A DNA stretch of 63,784 nt, filler included, from Intoshia linei (Eukaryota; Animalia; Orthonectida), in assembly GCA_001642005.1 (NCBI GenBank). It is 6 parts of 6 records of this genome, joined end to end, with 100 filler letters (N's around TTAATTAATTAA, not from the genome) between each part and the next. Parts side by side here need not be neighbours in the genome. Positions count along the whole stretch, not along the records: positions 36,035 to 53,103 come from LWCA01000815.1; 5 more parts are not named here. One strand, given 5' to 3'. The notes under the pieces were generated by a model. The model searched no databases and was not told where the DNA came from. It saw only the letters and a program-made list of their open reading frames with translations. Within the stretch, counting starts at the first letter, position 1, and each line of letters starts with the position of its first letter. Shown here in pieces: positions 1 to 63,784 of the stretch. Position numbers and translations under genes: made by a program.

Positions 1-54
1 TAAAATCTTTCAGTAGAAATAGAATGCTTAGTCAGAGATTGTCTTCTTTAGCAT

Positions 55-98
55 ATCATATCAGCATATCATAGCATAGCATAGCATATAGCATATCA
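55..98. repeat. Degenerate (CATAG/CATAT)n microsatellite
   Basis: catatcatatcagcatatcatagcatagcatagcatatagcatatc. Confidence 0.7.
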
Positions 99-893
99 AT
101 GGAAAAACAAAGAATTGTGGAGATGGAAGAAGATCATACATTTAATTTTTATGATAAAGTAACAGATATTTTTTCTCTGTCTAAAGAACGAAGATTATCA
201 TTTACTTTTAAATAAACTTGTATTTTTTTATACTATATTGCTACATTTTGCTACATTTGAGCTGTTAAAAAATTTTTACGTTTTTGAAACATTAAAAAAT
301 ATATAAATAAATGTTTGAAAATTAATGAAATTTTTTAAAAACCTGTATATAAAAAATTTCTTTGGTAACATACTGTGCCTACCCAGACAATTTTTGCACA
401 CCACGTCTCTATTAGTACACAGTGTACAGTAACTATTGCTTATACACAATGTGTATAATACTAGTGTAATTTATGTTATTTGAGTCGTTGTCATGAAATT
501 TCGCAACGGTGTAATCAAGCGAACCTCAGGGGTATTTATAATCAAGTTTAATTTTGATTCATATTTCCGTCATTTATTGAAAATGTTTCTACTTTTTGAA
601 CCATTAATCGTAGATTGATTCGAAAAAAATGAGTACAATTTGTCGTCCAGTAAAAAATCAAATTAATAATTAAAAATTTTTAATATATTGAATAATCCTC
701 ACTAAAAATCTCCACTTTCCACCCGATAAGCTATATTCCTATACGCCTCTAAGATAACATTTTTATTAAATTTATTTGTTTAGCAACTTTAAAATAACTA
801 CAAAGTTGAACTTTAATATTTTTGATGAAATAGGGAAGTATCTTTAACTAAATCTAAAAATAAAACCTACCATTGACGTAACATTCAAAAAAA

Positions 894-3226
894 ATGCTAA
901 AAATAAAATGTGCATTTTTATGTCAATTTGACAATGGTTAACCTTGAAGACAAATTATACGTGATTTAATTTTAGACAAAGGACCAACTATTGTTAGTCA
1001 ATACCCAAGAAAAAGTATATCTGATGAACTATTTACAAACAATGTATTGGTATTAATGGATTCAGATTTGACATTTTCAAACATTGCAATAGGCGTGGAA
1101 AATGTTGGAACATTTGTTGGTTTCAACGTATCAATAGATAATCCAAAATACGAAAGAAACCGTTTCATTTTTAATTTCTTTTTAGTTCTAGAAGAGTACA
1201 ATACATTTAAATACGAAATAATTACTAAAGCCGAAATCATTGTAAGAAGAACATGTGAATATTTTTCTCAATTTGAGTTTAATCACAATTACTTGTCATC
1301 AGATATTCACATTTCAGATTTATATTACTATTTAAAATGTATTGTAAATGGTTTAAATGTATTTGGAGAATGTTTTGTACGCGTCGATACATATTTACAT
1401 ATTAATCTGAAATATATTACATTTCAAAGTAAACAAGTAGATAAATACCGAAAATCAGACGTGCCAATACTTTCCCCAAAATTGTATTTTGCTAGAAATG
1501 GTACGTTTAGAGATTTTGAAACAAACTGTTTTAAATTTTGTGATGAAGTTTTAAACCTTGATTCTTTATCATTTAAAATTATTAAATTAGTTGATGGACA
1601 CAATAATTTGGAAGCTATTCGAGCAAAAACCTATTATATGACGCACTCTTTTTATTTAGGTGTTAATGAACTAGTCAGGAAAAAATTTATCAAAATTTTT
1701 ACTAGAGTGGATTTTAGAAAGGTTTTTAATATCATAATGTATTTGGTATTCCCAAGAGCAAAGTTTATTAACCCATGTCAATGTTCGCCAAAGTGGGTAG
1801 TATTCGATATTCTAAAGACATTTTTAGGTAGTATAGTTTTCTGCATCTTAAAATAATAATAATATTTTTTCAAATCGTTTCGCTAAAAAAAATTTTGGTT
1901 ATTGTTTTGTGGTATTTGTGGTTCATATATGTTAGAACAGTAAAAAATTAATTTTTAATCAATTTGATACGTTTAGACTAAACTTTAGTTAGTTAAGTCA
2001 CGTATGAAAAGATAAGAAGGATACCCATATTGTGTATCTTTAATTAGCTCATTAAAATTTAACATACAATAATGTCATTTTCTAAAAAAGTTTACTTCGT
2101 TTTGTTGTATGTTTATATGTATCACTATGTTTATATAATTTTAATTTAAAAAATAGTTTTTTATTAAAATAAAATTATATTTTAAATGAATGACTTCAAA
2201 TAAACTTTATTTGTAAAGATGCAATCTACAGATGTATACAGATTGGTGACAATGATATATATTTACATTTATTTTCATAAATATGATTGTTAAGATTTGT
2301 GAGATTAAAAAATTTTTATGTGTGTTAACTAGTATAATTGTATGAGCTGTCATTTTTTTGAAAATTCTAAGACTTGTTATTTTTAAAAAAAGAATAATTG
2401 GGATTTTTGACTTTTCTGACTTATTTTCTGAAAATGACATTTGCGATAAAACCTCACCCTCGATGAATTTTATTAGAATTTGGTATTGGTAGAAACTATG
2501 CCTATTATTTTATTAAATAAATGGTAACAAACAGATATTACTTTTTTACCTAAATTACTTTATATAAGTAAGGATAATGAAAAGATAAGTCTCCACCTTT
2601 TAATGTTTAAATTAAAATAGTTGAAGTATAATTTAAAATAAATGAAATCGATTAAATGTAGAGCACGTCACCCAAAGTAAATAGTAAATTATAACTAAAT
2701 TTATATATACATATTATATAGAATTTCATATATGAGTTTTAAATTTAATATACTTCAACTATTTTAATTTAATTATTAAAAGGTGTAGACATGTGTATGT
2801 ATTTTTTTAAGTATTTTTACTGTATTGGCAAAATGCCAAATTTTAGAAAAAATACTTTTTTATGATCTTACTCTTTAATCCATTAAATAAATTACTATCT
2901 TATGTATAATATTAAATTACAATAAATTACATGTACTAATTGAAATGTGTATAATATTGTTTGTTTAGGTTCTTGTTATTAATTCCAATATTAAAACAAA
3001 ATTTTACAATCAAAAAGCCATGATTGAATTTGGTCGATATGTTTCGAAAGGTGGACTGTTTATTCCAGATATGCATACATTTTGCACAATTATATCATAC
3101 TTTGATGGAATGAATAACATTCACCAAGTTAGAAAAATGCTTACCCTAAATTATTCTTATAAATACAACATTAAAAAACTTGTGGATTATCTCAAATTTA
3201 AAAATTTGGTGACGCAGCGTTTGTAG
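894..3226 (+). CDS. NPRL2: GATOR1 complex subunit NPRL2; join(894..936,976..1721,2969..3226)
   Basis: Spliced translation MLKIKCAFLCQFDNDKGPTIVSQYPRKSISDELF...VGFNVSIDNPKYERNRFIFNF matches the NPR2 N-terminal longin region (human [22 protein letters not shown]...IEHKKYSRNALLFNL). GT-AG introns with compatible phases; intron 1 is 39 nt. Confidence 0.88.
2589..2790. mobile_element. MITE-like element with ~42-bp imperfect terminal inverted repeats, in NPRL2 intron 2
   Basis: gtctccaccttttaatgtttaaattaaaatagttgaagtata versus the reverse complement of tatacttcaactattttaatttaattattaaaaggtgtagac. Confidence 0.6.
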
Positions 3227-3570
3227 ATTCTTATATTTATTCATATTCCTACCTTGTCCTTATAAATTTTTTGTACATAAAACATTTTACTATAGTAGTT
3301 TGTATTTTGACAATAATATTAATTTCTAGTTCTCAAAGTTACATACATCATATCTTTATTACACTGTACATTAGGGTATCACATTTTAAAAAAAAGTTTA
3401 ACTTTTGATAACCTGTCAGTCAGAAAATGTGTATTTTTTTCAAAAAAATAACTTCGTTTTTTGTCAAATATTTTTTAATTATTTTATATCTGTGTAAAAA
3501 TTTATCGAGCTACGAAAACAGGAAAAAATAACAAAATGGTTTAAATTTTATTGTTTGAATATACTATACA

Positions 3571-5533
3571 CTAATTTGCATCAAACTCAATTTCTACATA
3601 TTGATCACATTCATCGCGAAGATTATCAATCAATTGGCTAATTTCAACAACCCTTTTTCTATTTCTTTCAATGTCTTGAATATTGTTAATGTTTTCGATT
3701 ATTGATATGTGATCGCTGCGTATTCGACTGTTGATGTTTTCTTCAATAGCTTCAATTATAGAAACGTGTTTTTCATGCGAACTTGCAATAGAATTAATGA
3801 GAGTATCTTTATCGAGAAATAACTAAATGATATAGGCAAATAAAATTACACAATGTATCCGGGAAAGTTTATATTATTTCACACTAGTTTTATCAATTGT
3901 CAGTGAAAGGTTTTAATTTTAAAAAGTTCACTTTTACAATAGTAAAATTAGAACGCTAATAATCGATAAATTACATTAAATGTAAGTATAATATTACATC
4001 TTTAATGTCTTTTAAAATTTCATCATCGATTTCATTTTTTACCACTTTTTCCAATGTGACAATAGCTACTTCAGACAATTTTTCATTAAAATTATTTTCC
4101 AAATCTTGCATTTGAGCAATATTTGCTGAAAATTCTTCAATGAAATTTTCAATCATGTCGGCTCGATTTGTTTCGTAAGCGTTTATCGTTTCCTAAATAA
4201 ATTATTTCATAATATAAATTCTCAATAGCACGTATCTGTCTAATATAAATATCTATATCTTAAATAACTGACAATAAGTTTTTAAGAATTCTATTAAAGT
4301 CCCCGTACAACATATATTATATTACCGACTATATACAAACAAATCACCGAAATTATCATGACTCTGGTGTAACACGTGTTTGAGTTGAATACGTTTAATA
4401 GCTCAAATTTACTGTGCATAGAAGGTTGTAATTATCTACTTATTATGTCATATCATTTAACATACAGTATACAATATTTAATATAATTATATGGATATGA
4501 AAATTACTTCAAATTGATCAACTAAATTAATTTCCAGTGTCATTAAATTTTGCCATAATTTGTCGGACATTGTATTACATTTATTTTGAAACGCTTCAAT
4601 GTCTGAAATTTCTTCAGATAGATACTTATTAAATATCTAAATGTATATATTAACACTTATGTATTGACAGTGTCAATTTGACTCGGACTTTACATAAAAA
4701 TTAAAACAAAATTAGTTGACCGCGTTGTCACGGCTCGCGACAGCAGTGTAAAATGTTTAATTTTTATATAATCTTTTGAATTTGGTTTTTCTGGAAATAA
4801 GTATTAACACGACGTATTGTAAATATGAAGCTATAAGATATGCTATATCTAACATGTAAAAAATGGTTACAGAAACAAAAATGATTATAGACTATACAAG
4901 TACTGTAATTAGTATACACATAATTCAATAATTATTGAAAACAATACTACACTAATTATAATCAGTTTAATTTTATCCCAACTTATCCTACCCTGAGAAA
5001 TATAGAGAGAAGGGCTCCACGTAATTTTTCAATATATAGAATTTAAAAAATCACATTTTTCAATATCATAACTATTGTGTACATCAAATTTAAACTGTCA
5101 TGTTCAGACCAGAGAGAAGTGGCTCGGGTATATCGCATTACGTATCGTTTGATAATTTTTTTGAAGGCTTTTTTTGGTTTTTCGAGGGAAGAATTTTTGT
5201 TCTGAATTCAACCAAAAAATAATTCGATATGTAGACAACAGTTAGAAATATATAAAAAAGATTAATTATGACTATTTATTATACTGTAGTATAAATTAAT
5301 TTAATTAGTATAATTTCGAATAGTAGTAAATGATAGTATATAAACATAAATGTATTACTTTTTTTTTAATTTCCATAGATTTTTCAATAATATTTTGACA
5401 TTCCAATTTATTATTCAGTTTAGCTTCATCAATGCAATCTATAAATACATCGTCTTCGTATTTAATTTCCCTATATTGCATCAATCCTTTATCATGTATA
5501 TTTTTACATATTTCGATATATCCAGTTTTAAAT
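3571..5533 (-). CDS. DRC3: Dynein regulatory complex subunit 3 (LRRC48), 3' half; exons ~5533..5359, 4636..4508, 4192..3998, 3822..3571
   Basis: FKTGYIEICKNIHDKGLMQ...LWQNLMTLEINLVDQFEETINAYETNRADMIENFIE...LFLDKDTLINSIASSHEKH...ERNRKRVVEI is collinear with the human DRC3 C-terminal half (LMTLEMQLVEQLEETINMFERNIVDM...LFVDKDTIVNAVGASHDIH...RNRKRVKEI). Phase-0 GT-AG introns. The LRR-coding 5' exons were not found. Confidence 0.85.
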
Positions 5534-5730
5534 TTAATGTATAAGAAAATAATGAAATATAGATATAAATATAAATAATGTAATTTAAAATCTACATCCG
5601 TGATTTTTAAACAGTTTTTATTTTCTTAATCATTAAGCGTATAAGTCAGCGTTTCTCAGTTCCCGTTGCGCCCTGTGCAAATTTTATGAGTTCTCAGCGA
5701 AAAATTAAAAACAAGATATATAGAGTATAC

Positions 5731-6137
5731 CCAAAGCCGTCTTAAGCCACTTCGTGGCCCTGGGCTAAGCAAAGGGTCGGGCCCTTTAAAATTTCGAGCA
5801 AAGCGATAAAAAAATTTAGGTCCCCTGTTTATAAGACAGAACAAACTGTTGGTTGGAGACTTAGAGTCTTATTTCATTGAGTATTAATAAAAGCATTAAA
5901 GCATTATATTTTAAATTAAATAATTATCAAAAGTTTGGTTTTTAAACTATTTTCTTTTTAGCTATTTGAATTCCCACACTTATAAACTGATGCTTAAAAT
6001 ATAAATGTAAAGTATTTTTTAATAAATTAGGGACTCTTTTTAAGATATAAATGTAAAGTACTTTTATTAATTTGGGGCCTTTTTTAATAAGAGGCCCTGG
6101 GCTACAGCTCATATTGCCCATGACTTAAAACGGTTTG
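5731..6137. mobile_element. Non-autonomous hAT-type MITE
   Basis: Termini (c)caaagccgtcttaag / cttaaaacggtttg. 7/8 target duplication gagtatac/gtgtatac. Internal repeated ggccctgggcta. Directly followed by another hAT-like end (caatggttcccaa). Confidence 0.6.
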
Positions 6138-6939
6138 GTGTATACCAATGGTTCCCAAATGGGGGACTTACCCACTAGGGGCCTACATAGTATGAGGGGC
6201 CGCCAATTTTATTCACCATAATTTAGAATTTTTGAATAAAATTCAATATTTTCCATTTTAATTTCGCCTCTTAAAATTATTTACAATAAAATAAGTAAAT
6301 ATATATGTAAAATCTCAAAGTCTATCACACCAAAACCTAGATGGACCTATATACGATTTCACGGAGGGTCAGTTACATCAGATTTTTTTGTTTTTTGTAA
6401 TGAAACCACTTTTTTTATTAAATTTTTAATTAATTTTTTAAATCATTTACTTACTTTAAATTGAATGTCTGTGGGTGTGTGAGTATGTGTTACAGTTTAT
6501 TATAAAAATTAACATCCTAGAATATAAAAAACTCAATTTTTAATACAATTATCAAAAGTGATTCAGTATCGCAAATTTTATATTGCAAAATTAAACCTAT
6601 CAGTCAAAAAATTTAACAACACATATATTATTGGACCCGTTTGAAAGTTATTAATATTGTCGTAAATATCAGCTATAAAAACTTAAATATTTATAGTCAA
6701 AATTCAAAATGACTTTTTTTATAATAATGAAAAAAGTCCTGGGATTTTCAAAAAAATCACAGCTCATACAGTTATACCCGTTAACAGTGTTAACTTAACA
6801 TTAATAATAATTAAAAATTATAATTATTCGTGAAAATACACTTTTGGGAAGTTCTGATAATGTTTACAATTTCAACAATCATCCCAGAATTTATCCTTAC
6901 TTATATAATATGTAGTAAAATATTTGTTTATAGTGTGTA

Positions 6940-8814
6940 CACTGCTAGAAAAAAGTTTAGGACATTTACAAAAAGTATTCTAAAACTTTAAAATAATCGA
7001 AATTTGCCATTTCGAAATAATATTATAATTACAAGTAATGTATTGCTCGATTTAATAACATAAAAAAATTTTTAATTAAAACCTATGCTTAATTAATCAA
7101 ATTTAACGAAAATCTCCAACAATTCTATTGGAAAAAAGTCGAGGACAATTGAGTTAAAATAGCTTAATATTAATGATAATGAAATGATTATATGTTTTAA
7201 TAATGGGTACAACATCCGTTTTTTTCAATAACTTCAAAAATTCGATTTAACATCAAATTAATGAGGTTATTAATTATATCTTATTTAATATTGCCTCATG
7301 CTACTATAATGGATAATTTGAGATCTTTTAATGATGAATATTGTTTATTGTGTGAGTAAATATCCCTTGAAAAAATTCCTTATAAATTTTCAATTGGATT
7401 GAGGTCAGGGCTACAAGCAGGCCATTTTAATAAATGTATTCCTTTTTTTGATAACCAGTCTTTTGTATATTTAGATACATGTACTGATGCATTGTCTTGT
7501 TGGAACACATCAAAATAATCCCTGCAATTTAATAAATAGTCTTGTAACACTTTTGTGTATTTTACAGAATTCATTCTCCCTTCTATAAAGCATATCTCTG
7601 ATCTGCTATTTTTACCACATGCAGCTCATACCATTACACCGCCACCTTTACATGAAGGTAAACGATGGATGGTAAACGTACACGACAATGGAGGTAAATT
7701 TTTGTCTCGCCAATAATATGCTAAACCATCTGGGCCATCCAAGTTGAATCTTTTTTCAGCTGAATAAAAAATACGGCTCCAATCTGTGGCCATGTTATTT
7801 TTACCAAAAAGCAATCTCATGTTTTTGTGACCTGCAGTTAAATGTGGGGTACATTTCAATTTTTGTCGAGTCAGGTTTGAAGCACTATTAATTACGTTTA
7901 GAATAGTGCGAGGTGAGCAGAAAAGGTTCAGTTCTCTACGGATGTCATCCGAAGACAAGGTGGAATTTGAAGATTTACGTCGTATTGTCTTAATTTCTCG
8001 CTCATTTAAACACATTGGACATTTCATTCTGCATTTACCAGTTGTGTCCACATGTCTTTTGAAATTATTTATGGCATGCCTACTTCTATTGATAATCCTA
8101 GCAATTTCAGACACGTTTTGATTCGCCAAAACTAATTGCGTGGTTTTTCGTTTTTCATTATCATTCAATTTTTTTTCTTTATGCATATTGTTAAAAATGA
8201 TGCAATATAAAAAAAAATAAAAAATTAAATAATTACCTGTTTAATTAAGCTTTAATTTATAATTAANTCTACGTATGTCATCCGAAGACAAGGTGGAATT
8301 TGAAGCCTTACGTCGTATTGTCCTAATTTCTCGCTCATTTAAATACATTGGACGTCCCATTCTGCATTTACCAGTCGTGTCCACACCTCTGGTGAAATTA
8401 TTTATGGCATGCCTACTTCTATTGATAATCCTAGCAATTTCAGACACGTTTTGATTCGCCAAAACTAATTGCGTGATTTTTCGTTTTTGATTATCATTCA
8501 ATTTTTTTCCTTTATGCATACTGTTCAAAATGATGCACTATAAAAGAAAAATAAAAAATTAAATAATTACCTGTTTAATTAAGCTTTAATTTATAATTAA
8601 TTAAAATTTTGGGACACTTTTTTCTAATAAAAAAATGGTAATTAAACTTTATTTAGAATTTAATTAAAATTAAATCAGTTTTAATGGTAAGTTATTATAT
8701 AATAAGATGTATAATTATTTTATATACCATTTATAATAAAACAAATATATTTAAATGATTTTAACAACTATTTAGTAATATTTTATGAATGTCCCTAACT
8801 TTTTTCTAGCAGTG
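6940..8814 (-). mobile_element. Tc1/Tc3-like (DD34E) transposon with defective transposase
   Basis: 27-bp TIRs cactgctagaaaaaagtttaggacatt / aatgtccctaacttttttctagcagtg and TA TSDs (6938-9, 8815-6). ORFs 8186..7626 and 7574..7380 give an HTH, SAEKRFNLDGPDG, GGGVMV, FQQDNA and WPACSPDLNPIENL. In-frame stops, first catalytic D changed to A, 5' part duplicated around the N at 8268. Confidence 0.95.
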
Positions 8815-9824
8815 TATGTATAATTTAATGTGTGTTTAATGAATATTGTTTATTTGAGGAGTCGTCAACCTTATTATAATTATAATTAGTTTTGGTTTAC
8901 TTTTTTCAAATGCTGCTTCAATTATTCTACAATTTTTCAAGAATAATACAGTATCGCAAATGTCATTTTCAGAAATTGAGCCCTTCATAATCAAAATCCT
9001 ATTACCCTTTTTTTTTTAAATAAAATCATCCCTAAAATTTCAAAAGCATACATTTTGCGATATTCTTTAATACTATAGTAGATACTTGTAGATACATGGA
9101 AAAATATTATATCATTTTCATAGTCGATATTAAAATTCAAATAAGTTAATGTAGTGATAACTAGAAATATCACTACTGTCTTTTCTCGATTATAAGAAGT
9201 ATTCTTATATTCGAGAGTAGTAGGAAAAATTCTTATAATGAAAAACAAGCAGACTTTTAAGCAGACGTTGAAAAATATAAAAAATACACTAAAAGTTTTT
9301 TTCTAATTAGTATAAACTTATAAATTAGACATTCTATTGTATGAAGGAAGTTATTTTTTAGAAATAAATTGATATGTTGTCTATTTTTTGTTTAAAGTTT
9401 TTTCTTTCGAATACAAGCAGAAACTGCTTATATTCAAATTTTATTCAAACTTTCTGGCAACTCTGGTCGCACTACTGTAAATAACCTTGCTAACAACAAA
9501 AACAAACAAAAATAACTAAATTATTATAGACTGTTTACTACAGTAATTCTTAGCCATGAGTAGAGTTCAGGTGACCCTTTTATAAATTTTTTAAACTTAG
9601 TGTCAAACTTTTACATTGACAATTTTTCAATTGATCAACGAAACTAAAAGTAATACAACTTTGTTAATATCATTTTTATATTAATTACAATCCTTTGCAA
9701 TTTATGTAAAATTCGACTGAAATGTGTTTATAAAGTGAAGATTTGGTTAATTATTGATACATAATTATGTCATAATTGGTATTTTTAAGTATTTATTAAA
9801 TTGGTACTGAATATATATCATCAC

Positions 9825-11560
9825 TAGGGCAAGCAAAAGTCAGAAAAGTTAAAATTTGATATGTTAAATAGTTTAACATTTCCAGCATGATGTTACCAAT
9901 ATCGTCAATATTAATTGGCTAATTAAAATTTTTTCCAAATGTTAGAATTTTTTTAAAATTAAAGTTAGATTTTGAAATATTCAATTATTTACATGTGCAA
10001 TGCACATTGTGCATTGTTTGTAAATTTTACAAATCTGAATCTTAACCAAATTTTAAACTAATAATCAGTTAATGCCTAAATTTCCAAAGTCAAGACAAGA
10101 AAAAATTAATAATATTTTAAGAATATTTTCAAATGAATTTAAAATGAAGGACAACAGTTTAATTTGTATCAAATGCAATTGTGATGTCTCATTTGAAAAA
10201 TTATATTATGTGCAGAGTCATAGGTCGTCTGTTAAACACAAATCATTAACTTTGAATGATACTACTCCAATCCGTAAATATTACAAATTAAAAAGTGATT
10301 TTACCATTGACATAGTAGAACTTTTTTCCTCGGTAAACATACCCTTATACAAGTTAAACAACAAAAACTTAAAGGAATTTTTTACCAACATGGGCAAATC
10401 GTTACCATCTGAAAACAATTGTCGTGGTAAAATCGACCAGGTATATTTGAAAAAAATTGAAAGGATAAAATCGTGTTGTAAAGATGAATTAATATTTATG
10501 ATGTTAAATGAAACGGATTTAAACGATGTTAAATATATAAATATAATTTTCGGTACTTTGAAAAATTCCAAAAATTTAATGCTGTTTGACTGTAAAATGA
10601 TTAATACAAACATGAATGGTCAAATTGTTCTATATAATGTAAACGACACTGCCAAATCTTTGCATATAAACAGGGGAAAATTTGTTTTATTCGTAACTGC
10701 ACGATAATTTTAATTTTTTTATCAATTGCAAATATATATATAATATCAATATTAGATACAATACAAGTATTACGACGCAATTGAAAAATCTCTATCCGAA
10801 TTGATTTCATGTTACCTATATTAGTCATCTAATTCATAATTGTTGTATGAAGCTGCGTCAGAAGCATCGATTTGTTTACGAACTCATAACTAGCGTAAAA
10901 TTCCCAACATTAAAAAATAAATTTATTCAGGAATTATTTTATGACATTGGTTATCCACCCAGACCAGTGATTACAAGTTGGGTACTTGGCTTGAAGCCAG
11001 TGATTACTATATGAATAAATTTGAATTGGTAAAAAAATTGTAGATGGTATATCCGAAAATGGTGTAATTATACAGCGAGCGAGGAAAGGTGTATCTATGA
11101 TTGGATTATATAATGAATTAATCGAATTAAACGGGTATACATCTATATTAGGTGTTATTGACATGGCAAAAGAGTCGTTTAATATTAATCAAGCATGATA
11201 CAATAAAAAAATACAATTTATTCCTGACCCATGTGAAATACAACTATATATAGAAAAAAGAATGATATCGAAAAAATTATGTTAGCTATGGATCAGTCCA
11301 AACCTCCTTCATTGTACATCGAATTGAGAAATGGCCCTACAACTTATAACGGTGTAGAAAGAAGTTTTAGCATGCTGAAGAAATTACTCACAAAACAAAG
11401 GAATTTTTTATCTAGTAACGTTAAAAAATATTTAATATTGTACCATAATAAATCTTAATATTTAATTTTTTAAATTATTTTTTATAGGTTAAAAAAGTTT
11501 GAATTTTATTTTGATAGGTTATATTTTGACGATTTTATAGTTTAGAAAAAGTATGCCATA
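9825..11560 (+). mobile_element. hAT-superfamily transposon (CGGBP1-like N-terminal zinc finger), frameshifted
   Basis: Perfect 8-bp TSD atcatcac (9817-9824, 11561-11568) and short imperfect TIRs tagggcaagc/gtatgccata. ORF 10072..10707 has a C-x2-C...H-x4-H finger and MLNETD. Downstream remnants resemble RWGTWL and VERSFSMLK. Confidence 0.85.
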
Positions 11561-13040
11561 ATCATCACATTGAAAATGACAATAGGTTTTTATATTTTTA
11601 TTGATTCTAGAATTTATGTGATTTTAGACAATTTTTAGGATTGGATTTTTTTTACTTTATTTTTAATATTATACACACTTTCTGTCTAATAAATTAAAAA
11701 AATGGGATAAAAATTGTTTTTAAAATTCTTTACGCAATATTAACGAACAAAAAATTAAGATGGAATAATTTACTTTAAAGTAAAAAGTAATGTGATAAGA
11801 TGGTTCCACCTGATACAAATTTAGGAACCACTCCTTTAAAGGATTGATATTAGTGAATAGTAAGATTTTCAACGTAAATTTATTTTTTTGGTATGATAAA
11901 AATGTGCCGTCAGCAGAGCTAGATGCTGTTTGTACGCTTTACTATACAAACAATTATATCTTATCTTAATTATTTATATTATATTTTAAAATAGTTAACG
12001 CACCCAATTTAATAGCCTCAGAGCTAAATCATGATAACATATTTTCTTATGTCAATGTGAAAAATGTGTAGTAAATTGACGCGATTATATATAAATTGAT
12101 ATGAAAAATAAATTAATACGTTTAATTAATAGTTATGATATATAAATGTTTCTTGTGTTAAACAAGGACTCACTTTTACGTCGTTAATGTTAGGATCGAT
12201 TTTGTCAGTTTTTTCTATTAATTTTTTCTAAAATGAATAAATATAATGCAAATAAAAATGTAAAACTAAATTAAATTAACATTACCTTATCACATTTAAA
12301 ACTTATGGGCTTATTGTAAACAATGTATTGAACATTATCAATGTTGAATGCATAGTAAGATGACATCAACTTCAAAATCGCTAAAAATTTAAAATAAAAT
12401 TACACTTATACACTTGGTAATTATTATCTCACTGATATATTATAAATTATAATATATGAAAGTAATAAATAATTTACTTTTCTCATCAAAATAAGACAAA
12501 TATTCAATATGAATACTTTCACCGTGTTGTGCATTCATAATTGTGTCTAAATAATTTGGAGACTGCTCGTCGAACTATTTTAATTATCAAAATTATTATC
12601 ACAAAATAGCGTCAAAGTTTTAGATTAATTTATTAGACAGAATGTGTTTAATATTCAAAAAAATTCCGAAAAAATGAATTATATAGATTTTTACCCATAT
12701 TTATTTATTAGAAATGTGTAGATGTTCACTGCACATTTTTTTTAAAATTGTAGGATCAATATTTACATTTTCAATTTNNNNNNNNNNNNNNNNNNNNNNN
12801 NNNNNNNNNNNNNNNNNNNNNTTAATTAATTAANNNNNNNNNNNNNNNNNNNNNNNNNNNNNNNNNNNNNNNNNNNNTTATTTTAATAAAATATAAATTT
12901 ATATAAATATTAAAATTCATAATACACATTTTTTCGATTTTGATAAACCAAAATTTGAGTTGAAGTTTAAAAAGTTTATTGAGCATACAACAATAATTTA
13001 TTTTTAATTGAATTGAATATCGTTATAATGTAAAAAATCC

Positions 13041-13726
13041 GTGCATAATATTCGCTGTCGCTTAAAAATAATATTCCCAAATATTATATATTACCCTTGT
13101 CGTTTACATGTTCTCGACAGGTTACTGTATCATTACATGAAAGAAATGTTCCCTACTACCTCATCTCCTAATTCGGAATATTATTTTATAAACACACTGA
13201 GAGATCAATTTGACGCTTTACTGTCTAACTATACAACATTAGATGCATCGGATTGGAAATATCCTCGCATGAACCGAAACGATTATAGCGAACTTTCATT
13301 GTTAATCAAATCATATATACATTTCAAGACAACTAACAATAATCCAAATATAAAATTTAAACGTCCAGGTCCAATATGCAAAACAAGATGGAATTCTGGA
13401 GCTATATATGCTATCAAATATTATATGCTTACAAAAGATCCAAATTTACGTCAAAGCTGTAATTTTATAGCAGATTATTGGGACCGGCTTGGTTTCAATG
13501 TAGAAATGATTTGACTGCTATAAAAAAACTTAAACCAAAATGCAATGGCAAAGTATTGGATTGCAACGAAAGACATCTTGCTATTGAAACGCAACCTTTA
13601 CTAAATGTGGAAATGACCAACGAGATATGCGAACGAGCATTTTCCAGCTTAGAAAAATTCGCGGATAGGCATCTCAAGGATATTGCTACCAAATTTCTCA
13701 TTTATGTCAATAAATCTTTTTCATAA
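13041..13726 (+). mobile_element. hATm-like transposase remnant (frameshifted)
   Basis: YPCRLHVLD (CxxH), TRWNSGAIYAIKYY and TNEICERAF resemble hATm-type catalytic-domain motifs. A possible right terminus acacccctaa lies at ~14604. Confidence 0.6.
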
Positions 13727-14886
13727 TGATATTTGTTTATTATATACTGTACTAGACTGGCAATTACATTATTTTATTAGTATTATGTTAATAAAAATTT
13801 GTCGATCGTCTCAAGTTTAACCCAATTTTATTTAAAATTTTTCATTAGTTCTATATTATTATTATTATATAGTTAAATATTCCAATATTTAGAAAAGAGT
13901 AAAAACTAATAAGGAAATCACTTGTAATTCATATAGGGGTTAATTGTAGCACCTTTATAATCTCCAAATTTTACTTTTAACTAAAGTAGCGAATCAAACT
14001 TATTAAATTGATAAACCTTAATTTTATTTGTTATTTTCAATTCTATTCATATCAGTTAAAACTTCAATATTATAATATTAAAAAAATACGAAATGAAAAT
14101 ATGAGGCCTCAATCGAGCTATCCACGTTTATACACATTACAAAACAATAAATCTAATCAATATAATATTATATACTAACCAATTATAATATTTAGAAAGT
14201 CAATTATTGAAAAATATTAAAATCACAAAATTTCAAAAAAATAAATATATAGGTGTTATATGAAAAATTAATTACCATTGATTAATTCTTATATTATTAG
14301 TTTCAAAAAATGCAAATCGTACATTGTAGCGAAGCATAAATGCTGATTTGATAATTATTTAGATTCTGTTAAGAAACTTCAATTTCACCGATTTCACAAA
14401 AATTAAAAATTGATTGTTATGACGATTATTCATAAATGAAATTTACTATATGAAATATGATAATGTTCAATTATTCAAATTTTAAAGTGCTCGGCCCCAA
14501 CGTTTTTTTGAATCTTTTTTTAATTGTGTACTACTCAACCGGCTTCTTAACGTATGTGGGTGTATTTTGCATTTTCGAAAAAAATTGCAAAAACTTACAC
14601 CCCTAATATATATTGTGATAGAATGATCAGAAATTACTTATCTGAAATATCTCATACAAATGATTATAGTGATAAAAATGTGAAATATCTGATAATAGTT
14701 TCTAATGAGTAGCTGGTTCTTTTATAAAGTTACCCCATGAAACCATACGTCGTCGAAAAAAAATACAATGAGAAAGAGATTTTGCTAAATTATGTTTAAT
14801 CGTTGCCAATATCCGTACCAGCTTCCTAGAGTTAATCTTGAAAAAATCGAAACTTTTGCGTTAGCATTTGTTCCCTAATTGTGACA

Positions 14887-16560
14887 TCAAGTGAATGGTG
14901 GATTCCAAAATTTTGTTGTGGAACATGTCACAATCATATCGTTAAAATCACACATAAACTCAATTTGATATAATCTTACTTTTTTCTGCAATGAACAACC
15001 ACCATCTATAATTATATTAGCATTGTTTCCTTCTGTATAATTGACCCTGTAGTCTGTTTGATACAATTCATGACAACCATTTGTTAGACTTATGTTTTCC
15101 AATATATACTAAATGATAAATTAGTTTCTATACTTGATGATCAAAGATGCTAGTTTACTACCTTTATTCCACCGCTGATAGTTAAATAATATATTCAATG
15201 AATATACACTTAGTATCAGTCATGTCAACTCAAATACGTTGCGGGCCGCATCATAAAACTTTTATAGAATCACCTTTGTAAACCATTCTATTATGAATCG
15301 AGATCATTGTGTAGTTACTAGTAGTAACTTATTACACCATGAGTATTTGGAAGTGACATCAGACCAGTTAATAAAGGACGCTATAAATCGATATACAGGT
15401 ATCTCTTGATTAAAACGGCCAAATTTTTTTCGGGAACTCGAGCATGATAGGTTTTGTTCAGGTAGGATTCTCCATTATAATTTTTTAATAGTTCAAGAAA
15501 ATTGGAAAATAATACGTAATAAATACGACAGACGACCGGAATAAGATTTTTCATCTTAAAACCAACTAAAATTATATTTAAAAAAACATACGATATTGTC
15601 TATGAAATCAAATGTCATATTGACTGTTGTAACAGGAAAATTTGTATAATGAGTATTATCCAACTATGATAAATAATGAAAAAATAATATTTATTTTTTA
15701 TATATAAACCTGCATGAAATATGGAGCTTCAAATAACCAAAACGATTTGACATGTAAGAATATCTGTAAAGTTAAAACCAATAATAGTAAATTCATAATT
15801 CAAATTTAAAATGAAATATAAATATGTTTTCATGGATATAAATGCAAGTTTACCGCCAATGTCCAGTTTTGCCGAGGTCCACTCACCGTTAAAATGTTTA
15901 CGTTTCCAACAAATTTGATGGTTTGTAACTAATAATTTATTTACAAGATTAGAATTTAACAAACACAATGGATCAACATTGTAGTCATCACTTTCTAGTC
16001 CGTATTTTCGTAAAATTTTCGTATTTTTTTCATTAATTTATATAAAAATGTGAGAAAAATGATTTCAATTTCTAACAAAATATAGAGTATATAATAGACA
16101 AATTTCTAATTCAATGGAGTGAATTGTTAAATAAATTTGACTTTACATTTCACATTGCTAATGAAGTTATTTCAACATTTTCCGTATATAATTATGATAA
16201 TTTCTATCAAAAATTTCGTATAAATTCTCAATTATTAATATTTTTACAATTAATCAATAATACAAAATTACAATTATTTTTTTATCAAATTTTGTAACTG
16301 TGCGTGATCCTGTCGTTGGCGTCAGTGGGGTGATTACCACTGGAGGACGAGTTAACTAAGTTAGGAAAGAAGATTCACATCAAATTAATGGTCGGCTGCT
16401 ATATATTTATTGTGATAACAGTAAGTTCCACTATTACAGTAATGGATAAGTTGTACATGAGGTTCAAGATCTCAGGCTACTCAATATGATTATACTTTGA
16501 CCAATCGTCTGTTATGTTTGATTGGTTTGGCTAATCATGTTGATAATGTACATACTAAAT
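14887..16560 (-). pseudogene. Fragmentary exons of an unidentified, possibly extracellular Cys/Trp-containing protein
   Basis: Coding-like segments at 15968..15729, ~15210..15134 and 15107..14887, the last two joinable by a 25-nt GT-AG intron. Stops occur in neighbouring segments. No family recognised with confidence. Confidence 0.3.
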
Positions 16561-18232
16561 AATATAAGTATACTCGGTTGACTGTTATGTATTACGTATA
16601 AACAGCACCTAGCTCTGCCGAGGGCACATATTTATTCTACCAAAAAAATAGTTTCACGTTGAAAATCTAACTTAAAATTCCTACTATTCACTATTATGAA
16701 TTCTTTAAAGGAGTGATTTCAAAACTTGTTTCAGGTGGAACCGTCATATCACATTACTTTTTACTTTAAAGTGAATTATTCCATCTTAATTTTTTTGTTT
16801 TAACATTTGTGTAAAGAACTATAAAAACAATTGTCCCATTATTTTAATTTATTTTTGACAGAATGTGTGTATTAGGGTGTTTCAAAAAGTAGAAATTTTG
16901 CGAGTTTCTCTTAGCCTTAGTAAAAATTAAGCTAGTATTTATATTTAGAGTACTATGTGACTTTTATTTTTTCGTATTTGTTGGTGGTCGAGTTGCGCAC
17001 TGCAAATAAAGATTTTCCTAAAAAATATTGAAAAATAGTTTATTATCTGAATTATCATTGGTTGATATATCAAAATTAACAACAAATATGAATATTACAC
17101 CCAATATGTTTATTTTTTGATGACTTATTTTTGAATGAAATAGAGAAAGACGTCCAACAGAGGTGTAACACTTGTAAGACCCACAAATCAAATGAAAAAA
17201 ATATAACCCTGCCCAGTAAAAGGTTTTTCTAATCTTAATATAATAGAAACTAAACTTTTTAACAATAAAACGAATACTAATTATATCTTAAACCTTAAAT
17301 ACACTATAAATCAACTTGGTATTCTTATTCTAATAATTAAAAATATGTAAATAAGACAATATTTAATTTTAATTATTTATCTATTCTAAATTAAATTACA
17401 ATAGCCTAGATTCCTGTCTTTTATAATAATATTATAATAAAGTGTAATACGACATAGTCGAAAATCTAAAATATATTATTAAAACAAAAAAAACCAAAAG
17501 TATAGATGAATTTATCAATTAAAAAGCATCGACCTCTAATACACATCAAGAATTAGTTCTTTTCTTAAATTTGAAATATTTTTGGAGCGATATTTTAAAA
17601 TATTTAGCCTTGAGAGAGTTCGCTCAGCTACCTCGTTTCTCAACCGTACGTCCAATTTCGGTTGAGATGTATATTTGTATGAGTATAAAAGAAATGCATT
17701 TTTTTCCCTTTAAGAGACATAATTAGTTCTTCGTACATTTTTGATTGATGTATTATTGATACACATTTTTTCCATGCATCAAACCAAATATTTAAAACAA
17801 AATTACAACATTCTGCCAAACCTATGTTTCTAAATGTTGGTATTTTTGTTGATTATAATCCACAATCATAAAGATCTACCAACGTTGAATTTAATCCATA
17901 AAATGATATTACCAAGATTATCATTTAGATGGATAACTAGCAGCGAAGAATACGAAATTAATGTTATTATTATTTACTTTAAGACTTAAATTGAGTTTAA
18001 CTTAAACTTAAAATGAAATAATATGTATAAATTCTAGAAATATTATAGAAAATAAACTATAATATACATGTTTAAATTAATATTAAGTTAAAAACTTGTA
18101 AACAAACTTGTTCAATCTTGGTTCAACTGGAACATAATTGTTACTGTGATAAAATTTTTGAACCTTGTCATAATTTTTTTTCATTCTGACAATGTGACTT
18201 TTAATTGATTTTTGCAATTTCTTTTTTATTTA

Positions 18233-18460
18233 AATTTTTTTAAATTCTCCAACTCGTTTGATTTTCAAAAAAAAGGACAATTGGAGTTTTTGTCCCGTAA
18301 GATGTCAGTTTGGGAGATTAAAATTTATTTTGCTAACACGTCTGGAAAAAAGTGTAATTGAAATGTGGACTTTATAAAATTCTAAGATTGGTAGCTATTG
18401 AAATAAACGGTAACACATCACACAAACAAATATTGCATAGCATATTATATAAGTAAGGAT
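18233..18460 (+). repeat. Dispersed repeat, near-identical to 32205..32427 and partially to 53860..53915
   Basis: Shared aactcgtttgattttcaa...gaaatgtggactttataaaattctaaga...gaaataaacggtaacac...ataagtaaggatt. Confidence 0.85.
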
Positions 18461-19080
18461 TATATGATAAACTTAGCTCGTGGATCGGGTTCACATATTT
18501 AGATTTGAGTAATACTGTGTTTTAGTATTACTGCCGAAATCATCTTGCTATTTTGTTGTCAGTGGTTTCTGGGACTGTCGCGAGTCGCGACATGTCGGTT
18601 TAAGATAAGATTCTACGTCAGCAAAAAATATGGTTTGATCTTGAGACGGTTTAGTAGAAAAATAAGTGAATGTTATTTAAGTTGACACACCTATACAGGA
18701 CAGCGCAGTGACTGAAAAATGGATATTGTAAAATTTATATATACAAATATACATGTAGATATAACCAGGGAAGTGGATAACTAACAGTGAACCCGGTAAA
18801 ATTAACATTGTAGGCCATTATTTACAGAATATATTTATGCATTAGAAAAATTTCGATTCAACTATCCATTGTTTACTATCGTGGTTGCCAATTTTTTTTT
18901 CACTGTTACCTGTTGAAGTAAAAAAAATTCGCCAAATCATATGAAAAATTGAATAACGAAAAAATAAATACTAGTATTTCTTACTTAATACAAATATAAT
19001 TGATTCAACTAGTTGATATTTAATAGTTGATTCATGATAAATAGTAAACTAAAATAAACTGACCATTATAAAAAATTTAG

Positions 19081-19475
19081 TTATAATATCATAAATATCA
19101 TTTTGGATTCAAATTGATGCAGTTCCCGCACGAGTAACAATTGGAATGTTGACAATTTTAACAATAACAACTCAAATGACTGGAGAAGCTGATTTGCCAA
19201 ACGTATCATATATTAAAGCATACGATGTTTGGAATGGAATATGTCCATTGTTTGTATCAGTTTCTCTAGTAGAATATGCACTTGTAAATATTTTTGCGAG
19301 AAATCAAATACAAAAAAACAAAAGTTTAAATTTAATAAAAAGTAAATTCATCAAAAAGCCGACAATTTACATTCGTAGAGGAGCTCACCTGTTTGACACA
19401 ATATCAAGAAAATTTATTCCTTTATCTTTTATAATGTGCAATATAGCTTATTGGATCAATTATTCTATCAAATAA
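19081..19475 (+). pseudogene. Cys-loop ligand-gated chloride channel (GluCl/GlyR-like), M1-M4 exon with an in-frame stop
   Basis: VIIS*ISFWIQIDAVPARVTIGMLTILTITTQ...LPNVSYIKAYDVW..IC.LFV..SLVEYALVN...DTISRKFIPLSFIMCNIAYW. The PAR anion-selectivity motif is present. TAA at 19092-19094 replaces the conserved Trp. The upstream YLIQI-like remnant (~18980) is frameshifted. Confidence 0.85.
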
Positions 19476-20486
19476 TGTATATTAACTTTTAGTAAATATT
19501 AAAACTGAGATTTTACATTTACTAACGTTCATTAGAATTTGCAAACGATTGTACAATTATAATTATATAATCTAGTAATTAGATTATGGGAATCCCGTAA
19601 AAAGTATACATTTTAAATGATTTTTATGGAAATGTACAATGTTTATTTTTTGTACAATTGTAAATTACAATTTGTAATTAGTGTAAAAAGTGTAACTGGG
19701 CAAAAATCTAATTTAAAAATTATTATCAAATTCTAATAAATAAAACTATTTCTGTTAATTACAAAATAATATCGTAGCATTGTTATGGGGTGGTATTGAA
19801 TTAGCATGTCCACAAATAAAAATACAATCTTAATTTTTGCTGATTCTAAACAACAAAACAAGTTAAATCCACAAAACAAAAGGAATTAATCTTAATCAAC
19901 AATTTGATTTATTGCTTCGCATATATTGTCTATATACAAGAGACACATTTCACTACCAATAAAACAGTGAATTGTGCAAAGTACAATTGATTAATTCAAT
20001 ATTGTATTTCTTACAATTTTATTGTTTTAATTTGCATTAATAACGAATTTAAATTGCAATTGATTAATTGCAATATACACTAAACAAGTGTTTATCCATA
20101 TCTACATACAATACATATTCCAAGATATTACAAAATTTACTCGAAAATCTACTCGGATTGGAAAGAAAACATTCCAAGGTATTGATGGTTTTAAAAAATA
20201 ATAATAATGTAATAACTTTTAATATTATCTTTTTAAAATTAAAAATTTAAATCTAAATCGAAAGTGAATCATACATAAATGCTCCAGGTGGATTTTAAAT
20301 ATGGATTAAATTTAAAACAATACACTGTACATTTTAATAGTTTTTTGTGGAATTTTGAATGCTCTAATTTTGCATAGAGTTAATAAATAAAATCAAATAA
20401 AACCTTTAGAATTAATTAAACCTTTTCTATTCATTATTTTACATGTAGTAATTCTGGTATAATAATACAATTTCAATTTTTGTAGA

Positions 20487-20724
20487 CAAGTCATACATTT
20501 GTTTTCATTACTTTTATATATATCCACATTCTTCTCTACTGGTGGAATCGTTTTTCAAATGCAAGCAAACATCCAACAATCTGAAAATTCAGATTCGGTT
20601 GGTGATAATGATGAACGTATAGAGATCAATGAAGAAAGTAATAGACTTGAAGAGGAAATTGATTATCTTTCCAAAAAAAATGTTGAAAATGTCACAATCA
20701 ATGAATCTGATGAATATATTGCAA
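20487..20724 (+). CDS. Possible exon: hydrophobic segment followed by an acidic tail, unknown protein
   Basis: Open frame bounded by AG (20485-6) and GT (~20725). No family recognised. Confidence 0.25.
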
Positions 20725-21650
20725 GTATATTTAGTCATAATATATATTATACAGTATACAAAAAATATATAAAAAATAAACACTTGACATGCCCAAAAAT
20801 ATAAAATGGTCAACATTTTTGCATTTGATTAAAAAGTTTTTATTTTTCCATGGATAAAAGTGACATGTAAGTCTAACATACCATTGATTTTAATCAAAAA
20901 TATCAATTTTCACCAGACAACGAAATTAAAATGACTTCATGCTTGATCTAGAAAGTTAATTGTAGTAACTTTAGCCTGTGAAAACATTATAAATTATGTA
21001 TTGACTAGTGCCGCAATTATTCATCCATTGTTCACCAATTAATCGAATATGATAAAGTTATGCTCTTTTTATCAATTGTATTTTACAAGATTTTGATTTT
21101 GGAATTATTATATTTAAAATAAATTTAGAATGGAAATACAATACAAATTAAATTATTAAAATTTTTTCCAAGCTTTAGACTTTGAATTCATCTCTTAATG
21201 TAAAAATAATTGTCACTGAACTAGAAAGTAATTTTATTGGTTTCTATGTTACATACCGAATTAGTTTTACGAAAATATCATGTGTCAAAAAATGTCATAA
21301 AAAATAATATAACCTCACAACAAATGAAGTAATACTGTACAAAATAAATTTCAGTTGTTCGATTAATTGTTTGACGAACAAACAAATGAACAATTATTCA
21401 TTGCGGAAGCATTAGTATTGACTTGTTCATTTTGAAATAAAAATGTACTTGTTGAAATTTATTTTTGGACCAGACATAAGATCAAAGGGTTTCATTTTTT
21501 CAATTGAAAAAGTCACATGTTTAGTTTAGATAATGCATTTTTTAATTGACGATTTTAACATTTATCTGATATTATTGTTTCTACAAGATGTTATTTTCAG
21601 ATTTTTTTTTATAAAAAGTTAAATGTTCTTTTGGATGGTAATATTATAGA

Positions 21651-24600
21651 ATGTGTCTGAAATGTATAAAGTTTTTATAAATTTTTAGTGATTCAAGAAG
21701 TATTTTCTCTGTTCGATATTGACGGAGATGGAATCATAACAACTCATGAAATGCCATCAATATTCAGAACTATAGGATTTAATCCTACTGAAGCAGAAAT
21801 GAAAATCTTGTTTGAGTATTATGAAGGTTTTTATATCATTTATAAACTTGAAAATTTTTAAGGTGGTTCGTTTTTTTAAATTTTACAAAATTCGGTTCAT
21901 TTATATTGTAAATTATATTTATTCATTTTTCTGAAAGGTATAAAAATAGTTTAGCTTAATTTATACAATAATGTATATAATAGATGTACCTTGTACAGTA
22001 TGTCTAATTTTTGGGTATATTTGAGTTATGCGGAAACTGGGTAAGTGGTTCACAGTGCTTATTTGGTGTCCGCGAGATTTTTAAATTTTAAAATTCTATA
22101 ATTCTGGTACACATAAAGTCTAAATTAGGCAATAAATTTGTTGTAAATTGATATGAGAGTAACTTTGTGAAATTGGGCCAAGAATTGATAAACTATCCAT
22201 GAATAAATAAAATCACCCATAACATTAATATATTAATTAATCGTACAAAAATATTTAAATTTGAAATTTTTAATCCTTTCGCTGTTGAGTGCAATTTTAT
22301 GTATTACAGGGCAGATTCAAGGGGTGCAGAAGGTGCAGTTTCACCCCTAAATTTTTAATTAATGTTTTATAATGTTGTAATGTTAATGTTGGTTAATGAA
22401 TTTACAATACTTTATCCAAGAAGACTGGACCTAATTGATTTAGGATTATTTAATGAACAAAATTAATTTCTTTTTTTTTGTGCTGATCATTTTTTTTATA
22501 TTTTTGCGAAAAAATACAAATTGGAAAACTATTGTATAACAACCTTTAAATGAAATTAAAAGAGACGCTTTAAAATCAAACTAGACGCCTTGATATTTTA
22601 AAATAGACGTTCTAAAAATTTTTTCACCTTCGGCAAAATTAAATATATTGCTCGCTTCGCTCGCACCCCATTAACTAGCCTCTTGGATCCGCCCCTGTAT
22701 TACTAGCTTGATTTTTATAAACTTCGTACAAACAGCAGCTATATCTGCCGAGGGCGAATTTTTTTAATTTTATCAAAAAAATAAATGTAATAAAATATTA
22801 CTTAAAAATGATATTTACTATTATCAATCCTTTAAAGGAGATGTTCTCAAACTTGTTTCACCATGGATCCGTCATTTTTTTTTTTTCAAAAATTTTGCGC
22901 AGCCTGGTCTTTTTGACTATGAAACAGCATTGCCTACTATACGGAATACTAGAAATCAATCAACGTGAATGCATATTGACATCATTTTTTCTATGGCTCA
23001 TATTTTTATATTGACATTGAAATAAAAATGAAGATTTCATATCAAAATTATTACATTTTAAGAATATTAAATATTTTGTGTTGACTACACAATAATAATT
23101 ATTTTAATTTTAGATGGAAATATCAATTTTGAACAGTGTTTAGAGTTGTTTAGAAAAATATCTCCATATATTGAAACACCTGAACAAATTGAAGAAGCTG
23201 TAATATTACATTAATTTAATATACAATAAGAATACAAAATACAAATACAAAAAGAATAATCATTACATTTACACGTGTAGTATACAAACAATAACATTAC
23301 ATGTTAATAAACATGTATACTAGGACGTTTCAAATTTTTGTTATTGGTCACAAGTTGTGAAGTTTTGATCATGAACACATAATCAAAAAAATTTTTTTTT
23401 TACCACGAATGAAGTGTCGCATGCAATTTTAATTTCCTATATAAAACACACCTGATTTTCTTTGATTTTATTTTTTTATTTAAAATGAAATAAAACATAA
23501 CTATTGTAATTTTTTGCTCATTGGTACTAAGTATAACTGCTACTACGTGTATCTATGGTATTTTAATATAAAGTCATATTGATAATATATATTAGGCCCT
23601 AATAATTAGGGTATTTCATATTTTGCCATTGGCAACAACTTTGAGTAACAAGTTATAAAGTTTTTCACAGTAATACTTAAAACCTGAAACAAAATTATTT
23701 TTAACTACTAATCAAGTTGCGCAGGATGTTTTCAACTTATTTATAAATAACACCCCTTATTATATTTCTCTATATAAAATGAATTCAAAGCTTCACTTAT
23801 TTTAATTTTTTTCTAATAATACTAAGTACTACTAAGATATATCCATGGTATTTTAATATGAGATTAAAAAAATGATTATTATAGTATAGTAAGGTTTAAT
23901 TTACATGTTACGACCTGATTATTGGTTCCAAGTTGGAACTTCCAACATAGAAATATTTAAATATGCTGTTTTCGATGATATCTAGAATTTTATATATATT
24001 TTTTCGCGTTCCATATTTTTAAAAGCTGAATTAACCCATAGGCTATTGACCATAGCATATCAATAATATTTTTTATTTCATAATAGTAAATTGTATATTT
24101 AATGAATTCAATTTAGTTTCGAGTTTTTGATAAGGAAGGAAATGGAGTCATTCCAGTCTCTGAATTTAGACATGTAATGACTACAATGGGAGAAAAAATG
24201 ACTGATCAACAGACAGAAGCATTGATTCGATTTGCTGATTGTGGAAATAATGGCGAAATTGACTACAAAGGTAATTGACTAATAATAATTTATTTTAAAT
24301 CAAACTACATGTACTCGTTAATCTTGTACATGTATATTTGTTGTATATCAGGGCTCCCAACCTTTATTATAGTAGCACCCATAGTTTCCTAAAATTTTTA
24401 TATGACCAGTAGCGGATATTGGTGCCCTTAAAATATTTTAATTTGTGTATTAACATGGTGAAAAATTAAAAAATTTTCTAGAACCAATCGTTTAAGTTTT
24501 ATCATTAATCTATGTATTATTTTTTGGCTGTAATTTAAATCTCAACTGATTTATCAATTTTTAGCAATTAAATGTTTATTTTGTCATTTCTTACGCATAG

Positions 24601-26993
24601 CAATTAAATATTGTATAGGCGTCAATTAAAGTTAAACTTTTATCCATAATTTAGAAATTATAGCAATTGATTATTGTGTTAATAAAGTATTATTTTTTTG
24701 CAATTAAATTAATTAAATCAACCAAATCTTATCAAAAATCTACTTCATTTTATTTCATAATATGTAGTTCTATTTAAAAGTTATCCTCACTACTTACTAC
24801 GGATTTCTCTCTTATATTACAATACTCTACTATTGACATAATTACATTCTATTTGTTCTCATAAAAAAATATTCTCTGGTGTGAACACCATAGAATATTT
24901 CTAATTTTTTTGTAATTTGGTTTGTAGGTATAATATGGTATCTTAATAGTTCAGTTTTAACTTATGTCTGTACTGGATGATATATTTTGAAAACTATATT
25001 TTTAATTTTTATACTGACAAAATATTATTTTATAAAATGTGTTTATTTCTATATACAAAAAGTTTTAGTAAATGAAAGTTAGTAATTTTACATTAGTATT
25101 TTAATTACAATTGTAGTTAAAATATAATTTTTGTTAAAATTATGATAACTGAATTTAATGAATACCATATGATGAATTTATGTATTGGCTATAATTTGAT
25201 GAAATAATTAGGTATATTGACGATGCGGTTTTATATATACACGCTTTTATTTGCCTTATTCTCCTATTGCTCTATTTCTGGATCCCATGTAAATTGTATA
25301 AATAAGAATTTATTAAAAAAATTTAAAAATGTACCTATAATACCTAGTAATGACATCCTTCTTTATGCAGATGGAACAAAATTAAAATTTTATGGGACGA
25401 TAGTATTATATCTTTTAAACGGCTTAGATTCAATGAAATTTTATGTTACAAATACTCAAAATATACAGATAATGACTGGGACAATCTACTTCCATATGTT
25501 TTAATGACATGAAATCTACTATTTCATCTAAAACTGGTTAAACTCCTGCTTCTATTGTTTTAGGATATGAAATGCATATTAATTCAAATCTTGATAGACA
25601 AACATTACAAAGTGCCATTATAAAGCATAAAGCAAACCATAATTTTAGTGTCAAAAATAATTTTGATAAACATATTCAAATTATATTCCGAATCTCCCAA
25701 TAAATGAAAAACAACTCCCTCTTTTTAAACAGCGACCAAAACGTACTCTCAAGAAACCTTTAAGATTACAAGATTACACCTTGTAATATCTTGGGGCGGA
25801 GGTGTAATGATGTTATGTTAAACTTAATGTTACTATAACAATAATATATCCTATTATCATCTTAAAGATATTTTATTGTGAATAAACCTATATCTAAGAT
25901 ATTTATATCATCTAAACATTACAACTTTAAATGATAATGTATGATTAATTAATTGACAATTAGAATAATTGATAATTTGCTAAATTTAGTGACAAACTTT
26001 ATAATTTAATTGCTACGTAAATCAATTGCCATAAACAACAAATCAATTGAAAAATAAATAATTAGTTGCTAAAAATTGATAAATTAAATTAGTTTTATTT
26101 TTTATGCTAGTAACATGAGTTTAAGTTAAATAATCGCATTTAACGTTGTTTATAATTGAAAGAGAATTAATCCGAAAATGTCAATTTTGATGTAGTTGAA
26201 CAACTCCACAGTTGAATGTTCAACATTGAAAAATTTAGTAGAATCAAAACTAGAAAAAAAATATAAATTATTATTATAGATAGAAATATTTACATGTTAA
26301 TAAATGTTAATGCTAATAAACATAATATAAAAATTCCAATTTAAATACATTATATGCGTTTGGCCCCCTAATAATTATTTCGCCCCCTGGCTGAAAATCC
26401 TAGATCCGCCACTGTATACGACATACTGGTAGAATAAAAAATTTAATTTTTTAAGTATTAAATTATGACCTGACAATAATTTTATCTATTTTTACTTAAC
26501 TTACTAAAATACTTAAATTGTATTTTAAAAATTTTATCAGCGTTTATAAATTAAAAATAATAAATATAAAAAATTGTTGAATTGATGACGCAACCAAAAA
26601 TTATCAAACGCTTTTAGAGATGAGTGAAAACTATCATATTGTAATAGCCTTGTATACATTTCCCTTGCGTTTTTAATTTTAATTTAAGCAATATATAACA
26701 TGTTTGGTATTTATATAACAGATACTCTATATGTAATAAAAGATGAGTCCATGTTTGACAAAATGTATATGATTTTATTTTTAACGTCAAATTCATGTTT
26801 CATTAATTGCATTATTTTTTTATACATCATGATACACATTTGCCCTATAATTTGTTCATATAAATAAAGTGGCCCATGAGATGCAAAAGGTTGTCGACCA
26901 CGGATGTATATTATACACAGTGTGTATTACACACATTAATTTAAATATTTAGATGTGACAAAGGAATTATTATCAAACAATGATCGTTTATAA
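21651..26993 (+). CDS. Calmodulin-like / myosin light chain-like EF-hand protein; join(21651..21663?,21689..21826,23114..23199,24117..24270,26953..26993)
   Basis: [37 protein letters not shown]...[10 protein letters not shown]...[38 protein letters not shown]...[13 protein letters not shown]. All intron phases are consistent. The first exon is uncertain. Confidence 0.88.
22307..22697. mobile_element. hAT-type MITE in an intron of the EF-hand gene
   Basis: Termini cagggcagattcaag / cttggatccgcccctg, with tattac on both flanks. Confidence 0.6.
24407..26414. mobile_element. hAT-type MITE nested in the previous element
   Basis: Termini cagtagcggatattgg / cctagatccgccactg; 7/8 TSD tatatgac/tatacgac. 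Confidence 0.7.
25217..25923 (+). mobile_element. Internally deleted Gypsy-like LTR retrotransposon relic with 3' LTR (25803..25923)
   Basis: Retropepsin-like SGSHVNCI...[15 protein letters not shown] and an integrase-tail remnant [11 protein letters not shown] ggggcggagg is followed by an LTR tgtaatg...cattaca. Confidence 0.75.
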
Positions 26994-27357
26994 AACCTAC
27001 CAAAATTAAGATATCGATGTGTACATTTATATGTTAATAAATACTTTAAAATTTAAGCATGATTAAAGCATTAAAGCATTATATATCCTTATATATTTAC
27101 TAAATATAATTTTCGGTATGTATAAATTGCTAGGACTAATGTAGCTAAGACAATTAAATTAAGAAAAATTAAAAAAAAAAATTGAATTATAATCCGACAA
27201 TTTCAAATACAATTAACACAGTAATCAAAAGATACGTATTGTATATATTGGATATTCTAGGATACATTATTGTCGCCATTGTAGCAACTTGATTTCGGTA
27301 AATATTGTTCCCGAGTGATACGATAACAAAAGTGATTCTCATTCAAAAAAATATACA

Positions 27358-29713
27358 ATGTCAGTTCAAAACCCAAAAGATATAGGTTAGTTTAAAATGT
27401 ACATCCATTATTTATTTTCAAATTCTAAAGGATGGATGTATCACAGTGCAGATGATCAACCAAAAACATCTCCATTAGTTGAAAATAATGAGTCGAAGGA
27501 GTCTGAAATAATAATTGATATGCCTCCAAAAAAAAACTACATTAAAGATCATGACAGTCCATACATTCGTTTAGCCAAAGTCGGAGGAAGGAAAGATTTA
27601 CTTTGGGCTAAAGAATTAGCTAAAGAACCAGAACGAAAACCTGTTTCTTATCCGCGTGTTGATTGGTTTTATTTAGAAGATAATGCATGTGAGGATAGAC
27701 AGAGTGTTATCAAAGAAGATCGGTAGTGTATATTTTTATAATTAGCAACAATTATGATTGTTGTATTTAAAAATGAATACAAAACTTGACAATCATTTAT
27801 ATATTATGAGAAAATGACACTCATCATTATTGTATCGTAAAGAATTATTTTTTAAATTATAGTTCATATATCCGTAATTTTTGACTCAATAATGATATTT
27901 CAAAATATTGTATACATGTGTATAATTCGAGAATAAAATAATACCTTGTGTAATACACAATGTGTATTTTTATAAATATTGAAAAAAGTGACAAAACTAA
28001 ATGATACGATACACCCGGTATTTAATTACCCGTAAATTTTTATTTAGTGGACTCTTACATACAATGTGTATCTCAGTAAATAACTCGAATTAAAAAACTA
28101 AAATAAACAGACAATAGTAAACAATTAAGTTAGTATACATAATTTAATATACTAATTGTAATTATAATTTATCCGTCATTTGCATTATATGTATTCTTTT
28201 TTTGAAATCAGTGACTATAATTTAATTAAAAAAATCAAACATAATAAATGAACATTTAAATTTGAAAATCTATGGTTATAAAATATTTTGAATTAATGCT
28301 ATTTAAAATTAAATTAAATGACGAAATGTACTATAGTGTATCTAAATTTTAATATTAAAATTACTTAGATTTTATAATTATCAGTAAAAAAGTGTACGAT
28401 AAATATTATATTATATGACTTAATTTTCCTTTTATATTTTAATGCAAAATATTAGGTGAAAAATGGTAAATGCGTTTTAACCAGTGAAATTTAGAATAAG
28501 TAATCTAAAAAAAAAATTGTAAAAATCTTTGGCTGATATTGTAGTTAAGGCATTTGATGATAACATTTATAAAAACATTTTGTCAACAATTAATGGTTGG
28601 TTTGTTAGATTTTGAAAAGGCTAAATTTAGATTAGCAAGAGTGTCAATTTATTGAAAATTTGAGAATTATTGAACTATTTTTTAACACGCAGACACAGAG
28701 ACGAACAAACCGTACCGATACCCTTTTATTGGGGTAGGGAGTTGGGACTAAATGAAATTTTTGTAAAATAGAGGGATCATGTTTCCACATCGAATTTCTT
28801 GAGATATGTTTTTGAATATTTTTTGAGTTAAATTTAAAATGTCACTCAAGACCCTTGAAGATGTGGATAGGGAATATGTGACATTACGGATCGTTTTTAG
28901 TAAACTATTTTTCATTTTCGGTGCCTTCAAGCTTGGTAGGTTCATATTTGCGCAAACATACAATTTTAGCATTTTATTTCATACACTTGTATATTAATAT
29001 TTTATCAACATTTGTAATATATAACTGAATTACTGTTGATTCATATATTTAGACATCAGCCAAAATTACCTAGTTATATGGTGCACGAAGGTCAAGAAAA
29101 TATGGGTGACTATGAACAAAAATTGTCTACGGTTCAAAGAGGGAAAGAGAAACGTGAAAGAATTAAAAAAGAGACTGAGTATCAAAAGGAACCGGAAATT
29201 ATATCTCCCAAAAATGAAAAAAGATTTGAAAAATTTAAACTAAAGCAAAATAAAGAAAAGTAATTGACAATAATTAATTTTAATTGTTTTCATTTCAGAT
29301 ATGTGAAAACAATGATGTCTGAGCATGCTAAAAATCGTCAAATCAGAATTCAAATGCAACAAAAAGCTACTTCGAGTGTTATATTTTCTAATAATACTGA
29401 ATCCAAATCTAATACTTACGCTACAGAATACAAAGATTCCATGACTAAAAAAAATTCTAATAAGTAAACTGTTTTTTAGTTTTTTTGGTAAACATTGTTT
29501 TTTAGGCAATTTAAGATTAAAACTAAAAAAGATGAGGAAAATGAAATTAAAATACAAAATGGAAATGGAAACGAAGAAAATGGATTAATAGAAAGTGAAA
29601 ATATTGAAATATGCCAACAAAATGATTTTAAAAAAGATGAAAATTGCCAACAAAATGATTTTAAAAAAGATGGAAATTGCCATCAAAACGATAATAATGA
29701 GAATCAAACATAA
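27358..29713 (+). CDS. C7orf57: C7orf57-like (DUF5524) protein; join(27358..27385,27431..27722,29053..29259,29299..29463,29506..29713)
   Basis: YIKDHDSPYIRLAKVGGRKDLL...PVSYPRVDWF...LPSYMVHE versus human [22 protein letters not shown]...PVAYSLPDWY...MPDYMVYE. GT-AG introns with consistent phases. Confidence 0.8.
29609..29690 (+). repeat. 33-bp coding tandem repeat (CQQNDFKKDEN, ~2.5 copies)
   Basis: tgccaacaaaatgattttaaaaaagatg repeated at 33-bp spacing. Confidence 0.85.
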
Positions 29714-30503
29714 TTTGAATAGTACTTTACAAAAATAAATGTGTATAGAAACTAATCAAATTTTAAAATAAAATATAAATTAATTTTGAAAATTTTAATT
29801 CTTTTTTGCCAATTTTTTATGCCATGATAGATAGGCGGTATTAACGGCTTGGTAGAGCCTTGTCACGTCAGTTATGCATTTTTAGGGTGTTGTCTTACAA
29901 CTATCTCTAGAAATCTAACAAAATAATGTATACCAAAGAAGAACAATATTAAAGTCTTAGCCTTATTATTCAACAATATCCTTTCAAATATGTTTAACCG
30001 ATCCCAACAATAGTCTCTAAAAATAACATTACAAAAATCATTCATCAGCTCAATATTCCGTATAATCAACATAGAAAATTAATAACAGTAAAATACTGTA
30101 TATTAGGGTTTCCTCACTTTCTCATCGCGGCGTAATTTACTATAAAAATTTTTGCTGCCACTAAAATGAAATTACTACAAATGTCAATTTACTAATGTAT
30201 ACAAAATTAAAAAATAGGTCAATATAAATTTAATAATTTTTAATTTCAAAAAATTTTTCCATGATCAGGGATGTGGAAACCACTGTATCACATATAGTAA
30301 CTATATGATTCATATACTATATTGCATTCTTATAACATAATATACAATGTATATTATACATATAATAAACAAAATAATAAAATAAAGTTACCTTTTAATT
30401 ATAACCAATGAAAAATTTAATTTTAATTGATCAATTCAAATTGTCGTAAATATGAAAATTTAAATTTTACAACGAATCAAAAAGGATTTTTTCGTTTATA
30501 AAT

Positions 30504-32914
30504 ATGGAAAAATCAACACTCCTCAACCGAACAGTTAACCTTGTAAACGAATTGCAAATGGCACTATATTGTCATGATTGGCATTTAGTATCAAGAATAA
30601 TGAGAAATGTGGTTTTAGATGGCAGACACACCTCCAATATTATTTTTAGAGTATATTTCTATAGATTATTTGCTAAAAATTGAATTTAAGATTTCAAAAA
30701 AACAAATATTACGTTCCTTTTTAAATTTACAGTATATAGAACAATTCATATACACTAACTACAGTAGCTAAATGTTTTTATTAACGATTTTCTCTCCTAA
30801 CTAGGAAATTAACTGTATAATGTCATATAGTCCATAGCCATTTCTCTAATGCTCTTGACTTGACATTTTAGATTTAATACAAAATACTTATATTATAGTT
30901 TTTTAAATATAATTTTTTTAATGATCAATTTGGAAAAATAGGGCACCGAAGAAATATCTCGGGCAAGGTAGATTCTGCTCTGGGGCGACCCCATCTATAC
31001 ATTGAAGGATAATTTTCCTGATTTATAATTATTTTGAAATTTCAATTTCTTGTCAAATTTTCGTATACTGATTGGAATATTTTAATATAATATATTTTTT
31101 TGATATTATATAGGTTGGTTTACATTTATATGCTGTAGATGAAAATTTTGATGAAAATTCATTTTCGGAGATGACTCAATTTGTAAAGTAATATATTTAA
31201 AATTTTTTTTTAAATTCAAAATTGTAGTGAACTAAGGAGACACCGCAGTATAAATATTTATGAACTAGTATTGAAAAGTGCCTTGATTTTAATGTGGAAA
31301 TATGATCTGTTGGAAGCTGTAAATTTATTGCAGGTTCGGATTATTTATTGATTACGTATATGGATCCATGTTTTTATTCAAAAAATTGGTTAGATAAGGA
31401 ACAGAAAGTTAGTACAAAAATAATTTTAGCTTTTAATTTAAAATTTAAATCATCTTTTTAATTTTTAAAAATACGAAATTACTCTAATTCTAAACATTAT
31501 TTTTTAAACATCTAAAATTGTTCATACTTTGATCCACCGAGTAAAGTAAACTTACCGAAAAAGTTGATGGATATGCACCGGGGTAGAGGATTGGCGAACT
31601 GTATACAGAATAATGTATAGTGCAGTGAATGAATCGTAATTTGCAAATTCTAGAAACAAATAAAACCATCTGTTAGTCAAAAGTTATCAAATCTAAACGT
31701 TTTTTACAACAAAAAATTGATAATGTATACTGGCTTAGTAAATTATGCTCTCTGGATTCAAACGACAGAAAAAGTCCACGCAAAACGTGCAATCGATTAT
31801 TTCGAATCGTTACATTCAACTACATTTACAGATGAAAATTGTTTAATTTTTACACCTTTTCTTTTGAAATATGTTCATATTTTGTTGCACTTTGAAAAAC
31901 ACGATAATATTGTTCAAATTTTAAATCAATTTGTCGAGAATAGTTATGGCATGGATAAAACTTATTCCTTAAAAATGTTGTTACATGTTTACAAATATGA
32001 TTCATCAAAATTGAAATGTGAAAATTTGGAAAATATTTCAATATGCTTAGAAGTAATTGTTCATACATTAAAAGTGGTATTGGTTTTTGTCGGTTACTGT
32101 TTTGGCATACAACAATTATTATAATCCAGTATTTTAAATTTGACGTTATTTACACGACTCTTGAAATTGTGAAGTTTACTTCTATAAGAATATCAGAGTA
32201 TATATTTTTTTAAATTTCGAACTCGTTTGATTTTCAATAAAAAGGATAATTGGGATTTTTAACCTGTAAGATGTGAGTTTGGGAGGGTGAAATTTATTTT
32301 TCTAACACCCGGAAAAAACTGTAATTGAAATGTGGACTTTATAAAATTCTAAGACTGGTGGTTATTGAAATAAACGGTAACACACACAAACAAATATGGC
32401 ATAGTATATTATATAAGTAAGGATTGTACCTCGTTTTCAATTTTTGGCTGTATATAAAATTTAACTTAAAATTTCACACATAAAATTTACTGGACGTACT
32501 ATATGGTTGAAAAACACTGATTTAGAAAATAAAAAGTGAAAATAATAGTTGATCAATTATTATGTGTTAATTTGATATATTATTATTGTAGAAACTCGTC
32601 AAAATGAATCTGTATGATAAATATACCTTACATTTTTGTCAATTGGATAATGCAGAAAAATTCCAACAATTAGTTTATATTATGGAATATATAGATATTA
32701 ATCATTGTAAAGATTTAAAAGTTTGGAAAAGATTGGACAATTTATTGGACTTGACTAAAAAGTACAAATATTTTGAAACTTATTTAATTTTAATTATAAT
32801 TTTAGTTTACCATATTTAAAAGAAAAATTAAACAACCATATTACTACTCACAGATATCATTGGAAAAGTTTTTATAATTTACCAAGATTTCTTAAAAATA
32901 GTCATTTTTTTTGA
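30504..32914 (+). CDS. TAF1A: TAF1A-like (SL1/TIF-IB subunit TAFI48), 6 exons
   Basis: ELQMALYCHDW, NIIFRVG, MYTGLVNYALW, PFLLKYVHILLHF, YIDINHCKDLKVWKRL and RYHWKSFY are collinear with human TAF1A (IQEALLKHQW, EIIWKLG, AYKGLLQYYTW, PFVKSYVEMLEFY, VLDFAGCTKNITAWKYL, RKNWWPGFH). Exons ~30504-30650, 31113-31186, 31228-31333, 31654-32076, 32593-32761, 32805-32914. Confidence 0.7.
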
Positions 32915-33528
32915 TACATGCATTTATTAATTGTATATTAAACCTAAAACCTTTTGAAAATAAATTCTTAACCAATAACAAAAATTATAATGTAACCAAT
33001 AGAACCAACATTTTAAATTACTAAATTTTAGCATTTTCTTATTTTAAAATTCATGGAAACTTTTTTAGAGCATTCAAAACAATTTAATTACGTTCATAGT
33101 TTATAGTAATTTTATTTACCAATATTATGGTAATGTCATTTATATTTCAAAATGTATACACAAAATTAAATTTGCAAAGTCGTTAAATTAAGCAGCTTTG
33201 GAACAAAAAATTTTAAAAAAATCTGAAATTCGGACATTTTTTACCACTATATGTGTTGTATACTTAATATGCAGTAGTTGGAAAATATAAAAATGCTAAC
33301 AAATTTCAAATGTTAGCACACGCATAGTGTTAACATACAGTAAAAATTAAATTGATTAAGGCCAAATAGTTATTAAATTAATTCACTTCAAAAGAAATAT
33401 AGAGTAAAGAGTAGACCATTAGTAGTACATTCATAAAGTTAAACAAATAATTTACATTTATTAATATAAATTAAATATACAAAAACCTCTAGATTTTCCA
33501 TGTTGGAATAATACTCGATACTTTAATT

Positions 33529-34281
33529 TCATTGAGAATTGTAAAAATAATAGGTAAAGGTTCTACCCTCCTTAAATCTAGATCGAATATTCCAGATTTT
33601 TTCCCATTCCTTTTTTATAATATATACATCGTTACAAGGTATATATTGAGAAGAAAATACAAACTGATTCAATGGTACTGTCGATTGTAATTTAGAAACT
33701 AGAGCAATAATAAAATCACGACTATAATGACTTTTATAATTACAATTATCCAACACAAGTTGTTGTAAAAAAGGTAATCGATAGCAGCTAAATTTTAAAA
33801 TTTGAGTAATATTAACCAATTCAATAAACGGACAAGACGACAAATGTAAACATTTTAAATTAAATTTTGGAAATACATGCAACATTTTTTCAATGTGAAT
33901 TGAAGAGAATGGATAATTATTCATTCTTAAATCAATTAAATCAAATCCGGAATCTGCATAATTTTCAAGATTTGATAATATTGGTAATATTAAATCATTT
34001 GCCAAGTTGCTTATATCCAAAGTGTCGATTTCAAGTTTTGAATAAATTAGACAATTTATAAAGGCTTCGAAATATTTCCCCGATATCTTATTTTCGCTGA
34101 TATTTATATAGTGTAGCTTTTTACAGTTTTCAAGTACATTTTTGGTTGTAAATAAATATTCTAATCCACATTTTGATATTTCCAATCTTTCAACATTTGG
34201 AAGGAAAGTGAAGGAATTTAATAGATTTTTCATTCCATTATCTCCTATATCCAAGTTTCCATTTAATATTAATATTTTTAA
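33529..34281 (-). CDS. TONSL: Tonsoku-like protein, terminal exon (RI-like LRRs); upstream exons not seen
   Basis: LKILILNGNLDIGDNGMKNL...LPNVERLEISKCGL...LHYINISENKI...LHLSSCPFI...LQQLVLDNC follows the TONSL C-terminal LRR order. Phase-0 AG acceptor at 34283-34282. Confidence 0.6.
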   Translation of the reverse strand, partial: LKILILNGNLDIGDNGMKNLLNSFTFLPNVERLEISKCGLEYLFTTKNVLENCKKLHYINISENKISGKYFEAFINCLIYSKLEIDTLDISNLANDLILPILSNLENYADSGFDLIDLRMNNYPFSSIHIEKMLHVFPKFNLKCLHLSSCPFIELVNITQILKFSCYRLPFLQQLVLDNCNYKSHYSRDFIIALVSKLQSTVPLNQFVFSSQYIPCNDVYIIKKEWEKIWNIRSRFKEGRTFTYYFYNSQ

Positions 34282-34499
34282 CTAGTAAATAATAATTATC
34301 AAGAGTAATACTGGCTAATTCCTCGTTAACGGATTTTTTTATAAATAATGTATACATTAAAACAGTGGTTCCCGATTGTAGTCCAAAGTTATATGCCTGG
34401 GGTCCGTGAAATTCAAATAAAATATAGAAAAATTTTCATCAACTTTTGATTATTTTTATAGGATAACTAGCTTGGCAGTTTTGTACTAAATTCTATTAT

Positions 34500-35934
34500 T
34501 AACTATTATCAATCCTTTGTTTTGTTAACATTGGCGTAAAGAATTTAAAAACAATTGTTATCCCATTTTTTTAATTTATTAGACAGAATGTGTGTATAAT
34601 ATTAAAAATAAAGTAAAAACAGTCCAATCCTAAAAATTGTCATAAATAGCATAAATTCCAAAAAAATAAAATTAGTCCAATACTAAAAATTGTCATAAAG
34701 GTGTGAGTTTTGGAAATTGAAATTTATATTATTATATGTAAAAATTGTCATAAATAGCATAAATTCCAGAAAAAATAAAATTAAGAAACCTATTTTGTCA
34801 TTTTCAATGTGATGACATATATTCAGTATCAATTTAATAAATAAATCCTAAAAATTGTCATAAATAGCATAAATTCCAGAAAAAATAAAATTATAAACTA
34901 TTGTAGCGTTGCTATAACTTTTACGTGTATATAACATCTGTATCAATATTGACATTGAGACTTCTCAAAGTCACTTTTACAAATATACTCTGTGAGAAAC
35001 TTAAATTTATAATTTCTTATTACAAATAAATTATTAGACCTATGTCACTACACATATTTTGTCATTTTCAATGTGATGACATATATTCAGTATCAATTTA
35101 ATAAATACTTAAAAATACCAATTGTGTATACATAATTAATTGAATCTTCACTTTATAAATATTTCAGTCGAATTTTACCATTATTGCAAAGGATTGTAAT
35201 ATCAAAATGATTGATGTTAAAAATTTTTCCATACTTTTGGCCTTTTTTCTTGTGAATGTTACTTTTTTTTTTATCATTTTATGATAAATTTGTAACAATT
35301 ATCAATAAAAAAAATAACGTTTCAGTTAATATAAATTTAATTTTATAAATTCGTTGCTGTAGTGTTAAAATTTGAAGATTATAAAAAATGTTTAAAAATT
35401 AAAATTAAAAATTGCGAAGGAATGAATTATATAGATTTTCACCCATATGTCTTCATTGNNNNNNNNNNNAAAAATGATTGATGTTAAAAATTTTTCCATA
35501 CTTTTGGCCTTTTTTCTTGTGAATGTTACTTTTTTTTTTATCATTTTATGATAAATTTGTAACAATTATCAATAAAAAAAATAACGTTTCAGTTAATATA
35601 AATTTAATTTTATAAATTCGTTGCTGTAGTGTTAAAATTTGAAGATTATAAAAAATGTTTAAAAATTAAAATTAAAAATTGCGAAGGAATGAATTATATA
35701 GATTTTCACCCATATGTCTTCATTGGAAATGTGTAGACGTACAATAAACATTTTTTTTGAAATTGTAGGATCAATATTTACATTTTCAATTTTTGATTTT
35801 AATCAAAATATTTGTAAAATATTATTTGATAATATATTAAAAATTATTTTTCAACGGGAATGCGTAGATTTCTGGGCTTGAAATTTTGTATTTATATCAA
35901 CTGGAATAAGCTCTATCAGAATAACCTTTTTTTT
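34500..35934 (+). repeat. Copy of abundant non-coding dispersed repeat family A, with internal duplications
   Basis: Shared blocks ttatcccattttttaatttattagacagaatgtgtgtataat, ttttcaatgtgatgacatatattcagtatcaat and gcgaaggaatgaattatatagattttcacccatat. Related copies at 9650-11945 (reverse), 12500-12777, 16595-16870, 22727-22870 and 54659-55430. Confidence 0.8.
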
Positions 35935-36198
35935 NNNNNNNNNNNNNNNNNNNNNNNNNNNNNNNNNNNNNNNNNNNNTTAATTAATTAANNNNNNNNNN
36001 NNNNNNNNNNNNNNNNNNNNNNNNNNNNNNNNNNAGGATACTGAATATATTTCGTCACATTACAAAGATAGAAATATTTTTATATATAATTTTATTTTTT
36101 CTTGGATTTGTTATTAATGAATATCTTTAGATTTGTAATAATATACATTGTATAACTTGAACACGAATTTAAAGATACATGATAAATAAAATGTAAAA

Positions 36199-39100
36199 TT
36201 AATGTATTTTTACAGATATTCCGGTGGATAATAAAATAATATTTATATATTGCACAATAGACGACTTGTAGTAAGATAATTTCTCCTAAATAACGAATTA
36301 ACTATTAATTCCATGCATCATTGCTAATATAAAATTAGTATACATCACCTCATTTTTTATATTTTCAATCTTTAATTTAAATCCAATATCAGATATACGA
36401 TTTGAATTGTAAAAAACTACAACAGTATTTTTAAATTGCAACTAAATTAAATGTATATATGGATGTAAATAAATATATTACCGATATAGATGAAACAAAT
36501 TGCAAATATCTCTTCAGCGTGAATTTCAATGTCATTGCATCAGTAAACGATACAGTAAAATCAAAAAATTGGGATTTCATCAAAATTGGAGTAATTAAAA
36601 CTTGCTAAAATGAAAAATAAATAATGATAAATATTAATTATACATAAAAAGGTAAAATTTGCATTTCTGATTTTAAGTTGATAAATTGTTTATAAATAGA
36701 AAGACAAATGGTGGATAAAATATTAATTTGACCAGGTGATGGTTTCTCCTTTGTATACAACAATCCAGAATCGTCAATTGATGATAAAATGTATATTCGA
36801 GACAGCTTAAATTGTTTCTTGGATTCCATGAAAGAATTCATACATTTTTTTTTGGTTTCCTCTAAATTAAAAGTCAACTAAAATTTAGTCTAAATGACAC
36901 AAAAATGATTAGTATTTTTTGTAATTAAAATAACAAAATTACCGAGCAAAGTGTCATTAAAATTCACATATAGTGTTCTTTTTTTCCAGTCAAAACTGAA
37001 CATTAGTTTTAAAAACCTCATAAAGATGGTAAAGCAAGATCTAATCAAAAATATTAAATACGCGATACAATTAAATATATCCTTAAATTTTTATCCATCA
37101 AATATTCCATGTAAAATTAAGAAATTTTCAATTTAATTAGCTCTACAAATTGAACAACAAAATTAACAAACTTACGTGGCTTTATGTACTGGAAAATTTT
37201 CTATATACAGAGATGCAATCAGTAATTCAATGGCTGAATTTTCGAAAATATTGGATAACATTTGATATGCGAGAAATCTTTTTATAATTCGTACGGATTG
37301 GCAATATGTATCATATGTGGTACTGATACTAAACAAGCTTATGTATTCGTTAGTTATTTATTTACAAATAACTTATTATTATGTGTCATGCATTAGGTTT
37401 GGAGCTTTCCGAACCGTGCCGTTAAATACAGGAATTTTCAAAAATTAAAGGTGATACAGTAATATAAAAATCGCTGAAAATCAAAGTTGTCTTAATTTCT
37501 CATTTAAAAGAACTATAACGTAGAATTACATGTTGTTTACGTTCAGATAAAAATTCTAATTATTTACATGAAAAAATTTTTCACCGTTGAATTTCCTATG
37601 TAAATTTAAAAATTGTTTATGCTAAAGCCCTGATTATTTTCAATTATTGAAATAATAATATAAATAATGTATTAGTTCCTATCAAAATGCATATGAAAGT
37701 AATGGGACTTAAGTTAATAACTAGAGTCCAAAATATTTAATTACCAGTTTATATAATTGTAAAACTTGTCCAAATTGGCTAGTTTATAAACATAGGAATT
37801 GGATAGGTTTGTTGTATCAAGGTGACCTTTGTTTTCCATCATTTTAATCATTTTTTCGTTGGTAAAAACCAAATTAAATGTGTAATTTTCCTAAAATAAT
37901 TAATTCAACAATACATTATATTAACGTAAAATCAATACAGGTATCCCTCGGTTAACGCGAAATTCGGTTAACTCGGTGTTTTGTTTTGTGTCACTTGCTT
38001 AATTAACGCGGTAAAAAATGAATTTAACGCGAATTTTAATATATTTATAAAAAAAATTTTAAAAATGGGATCCCTTCAAGTTGTCACAATATTACCTAAT
38101 TTTTTAACTTTTGACATACGTTTTTTTCAGTTTTATCAAATAATAATTGTTAATCAACGTACATTTACTATTTTCACTATAGTACAACATAATGTACAAT
38201 GTACATAATTTTATACTAAAGCGATGATTACTATGGATAAAAGGGTCAAAAGAATAATAAAGGCCAAAAAAACACATATAAAAAGATACCCCACTATTCA
38301 TCTTTAACGGAGAGGAAAGTAAAGAAAAGAGTAAATTTTGCCTACCGCTGTGGGGTAACCTCACAAGGATAAAAGGGTCAAAAGAATGATAGAGGCCAAA
38401 ATTACACATATAAAAAGATACTCCGTTTAGGAACCACTAGCTAAAAAGAAACCAATTTGGAGGGAAAATCAACCAACCTGAAATTTTTATCTGAGTAATA
38501 AAATATACTCCAATTGAGCAGGTAAAATGTTCAACAACTCCAATAAGCCGTCAATTGTGTAACAAAAAAAAGAGAATCGTATGATTTGTATTTTATCTAT
38601 ATTAATGAATAATACATTTTAACATTTTGTCGGGACACCTCCAATGCTCAAATGGAAGATGTGGTTACTTCGTAGTCGGAGGTGCTGGGAGTGAAATTTT
38701 TGTGTATATGCCTTATTTAGCATATAATTGGGAAAATAAGTATAGTAAAAGTCTATGAAACTACGGCAACCCTGAGTTAAGGTCAAACAATCTACACACT
38801 ATTTACTTACATAAATTTTAAAGAAGCATGAAATACATGTATTGATTATTTTGAGTCTGTAACATAAAAGTGACTACATCGCAAAAACAATGTAGCAGTC
38901 GTTTAGACGTTGCAATAAAATCGTAATATTTGGCAACTCTGACTGAAAACAGTAGTCTGAAACCATTAGTCTAGCAATAAAATAAATAAATCCAATTTTA
39001 CCATATCAACATCAACAGAATAATTTTTAATTTTGACTTTCAAATTGTACTTTTTCTTTAAAATATCAGCGAATTTAATAAGATATGCCATCATAATTCT

Positions 39101-41827
39101 ACAAAGTGATTCCTTGTCATTAGGCCACTTTCCAGTAGTTTCCAATTCACAATAAACTAAATATTTACAGAGTAAAACGGATTTTAACGTTGCATAAATT
39201 ATGTTAATTTATTTTTAAAATAAATGTAAAATATTGACATATAAATATAAATTTGTATATAAATGTGAATAGAAGGAGAGATTGTTTAGCACTCCCCTGA
39301 ACAAGGACGGATGTACTCAGGTGGACACAGAAGTCCTCCAAGGCTCCATTTTTTTGTAATTTCAATTTTAAAACAATGAAAAACCTTTAATGGAGTCAGT
39401 AATATTTTTCAAATCTTGAGAATATAAAATGTTGACATGTTCCTAAAAATAATTTAAAAAATAAAAGATAGAGTGGAATCCGCTTATAAGAGACACCGGT
39501 TATAAGGGACAAAAAGCTAAGCACGGAATCAAACGCTTGTTTTGTATATAAATCACAGACGGATAAAGAGACAAAAATCCGCTTATAGTTGTTTGGGACA
39601 GGCAATTTGTTTTTTAAAATGAATATTCAATATTTTTTTAAAATACTTTAATTAATTATAATTAAATTTTTAAATAAGTTTGGTTCAAAAAATTTCCTAA
39701 AAACCCCCCTTGAAAGTTTGGTTAAAAAAAATTTCCTAAAAACCCCCCTTAAAACTTTGGTTTAAAAAAAATTACTAAAACCCAAAATTAAACTAAAATA
39801 TAAATGAAAGTTTTACACATTCTATGAGTTAGTCATAGAATGTGTACATTTTACGACTTATCCATTTTTCAGATATAAGAGACGTCCGGTTATAAGGGAC
39901 AAATTGCTTGGTCCCGATGCGTCTCTTATAAGCGGATTCCACTGTATTTCAATTCTGAAATGCATCAGTTTAAAATTTACGATATATAATATGAAATTAC
40001 AAAGGTTTTCAACAAAATTGAATCAATGGGTAAAACATTTGCAACATTAATACAATTCCATTCATTGGAATTGATTACAATTTTTTTCAAAGCTTTGAAC
40101 GATTGTTGAATTTCATAAAAGAAACTTTCTTCAAGTTTACAAAATTTCACCATTTTCGTAGGTTCCATCTTATAATGGGAAATTTTTAACGAATTATAAA
40201 ACGTTAAAATACTAGACCTTTCAAAAGTATAAAATTTAGCTAAAAGAAAAGCCAAAATATCGGGTACAATACATTTTCTAGAAAATTCACTACCATCTTG
40301 AGCCCATAACACAGATTCACATATTTTACCATCTTTAAACCGACGCATTTCAGACTTTGGAGACCATAATGCTTTAAAATCTTTAATTTCTTGTGGTTTA
40401 TCTAGAGAAGGTCCATTAGTGACTAATTTCTTTGAGTCATCATTAAAAATCAAAGAAATACAAATATCTACATTTTTTAAATCAATGAAATTAATACTCG
40501 AAACTCTGATAAAATTGACCCTATCAGACATTCCTTTGTATAGTAATGTTTCCATTTCTTCACAAAAATGAGTCAGATTATTACTCAACACGTTACTGTC
40601 CATTTCACGTGTCTTGGATAAAATATTGACATGCTTAACAACAAAAGTAGCATCATAAATTGACCATAGATTGATTGGTGTAGAATCTTTATACATACAA
40701 CTAGAGTTTATGAAACGTTTGGAATCTTTGGCAAAATGATTCAATTCGTAGCATAAATTTTTGCGAATATAATACATTAAATTCACTTGAGGTTTAGTGT
40801 CAATTAAAAAAATAAGTGACATATTATCACTTTTATCATTAAATATATTGCAGTCTTCAATATCATCATTGAAATGCAAAAGGGTGTCACTCCATTCAAA
40901 ATTCAAATAATTCTTCATTTTTTCATTAGCACATTCGAAATATTTACAAATTTCATTAATAAACAAAATTTTTAATTGATTTGGAGTGACGTTGTTACCA
41001 CTAAGATTTTTTTTTTCAAAAATTAAAACGAGTATAAACAAAATTTCAATTTTTGATAAAGATTCGCCCAAAAAGTGACGACTGTTTTCAAAATGACAAA
41101 TCCAATTTTCGACAATTTCAACATGTTGTGGTTTCAAATGACATTTTTCGGCCCTAATCGAATATTTTTGTAAAAATGGGAATCTATAAATGTCTTCAAT
41201 TAACGTATTTCTAACAAAATGTAGGTAATTATCGTCAATTTCGTTAACTTTAATGTACTTGAAAGCGAAATTTTTTTCTGTAAATTTTTCTCTACATAAA
41301 GCAGGAAAAATTCTATATATAGTAGAATCGTTTTCAAATTGTAAGCTCAATATGGGCAATAGAATGTTGTTTCGATAAAAATTGTATTTTGTAGAGTTTT
41401 TGACGATATTTTCACAATTTTCCAAGGTTTCTTTAATTACCTCTAAAAAAGCACTTCTCTTGTAAAAATATACAAAATTGCTGACATCAGCAGCATTAAA
41501 TGTAGTTTCATTCATTTCTGCAAACAAATTCACGTAATATTGCCCATTACTACACAAATTTGAATAATATGAATACAATTTTACATTCTGAGGACTCTTC
41601 ACTACGATATTTTTTTCAAAATCCAATTCATGATTAGCAAAATTCCAAATATTTTCATAAATTTCAATATTTGTCGACTCTTTATTTATTAAAATTTTTT
41701 TTTCCTTTATATTGCCAAAAATATTTTTCAATAATTTTATTGTACGGGATATATCGTTGGTTTTCTTTTTGAATTGAGTACACTATTATTTATGTTTTAA
41801 TTTCAATTATATTTTTACCTGGTTCAT
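36199..41827 (-). CDS. NOL6: Nucleolar protein 6 (Nrap/Utp22), ~11 exons; start codon uncertain
   Basis: GPSLDKPQEIKDFKALWSPKSEMRRFKDGKICESVLW, VYCELETTGKWPND, VRIIKRFLAYQML, FMRFLKLMFSFDWKKRTLYVNFN and YTKEKPS all match Nrap motifs. Exons at 41782-40002, 39442-39385, 39156-39002, 37890-37745, 37328-37176, ~37040-36943, 36861-36645, 36604-36482, 36441-36349 and 36286-36199 (approximate) splice in frame with GT-AG. Confidence 0.92.
37938..38430 (+). mobile_element. pogo/Tigger-like left end followed by a ~132-bp direct duplication
   Basis: ta|caggtatccctcggttaacgcg start with repeated ttaacgcg. ggataaaagggtcaaaagaat...acacatataaaaagatac occurs at 38235 and 38367. Confidence 0.5.
38625..38727 (+). 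ncRNA. Candidate Sm-class small RNA of unknown identity
   Basis: GC-rich island with a CACCTCC/GGAGGTG stem enclosing a GAAG/CTTC hairpin, an Sm-type AATTTTTG (38695-38702), then a TATATGC/GCATATA hairpin. Confidence 0.3.
39265..39355 (+). ncRNA. RNU6ATAC: U6atac snRNA (minor spliceosome), antisense within NOL6 intron 39157..39384
   Basis: AAGGAGAGA-TTGT-TTAGCACTCCCCTGAACAAGGACGGA versus human AAGGAGAGA-AGG-TTAGCACTCCCCTTGACAAGGATGGA. This covers the AAGGAGAGA box, AGC triad and ISL. Ends in a T7 run. The 5' end is approximate. Confidence 0.92.
39349..39355 (+). terminator. RNA polymerase III oligo-T terminator of U6atac
   Basis: Run of 7 T closing the GC-rich U6atac body. Confidence 0.75.
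39471..39944. mobile_element. pogo/Tigger-type MITE in a NOL6 intron
   Basis: TIRs gagtggaatccgcttataagagac / gtctcttataagcggattccactg, TA TSDs, internal ccggttataagggacaaa repeats. Confidence 0.9.
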
Positions 41828-42653
41828 TTAGTGAGCTTTGATATATTAGATTTTCAATAATTTACAATTTGAGATTTGGAGAAATGTAGTGTATCTATAT
41901 TATCGCTCAATTAAAAAGATATCAATAATAATTTATCTCAATTTACTGTTAACGAAAAATATAAATTTTTTTACAACTAAACAGAACGATATATATTGCA
42001 TCAAAAAGGAAAAAAACGTGCATCTAATATTTAAGAAAAAAAAATGTTTAAATTTGATTTTGTTGATGGTTATATTAACCCTTCATATAAACTTTTTTGT
42101 AATTGTTTGAGTCGATTTGGACCGAAAACATTGACTAAAATTCGATTCTAATTCCCAATTATGAATCGATTGATTTTTTCTTCAAAGCAATATAGGGCAT
42201 GATGTATTGTACTAAGATAGTTGACTATTAAAATCTGCACCATTAATTAATTAAAAATTATTAAGTTAAAATATTGGTTTAATTATTTTATCGATAAATT
42301 GCAACCCTCAGCCTAGGTCGCGTATGACAAACAAATACCAGGTTAGATAAAAATTGTAGCTTCGATATGCAAATTAAAAAATTTTTTATAATTTATAAAA
42401 ACTAAATACCTGCGGTCCGTCAGATTCAAATAATATAGAAAAATTTTTATCAACTTTAATTTATTTCATATAATTTTTAATATTTATTATATATTTGCCA
42501 GATGTTGGGTATGTTGCCAGAATATTTATTCGTTATATACCTTATTATTTGTCAACCGTTTTTAATATTTTGCTTCTCATAGTTTTGGGTATATCAGTTA
42601 ATCTGATGATTTAAATATATCCAGAGAAGTTCTAAGATAGTTTCGAACAATTT

Positions 42654-42866
42654 CTAGTTTAATATGGATATATATTTAACAGATACTCCTTTTAATGATC
42701 CCTTTGCCTTTCTTTTTCTCTTGTTGGAAGGGTTTTCTATATATCGACGGATTGTGCGATGATCGCGTTCTAAATTTGAAGCTATTTCATTTATCGATAT
42801 TCCATTATCCAATATTTTCAGGATTTTATCCTTTTCATCAACAGTAAGTGATGTTGATTTACCCAT
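42654..42866 (-). mobile_element. Tc1/mariner transposase N-terminal HTH remnant
   Basis: MGKSTSLTVDEKDKI...GISINEIASNLERDHRTIRRYI, truncated. Confidence 0.75.
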
Positions 42867-43091
42867 AATTATCTTAAATTTTAATTAGCATAATAATTTG
42901 GCACACTAAAAATTACCCAAAAATATAAACTGTTAAATACAATGCTTTTTTTGATACAGTAAAGTTTTATATGATAAAAAAATCAATAGAATTAAGTGAC
43001 TACTTTTTTAATTATATTAATTAAACAGGTAGCTACATTATACCTGCAATACAAAATTTCAAATAAATTTTATTGGACTAGTCTTTTAACA

Positions 43092-44424
43092 TTATGTTAA
43101 TGGTGGACCTATATCCAAAGTGTTATCATCTGGAAATCTGTGTTCAGGTACTTCAAGGTTTAGCGGAGCGGGTCCTTGTCGAATTCTTCCAGATGTATCG
43201 TAATGTGATCCATGGCATGGGCAAAAGTAGCCATGATAGTCACCCTTTCCATATAGCGGTACGCAACCTAAAAATTGATTAGGAAATCACTTGAAATTAT
43301 AAATTCGAGAATAAATAAATAGTTTCTTCAGTTTATAATTTAGGGATAATCAAAAAGCTCCATGTGGACCTTTGGTTTATAATATTAAATGGTGTGCGCC
43401 CTCGAATATAATATTGTTAATAATTTTTTTTGGTAACTAATATGAAGCACTAATTATACGAATACTGTAAAAATGAACACAATGATTCTAATAGCGACTA
43501 AATTAAATAAAAAAGAATTTTTACCCAAATGAGTGCACACAGCTAAAGTCACAAGCCACTCTGGGCGAACGATTCTATCATCATCGTGTTCTGGGTCGCG
43601 TAGGGCTTTTAAATCCATACTTCGAGCCTAAATGCACATATTATGTATTGTAAAATAAATTTATAAAAATGTTTACTAATTCAATTTGAGCAGGGGTTCG
43701 GTGATGAACAAAAACTGGTTGATTCCTCCAGGTAACAGTAATGCATTTCCCTTCTTTAATTTCACTAATATCAATCTCTGAATTGGAGAGGGCTAATATA
43801 TCTCCAGGTAAATTAAAACTGGAAGCTACGGCTCGTAAACTATTTTTGACAACATAAATTGAAGGTAGGGCGATTGCTAACAATGTTGACAATTATAAAA
43901 AATAAATAAATTACCAGCACTCGCAACGGATGCTAAAATTTTTTTAGATTCATTAGTAACACTAGTTTGTTGATTAGGATCAAGACAATCGGATCGTCTG
44001 TGTTCGTCAAAATTTGGAGTAATAATATCATTATGGTATTTACGTTCTATTAAAAAGTTTTAATATAATTGTCGTTGAATTAAAAAACAATAAAACCTCC
44101 ATAACACGTGTTGTAAGCTGAACACGTTAATAACATGGTTGCGTTTTTGAATCCACAGACAGAATATCGTGCACCATTAACAAAAGTATTTCTAGTCAAC
44201 GGTGTAACTTTTTTCATACGTCTTTCGATAACTCTTCCGCTATACGGCATTTCGTTGCGTTTATTAAATGTTGGTGACAAGTTAATACTTTGAAATTTTG
44301 AAAACCCATTCTTACAATTTGAAACGGAAACATTTTGACATTCTTTGGATAAAATTCGAAATTTATATGTCACATTTCCAATTTCGAAAATGTTGAATGT
44401 TTTTCTACAGTTATTCCTCAGCAT
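43092..44424 (-). CDS. UQCRFS1: Cytochrome b-c1 Rieske iron-sulfur subunit, mitochondrial, 5 exons
   Basis: [90 protein letters not shown]. Confidence 0.97.
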
Positions 44425-44904
44425 TGCCGTATATCAAGATTGATTTATCTATATAATTTACTATAGTTTCAGATTGTATTAAGTTTAATTTAAACAGTTT
44501 ATATCGTTACATACAATAAATTGCAGTACTAAATTGTATATTTGCATGTTTTCAAATATTTAAAGTTTTGTTTTATCTATCGAAACTTAATTATACATTT
44601 TAGTATAATTTGTATTAATTGGACGCAACTATTTTACGTATATTTTTATCTAAACATTTACATTATTTTTCACTTGACGATTTATCTATAATTACAACCA
44701 TGTCAAACTAGAACTCGTTTCAAATTCGATGACGATTTATCAAGAAATAATTTTTCAGTGGAGATTATAATTTTTTTTTGCAATTAGAATATTTTTAAAA
44801 AGACCACTTGAAAACGAATACACATTCGTTGTAATGCCGCATTACTAATGCGTTCCGGCATGGTTTTGAGTTGGACATTTATTGTATTGTATTATTTTAG
44901 ATAT

Positions 44905-47900
44905 ATGTACCGAAAAACTCAGCCCGTAGTGTCGAAAATGGAAAACCTTCCAATTTTTGATAATCAGAATAAAGTTGAAAATTTGCAAATCAAAAATCTA
45001 GTTATACAAGAAGAGGTTCATGATAATACAAACCAAAAAAATAATGATAGCCCACTTGAATCTGTTTCTGAACTTACACCATTGCAAAAAGAAGAAAATG
45101 GAATTCAAGGTTTTTTTATTTTTTTAGTAATATTCTCTTTTAAAAGCCGAATTAATGAAAGGTTTTATGCGACTTAAAAATATTTTAGGTTTATAAATTA
45201 CTATGAGTTATTAAAATAAAAGATATGTCCAAAAATATAATTAATTACCATTTTCCAGAATTCATGAGGAAAAATCCCATTTTACCAAAACTTAACGAGA
45301 AAACCTTAATCCAACTCTAAAAGAAAAATCAAATTTTTTTATTTATTACGTTTTTTTAATATTTTTTTAAAAAATACAATTCTACCAAATCTTAAGAAAA
45401 ACCACTTAATCCAACTCCAAAAGAGAAAATCCAAATTTACCAACGCTTAAGAGAATTATCCAATTTATAATATTTGTTTTTAAAATTACAACTTTACCAA
45501 ATGTAAGCAAAAAAACCACTTAATCCAACCTAAAAGAAAACCCTATTTTACCAATTTTTAAAGGAGAAATCCATTATTTCTAATTTTTTTGAAAATAGCC
45601 TGATTAAAAATATACATAACATTTACATTGAATGTAATAAATGTAAATATATAAAATGATGATATTAATATTTTAGGGGTCCGTGATAAATAATTTAAAT
45701 TTTTAACTTAATTATTTGACGTTTTTTTAAAATATCAAGTTTTTTTTAAGATTTGAAAATCAATAAAATATTTACCGTAACTATTTTACCGATAATTTAC
45801 GGGTAAAGTTTAGTGATTGTGCCGGGACAAAATTCCCGGGATATTTAATAATTTCAGGGAATTAAATTTCCCAAGATTTCCCAAAAAAAATTGAGACATA
45901 ATTGTATTTGATTTAAGTTTGTTATTATTATGAAAATATGATTATATAATATTTAAAATTTACTATTTAAAAAATCCCACCACTAATAAAATTTAATCAA
46001 AAATACCATTTCAAGCCCTCATGGAAAAATTGACTTACACCAATATTTTTTTTAAAATCCGATTTTACTAAATATTACGAAAAAAATCCCCTTTATCAAA
46101 CCACAAATAAAAAATCTAATTTTCCAGCCCTTTGGATCCCATGGAAAAATATACTTTTTCCAATACTTTTTTTAAAAACCTCTTATTTCAACCACAAATT
46201 ACTAACGCTTAATGGAATTATTTTTTTTTTCCAATATTATTTTGAAAAATATTATGAGTTGTTACGAACTAGAACGCTATCATCAAGATTGTTAAAATTA
46301 AAGGAAGCCCTTATGACCGTTCATCCTACCTCAACACAAAATGAAAGAAATTTTTCTACTGCTTTTAATTTCGCTACGAATTGTAGAACGCGTTTAAAAG
46401 ACGAATCTATAAATATTATATGTGTTTTGAAACACTTTTTCAACAATCTAATTAAATTTGTAAATTTCAATCTAGATTTGTGTTATTTTATTAATTAAAT
46501 TTTTTTTTGTTTTTAAAATTAATTAAGGTTTATAAAATTTTTAATGCTTCTATATTATATAGGAATAAAAAATTTTTATTTTTCCCGGAAAATTCCGGGG
46601 ACCCGAGAAATCTAAATTAATAATTTACTGGTTCTTGACTTTTGTCATTTCCGGGAAATCACAATCATTAGTAAATTTATATTGATTGTTTATCTTAGTC
46701 CGTAAGGTATTCCTTTTAAAATTATTTTAAATGTGTCTATATAATTCCATTTAGAAAAGGAAATTGTGAAATTTACTATAGAAAATGGTCAAAACGAAGC
46801 AAAAGTAATTGATATTCCAAAAAATATTATAGAACAAGACCCAAATACACCTCCAATAATAGAAAAGATTGGTGTATTTATTAATAGTGACACAACAGCT
46901 GAATTTGCTATGATTTGTTCATTTATAGAACAGTTTTCAGTGTCAGCTGAGCTGCCTGATTTGACAAATTTTGTAGAATTACGATCAATTTTAGAAGAAT
47001 CAACAATCAATGAAAGATTGGTTATTTTTCTTCTCCATTTGATTAAAAAGATTAGAAAAGTAAACATTAGTGTTTCGAAATGGCAGCTTAACTTGAAAAG
47101 AATTGTTCAGCACAATATGCCACATTTTACGAAATTAATTGAAAAACAACTATTCGAAAATTTACCATTATTAAAAAAACTATGCATAATTCGTGGAATG
47201 ATGGAGTTATTATTCACCAGATATAAAAAATTTGCAAACATTTTAAATTTAAATAAAGAGAAAATAAAATCTTTGCCTATGGGTCGAGATTTATATGGAA
47301 ATTTATATTGGGTCATGGTTGACAATCAGAGGAATTTGTTAATTTTTAAAGAAAATATTAACTTTTCTATTGAAATTGTGTGTAATTCAATGTTTGGTTT
47401 GGATTTCTTGGTTAAGGAGATTAAATTTCAAACTTTTAAATCTGATCCATTCTTTAAAATCGTTTCATTAAACTCTGATGATGAAAAGGTTTTGGTGAAT
47501 GTGAAAAAAGAAAAGGAAAATGGTGTAAAAAAGAAGATTAAAAAACAAAACAATGTTAAGGAAGAAAAATTGAAGTTTGATTCCAAAAATATCCCAGAAT
47601 TGAAAATTAAACTGGAACCACCAAATTTAGAAAATTTAACCAAAAAAAAAATATTGATTGAAAAGGTTGACAAATCTGAAGAATCTAAAAAAATTAAAGA
47701 GTTAAAAGAAATTGTACCTGTGAAAACTGAACCGAAAGATAAAATTACAGTAAAAATTGAAAAACCAAAAACTACTAAAGAACTGACACGAGAAAGTATG
47801 CCAAGATCAAATGTCACTCGTAGGTCTGTACGACTGGCAGCATTGAAGACTGTAGAAAATCCAATAGAATCTCCTCTTCCACCCAAAAAAAAAACGAAAC

Positions 47901-50900
47901 AGAAAATCTTATTAAAATCACCATCTAAACCAAAACAATTAAAACGCGACATTTCTTTCTCAGAGTCTGAACTAAACGAATCAGATTCAAGTGCTGAGCG
48001 CTACGCTACTAATAAACGTTCAAACAAACACAAGAAAGGTTTATTAAATTTTAGGAATAGAATGAAACATTTGAGAGACAAAAATATTATAGAATTTTCA
48101 AAAAGTAGTACAAGTGATGTAAAGGTTGTTTCAAAACCCAAACAGTTACATCGTTATGGAAGGCCGGTTTGGCTGAAAATGCTTGAAGATGAATATCTTG
48201 AAAATGACGCTAGATATCAAAATCATTATGATTCTTCCGATCACGATTCCTTTAAATGTGATAGTGATTTTGATTTTGATTCCCAAGTTTTGGATGTTAA
48301 TGTATCCAAGTTTGTTTATAATTCTGAAAGAATTGATCAACTTTTGTATGAAAAATTACATTGTATTGATGATTACAATAAAAGTATCGAAAGTTTATGT
48401 TGTAACAGGTGTGATAGATTGGAAAAACCTTTGACAATTATTATTTGTGATACATGTAAAGATATGTATCATATGAAATGTATTCAACCTATTTTACATG
48501 TTGTACCATCCGAGTATTGGATTTGTCAAAATTGCGATCGGGTATTTATTTTTTTTAAATTTTATTTTTCATCAACTTTTTTTTCAATTTAAATTTTGTA
48601 TTTTTGATTAGTTCTTTAAATATATATTATCATTTAAACTTGAAAATAAACATTAAAAAGTAAATATTGCATTTATATAGAAAAAATTACAGGTATAACA
48701 TTGATAACCTATTTCAAACTTATATTTTATTAAAATTTTTTAATATTTTAAAAATAATATTGTCACTTTCACATTTTAATTGATATTTATGGTTTTGAGT
48801 GGTTTCTACTTTTTTTTATATTATTTATCTCATGATTCCTTGAAAATGGTGCAAGTTTACTACATTCGTGTTTTTATGATTTTTAGAGATTTATCTGACA
48901 AGTATACAATATTCTAATTGTATTTTAGAATTTGCTGATTCAAAATTTAAACCACTTTTCAATGTCTGTGAACGAAACTACTCGAAAAGCAAATATTATG
49001 AAAAAGAGGTATTTTAATTTTGTTTGTTTTGTAGTGATAATTCCAATACCTACAGAGGTATATTTATTTTGTATTCTTTACAATTTTTCTGTTTCAGTTT
49101 ACATTCTTATTTCTAGAAAAGCACGACTTGAATTTGTTCAAATGAGTATGGAGAATTTGGTGGTATTTTTATATTTTAAAAGTCTATGACTGTTTTTTAG
49201 CCTAAAAAGATTAAAAAACCAAATAAAGAGTACTTGTTTGATGATGATTGTGTCATGCGTTCCAATAGAGTTAAGAAGCAAGTCAATTATAAATTTGATG
49301 ATTATGATAAGATGATTGATTCTGCTTTAGGTTTTTTATTTTTCATATTTATCTATTAAAGTTTTTTTAGATCAACCCGTCAAATCTAATTCTAATGTAA
49401 ATTACGGACATGGTAAAGTTGAGCGTGAATTAAGTGACAAGGATACTGATTATAGAGGAAAATCGTAAATTTTTTATATATTGGATTGTAATATTTGAAC
49501 CGGCGGGGAACACGTTGAAACTATAATCAAATTTCGAAAATAATTAGTTTTATCCCTGACTATGTATAAATTTAAATTAGCAAGGGTGGAGTCCACGGAT
49601 GATTTTAATTGTTGATATTTTAAATTTTAGGATTTGTTTTTGCTAAAGTACTGCAAATCTAATATTAATAGTTGAGACAGTTATTATTAACATTTTTTAT
49701 TTACAAATAAACTAGAAAAACAACACATTTTTTAATAAAAAATTGATCTAATGATAACGTTCATGATTTTAAGAACTATCCTAGAGTTTGGGTTATAAAA
49801 TTTAAAAAAAGGTTTGTATTTATCGCGTCAGTATTTTAATTCGTAAAATGTCAGTATTTTAGATGGTTTGTCAGTATAAATAATTGATTGTCAGTATTTA
49901 AATTTGAAGGGCAGTAAAAAAAATTATTTTGTCAATTTTTATGTAATTCAATACTGACAATTTTTTATTAAAATACTTCCCTTAAAAAATGATATTTTGT
50001 GGTTTGGACATAAAGGTTCCAATTTTTGGGTTTAAAAACTAACTTTTAATTTTTGTTTTTGAAAGTTCTAAGACTGATTTTTAGCAACTTTTACTTCATA
50101 TATTAATTTAATTTGGCCTTAATTCCCAGTCTATGTACGTTCAATGTACGCTGCTGATCCTCACTATAATACCAAAATCACATTTAGTTATATACGCCTT
50201 GCATAAAAGTTTTAGAATCCCTCTTAAAGAGGTTATAACAAGAAGACTAAATGTTGAATTTTCTGCAAATATATATTTTTTAATAATTTTAAGCTGATGT
50301 TTTGAACCTCCCCGGCCGTCGAGTCAAAACTGGTTTTGTCGGTATATTATAGTTAAATGTCGCATTGTAAAAAAATTATAAATTCACCGAAAAAAATATT
50401 AAACTCATCCAAATGGCGCTCACATCAGCTTCAGCGACCCTGCAATAAATCATGAAACTAATGTATTGTATTTAATATTTTTATTATTTAGTGACTGCGA
50501 ATCAACAAGTAGTGAAAATTCATTCGACAGTTATAGATGTTCTCTCCGAACTAGGCGTCCCATTATCGATTTTATTAGTATGGGAAAACATTTAATATAA
50601 ATTAAAAATATACATAGACGACAACAGCGAAGACGACGTATACGACCCTAAGGGAAGTCGTCGAACCAAAAAAATAAAATCTCGAAATACTCGTCGCACT
50701 AGAAGGAGAATCATTGAAAGCGAAGAAGAACCAATGTCAGACTTATCTAATGATTCTTCCGTGAGTAGTAAAATGAGCCTGCACGACAGCACTGAAAATT
50801 CTGCAGCAGGCACCAAACATTACAATTTTCAATATAATTTAATTTAGAATCTGAAAAACATTCTACCATCGAAAAAACGCAATCAGATGCACACTCTCAA

Positions 50901-50990
50901 GTATCAGACACATCAAACATGTCTGGCATCTCCAAACAAAAAAAAAGAATAATTTCCGAATCTGAGGAAGACGAAAAAAATGAAATTTAG
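44905..50990 (+). CDS. RSF1: Remodeling and spacing factor 1-like (DDT/WHIM + PHD), ~9 exons; start uncertain
   Basis: EFAMICSFIEQF, PMGRDLYGNLYW (WHIM), PHD CNRC...IICDTCKDMYHMKCIQPILHVVPSEYWICQNC, RLEFVQMSMENL and RSNRVKKQVNYKFDDYDKMIDSA match RSF1. Main exon 46755..48541. Confidence 0.88.
45250..45600 (+). repeat. Degenerate ~100-bp tandem repeat in an RSF1 intron; related sequence at ~45970-46240
   Basis: Recurring aaaacc(a)cttaatccaac...aaagaaaa and ttttacca units. Confidence 0.6.
45811..46670 (+). mobile_element. Internally deleted hAT element retaining the C-terminal dimerisation domain
   Basis: TIRs tagtgattgtg / cacaatcatta, 7/8 TSD gtaaagtt/gtaaattt, subterminal cccggg motifs. ORF 46259..46498 LMTVHPTSTQNERNFS...RTRLKDESI. 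Confidence 0.85.
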
Positions 50991-51243
50991 ATAAATTTAT
51001 ACTTGTAAATTGTTTCTGTAATTTAATTATTTATATAATTTTGTAAAAATAGATTGATGATTAAACGTTTTTTATGTTTTATTTCAATGTAAATTTACTA
51101 ACGAATTTGGATTATTATCGACATTAAATATCAAAATTTGTTCAATATGTTCAATATCAACTTGTAAACAATTATTGGAAAATTATACAAGATGCATTCT
51201 TTGTGCAACTTTATTTTTGTCTACATGAAAAATTTTTAAAAAT

Positions 51244-52806
51244 ATGAGTGAAAACAGCATTGAACGGTCAAGGTTGACCCAGAATATTAAATTGATTACC
51301 AAAGGATTAATAAACAATTTCAATTCATTTAAAATTAATAAAAAAATGAAAAATATAGTATTAACGAAATACGATCGTATCTTTTTGTGGAAATTTGTTG
51401 CGGAACTGACCATGACAGACAACGTTAATTTGCAATACAAAGCAGCTTTTAAAATTGCCAAAGAAAAACCCAATGAATATCAAAATAAATTTGGTAATTT
51501 TTATATAAACATAAATAAAAATTCAAAGCATCTTACAGAAGGCTGATGGATCGAAAATGGTTAAAGTTGGCTAAGACGGAGGCGTTCGTCGGTGAAGGTG
51601 GTTTAATTGAAAATGCTACTTTGATTGAAGAAATTATCATAATAGAAAGACCAAATATTACGTATTGTCCAGAATTGCATGTTACTTCGATATTGTTGTG
51701 TCAACATTTAGAACCACAAAATTCTTATTTGATTTTAACCAGACTTTTTAATAAGTCTTTGATCAATGAATCTCATATTACTTATTTAAACGGGATTTAC
51801 GTTTTAATTGAAATTATCAAAAAATATTGCAGGGTATTTTATTTTCATTTTTCTGTACAACGGTTTGTTTAGAATAAATTGGCTAAAAAAATTATTCTAT
51901 TCAAGGATAATAGCGAAACTTTTTTTCTCAATTGGAAGTTTTGGGTTTTCAATTTACCCCAAAATATTTTGGTATTCATGATTATGCAAGTTTAATACCA
52001 TTTGTAATTTTTATTTTAGTTGTATCTAATGGATCGTCTCATTTTAAAAGGCATCAAATGCTTGTACAAAGCTTGTATTGTTATTTTAATTCTTTATTTT
52101 AAAACAAGTAATCTTAAGAATGTATATAATAGAGCCCTACAATGGGCAATAAAGTAGCCTAGAGTGAAGTGGTTCTTAGACGTAAAACTCATCATTGCCA
52201 ATATTTTATTGTTGTCGGTGACTACATTTTTTAATATTAATCAATTTCAAATAATCAAATGATTAATAATTTAATTAAATTTTTTAGTGTGTGGTAATGT
52301 TTTGAAGTGTATAAATCGAATTTTGACGTGATTAGATTGAAATTGAGTTTAAAATTTAAAGGAATATTCATAGTAAATTATTAATTATAACATTTTACTT
52401 GGGAAACCACCCTTGCAAGGCTTGGGCCATGCTTCATTAATTTGCAATAATTATTTTCATTATTACAGATTCAAAAAGTGTTCAAAATGTGGTTGATGAT
52501 GATATCGTTGAATTTGTCAATGTGTACAATTGGGAATTAAATAAATTTATCAAGGTAAATGTAGAAAAATAATGTTATCAATTATTTCCTCTTCAAATAT
52601 TTTTTTTATTTTTATTAATAATCTAGGTTTACAATTCAATTAATTCATTTTCGCGGCGTGATATTTTAAAAATTTCTCTAGTTTTTTTTAAAAAAGCTAA
52701 AACGAAAGATTATGAAATTTTGTTGGATAAAGGATTGAGTGAAGTTAGTGTTATGTGTACACCCCCCTTCCCCCGACAAAACCTTAGAGCACATGTATTA
52801 TATTGA
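51244..52806 (+). CDS. TBC1D24: TBC1D24/Skywalker-like TBC-domain protein, 6 exons visible; may continue into the gap
   Basis: RPNITYCPELHVTSILL...LINESHITY...IIKKYC...FFSNWKFWVFNLP...MDRLILKGIKCLYKACIVIL versus human FPDISFCPALPAVVALL...LIDQSFLAF...LVNKYC...YADWQRWLFGELP...[20 protein letters not shown]. Intron 51494-51528 joins the two listed ORFs. Confidence 0.8.
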
Positions 52807-53203
52807 AATATAAGGAAAACTAAAATAAATTGTAATCTAATTTTTTGAATACTAAAACAATATGGTATATCAGTTATTGCCCCGAATTTTAAATTGTTAA
52901 TTATGTATACTTTTTTTATAATTTGAAAATGAAAAAAAGTCGAAAAAAATATGCGACAAAAGTGCTCTAATGCTTTTTAATTTACAGCAAAATAGGTACA
53001 ATATTTTTTATTTAAAACATAATTTTATAACTTTAATAATGAGTTCTTTCACCTTTATTTGTAATAACTTCAAAAATTCTAGAAGGCATACTTGCAATTA
53101 AGGNNNNNNNNNNNNNNNNNNNNNNNNNNNNNNNNNNNNNNNNNNNNTTAATTAATTAANNNNNNNNNNNNNNNNNNNNNNNNNNNNNNNNNNNNNNNNN
53201 NNN

Positions 53204-53788
53204 GCAATTAAGAATTTTATCATGAAAAAAAATTTCCCGAATATATTGTGAAAGATTTATTTAATTATTGCTTCTGAAAAATGACTTAAAAGTTATTTTA
53301 ACAAAAAATATATAATAAATTTTGGTATATTATGGAATCTCTGTATTGACCATATTCATTGCAAACATGACTTTATTCAATGTAAACATGACTTTATTTT
53401 TGCAAACATGATTAACAAGATCGTGAATGTCTTGTATTTGAATGAATTTATTATAACGTAAATAACCAGAATTCGAGAAATTAAATCGTTAATAAAATCT
53501 AAAAAAAGAAAGCTAGAAACAAATTTAAAAAAATAAATTGTATAACTAAACATGGAGTACAGTATTATAAAGGCGGTACCACGTTTAAAAGCTTAAACGC
53601 CGATTTCTGTTAAAATAAAGTTCAGTTTTAATGTTTTTATAATATTTATACAGTGATATTTAAAATGACAAACGCAACTCGAATAGATAGTGTTAAATAT
53701 TTTTGATTGCCAATTAGTTTTTTTATTTTAAAAATACACACTTTTAGTGCTAATTGCCCTTGATTCTTTGATGGGTGTGACACCCTAA
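53204..53788 (+). repeat. Repeat shared with 61292..61792, ending in the hATm-like terminus tgtgacaccctaa
   Basis: Long near-identical blocks such as ttatggaatctctgtattgaccat and caagatcgtgaatgtcttgtatttg. Confidence 0.8.
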
Positions 53789-54509
53789 TGTATATATTAT
53801 ATTCTCTATATATCTTATATTTTACTAATACTGTGTGAAAAAACTGTAATAGAAATATGACTGGTAGTTATTGAAATAAACGATAACACACAAGGATATT
53901 AAATAAGTAACGATTTAGAAATTCTATTATAGATAAACAACAATATCAAGGGTTGCCCTTAAACAATTTTTTTAAGAGTTATGGGATAACATTTTAATAC
54001 ATTAATTAACTATCACGATATTTAACATATTCAAATTATAGAAATTTTTTTAGTGTACATTTCATTTTATTTACGTTTGAATAAATGCATGTATTGTCAA
54101 TTTTTAGTAGCCATGGATTTATAATTTCTTAGCATGGTCGATCATTTTAATTTTTAGTGGTTTTTTATTTATTGCAAGTATCAATTTTATATAAAAAACT
54201 AATCTGATTTTACTATGGTAATTATAATTATATCATATATAATTAAAATTTTATTATCTCACATTTATTATCTTTTTGGTAATGTAAAAATCTAATTCTA
54301 AGTATTATTATGATATTGTTTTGAATATTGCGCCGTGTAATTAATGTTCAACACTCAATTCAGACCACTTTTAACTGATTCAGTACATTTAAACATTTAG
54401 GGTAAATCTAAACTTTTAAATAAATATAACCCATAAAATAAATAAAACCGTATACATTAAAAAATTAAACTTTCTTCTTTCAATATTATAATGACTATCA
54501 CCTTTTTAG

Positions 54510-57500
54510 GTTATGTGTTTGATACGATGATAAAGGAATTTGAGGATAATGGATATGAATCTGGTATAAACCTAGGAGGCCTATCTTATGATTTTCGACG
54601 AAATCCAAGTATGATTAATTTTGTTCTGTTATATACTAGGTTGACTGTCTTGTACTATGTACAAACAGAAACCTAACTCTGCCGGGGTTGAAATTATTAA
54701 GTCTATTCAAAAAATAAATTTAATAAGAAAATTTAATTTAAAGATGATACAATCCACCATTACCAATTTTTAAAAGCATTGTTTCTAAACTTGTGTCACA
54801 TGGCCTGCCCTATCACATTGCCTTATAATTTAAAAAGAATTATTTTATCTTAATTATAATTTCATAACATTGATGTATAAAATTTTAAATACCGATTTTG
54901 TTATTTTCAATGTGATGATACGTATTCAATATCTGCATTCGATAAGTAAAAAATATCAATTTCGTATCATAATTAATAATAATATTATACGTCATAATTT
55001 TATACGTTATCAGAACTTTAGAAAAATATTTCGGAATTTTAAAACATTACACAGCATTGTACTAAATATAAAAATAATAATAACTAAAAATGTACTTCGT
55101 TGTTTAGATTTAGAATAAATTTTTTTATAATGAGTATTTGAAAATAATAAATTGCGAAGGAATGAATTATATTGATTTTTACCCATATTTTGTATTTGGA
55201 AATGTGTAGACGTTCAGTGCACACTTTTTTCTAATTGTATGACGATTATGTAATTTTTGATTAATAATTTCAAAAATTTAAAAAACATTTTTATATAATA
55301 TATTAAACAATATTTTTCACTAGGAAACCGTAGATTTCTGGCGTTAAAATTTTATTCAACTGGAATAGGCTGTATCAGAATAATCTTCTTTTTTTTAATA
55401 GTACGACCGTTAAATATTTCAAATTTCTTGTATAGCTTCGATATAACAAAAAATTAATACTAACATGATTTTGTAACTATGAACTTCATAGTATGAAGGC
55501 GTTACATTCAATGTTATTACATTCAATCATATTAAAATGTTGTATATATTAACTGAATATAACAGCCTCATCAAGCAACATTAGCCTGACGTTACGATTA
55601 TATAATAACTGTGAGATTATCTCTTATATCGAAAATATTAAATTTATTCTTTCAAATATATTATTGATCCTGAATTTGAAGCAGAATGATTATATATCTT
55701 TATATGTCACGTAACATTTGTTTCGATATTTGAACGTTCGCCATTGTTTATTAGTTTGTACTCAGAATGTTAGTCTTAAATTGATACCTTAGTCGAGAAT
55801 GATCAGTAAATTATTCCTACCAATAACTTTTAAACGTATACTTGTTAACATTTATTTATTCATTTCTAGAGGGTGCATTTTATTTTGAATTTTGTTATAT
55901 TGAAATTTTCAATATAAAATAGAGAATAAAATTATTTTTTTGTTCTTAATTAATTTTTATAAAAAAGTTAACAATTTACTGCAAGGTTCTTGAACTTTAA
56001 ATTTGACGGACCCCCAATTTTATCAAATAATTTTTGAGTCTCGACTATAAAATATTTTTATCTATAATAAATCCTAAATAAATTATCGCAAGATAAATCG
56101 ACAAGGTATCCTGCTGGGGTACAAATAATTTTTTAGTATCTGCAAACAAAAGTGATTTCTAACCCAATTATTAAATAAATCTTGCACCAGAAAATAATTT
56201 CTGAATGAATTTTTATAAGAGTTGAATGATCCCTAAAAATTGCTAGCAAATCATCAGAAATTTTTTGTTGAGATATTTTTAAAAAATTATGAAGGATTGG
56301 AAACAATTCATAGATTGAGTTTTTAATGGGTAGTAACCATAGAATTTTTCTTAAAATAGTTCGCGAACCTACTGGAAAATTCTACTAACCCCAGTTTAAT
56401 AAACACTACCCTAAGGTATAATTTATAAATAAAGTTTGCACAGTAAAATTTATAAAATTATAACAATTTTTTGATTTTTAAAGAAAAGATTTATTTATGG
56501 TTTTGCTATGAGTTTATTTCATAATATATTATTTTAGATGCAGATTTTAGTCGTAATTTACGAAAAATTGTTAAAATGTATTATGAAGTTAATAAAAGGA
56601 AATGTACCTTAATAGCTTATAAATATGGAGGATTAATGACGCTACACAGTATTGCATCAAATAAAAAATACTATGAAACATACGTTGAAAATATTATTTT
56701 GATATCTGTACCATTTGGTGGGCAATATTCGTCTATATATGAAATGGAGACTGGTAATAACAATAAAATTGATAACTTCGTATAATTTGTGTTTACCACA
56801 TGTTTTGCCACGAATTTTTTAAAATTTAATATATTATTTTTTTGTTATATAATTAATGAAAAAACACATTTACTTTTTAAAAATTAGAAGCTTCACTGTT
56901 ATATATCTTATAAAAACAGTTGCCAGATCTACAGAGTGTTACATTCTTAATTAATACCAAAAAATAAAATTTAGATTAATATGAAATCTAACCTAAACAT
57001 GTAGAATTTAACAAACGCTTAAAACCGGGGTTTTTAATGAAATTTGAACATGGATCGGCCATTTAATATTGCATTTTTTTTGCTTTTACAACTACTTTTA
57101 CTTCATGTAAGCAAGGTTTTTACTGTATACAAACAGAAGCTAGTTCGTCCAAGGGTTGGACTTAAATTAAATTTCAAATTATCAAACTTCATTTTTATTT
57201 TAACCCTATAAAGATTAAGGGCACTTTTTACAAGAAGCTAATTTAAAGCAACTAGTTTTAATAAATACTCAATAAGTACTCTTATGGCTTACATCAGGAG
57301 TGCTATTTTTATATAATATTTTTAATAATACTACTATACGACATAATATGTACTTATTTATAATATACTATTTATTTTTATTTTTACTATGTATATAAAT
57401 GATTATTAATATTATACAATGCATTATTTGGATATATTAACTGATAATTTTTACTCATGAATTTAGATGCAGTATTAGATTCAAATATACCATCATTATT

Positions 57501-57844
57501 GATTTACAATGGTAAAAAAGTTTTAAGAGATTGGGAATCTACATTATTTTCCTATCTAAATCATAAACATCCTGAAATGAATAACGTAATTTATCAAAAG
57601 GATACTTCAAGTTATACTTATGTTGAATTTATGAAATCGCTACATCCAGATATCATAGAAATTATTGAAAATAATAATTTAAAATATGATAAAATATTTG
57701 AATACATGAGTAATAATAATCAAATTAAGTTAGCTTGTGTCACTGGAAAATCTACAACATTTTCGACACCAGGAAGTGTCTCTGTGTCGTCACAAGTATT
57801 TTCTTACAATAGGATAGATGGAGATGGTTTGACAGATATAAAAA
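54510..57844 (+). CDS. LCAT/PLA2G15-family protein, partial; exons 54510..54608, 56538..56753, 57467..~57844
   Basis: GYVFDTMIKEFEDNGYESGINLGGLSYDFRRNP, CTLIAYKYGG, ILISVPFGG, LACVTG..TP and DGDGLTDIKS parallel PLA2G15 motifs (YFHTMV..GY..G..VRGAPYDWRRAP, VLVAHSMG, LGAPWGG, GDGDGTVNLKS). Intron phases are consistent. Confidence 0.8.
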
Positions 57845-58921
57845 GTAATAATATATATTATTATAATAATATTTCACAAAAAAAGGTGTATAAATATATC
57901 TCTTAGAATCTATGATAAAAAATAAAGTGTATTTTTTTGAATTTATCAATTTTCATAAAAATGAGGTAGTTTATGATTTTACTCTATAGTATAAAAAATG
58001 ATTTTGATTAGATTAGCGGGTTAATAAATTTTTACATACATAAAATAGTTCTAAAATGATAAGGTAAGNNNNNNNNNNNNNNNNNNNNNNNNNNNNNNNN
58101 NNNNNNNNNNNNTTAATTAATTAANNNNNNNNNNNNNNNNNNNNNNNNNNNNNNNNNNNNNNNNNNNNGTATTTCAATGAAAATAATTATATTCAGTATA
58201 AAATGTTAAAAAAATGAAAATTTAAATATTTTTTGCAGTAAAATTTCCATTTCTTGCATTTAAAAAAAACACTACTAAGAATTTTTTAAAATACTCCAGA
58301 AAGTGTACCGGTTCAGAAAATGTATAATTTGTAGACCTACAATTTTTTTCATCTAAAATTTATGTCTAATCTAATACAATGAACTCTGATAAAACTAGAT
58401 TTGTCGTTCAAAAAGAAGTGTTAAATAATATCGAATGTGAATTTCATCAGTATTTTATGGAAACGCAATCGAAAATTATTATAGAATATGTCATGAAAAT
58501 TGGAAACTATCAAAATGTACATATCAATTTTACAAGAAAAAGTTTAATTTCCACCATATTATAGCGATCTCCCTTTTACTAAAATTGACTACCGAAGATA
58601 AAGACGCAAAATCTATTTTATTGGTTCAGGAATGATTAGAATGGTTTGTGTACAATCCATAAGGCGGTACCAATATAAATTATGAACAAATCACTGCTCA
58701 ATTAAAATTAATTTGATTATCACTGTTTACATTGTGCCAACAATAAAATATCATTCAATTACAGTCCAGCACCGTTAGTAGAGAATTCGTTAGTGAATAA
58801 TTCTTAAGAATTTAAATTTAAAATTTATTTTACTTCAAACTTTTGTAAAGAAAGTTAATTGATTCTATTTAACGAAAATCATTTTGTGTTTACAATTACG
58901 ATTACGAGAGAAAGGTATAAT

Positions 58922-61162
58922 TGTAATGATTTGATGTCAAAATGTATTAGGTTTTGAGATTTCATAATAAAACAATTTTAAGTATATCGATAATAAATAT
59001 ATCTATAACAATGAAGAGTACTTCATTACACCTCCGCCTTGAAATTAATGAATAGTCTTTGAATCTTTCAGGAAATTTTTTGGTTCGTTTTGATTTTGTA
59101 TAGTTTATCTTGTTTTATTGCTCGAGGAATAATGGCACTATAATTTTTATGATGAAATAAAAAACCTTTCTGTCTCAATTTATCATAATTTCGCTTCATA
59201 CGCACCATCTGTTTATCACGTGTGGTTTTAATACATTTTAACAATTCAATTCGGTTTTTACAAGAACTATCGTACATATTTGAACCAAAAACAACATCTG
59301 ATGGCGTTACTCCATTTTTAACATATACTGTAGAACGCAAACTCATCAAAACATAAATTAACATATCATCCCAATTGTTATCCTTCGTTAGTATTNCGCA
59401 CCACCTGTTCATCACGTGTGGTTTAAATACATTTTAAAAATTCAATTCGGTTTTTACAAGAACTATTTGAACCGAAAACAACATCTGATGGCGTTACTCC
59501 ATTTTTAACATATACTGTAGAACGCAAACTCATCAAAACATAAATTAACATATCATCCCAATTGTTGTCCTTCGTTAATATTCTCAATCGTTCCCGAATC
59601 GTACGATTGAAACGCTCCACAGTGCCATTTTCATTATGCTTATAAGGCCGTGAATTTATTTTTTGAATGTTAAACATATTACATGGTTGCTGAATTATTT
59701 GTGCTTCAAATTGCCGTCCACAATCAAAATGCAGACTCGATGGTGGACCATATCGAGATACAATATTTTTCAATATAGACGTGAATACATTTTCAGCTGT
59801 AATCATATCGAGTGATTCGGCCTCACACCAACCCGAAAAATGGTCACACATAACCAATATATATTTTTTTTTCTATTTATGGTTTCATTAAATAAATCAA
59901 GAATATCGATTTGCCATAATTCATTAAATCGATTTGTAATAACTGGTTTTAAAGAAGAATGTCTACTATAATTACGGTATTTAGAAGTACTGCATATATC
60001 ACATTTTGTTACAAACTCCTTAATATCACGATACATTGATGGCCAATAATATTTTTGTCGTATATTATACCACGTCTTAAATATACCCGGATGCGCAAAT
60101 GCCAACTATTTGTAGTAATAAGATAAAATAGTCTGAATTGAATTATCAGGGATTAATATAATTTTTTTTTAGATTCATGATTATAATATACAATATTTTC
60201 ATCAACTGATAAATTAGATGTAATTGCAAAGAACTGATTATCATTAGTAATGTTTTCTTCTCTAATAACTACAATATTTTTATCATCATCCTGTAATTTA
60301 AGAGGACTTAAATTAGAAAATTCAATTCTTTGACAAGCTGTGATGGTTAAATCTCTAGATAACCAATCCGCCGTAAAATTTAATGGACCAGGTCGATATT
60401 CAATCTCATAATCAAAATGTTCGATTTTAAGTAATAAATTCAACAAGTTTTCAGGTAAGTTTTTTTATGGTCTAATGTATACCACAGGTTTGTGATCAGT
60501 GATAATCTTAACAGGACGGCCTAATAAGTATGTCTTAAATTTTAACACGCTTTTAACAACAGCAAATAGTTCCTTATGAGTTGTGCTGTAACGCATTTCA
60601 GTATCGTTTAATTTTCTACTAAAATATTCTATAACTTTTTCATTCTGTAATAACACCGCACCAACTCCAACTTTAGAAACATCACCTTCTAATATAAAAT
60701 CCCAATTCTTTTGAGGTAATGATAGCAGTGGTGAAGACTTGAGAGCCTTTTTTAATGGCATATAAGCCGAGTGTTGGTTTTCCTGCCATACAAAAGCTAC
60801 ACTTTTCTTTAATAGTAATAATAAGGGTTCAGTTATCTCTGTGTAATGAGATATAAAGCGTCGGAAAAAATTACATACACCTAAAAATCTACGCAATTTT
60901 TTTATATTTTTAGGTACTACCATATTATCAATCGCTACGACCCTTTCATTAGATATTTCAATACCATCCGAATTTACAACATGTCCTAAAATATTGAGTT
61001 CACCAACTCCCAATTTGCACTTTTTTGGGTTAACCGTTAGTCCAGCGTTACGTAAAATGGTAAAAACCTTTGTCAAATCTCGTTTATGTTCATTCACTGA
61101 CGTAGATGCAATTATAATATCATCTAAATAAACCTTAACGTTTTTCACATTTCTAAATAATT
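58922..61162 (-). mobile_element. Ty3/Gypsy LTR retrotransposon, 3' part (RT-RNaseH-IN, PPT, 3' LTR 58922..59030), frameshifted
   Basis: YLDD, LRRFLG, DVSKVGVGAVL, YFSRKL, ITDHKP, HPG..T...YYWP.M..DIKEFVTKCDIC, WQID, DCGRQF, NGTVERFNRT. PPT aaggcggagg is followed by a 109-bp LTR tgtaatga...tcattaca. Confidence 0.95.
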
Positions 61163-61873
61163 NNNNNNNNNNNNNNNNNNNNNNNNNNNNNNNNNNNNNN
61201 NNNNNNTTAATTAATTAANNNNNNNNNNNNNNNNNNNNNNNNNNNNNNNNNNNNNNNNNNNNATAAAATTTAAATATAATTATCGACAAATGTGCAATTA
61301 AGAATTATTATGATACTATTATTATAAAAAAAATTTTCCGAATATATTGTGAAAGATTAATTTAATTTGTGCTTCTTAAAAATGACTTAAAAGTTATTTT
61401 AACAATTATTATCTAATAAATTTTGATATATTATGGAATCTCTGTATTGACCATATTTATTGCAAACATTACTTTATTTTTGCAAACATGACTAACAAGA
61501 TCGTGAATGTCTTGTATTTGAATGAATTTATTATATTGTAAATAACCAGAATTCGAGAAATTAAATCGTTAATAAAATCCAAAAAAATTGAGATAGAAAC
61601 AAATTTAAACAAGACAAACGCAACTCGAATAGATAGCGTTAAATATTTTTGATTGCGAATTAGTTTTTCTATTATAAAAATACACGCTTTTAGTGCTAAT
61701 TTCCCNATTAGTTTTTCTATTATAAAAATACACGCTTTTAGTGCTAATTTCCCATCAAATTCTAAAATTTTCCAAAAAATGTGACACCCTAATATACATA
61801 TTTGTAGAAAGTATAACTTGTTACAACATACAAAAATGTAAGTACTTTATACAGAGGTCCTACTGTATTTTAA

Positions 61874-62059
61874 CCCTTTTACTGTCTAATACTATTTTAT
61901 GATGTATCACCACACGTCTGGAATTTGTTTTAATTTAAACTTGTATTATTTTTAAATTACCTATGTGAAAATGTATGAAAATATCAGAATAAAGTTTTTC
62001 AAAATTATACTGTGAAGTGAAATTGCTGTGTATAGTATAAAATACAGACAGGGAAAGGG
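61874..62059. mobile_element. piggyBac-type MITE
   Basis: TTAA TSDs; TIRs cccttttactgtc / gacagggaaaggg. Confidence 0.8.
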
Positions 62060-62291
62060 TTAAATAACTTTTTATTGACATAATACAAAAATTTCTTAAT
62101 TTTGTCCGTTACCCTAAAATTTATCCTGTAAACCCCATATTCGTGTAATTTCTCCAGTATCCCAAAACTTTTCTGCGATCCCTAAGAGATCACTGGTTGA
62201 TTAATTATGAGTTGATCTTATTAAATACAATATAACTAAGAAATGAGTAATAAATGAGAACTAAGCTGAAACAAAAAACAGTATAAATAAT

Positions 62292-62908
62292 TTATTTATC
62301 AGTTTCTAAGTGATATTTCTTGCGTATTTTAATAAGAAAGTCAACTATTAGTACAGCCGTAACTCCTAATGATAAAATCTAAATATAAAATTGAATACTT
62401 TAGTATTAAATTATACGCCAGAGATTATGTATCCTTTGCTTTGAGTGAAAAGGGCTACAGCCGAACCAAAGCAGGAAATTATTCCAACAATGTACAAAAT
62501 CAGATGCTAATAGTAAAAATTATACAAAGTACGATATTATTATTACAATTTTGCGCCACCTGAGAGTTGTAAAGAAAATGATTCCGCTGAAACAATTGCA
62601 ATATAACAGTACACAAAAAATAGGAATTGACAATAACTAAACCTTTTATATAAAATTCAATAAAAATATACCAATCCTATCATCGTAATGTATGCAATCA
62701 TGATGGGCCCTTCAGTTTTACCAGTTATAGCTATTAAAATTAATATAGCAATAGCTATTCCCTATTTAAAAGTAAAAATAATTCTTATAAAATTCACCAA
62801 TTCCAATCCGTATAAAATATATTGATGTGATTCTTCTCTAGTACATCTGAATGTACAAAACCCAAATTTTTTGGTAACATTGCCTGCGTCTATATTTATT
62901 GTGGCCAT
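62292..62908 (-). CDS. Small four-TM protein, MARVEL/CMTM-like, 5 exons (missed by the ORF track)
   Basis: Four 35-40-nt phase-0 GT-AG introns give MATINIDAGNVTKKFGFCTFRCTREESHQYILYGLEL|GIAIAILILIAITGKTEGPIMIAYITMIGL|LLSIPIFCVLLYCNCFSGIIFFTTLRWRKI|HLILYIVGIISCFGSAVALFTQSKGYIISG|ILSLGVTAVLIVDFLIKIRKKYHLETDK*. The family is inferred from topology. Confidence 0.7.
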
Positions 62909-63784
62909 TTAAAAGTAAATAAAATAAATAACGTTAATACACATTAAATATTTGTATATCTATGACGATTATTTAATGTACAATTATGAAACAATTTAAA
63001 AAATTGTTAAAAAAATAAGCAAAGTCGATTCAGAAATACATAAATATTTTTGAATGTCAAGTCAACATCAAAATTTTATTTTTTAAAAATGTTAGATTTG
63101 TGTGAAAAAGAATTTTTTGATATCAATATTACCCTAAAAATGTTTAATGTACAGTTGTGTGATTTGAACTTTGAATGGTCGTGATTTTTTGATTGTAAAC
63201 ATAATTTAACATGATATTAAACTATTCTTTACTTATATAAACATGAATGTCTGTGTGTGTAACCATTTATTGAAAAAATTGACAGTCGCAGGTCGCAGTC
63301 GCAGGATTTAAAAAAACCCAATTTCTAGTACCATGTGTTTTGAAAAATCTGAAATTTCATTAAAAAAAAAGAAAATTATCACTGAAGAAATTGCTGGAGA
63401 CGATTTAGATAAAATCGATAAAATGATTTTTATACTGATCACCGAATGAATTTGATATTACAAATGAAAACCATAATATGAAAAAAGTTGAAACAGATAT
63501 AACCGGTTAATTGATGAAAAAATAAATTTGTTCCAAGCACTGCATAACATAGATATGATTTATAATTTGGACCGTGAAGCATATCTAAAATTCAAAAAAA
63601 CCAGTGAGGAATTACGATATCATCTTAGAAATACGTAAAAAAAAGAAGATATCAAATTATATACGTATGTATTTCAAATAATTTTGTAAACAATTAACAA
63701 TTTTAATTAAATTATAAAAAATATAAATTTATACATAATTCTAATTTTGCAATAATAATTTTATATATTTAATATTCACTTGTT

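What the first reader, a model, noticed from the sequence alone, without database searches (positions are those of the whole stretch)
39265..39355. Shortened, divergent U6atac snRNA antisense inside a 228-nt NOL6 intron
Seen: the U6atac catalytic core (AAGGAGAGA box, AGC, ISL region) is nearly identical to human. The 3' half is unrelated and the gene is only ~90 nt to the T-run versus ~125 nt in human, with just a small GGAC/GTCC hairpin. Known: U6atac is diagnostic of the U12-dependent spliceosome, which several compact animal genomes (e.g. C. elegans) have lost. Inference: this highly derived, tiny-intron animal retains a possibly streamlined minor spliceosome, and the gene is a Pol III unit transcribed against a Pol II housekeeping gene.
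Basis: partly seen in the sequence, partly recalled or inferred. Interest (0 to 1): 0.8.

Follow-up and report, generated by a model that had tools for sequence, protein, structure and literature searches.

The report
Short U6atac snRNA gene in Intoshia
A roughly 90-base gene for U6atac, the catalytic RNA of the rare "minor" intron-splicing machine, sits backwards inside an intron of the NOL6 gene of the tiny parasite Intoshia linei; it is real, has a cut-down tail, and is a fairly ordinary new member of a known RNA family.

Summary
The piece is the whole 17,069-bp contig LWCA01000815.1 of the orthonectid Intoshia linei. The Rfam U6atac model (RF00619) hits 39263-39355 on the + strand at 37.6 bits (gathering score 33, E 3e-6). 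It is the only Rfam hit on the contig.

The AAGGAGAGA box, the AGC triad and the internal stem-loop are conserved: 33 of 38 core positions match the consensus. The 3' domain is unrelated. The model's 40-position 3' stem-loop region is covered by 16 unaligned bases. What is there is a marginal 7-pair hairpin followed by a run of seven T.

The gene lies antisense in a 228-nt GT-AG intron (39157-39384) of NOL6/Nrap. It is a 50% GC island between 15-17% GC flanks, which argues for selection and against a decayed relic.

Whether the minor spliceosome works in this animal could not be tested. No other Intoshia contig was reachable and the contig holds no U12-type intron. A published survey ran the same model on this genome (PMC10639083) but its text gives no result for Intoshia. 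Verdict: a genuine, probably functional, 3'-shortened U6atac; a new member of a known kind; modest interest.

The parts
39265..39355 (+). U6atac snRNA gene. The likely first base is G39265; the model alignment starts at A39263. The end is the T-run.
   Evidence: RF00619, 37.6 bits, above the gathering score of 33, E 3e-6. 50% GC island in AT-rich flanks.
39273..39281 (+). [quoted passage not shown]
   Evidence: Identical to the Rfam consensus and to all insect comparators. The role of the box is taken from PMC2396436.
39282..39291 (+). UUGUUUAGCA: the segment that pairs with U12 (helix I) and U4atac (stem I), containing the AGC triad at 39288-39290. It has one extra U and G-to-U relative to the consensus AGGUUAGCA.
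   Evidence: Covariance-model alignment. The ant-garden comparator L002 also has UGUUUAGCA.
39289..39314 (+). Internal stem-loop: 3+6 pairs on the 5' side, loop GAACA, 2-nt bulge A39307-C39308 (consensus AU).
   Evidence: Minimum-free-energy fold -6.5 kcal/mol, 72% of the ensemble, z -1.48. The same fold appears in the whole molecule.
39320..39339 (+). 3' hairpin GGUGGAC-ACAGAA-GUCCUCC. It stands where other U6atac RNAs have a long 3' stem-loop.
   Evidence: Predicted, but no better than shuffles (z -0.03). The loop lacks CUACUU, the 65K/RBM41 site described in PMC4980772.
39349..39355 (+). Run of 7 T: Pol III terminator and source of the U-tail.
   Evidence: Direct reading. Aligned to the model's terminal U-run.
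39240..39247 (+). TATAAATA, a candidate TATA box of a type-3 Pol III promoter, at -25 to -18 of G39265.
   Evidence: Direct reading. Weak evidence: the flanks are 15% GC, other TATA-like words lie nearby, and the insect comparators have their TATA about 7 nt further upstream.
39157..39384 (-). Host intron of NOL6/Nrap: 228 nt, GTTTTTCA...ATATTTAG, phase 1.
   Evidence: Exact spliced mapping of the annotated protein P0001.
36202..41827 (-). NOL6/Nrap (UTP22) host gene, 12 exons. Intron lengths from the 5' end: about 36, 558, 228, 31, 987, 416, 135, 81, 39, 40, 63 nt.
   Evidence: Pfam Nrap domains 1, 3 and 4. 100% match to the I. linei protein P0001. Gene table. Exon map.

Best explanation
This is the (or a) functional U6atac snRNA gene of Intoshia linei. 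An independent Pol III unit of about 90 nt is transcribed from the + strand out of an intron of NOL6, starting near G39265 and ending in the T7 run.

Its 5' two-thirds would do what U6atac does elsewhere:
- The UUUAGCA segment pairs with U12 (helix I) in the active spliceosome and with U4atac (stem I) beforehand.
- The internal stem-loop forms the catalytic metal-binding element.

The 3' domain is reduced to about 36 nt with at most one short hairpin. It lacks the long terminal stem-loop that binds 65K/RBM41 in humans.

Shown: identity, conservation of the core, gene limits, position and orientation. Inferred: transcription by Pol III, function in splicing, and dispensability or replacement of the 3' stem-loop.
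For: - Covariance-model hit above the curated threshold, and the only Rfam hit in 17 kb.
- All core motifs are present and 33 of 38 core positions match the consensus. In the same genome the host protein is so diverged that a word-seeded, length-limited search of 5.8 billion proteins returned only itself.
- The internal stem-loop folds as expected.
- The whole 84 nt before the T-run is 50% GC, and its 3' part 56%, against 15% and 17% GC in the intron on either side. Only 0.06% of 84-nt windows of the contig reach that level; the other windows at 50% GC or more fall inside the span of the Rieske-protein gene.
- The GC island ends exactly at a T7 terminator.
- The box is the AAGGA ('AG') type, as in the spiralian Lottia (PMC2396436).
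- 3' ends of U6atac are known to differ strongly between phyla, and the distal 3' stem-loop is dispensable in human cells (PMC4980772).
Against: - The score is modest: 37.6 bits against 89-95 bits for insect genes.
- The conserved 3' stem-loop is missing and the replacement hairpin is not statistically supported.
- The bulged U of the internal stem-loop is C, and the helix-I segment carries an insertion.
- No promoter element can be verified.
- No expression data, partner snRNA, minor-specific protein or U12-type intron of this species could be examined. No U12-type intron occurs on the contig.
- I. linei is listed among species with heavy minor-intron loss (PMC10639083).
Confidence: 0.78

Rival explanations
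1. A relic. The gene is a recently inactivated or orphaned U6atac left behind after the lineage lost minor splicing. It is still recognisable but no longer used, and the truncated 3' domain is the start of decay.
For: - The 3' stem-loop is lost, the internal stem-loop bulge is U to C, and there is an insertion in the helix-I segment.
- The score is low.
- The species is grouped with heavy or complete minor-intron losers (PMC10639083).
- U6atac hits occur in lineages that lack other minor snRNAs (PMC11347168, PMC10639083, section 25).
- Remnant snRNA genes have been proposed before (PMC2396436).
Against: - In a genome whose introns are 15-17% GC, a dead 84-nt sequence would not stay at 50% GC with sharp edges ending at an intact T7.
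- The changes avoid the box, the AGC triad and all internal stem-loop pairs.
- The 3' part is as GC-rich as the core, as expected if it too is constrained.
Confidence: 0.15
2. A retro-copied or dispersed pseudogene. The real U6atac gene would lie elsewhere in the genome.
For: - snRNA pseudogenes are common in animals (PMC2396436).
- TTTGTA occurs on both sides of the gene, at 39252-39257 and 39353-39358, and could be read as a target-site duplication.
Against: - There is no A-tail.
- A 6-mer repeat is expected by chance in sequence this AT-rich.
- The copy is full-length, from the 5' end to the terminator.
- The compact genome, the sharp GC island and the intact core suggest the working copy.
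Confidence: 0.05
3. A chance match, or a variant of the major U6 snRNA.
For: U6 and U6atac belong to one Rfam clan and share the AGC / internal stem-loop architecture.
Against: - E 3e-6.
- No ACAGAGA box. The sequence has AAGGAGAGA and CACUCCCCU, which are specific to U6atac.
- cmscan keeps the best family of the clan, and that is U6atac.
Confidence: 0.02

Closest known systems
U6atac snRNA, Rfam RF00619 (vertebrate-type, about 125 nt)
   Same: The 5' splice-site box AAGGAGAGA, the AGC triad, the geometry of the internal stem-loop (5-nt loop, 2-nt bulge), the terminal U-run, and a GUG-type 5' start.
   Different: - About 35 nt shorter.
- Both 3' elements of the model are missing: the small hairpin at positions 53-64 and the long stem-loop at 80-117.
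- The hairpin loop is ACAGAA, not CUACUU.
- The bulge is AC, not AU.
- One extra U before the AGC segment.
- The 5' leader is 8 nt instead of 11.
Insect U6atac genes recovered here from metagenome contigs (L002-L016; 105-107 nt, 89-95 bits)
   Same: They also lack the small hairpin at model positions 53-64. Their core is the same. L002 shares the UGUUUAGCA variant. They have a TATA box upstream and a T-run downstream.
   Different: The insects keep a 13-14-pair two-part 3' stem-loop (z -1.6 to -3.2). Their TATA ends near -25, whereas the Intoshia word ends at -18.
Drosophila and Trichinella U6atac (divergent 3' ends; PMC4980772, PMC2396436)
   Same: They set the precedent that only the 5' 'business end' is conserved. 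Their 3' ends cannot replace the human one in vivo.
Human RNU4ATAC in CLASP1 intron 2 (PMC12703291)
   Same: A minor-spliceosome snRNA gene lying antisense inside an intron of a protein-coding gene.
   Different: It is a different snRNA, transcribed by Pol II, in a very large intron. Here the snRNA gene fills 40% of a 228-nt intron.

Membership tests
U6atac snRNA (RF00619) | Covariance-model score at or above the curated gathering score | tested here: met
   37.6 bits against 33; E 3e-6; full model span 1-126.
U6atac snRNA (RF00619) | 5' splice-site recognition box AAGGAGAGA (not the ACAGAGA of U6) | tested here: met
   Exact at 39273-39281. There is no ACAGAGA in the gene.
U6atac snRNA (RF00619) | AGC triad followed by an internal stem-loop with a bulge | tested here: met
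   AGC at 39288-39290. Stem-loop at 39289-39314 with a 5-nt loop and a 2-nt bulge. The bulge base is C where the consensus has U.
U6atac snRNA (RF00619) | Long 3' terminal stem-loop (model positions 80-117; in humans the binding site of 65K/RBM41, loop CUACUU) | tested here: not met
   The model's local end skips 40 positions against 16 bases. Only a 7-pair hairpin with loop ACAGAA is present, z -0.03. This element is variable between phyla, and its distal part is dispensable in human cells (PMC4980772).
U6atac snRNA (RF00619) | Pol III terminator (T-run) at the 3' end | tested here: met
   T7 at 39349-39355.
U6atac snRNA (RF00619) | External type-3 Pol III promoter (TATA near -30, PSE near -55) | tested here: inconclusive
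   TATAAATA lies at -25 to -18, but the flanks are 15% GC and hold several TATA-like words. No other Intoshia snRNA gene was available to define a PSE.
U6atac snRNA (RF00619) | Base pairing with U4atac (stems I and II) and U12 (helix I) of the same species | not testable with these tools
   Only this contig of the genome is reachable. No U4atac or U12 lies on it. A GC island in a neighbouring intron shows no excess complementarity to the U6atac.
U6atac snRNA (RF00619) | Expression as a stable small RNA | not testable with these tools
   No read data are accessible.
Functional minor (U12-dependent) spliceosome in this species | U12-type introns, the other minor snRNAs and minor-specific proteins are present | not testable with these tools
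   The motif matches on the contig lie antisense to the annotated genes and are at chance level: RTATCCTT twice against 1.6 expected, TCCTTAAC twice against 0.67 expected. PMC10639083 surveyed the species, but its text gives no counts.

The most novel reading that the evidence does not exclude
Intoshia runs a pared-down minor spliceosome around a minimal U6atac of about 88 nt. This U6atac has lost the 3' terminal stem-loop that tethers 65K/RBM41. It carries a register-shifted helix-I segment (UUGUUUAGCA) and a C in the catalytic bulge, with matching changes expected in its U12 and U4atac. It would be among the shortest animal U6atac RNAs. It would also be a natural experiment on which parts of the RNA are dispensable.
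Probability: 0.3. Interest if true: 0.5.

Novelty: new member of a known kind. Interest (0 to 1): 0.3.

Why it matters
Orthonectids are among the most reduced animals, and the minor spliceosome has been lost repeatedly in reduced or fast-evolving lineages. A constrained U6atac gene suggests that Intoshia still needs minor splicing despite heavy intron loss.

Its stripped 3' domain gives a natural deletion variant that agrees with human mutagenesis showing the distal 3' stem-loop is dispensable. The practical value is modest. The family model finds the gene without difficulty, a published survey has already run that model over this genome, and divergent U6atac 3' ends are known.

Tried and rejected
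- U12-type intron motifs on the contig. RTATCCTT matched twice (1.6 expected by chance) and TCCTTAAC twice (0.67 expected). All four matches lie antisense to the annotated genes, so none marks a minor intron.
- Statistical support for the 3' hairpin and for the whole-molecule fold: none (z -0.03 and +0.62). That is expected for an RNA that works paired to partners.
- Promoter comparison with insect U6atac genes. It is informative for TATA spacing only, and no shared PSE was seen.
- A second snRNA in the neighbouring 987-nt NOL6 intron. The GC island at 38621-38715 has a Sm-like AAAUUUUUG followed by a hairpin. It gave no Rfam hit at E up to 10, a fold z of -0.39, and no excess complementarity to the U6atac against shuffles. 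I rejected it as a U4atac-like partner; its nature is left open.
- Literature search for any description of orthonectid minor-spliceosome parts. Only the pan-eukaryotic survey lists the species, and without details in its text or held supplement.
- Searches for minor-specific proteins of Intoshia were not run. No query sequence was available from a tool, and I did not type sequences from memory.
Protein searches used single ORF pieces by reference.
- None of the fetched loci was taken for human. The metagenome pattern was written to match the non-vertebrate loop variant, and no human sequence was compared. The Rfam consensus served as the reference.

Full report
**What the sequence is.** The piece 36035-53103 is the complete contig LWCA01000815.1 (17,069 bp) of assembly GCA_001642005.1, from the orthonectid Intoshia linei.
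- The 584-aa ORF at 39977-41731 (-) is 100% identical to the species' annotated 1004-aa [quoted passage not shown].
- The exact-protein look-up returns this contig with four called genes: RabGAP-TBC, a PHD protein, a Rieske protein and Nrap/NOL6.
- Taxonomy: Spiralia, Orthonectida.
- The contig is 26.7% GC.

**The observation.** cmscan against all 4227 Rfam families gives one hit at gathering threshold: U6atac (RF00619), 39263-39355 on the + strand. It scores 37.6 bits against a gathering score of 33, with E 3e-6, and spans the full model.
- With permissive filters and E up to 5, the only other match is a chance-level bacterial sRNA.
- The search space here is 17 kb x 2 strands x 4227 families, about 144 Mb-equivalents. 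That is larger than one family searched against a genome of some 43 Mb on both strands. On that basis the hit would stay significant genome-wide.
- The core motifs, read from the sequence, are AAGGAGAGA at 39273-39281, AGC at 39288-39290 and T7 at 39349-39355.
- In the model alignment, 39 of 51 5' positions equal the consensus. Between the box and the end of the internal stem-loop, 33 of 38 match, with one inserted U.
- There is no ACAGAGA, and the stretch CACUCCCCU is the U6atac form. This is not a major U6.

**The internal stem-loop.** It folds as in the family.
- Pairs: G39289-U39314, C-G, A-U, then U39293-A39311 through C39295-G39309.
- A 2-nt bulge at A39307-C39308, then three more pairs closing the 5-nt loop GAACA.
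- Relative to the consensus the loop is UGAAC instead of UUGAC, and the bulge is AC instead of AU.
- The bulged U is the counterpart of the metal-site bulge of U6, as I know the family. The consensus letter is lower-case in the Rfam model, so it is not invariant there. All seven sequences of my small alignment except Intoshia have U.

**The 3' domain.** The model's 3' stem-loop region, 40 positions, is skipped by a local end against 16 unaligned bases. The small hairpin at model positions 53-64 is only nominally aligned, with non-standard pairs.
- What exists is GGUGGAC (39320-39326), loop ACAGAA, then GUCCUCC (39333-39339).
- Its energy equals that of shuffles (z -0.03).
- The loop lacks CUACUU, the motif bound by the C-terminal RRM of 65K and by RBM41 in human U6atac and U12 (PMC4980772, PMC11039992).

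**Comparators.** I scanned metagenome contigs with a pattern written for the non-vertebrate loop variant.
- 15 loci came back, judged to be insect DNA from their sample names: termite gut and ant fungus garden.
- 14 of them carry full U6atac genes of 105-107 nt scoring 89-95 bits.
- These also lack the small hairpin but keep a 13-14-pair 3' stem-loop (z -1.6 and -3.2).
- So Intoshia, at 91 nt to the end of the T-run, is about 15 nt shorter than these insect genes and about 35 nt shorter than the 126-position model. The difference is the loss of the terminal stem-loop.
- One comparator (L002) shares UGUUUAGCA, so the G-to-U change before the AGC is a natural variant. The extra U is specific to Intoshia within this set.

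**Is it under selection?** Three observations say yes.
- The 84 nt from G39265 to the T-run are 50% GC (5' part 46%, 3' part 56%). The intron on either side is 15% and 17% GC.
- Only 0.06% of 84-nt windows on the contig are as GC-rich. The other windows at 50% GC or more fall within the span of the Rieske-protein gene.
- The island ends at an intact terminator.
- The host protein has diverged so far that the word-seeded, length-limited search found no other protein at E below 1e-5. Even so, the RNA core keeps 87% identity to a pan-eukaryotic consensus. A long-dead copy in this mutational environment should have lost both the composition and the motifs.
- This is an inference, not a measurement. 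No sister genome was available.

**Context.** An exact spliced mapping of the annotated protein gives 12 exons on the - strand. All introns checked are GT-AG.
- The U6atac lies in the third intron, 39157-39384, 228 nt, phase 1. It sits between a 58-nt exon and a 155-nt exon.
- The species' median intron is 57 bp (PMC6543705). This gene also has introns of 31-63 nt. The snRNA gene plus about 108 nt of upstream sequence accounts for the size of this one.
- The whole presumed promoter region is intronic.
- TATAAATA at 39240-39247 would be at -25 to -18 of G39265. In the insect genes the TATA ends near -25.
- With so many TATA-like words in the flanks, neither the promoter nor the exact start is settled. 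A start a few bases further downstream cannot be excluded.
- Antisense-intronic placement has precedent: human RNU4ATAC in CLASP1 intron 2 (PMC12703291).

**What it most likely does.** As in other eukaryotes, the RNA would:
- enter a di-snRNP with U4atac, through stem I on UUUAGCA and stem II on the internal stem-loop strands;
- be delivered to U12-type introns and replace U11 at the 5' splice site through AAGGAGAGA;
- pair with the 5' end of U12 and refold its internal stem-loop to build the catalytic centre (family knowledge; PMC3201867, PMC2396436).

From my recollection of the human partner sequences, which no tool checked here:
- GUUU could pair with U12 positions 8-11 (AAAC), shifting helix Ia by one register.
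- AAGGACGG would call for a G in U4atac where other animals have A.

These are predictions for the genome-wide search, not results.

**What is not shown.** U6atac alone does not prove a working minor spliceosome.
- Surveys report lineages with U6atac hits but incomplete snRNA sets: nematodes in PMC11347168, and chironomids and copepods in PMC10639083.
- Larue and Roy include I. linei among species chosen for "significant/complete minor intron loss". They ran the same Rfam models on it, but neither the text nor the held supplement gives its numbers.
- On this contig the U12-type motifs occur at chance level and antisense to the genes.
- No other Intoshia DNA, no partner snRNA, no minor-specific protein and no expression data were within reach of the tools.

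**Comparison and novelty.** It works like U6atac and meets the family's score threshold and core-motif tests. It fails one family feature, the 3' terminal stem-loop. That feature is known to be variable, not interchangeable between phyla, and in its distal part dispensable in human cells (PMC4980772).
- I file it as a new member of a known kind with a reduced 3' domain.
- It is probably already present in automatic survey tables, but I found no description of it in the literature I could search.
- Interest is modest. It would rise if the genome-wide follow-up showed a matching, equally reduced set of partners.

**Procedural notes.**
- No contig was taken for human, and no human sequence was compared.

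Noticed in passing
window 39443-40000 (element 39468-39947): The neighbouring 558-nt NOL6 intron holds an element of about 480 nt bounded by 27-nt terminal inverted repeats, 39468-39494 and 39921-39947, 96% complementary. Their 20-mer core occurs nowhere else on the contig. Inside are 38-39-nt tandem repeats at 39676-39783. It looks like a MITE-type DNA transposon insertion.
   Followed up: partly
window 38621-38750, in the 987-nt NOL6 intron 37891-38877: A 48% GC island that on the + strand reads a 7-pair stem CACCUCC/GGAGGUG, then AAAUUUUUGUG (Sm-site-like), then the hairpin UAUAUGC-CUUAUUUA-GCAUAUA. The words AUGCCUUA and GGAAAAUAA loosely recall a U12 5' end as I remember it. There was no Rfam hit at E up to 10, the fold z was -0.39, and there was no excess complementarity to the U6atac. 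Its nature is unknown.
   Followed up: partly
window 38235-38292 and 38367-38424: A 58-nt direct repeat, 91% identical and 132 nt apart, in the same 987-nt intron. It is probably repeat or transposon debris that accounts for part of the intron's size.
   Followed up: no
window 39002-38971 and other NOL6 introns: The gene mixes very small introns (31, about 36, 39, 40, 63 nt) with four large ones (228, 416, 558, 987 nt). Two of the large ones were seen to carry an insert: the U6atac gene in the 228-nt intron and the inverted-repeat element in the 558-nt intron. The 987-nt intron carries a direct repeat and a GC island. The 416-nt intron (37329-37744) was not examined.
   Followed up: partly
L002 4394-4587 (-) and 2367-2473 (-): In one insect-derived metagenome contig, from an ant fungus garden sample, a U2 snRNA gene lies about 1.9 kb from the U6atac gene on the same strand.
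   Followed up: no
L012 789-870: A 5'-truncated U6atac match (model positions 24-126, 50.8 bits) in a metagenome contig. It is probably a pseudogene, and it shows that partial U6atac copies exist in insects.
   Followed up: no
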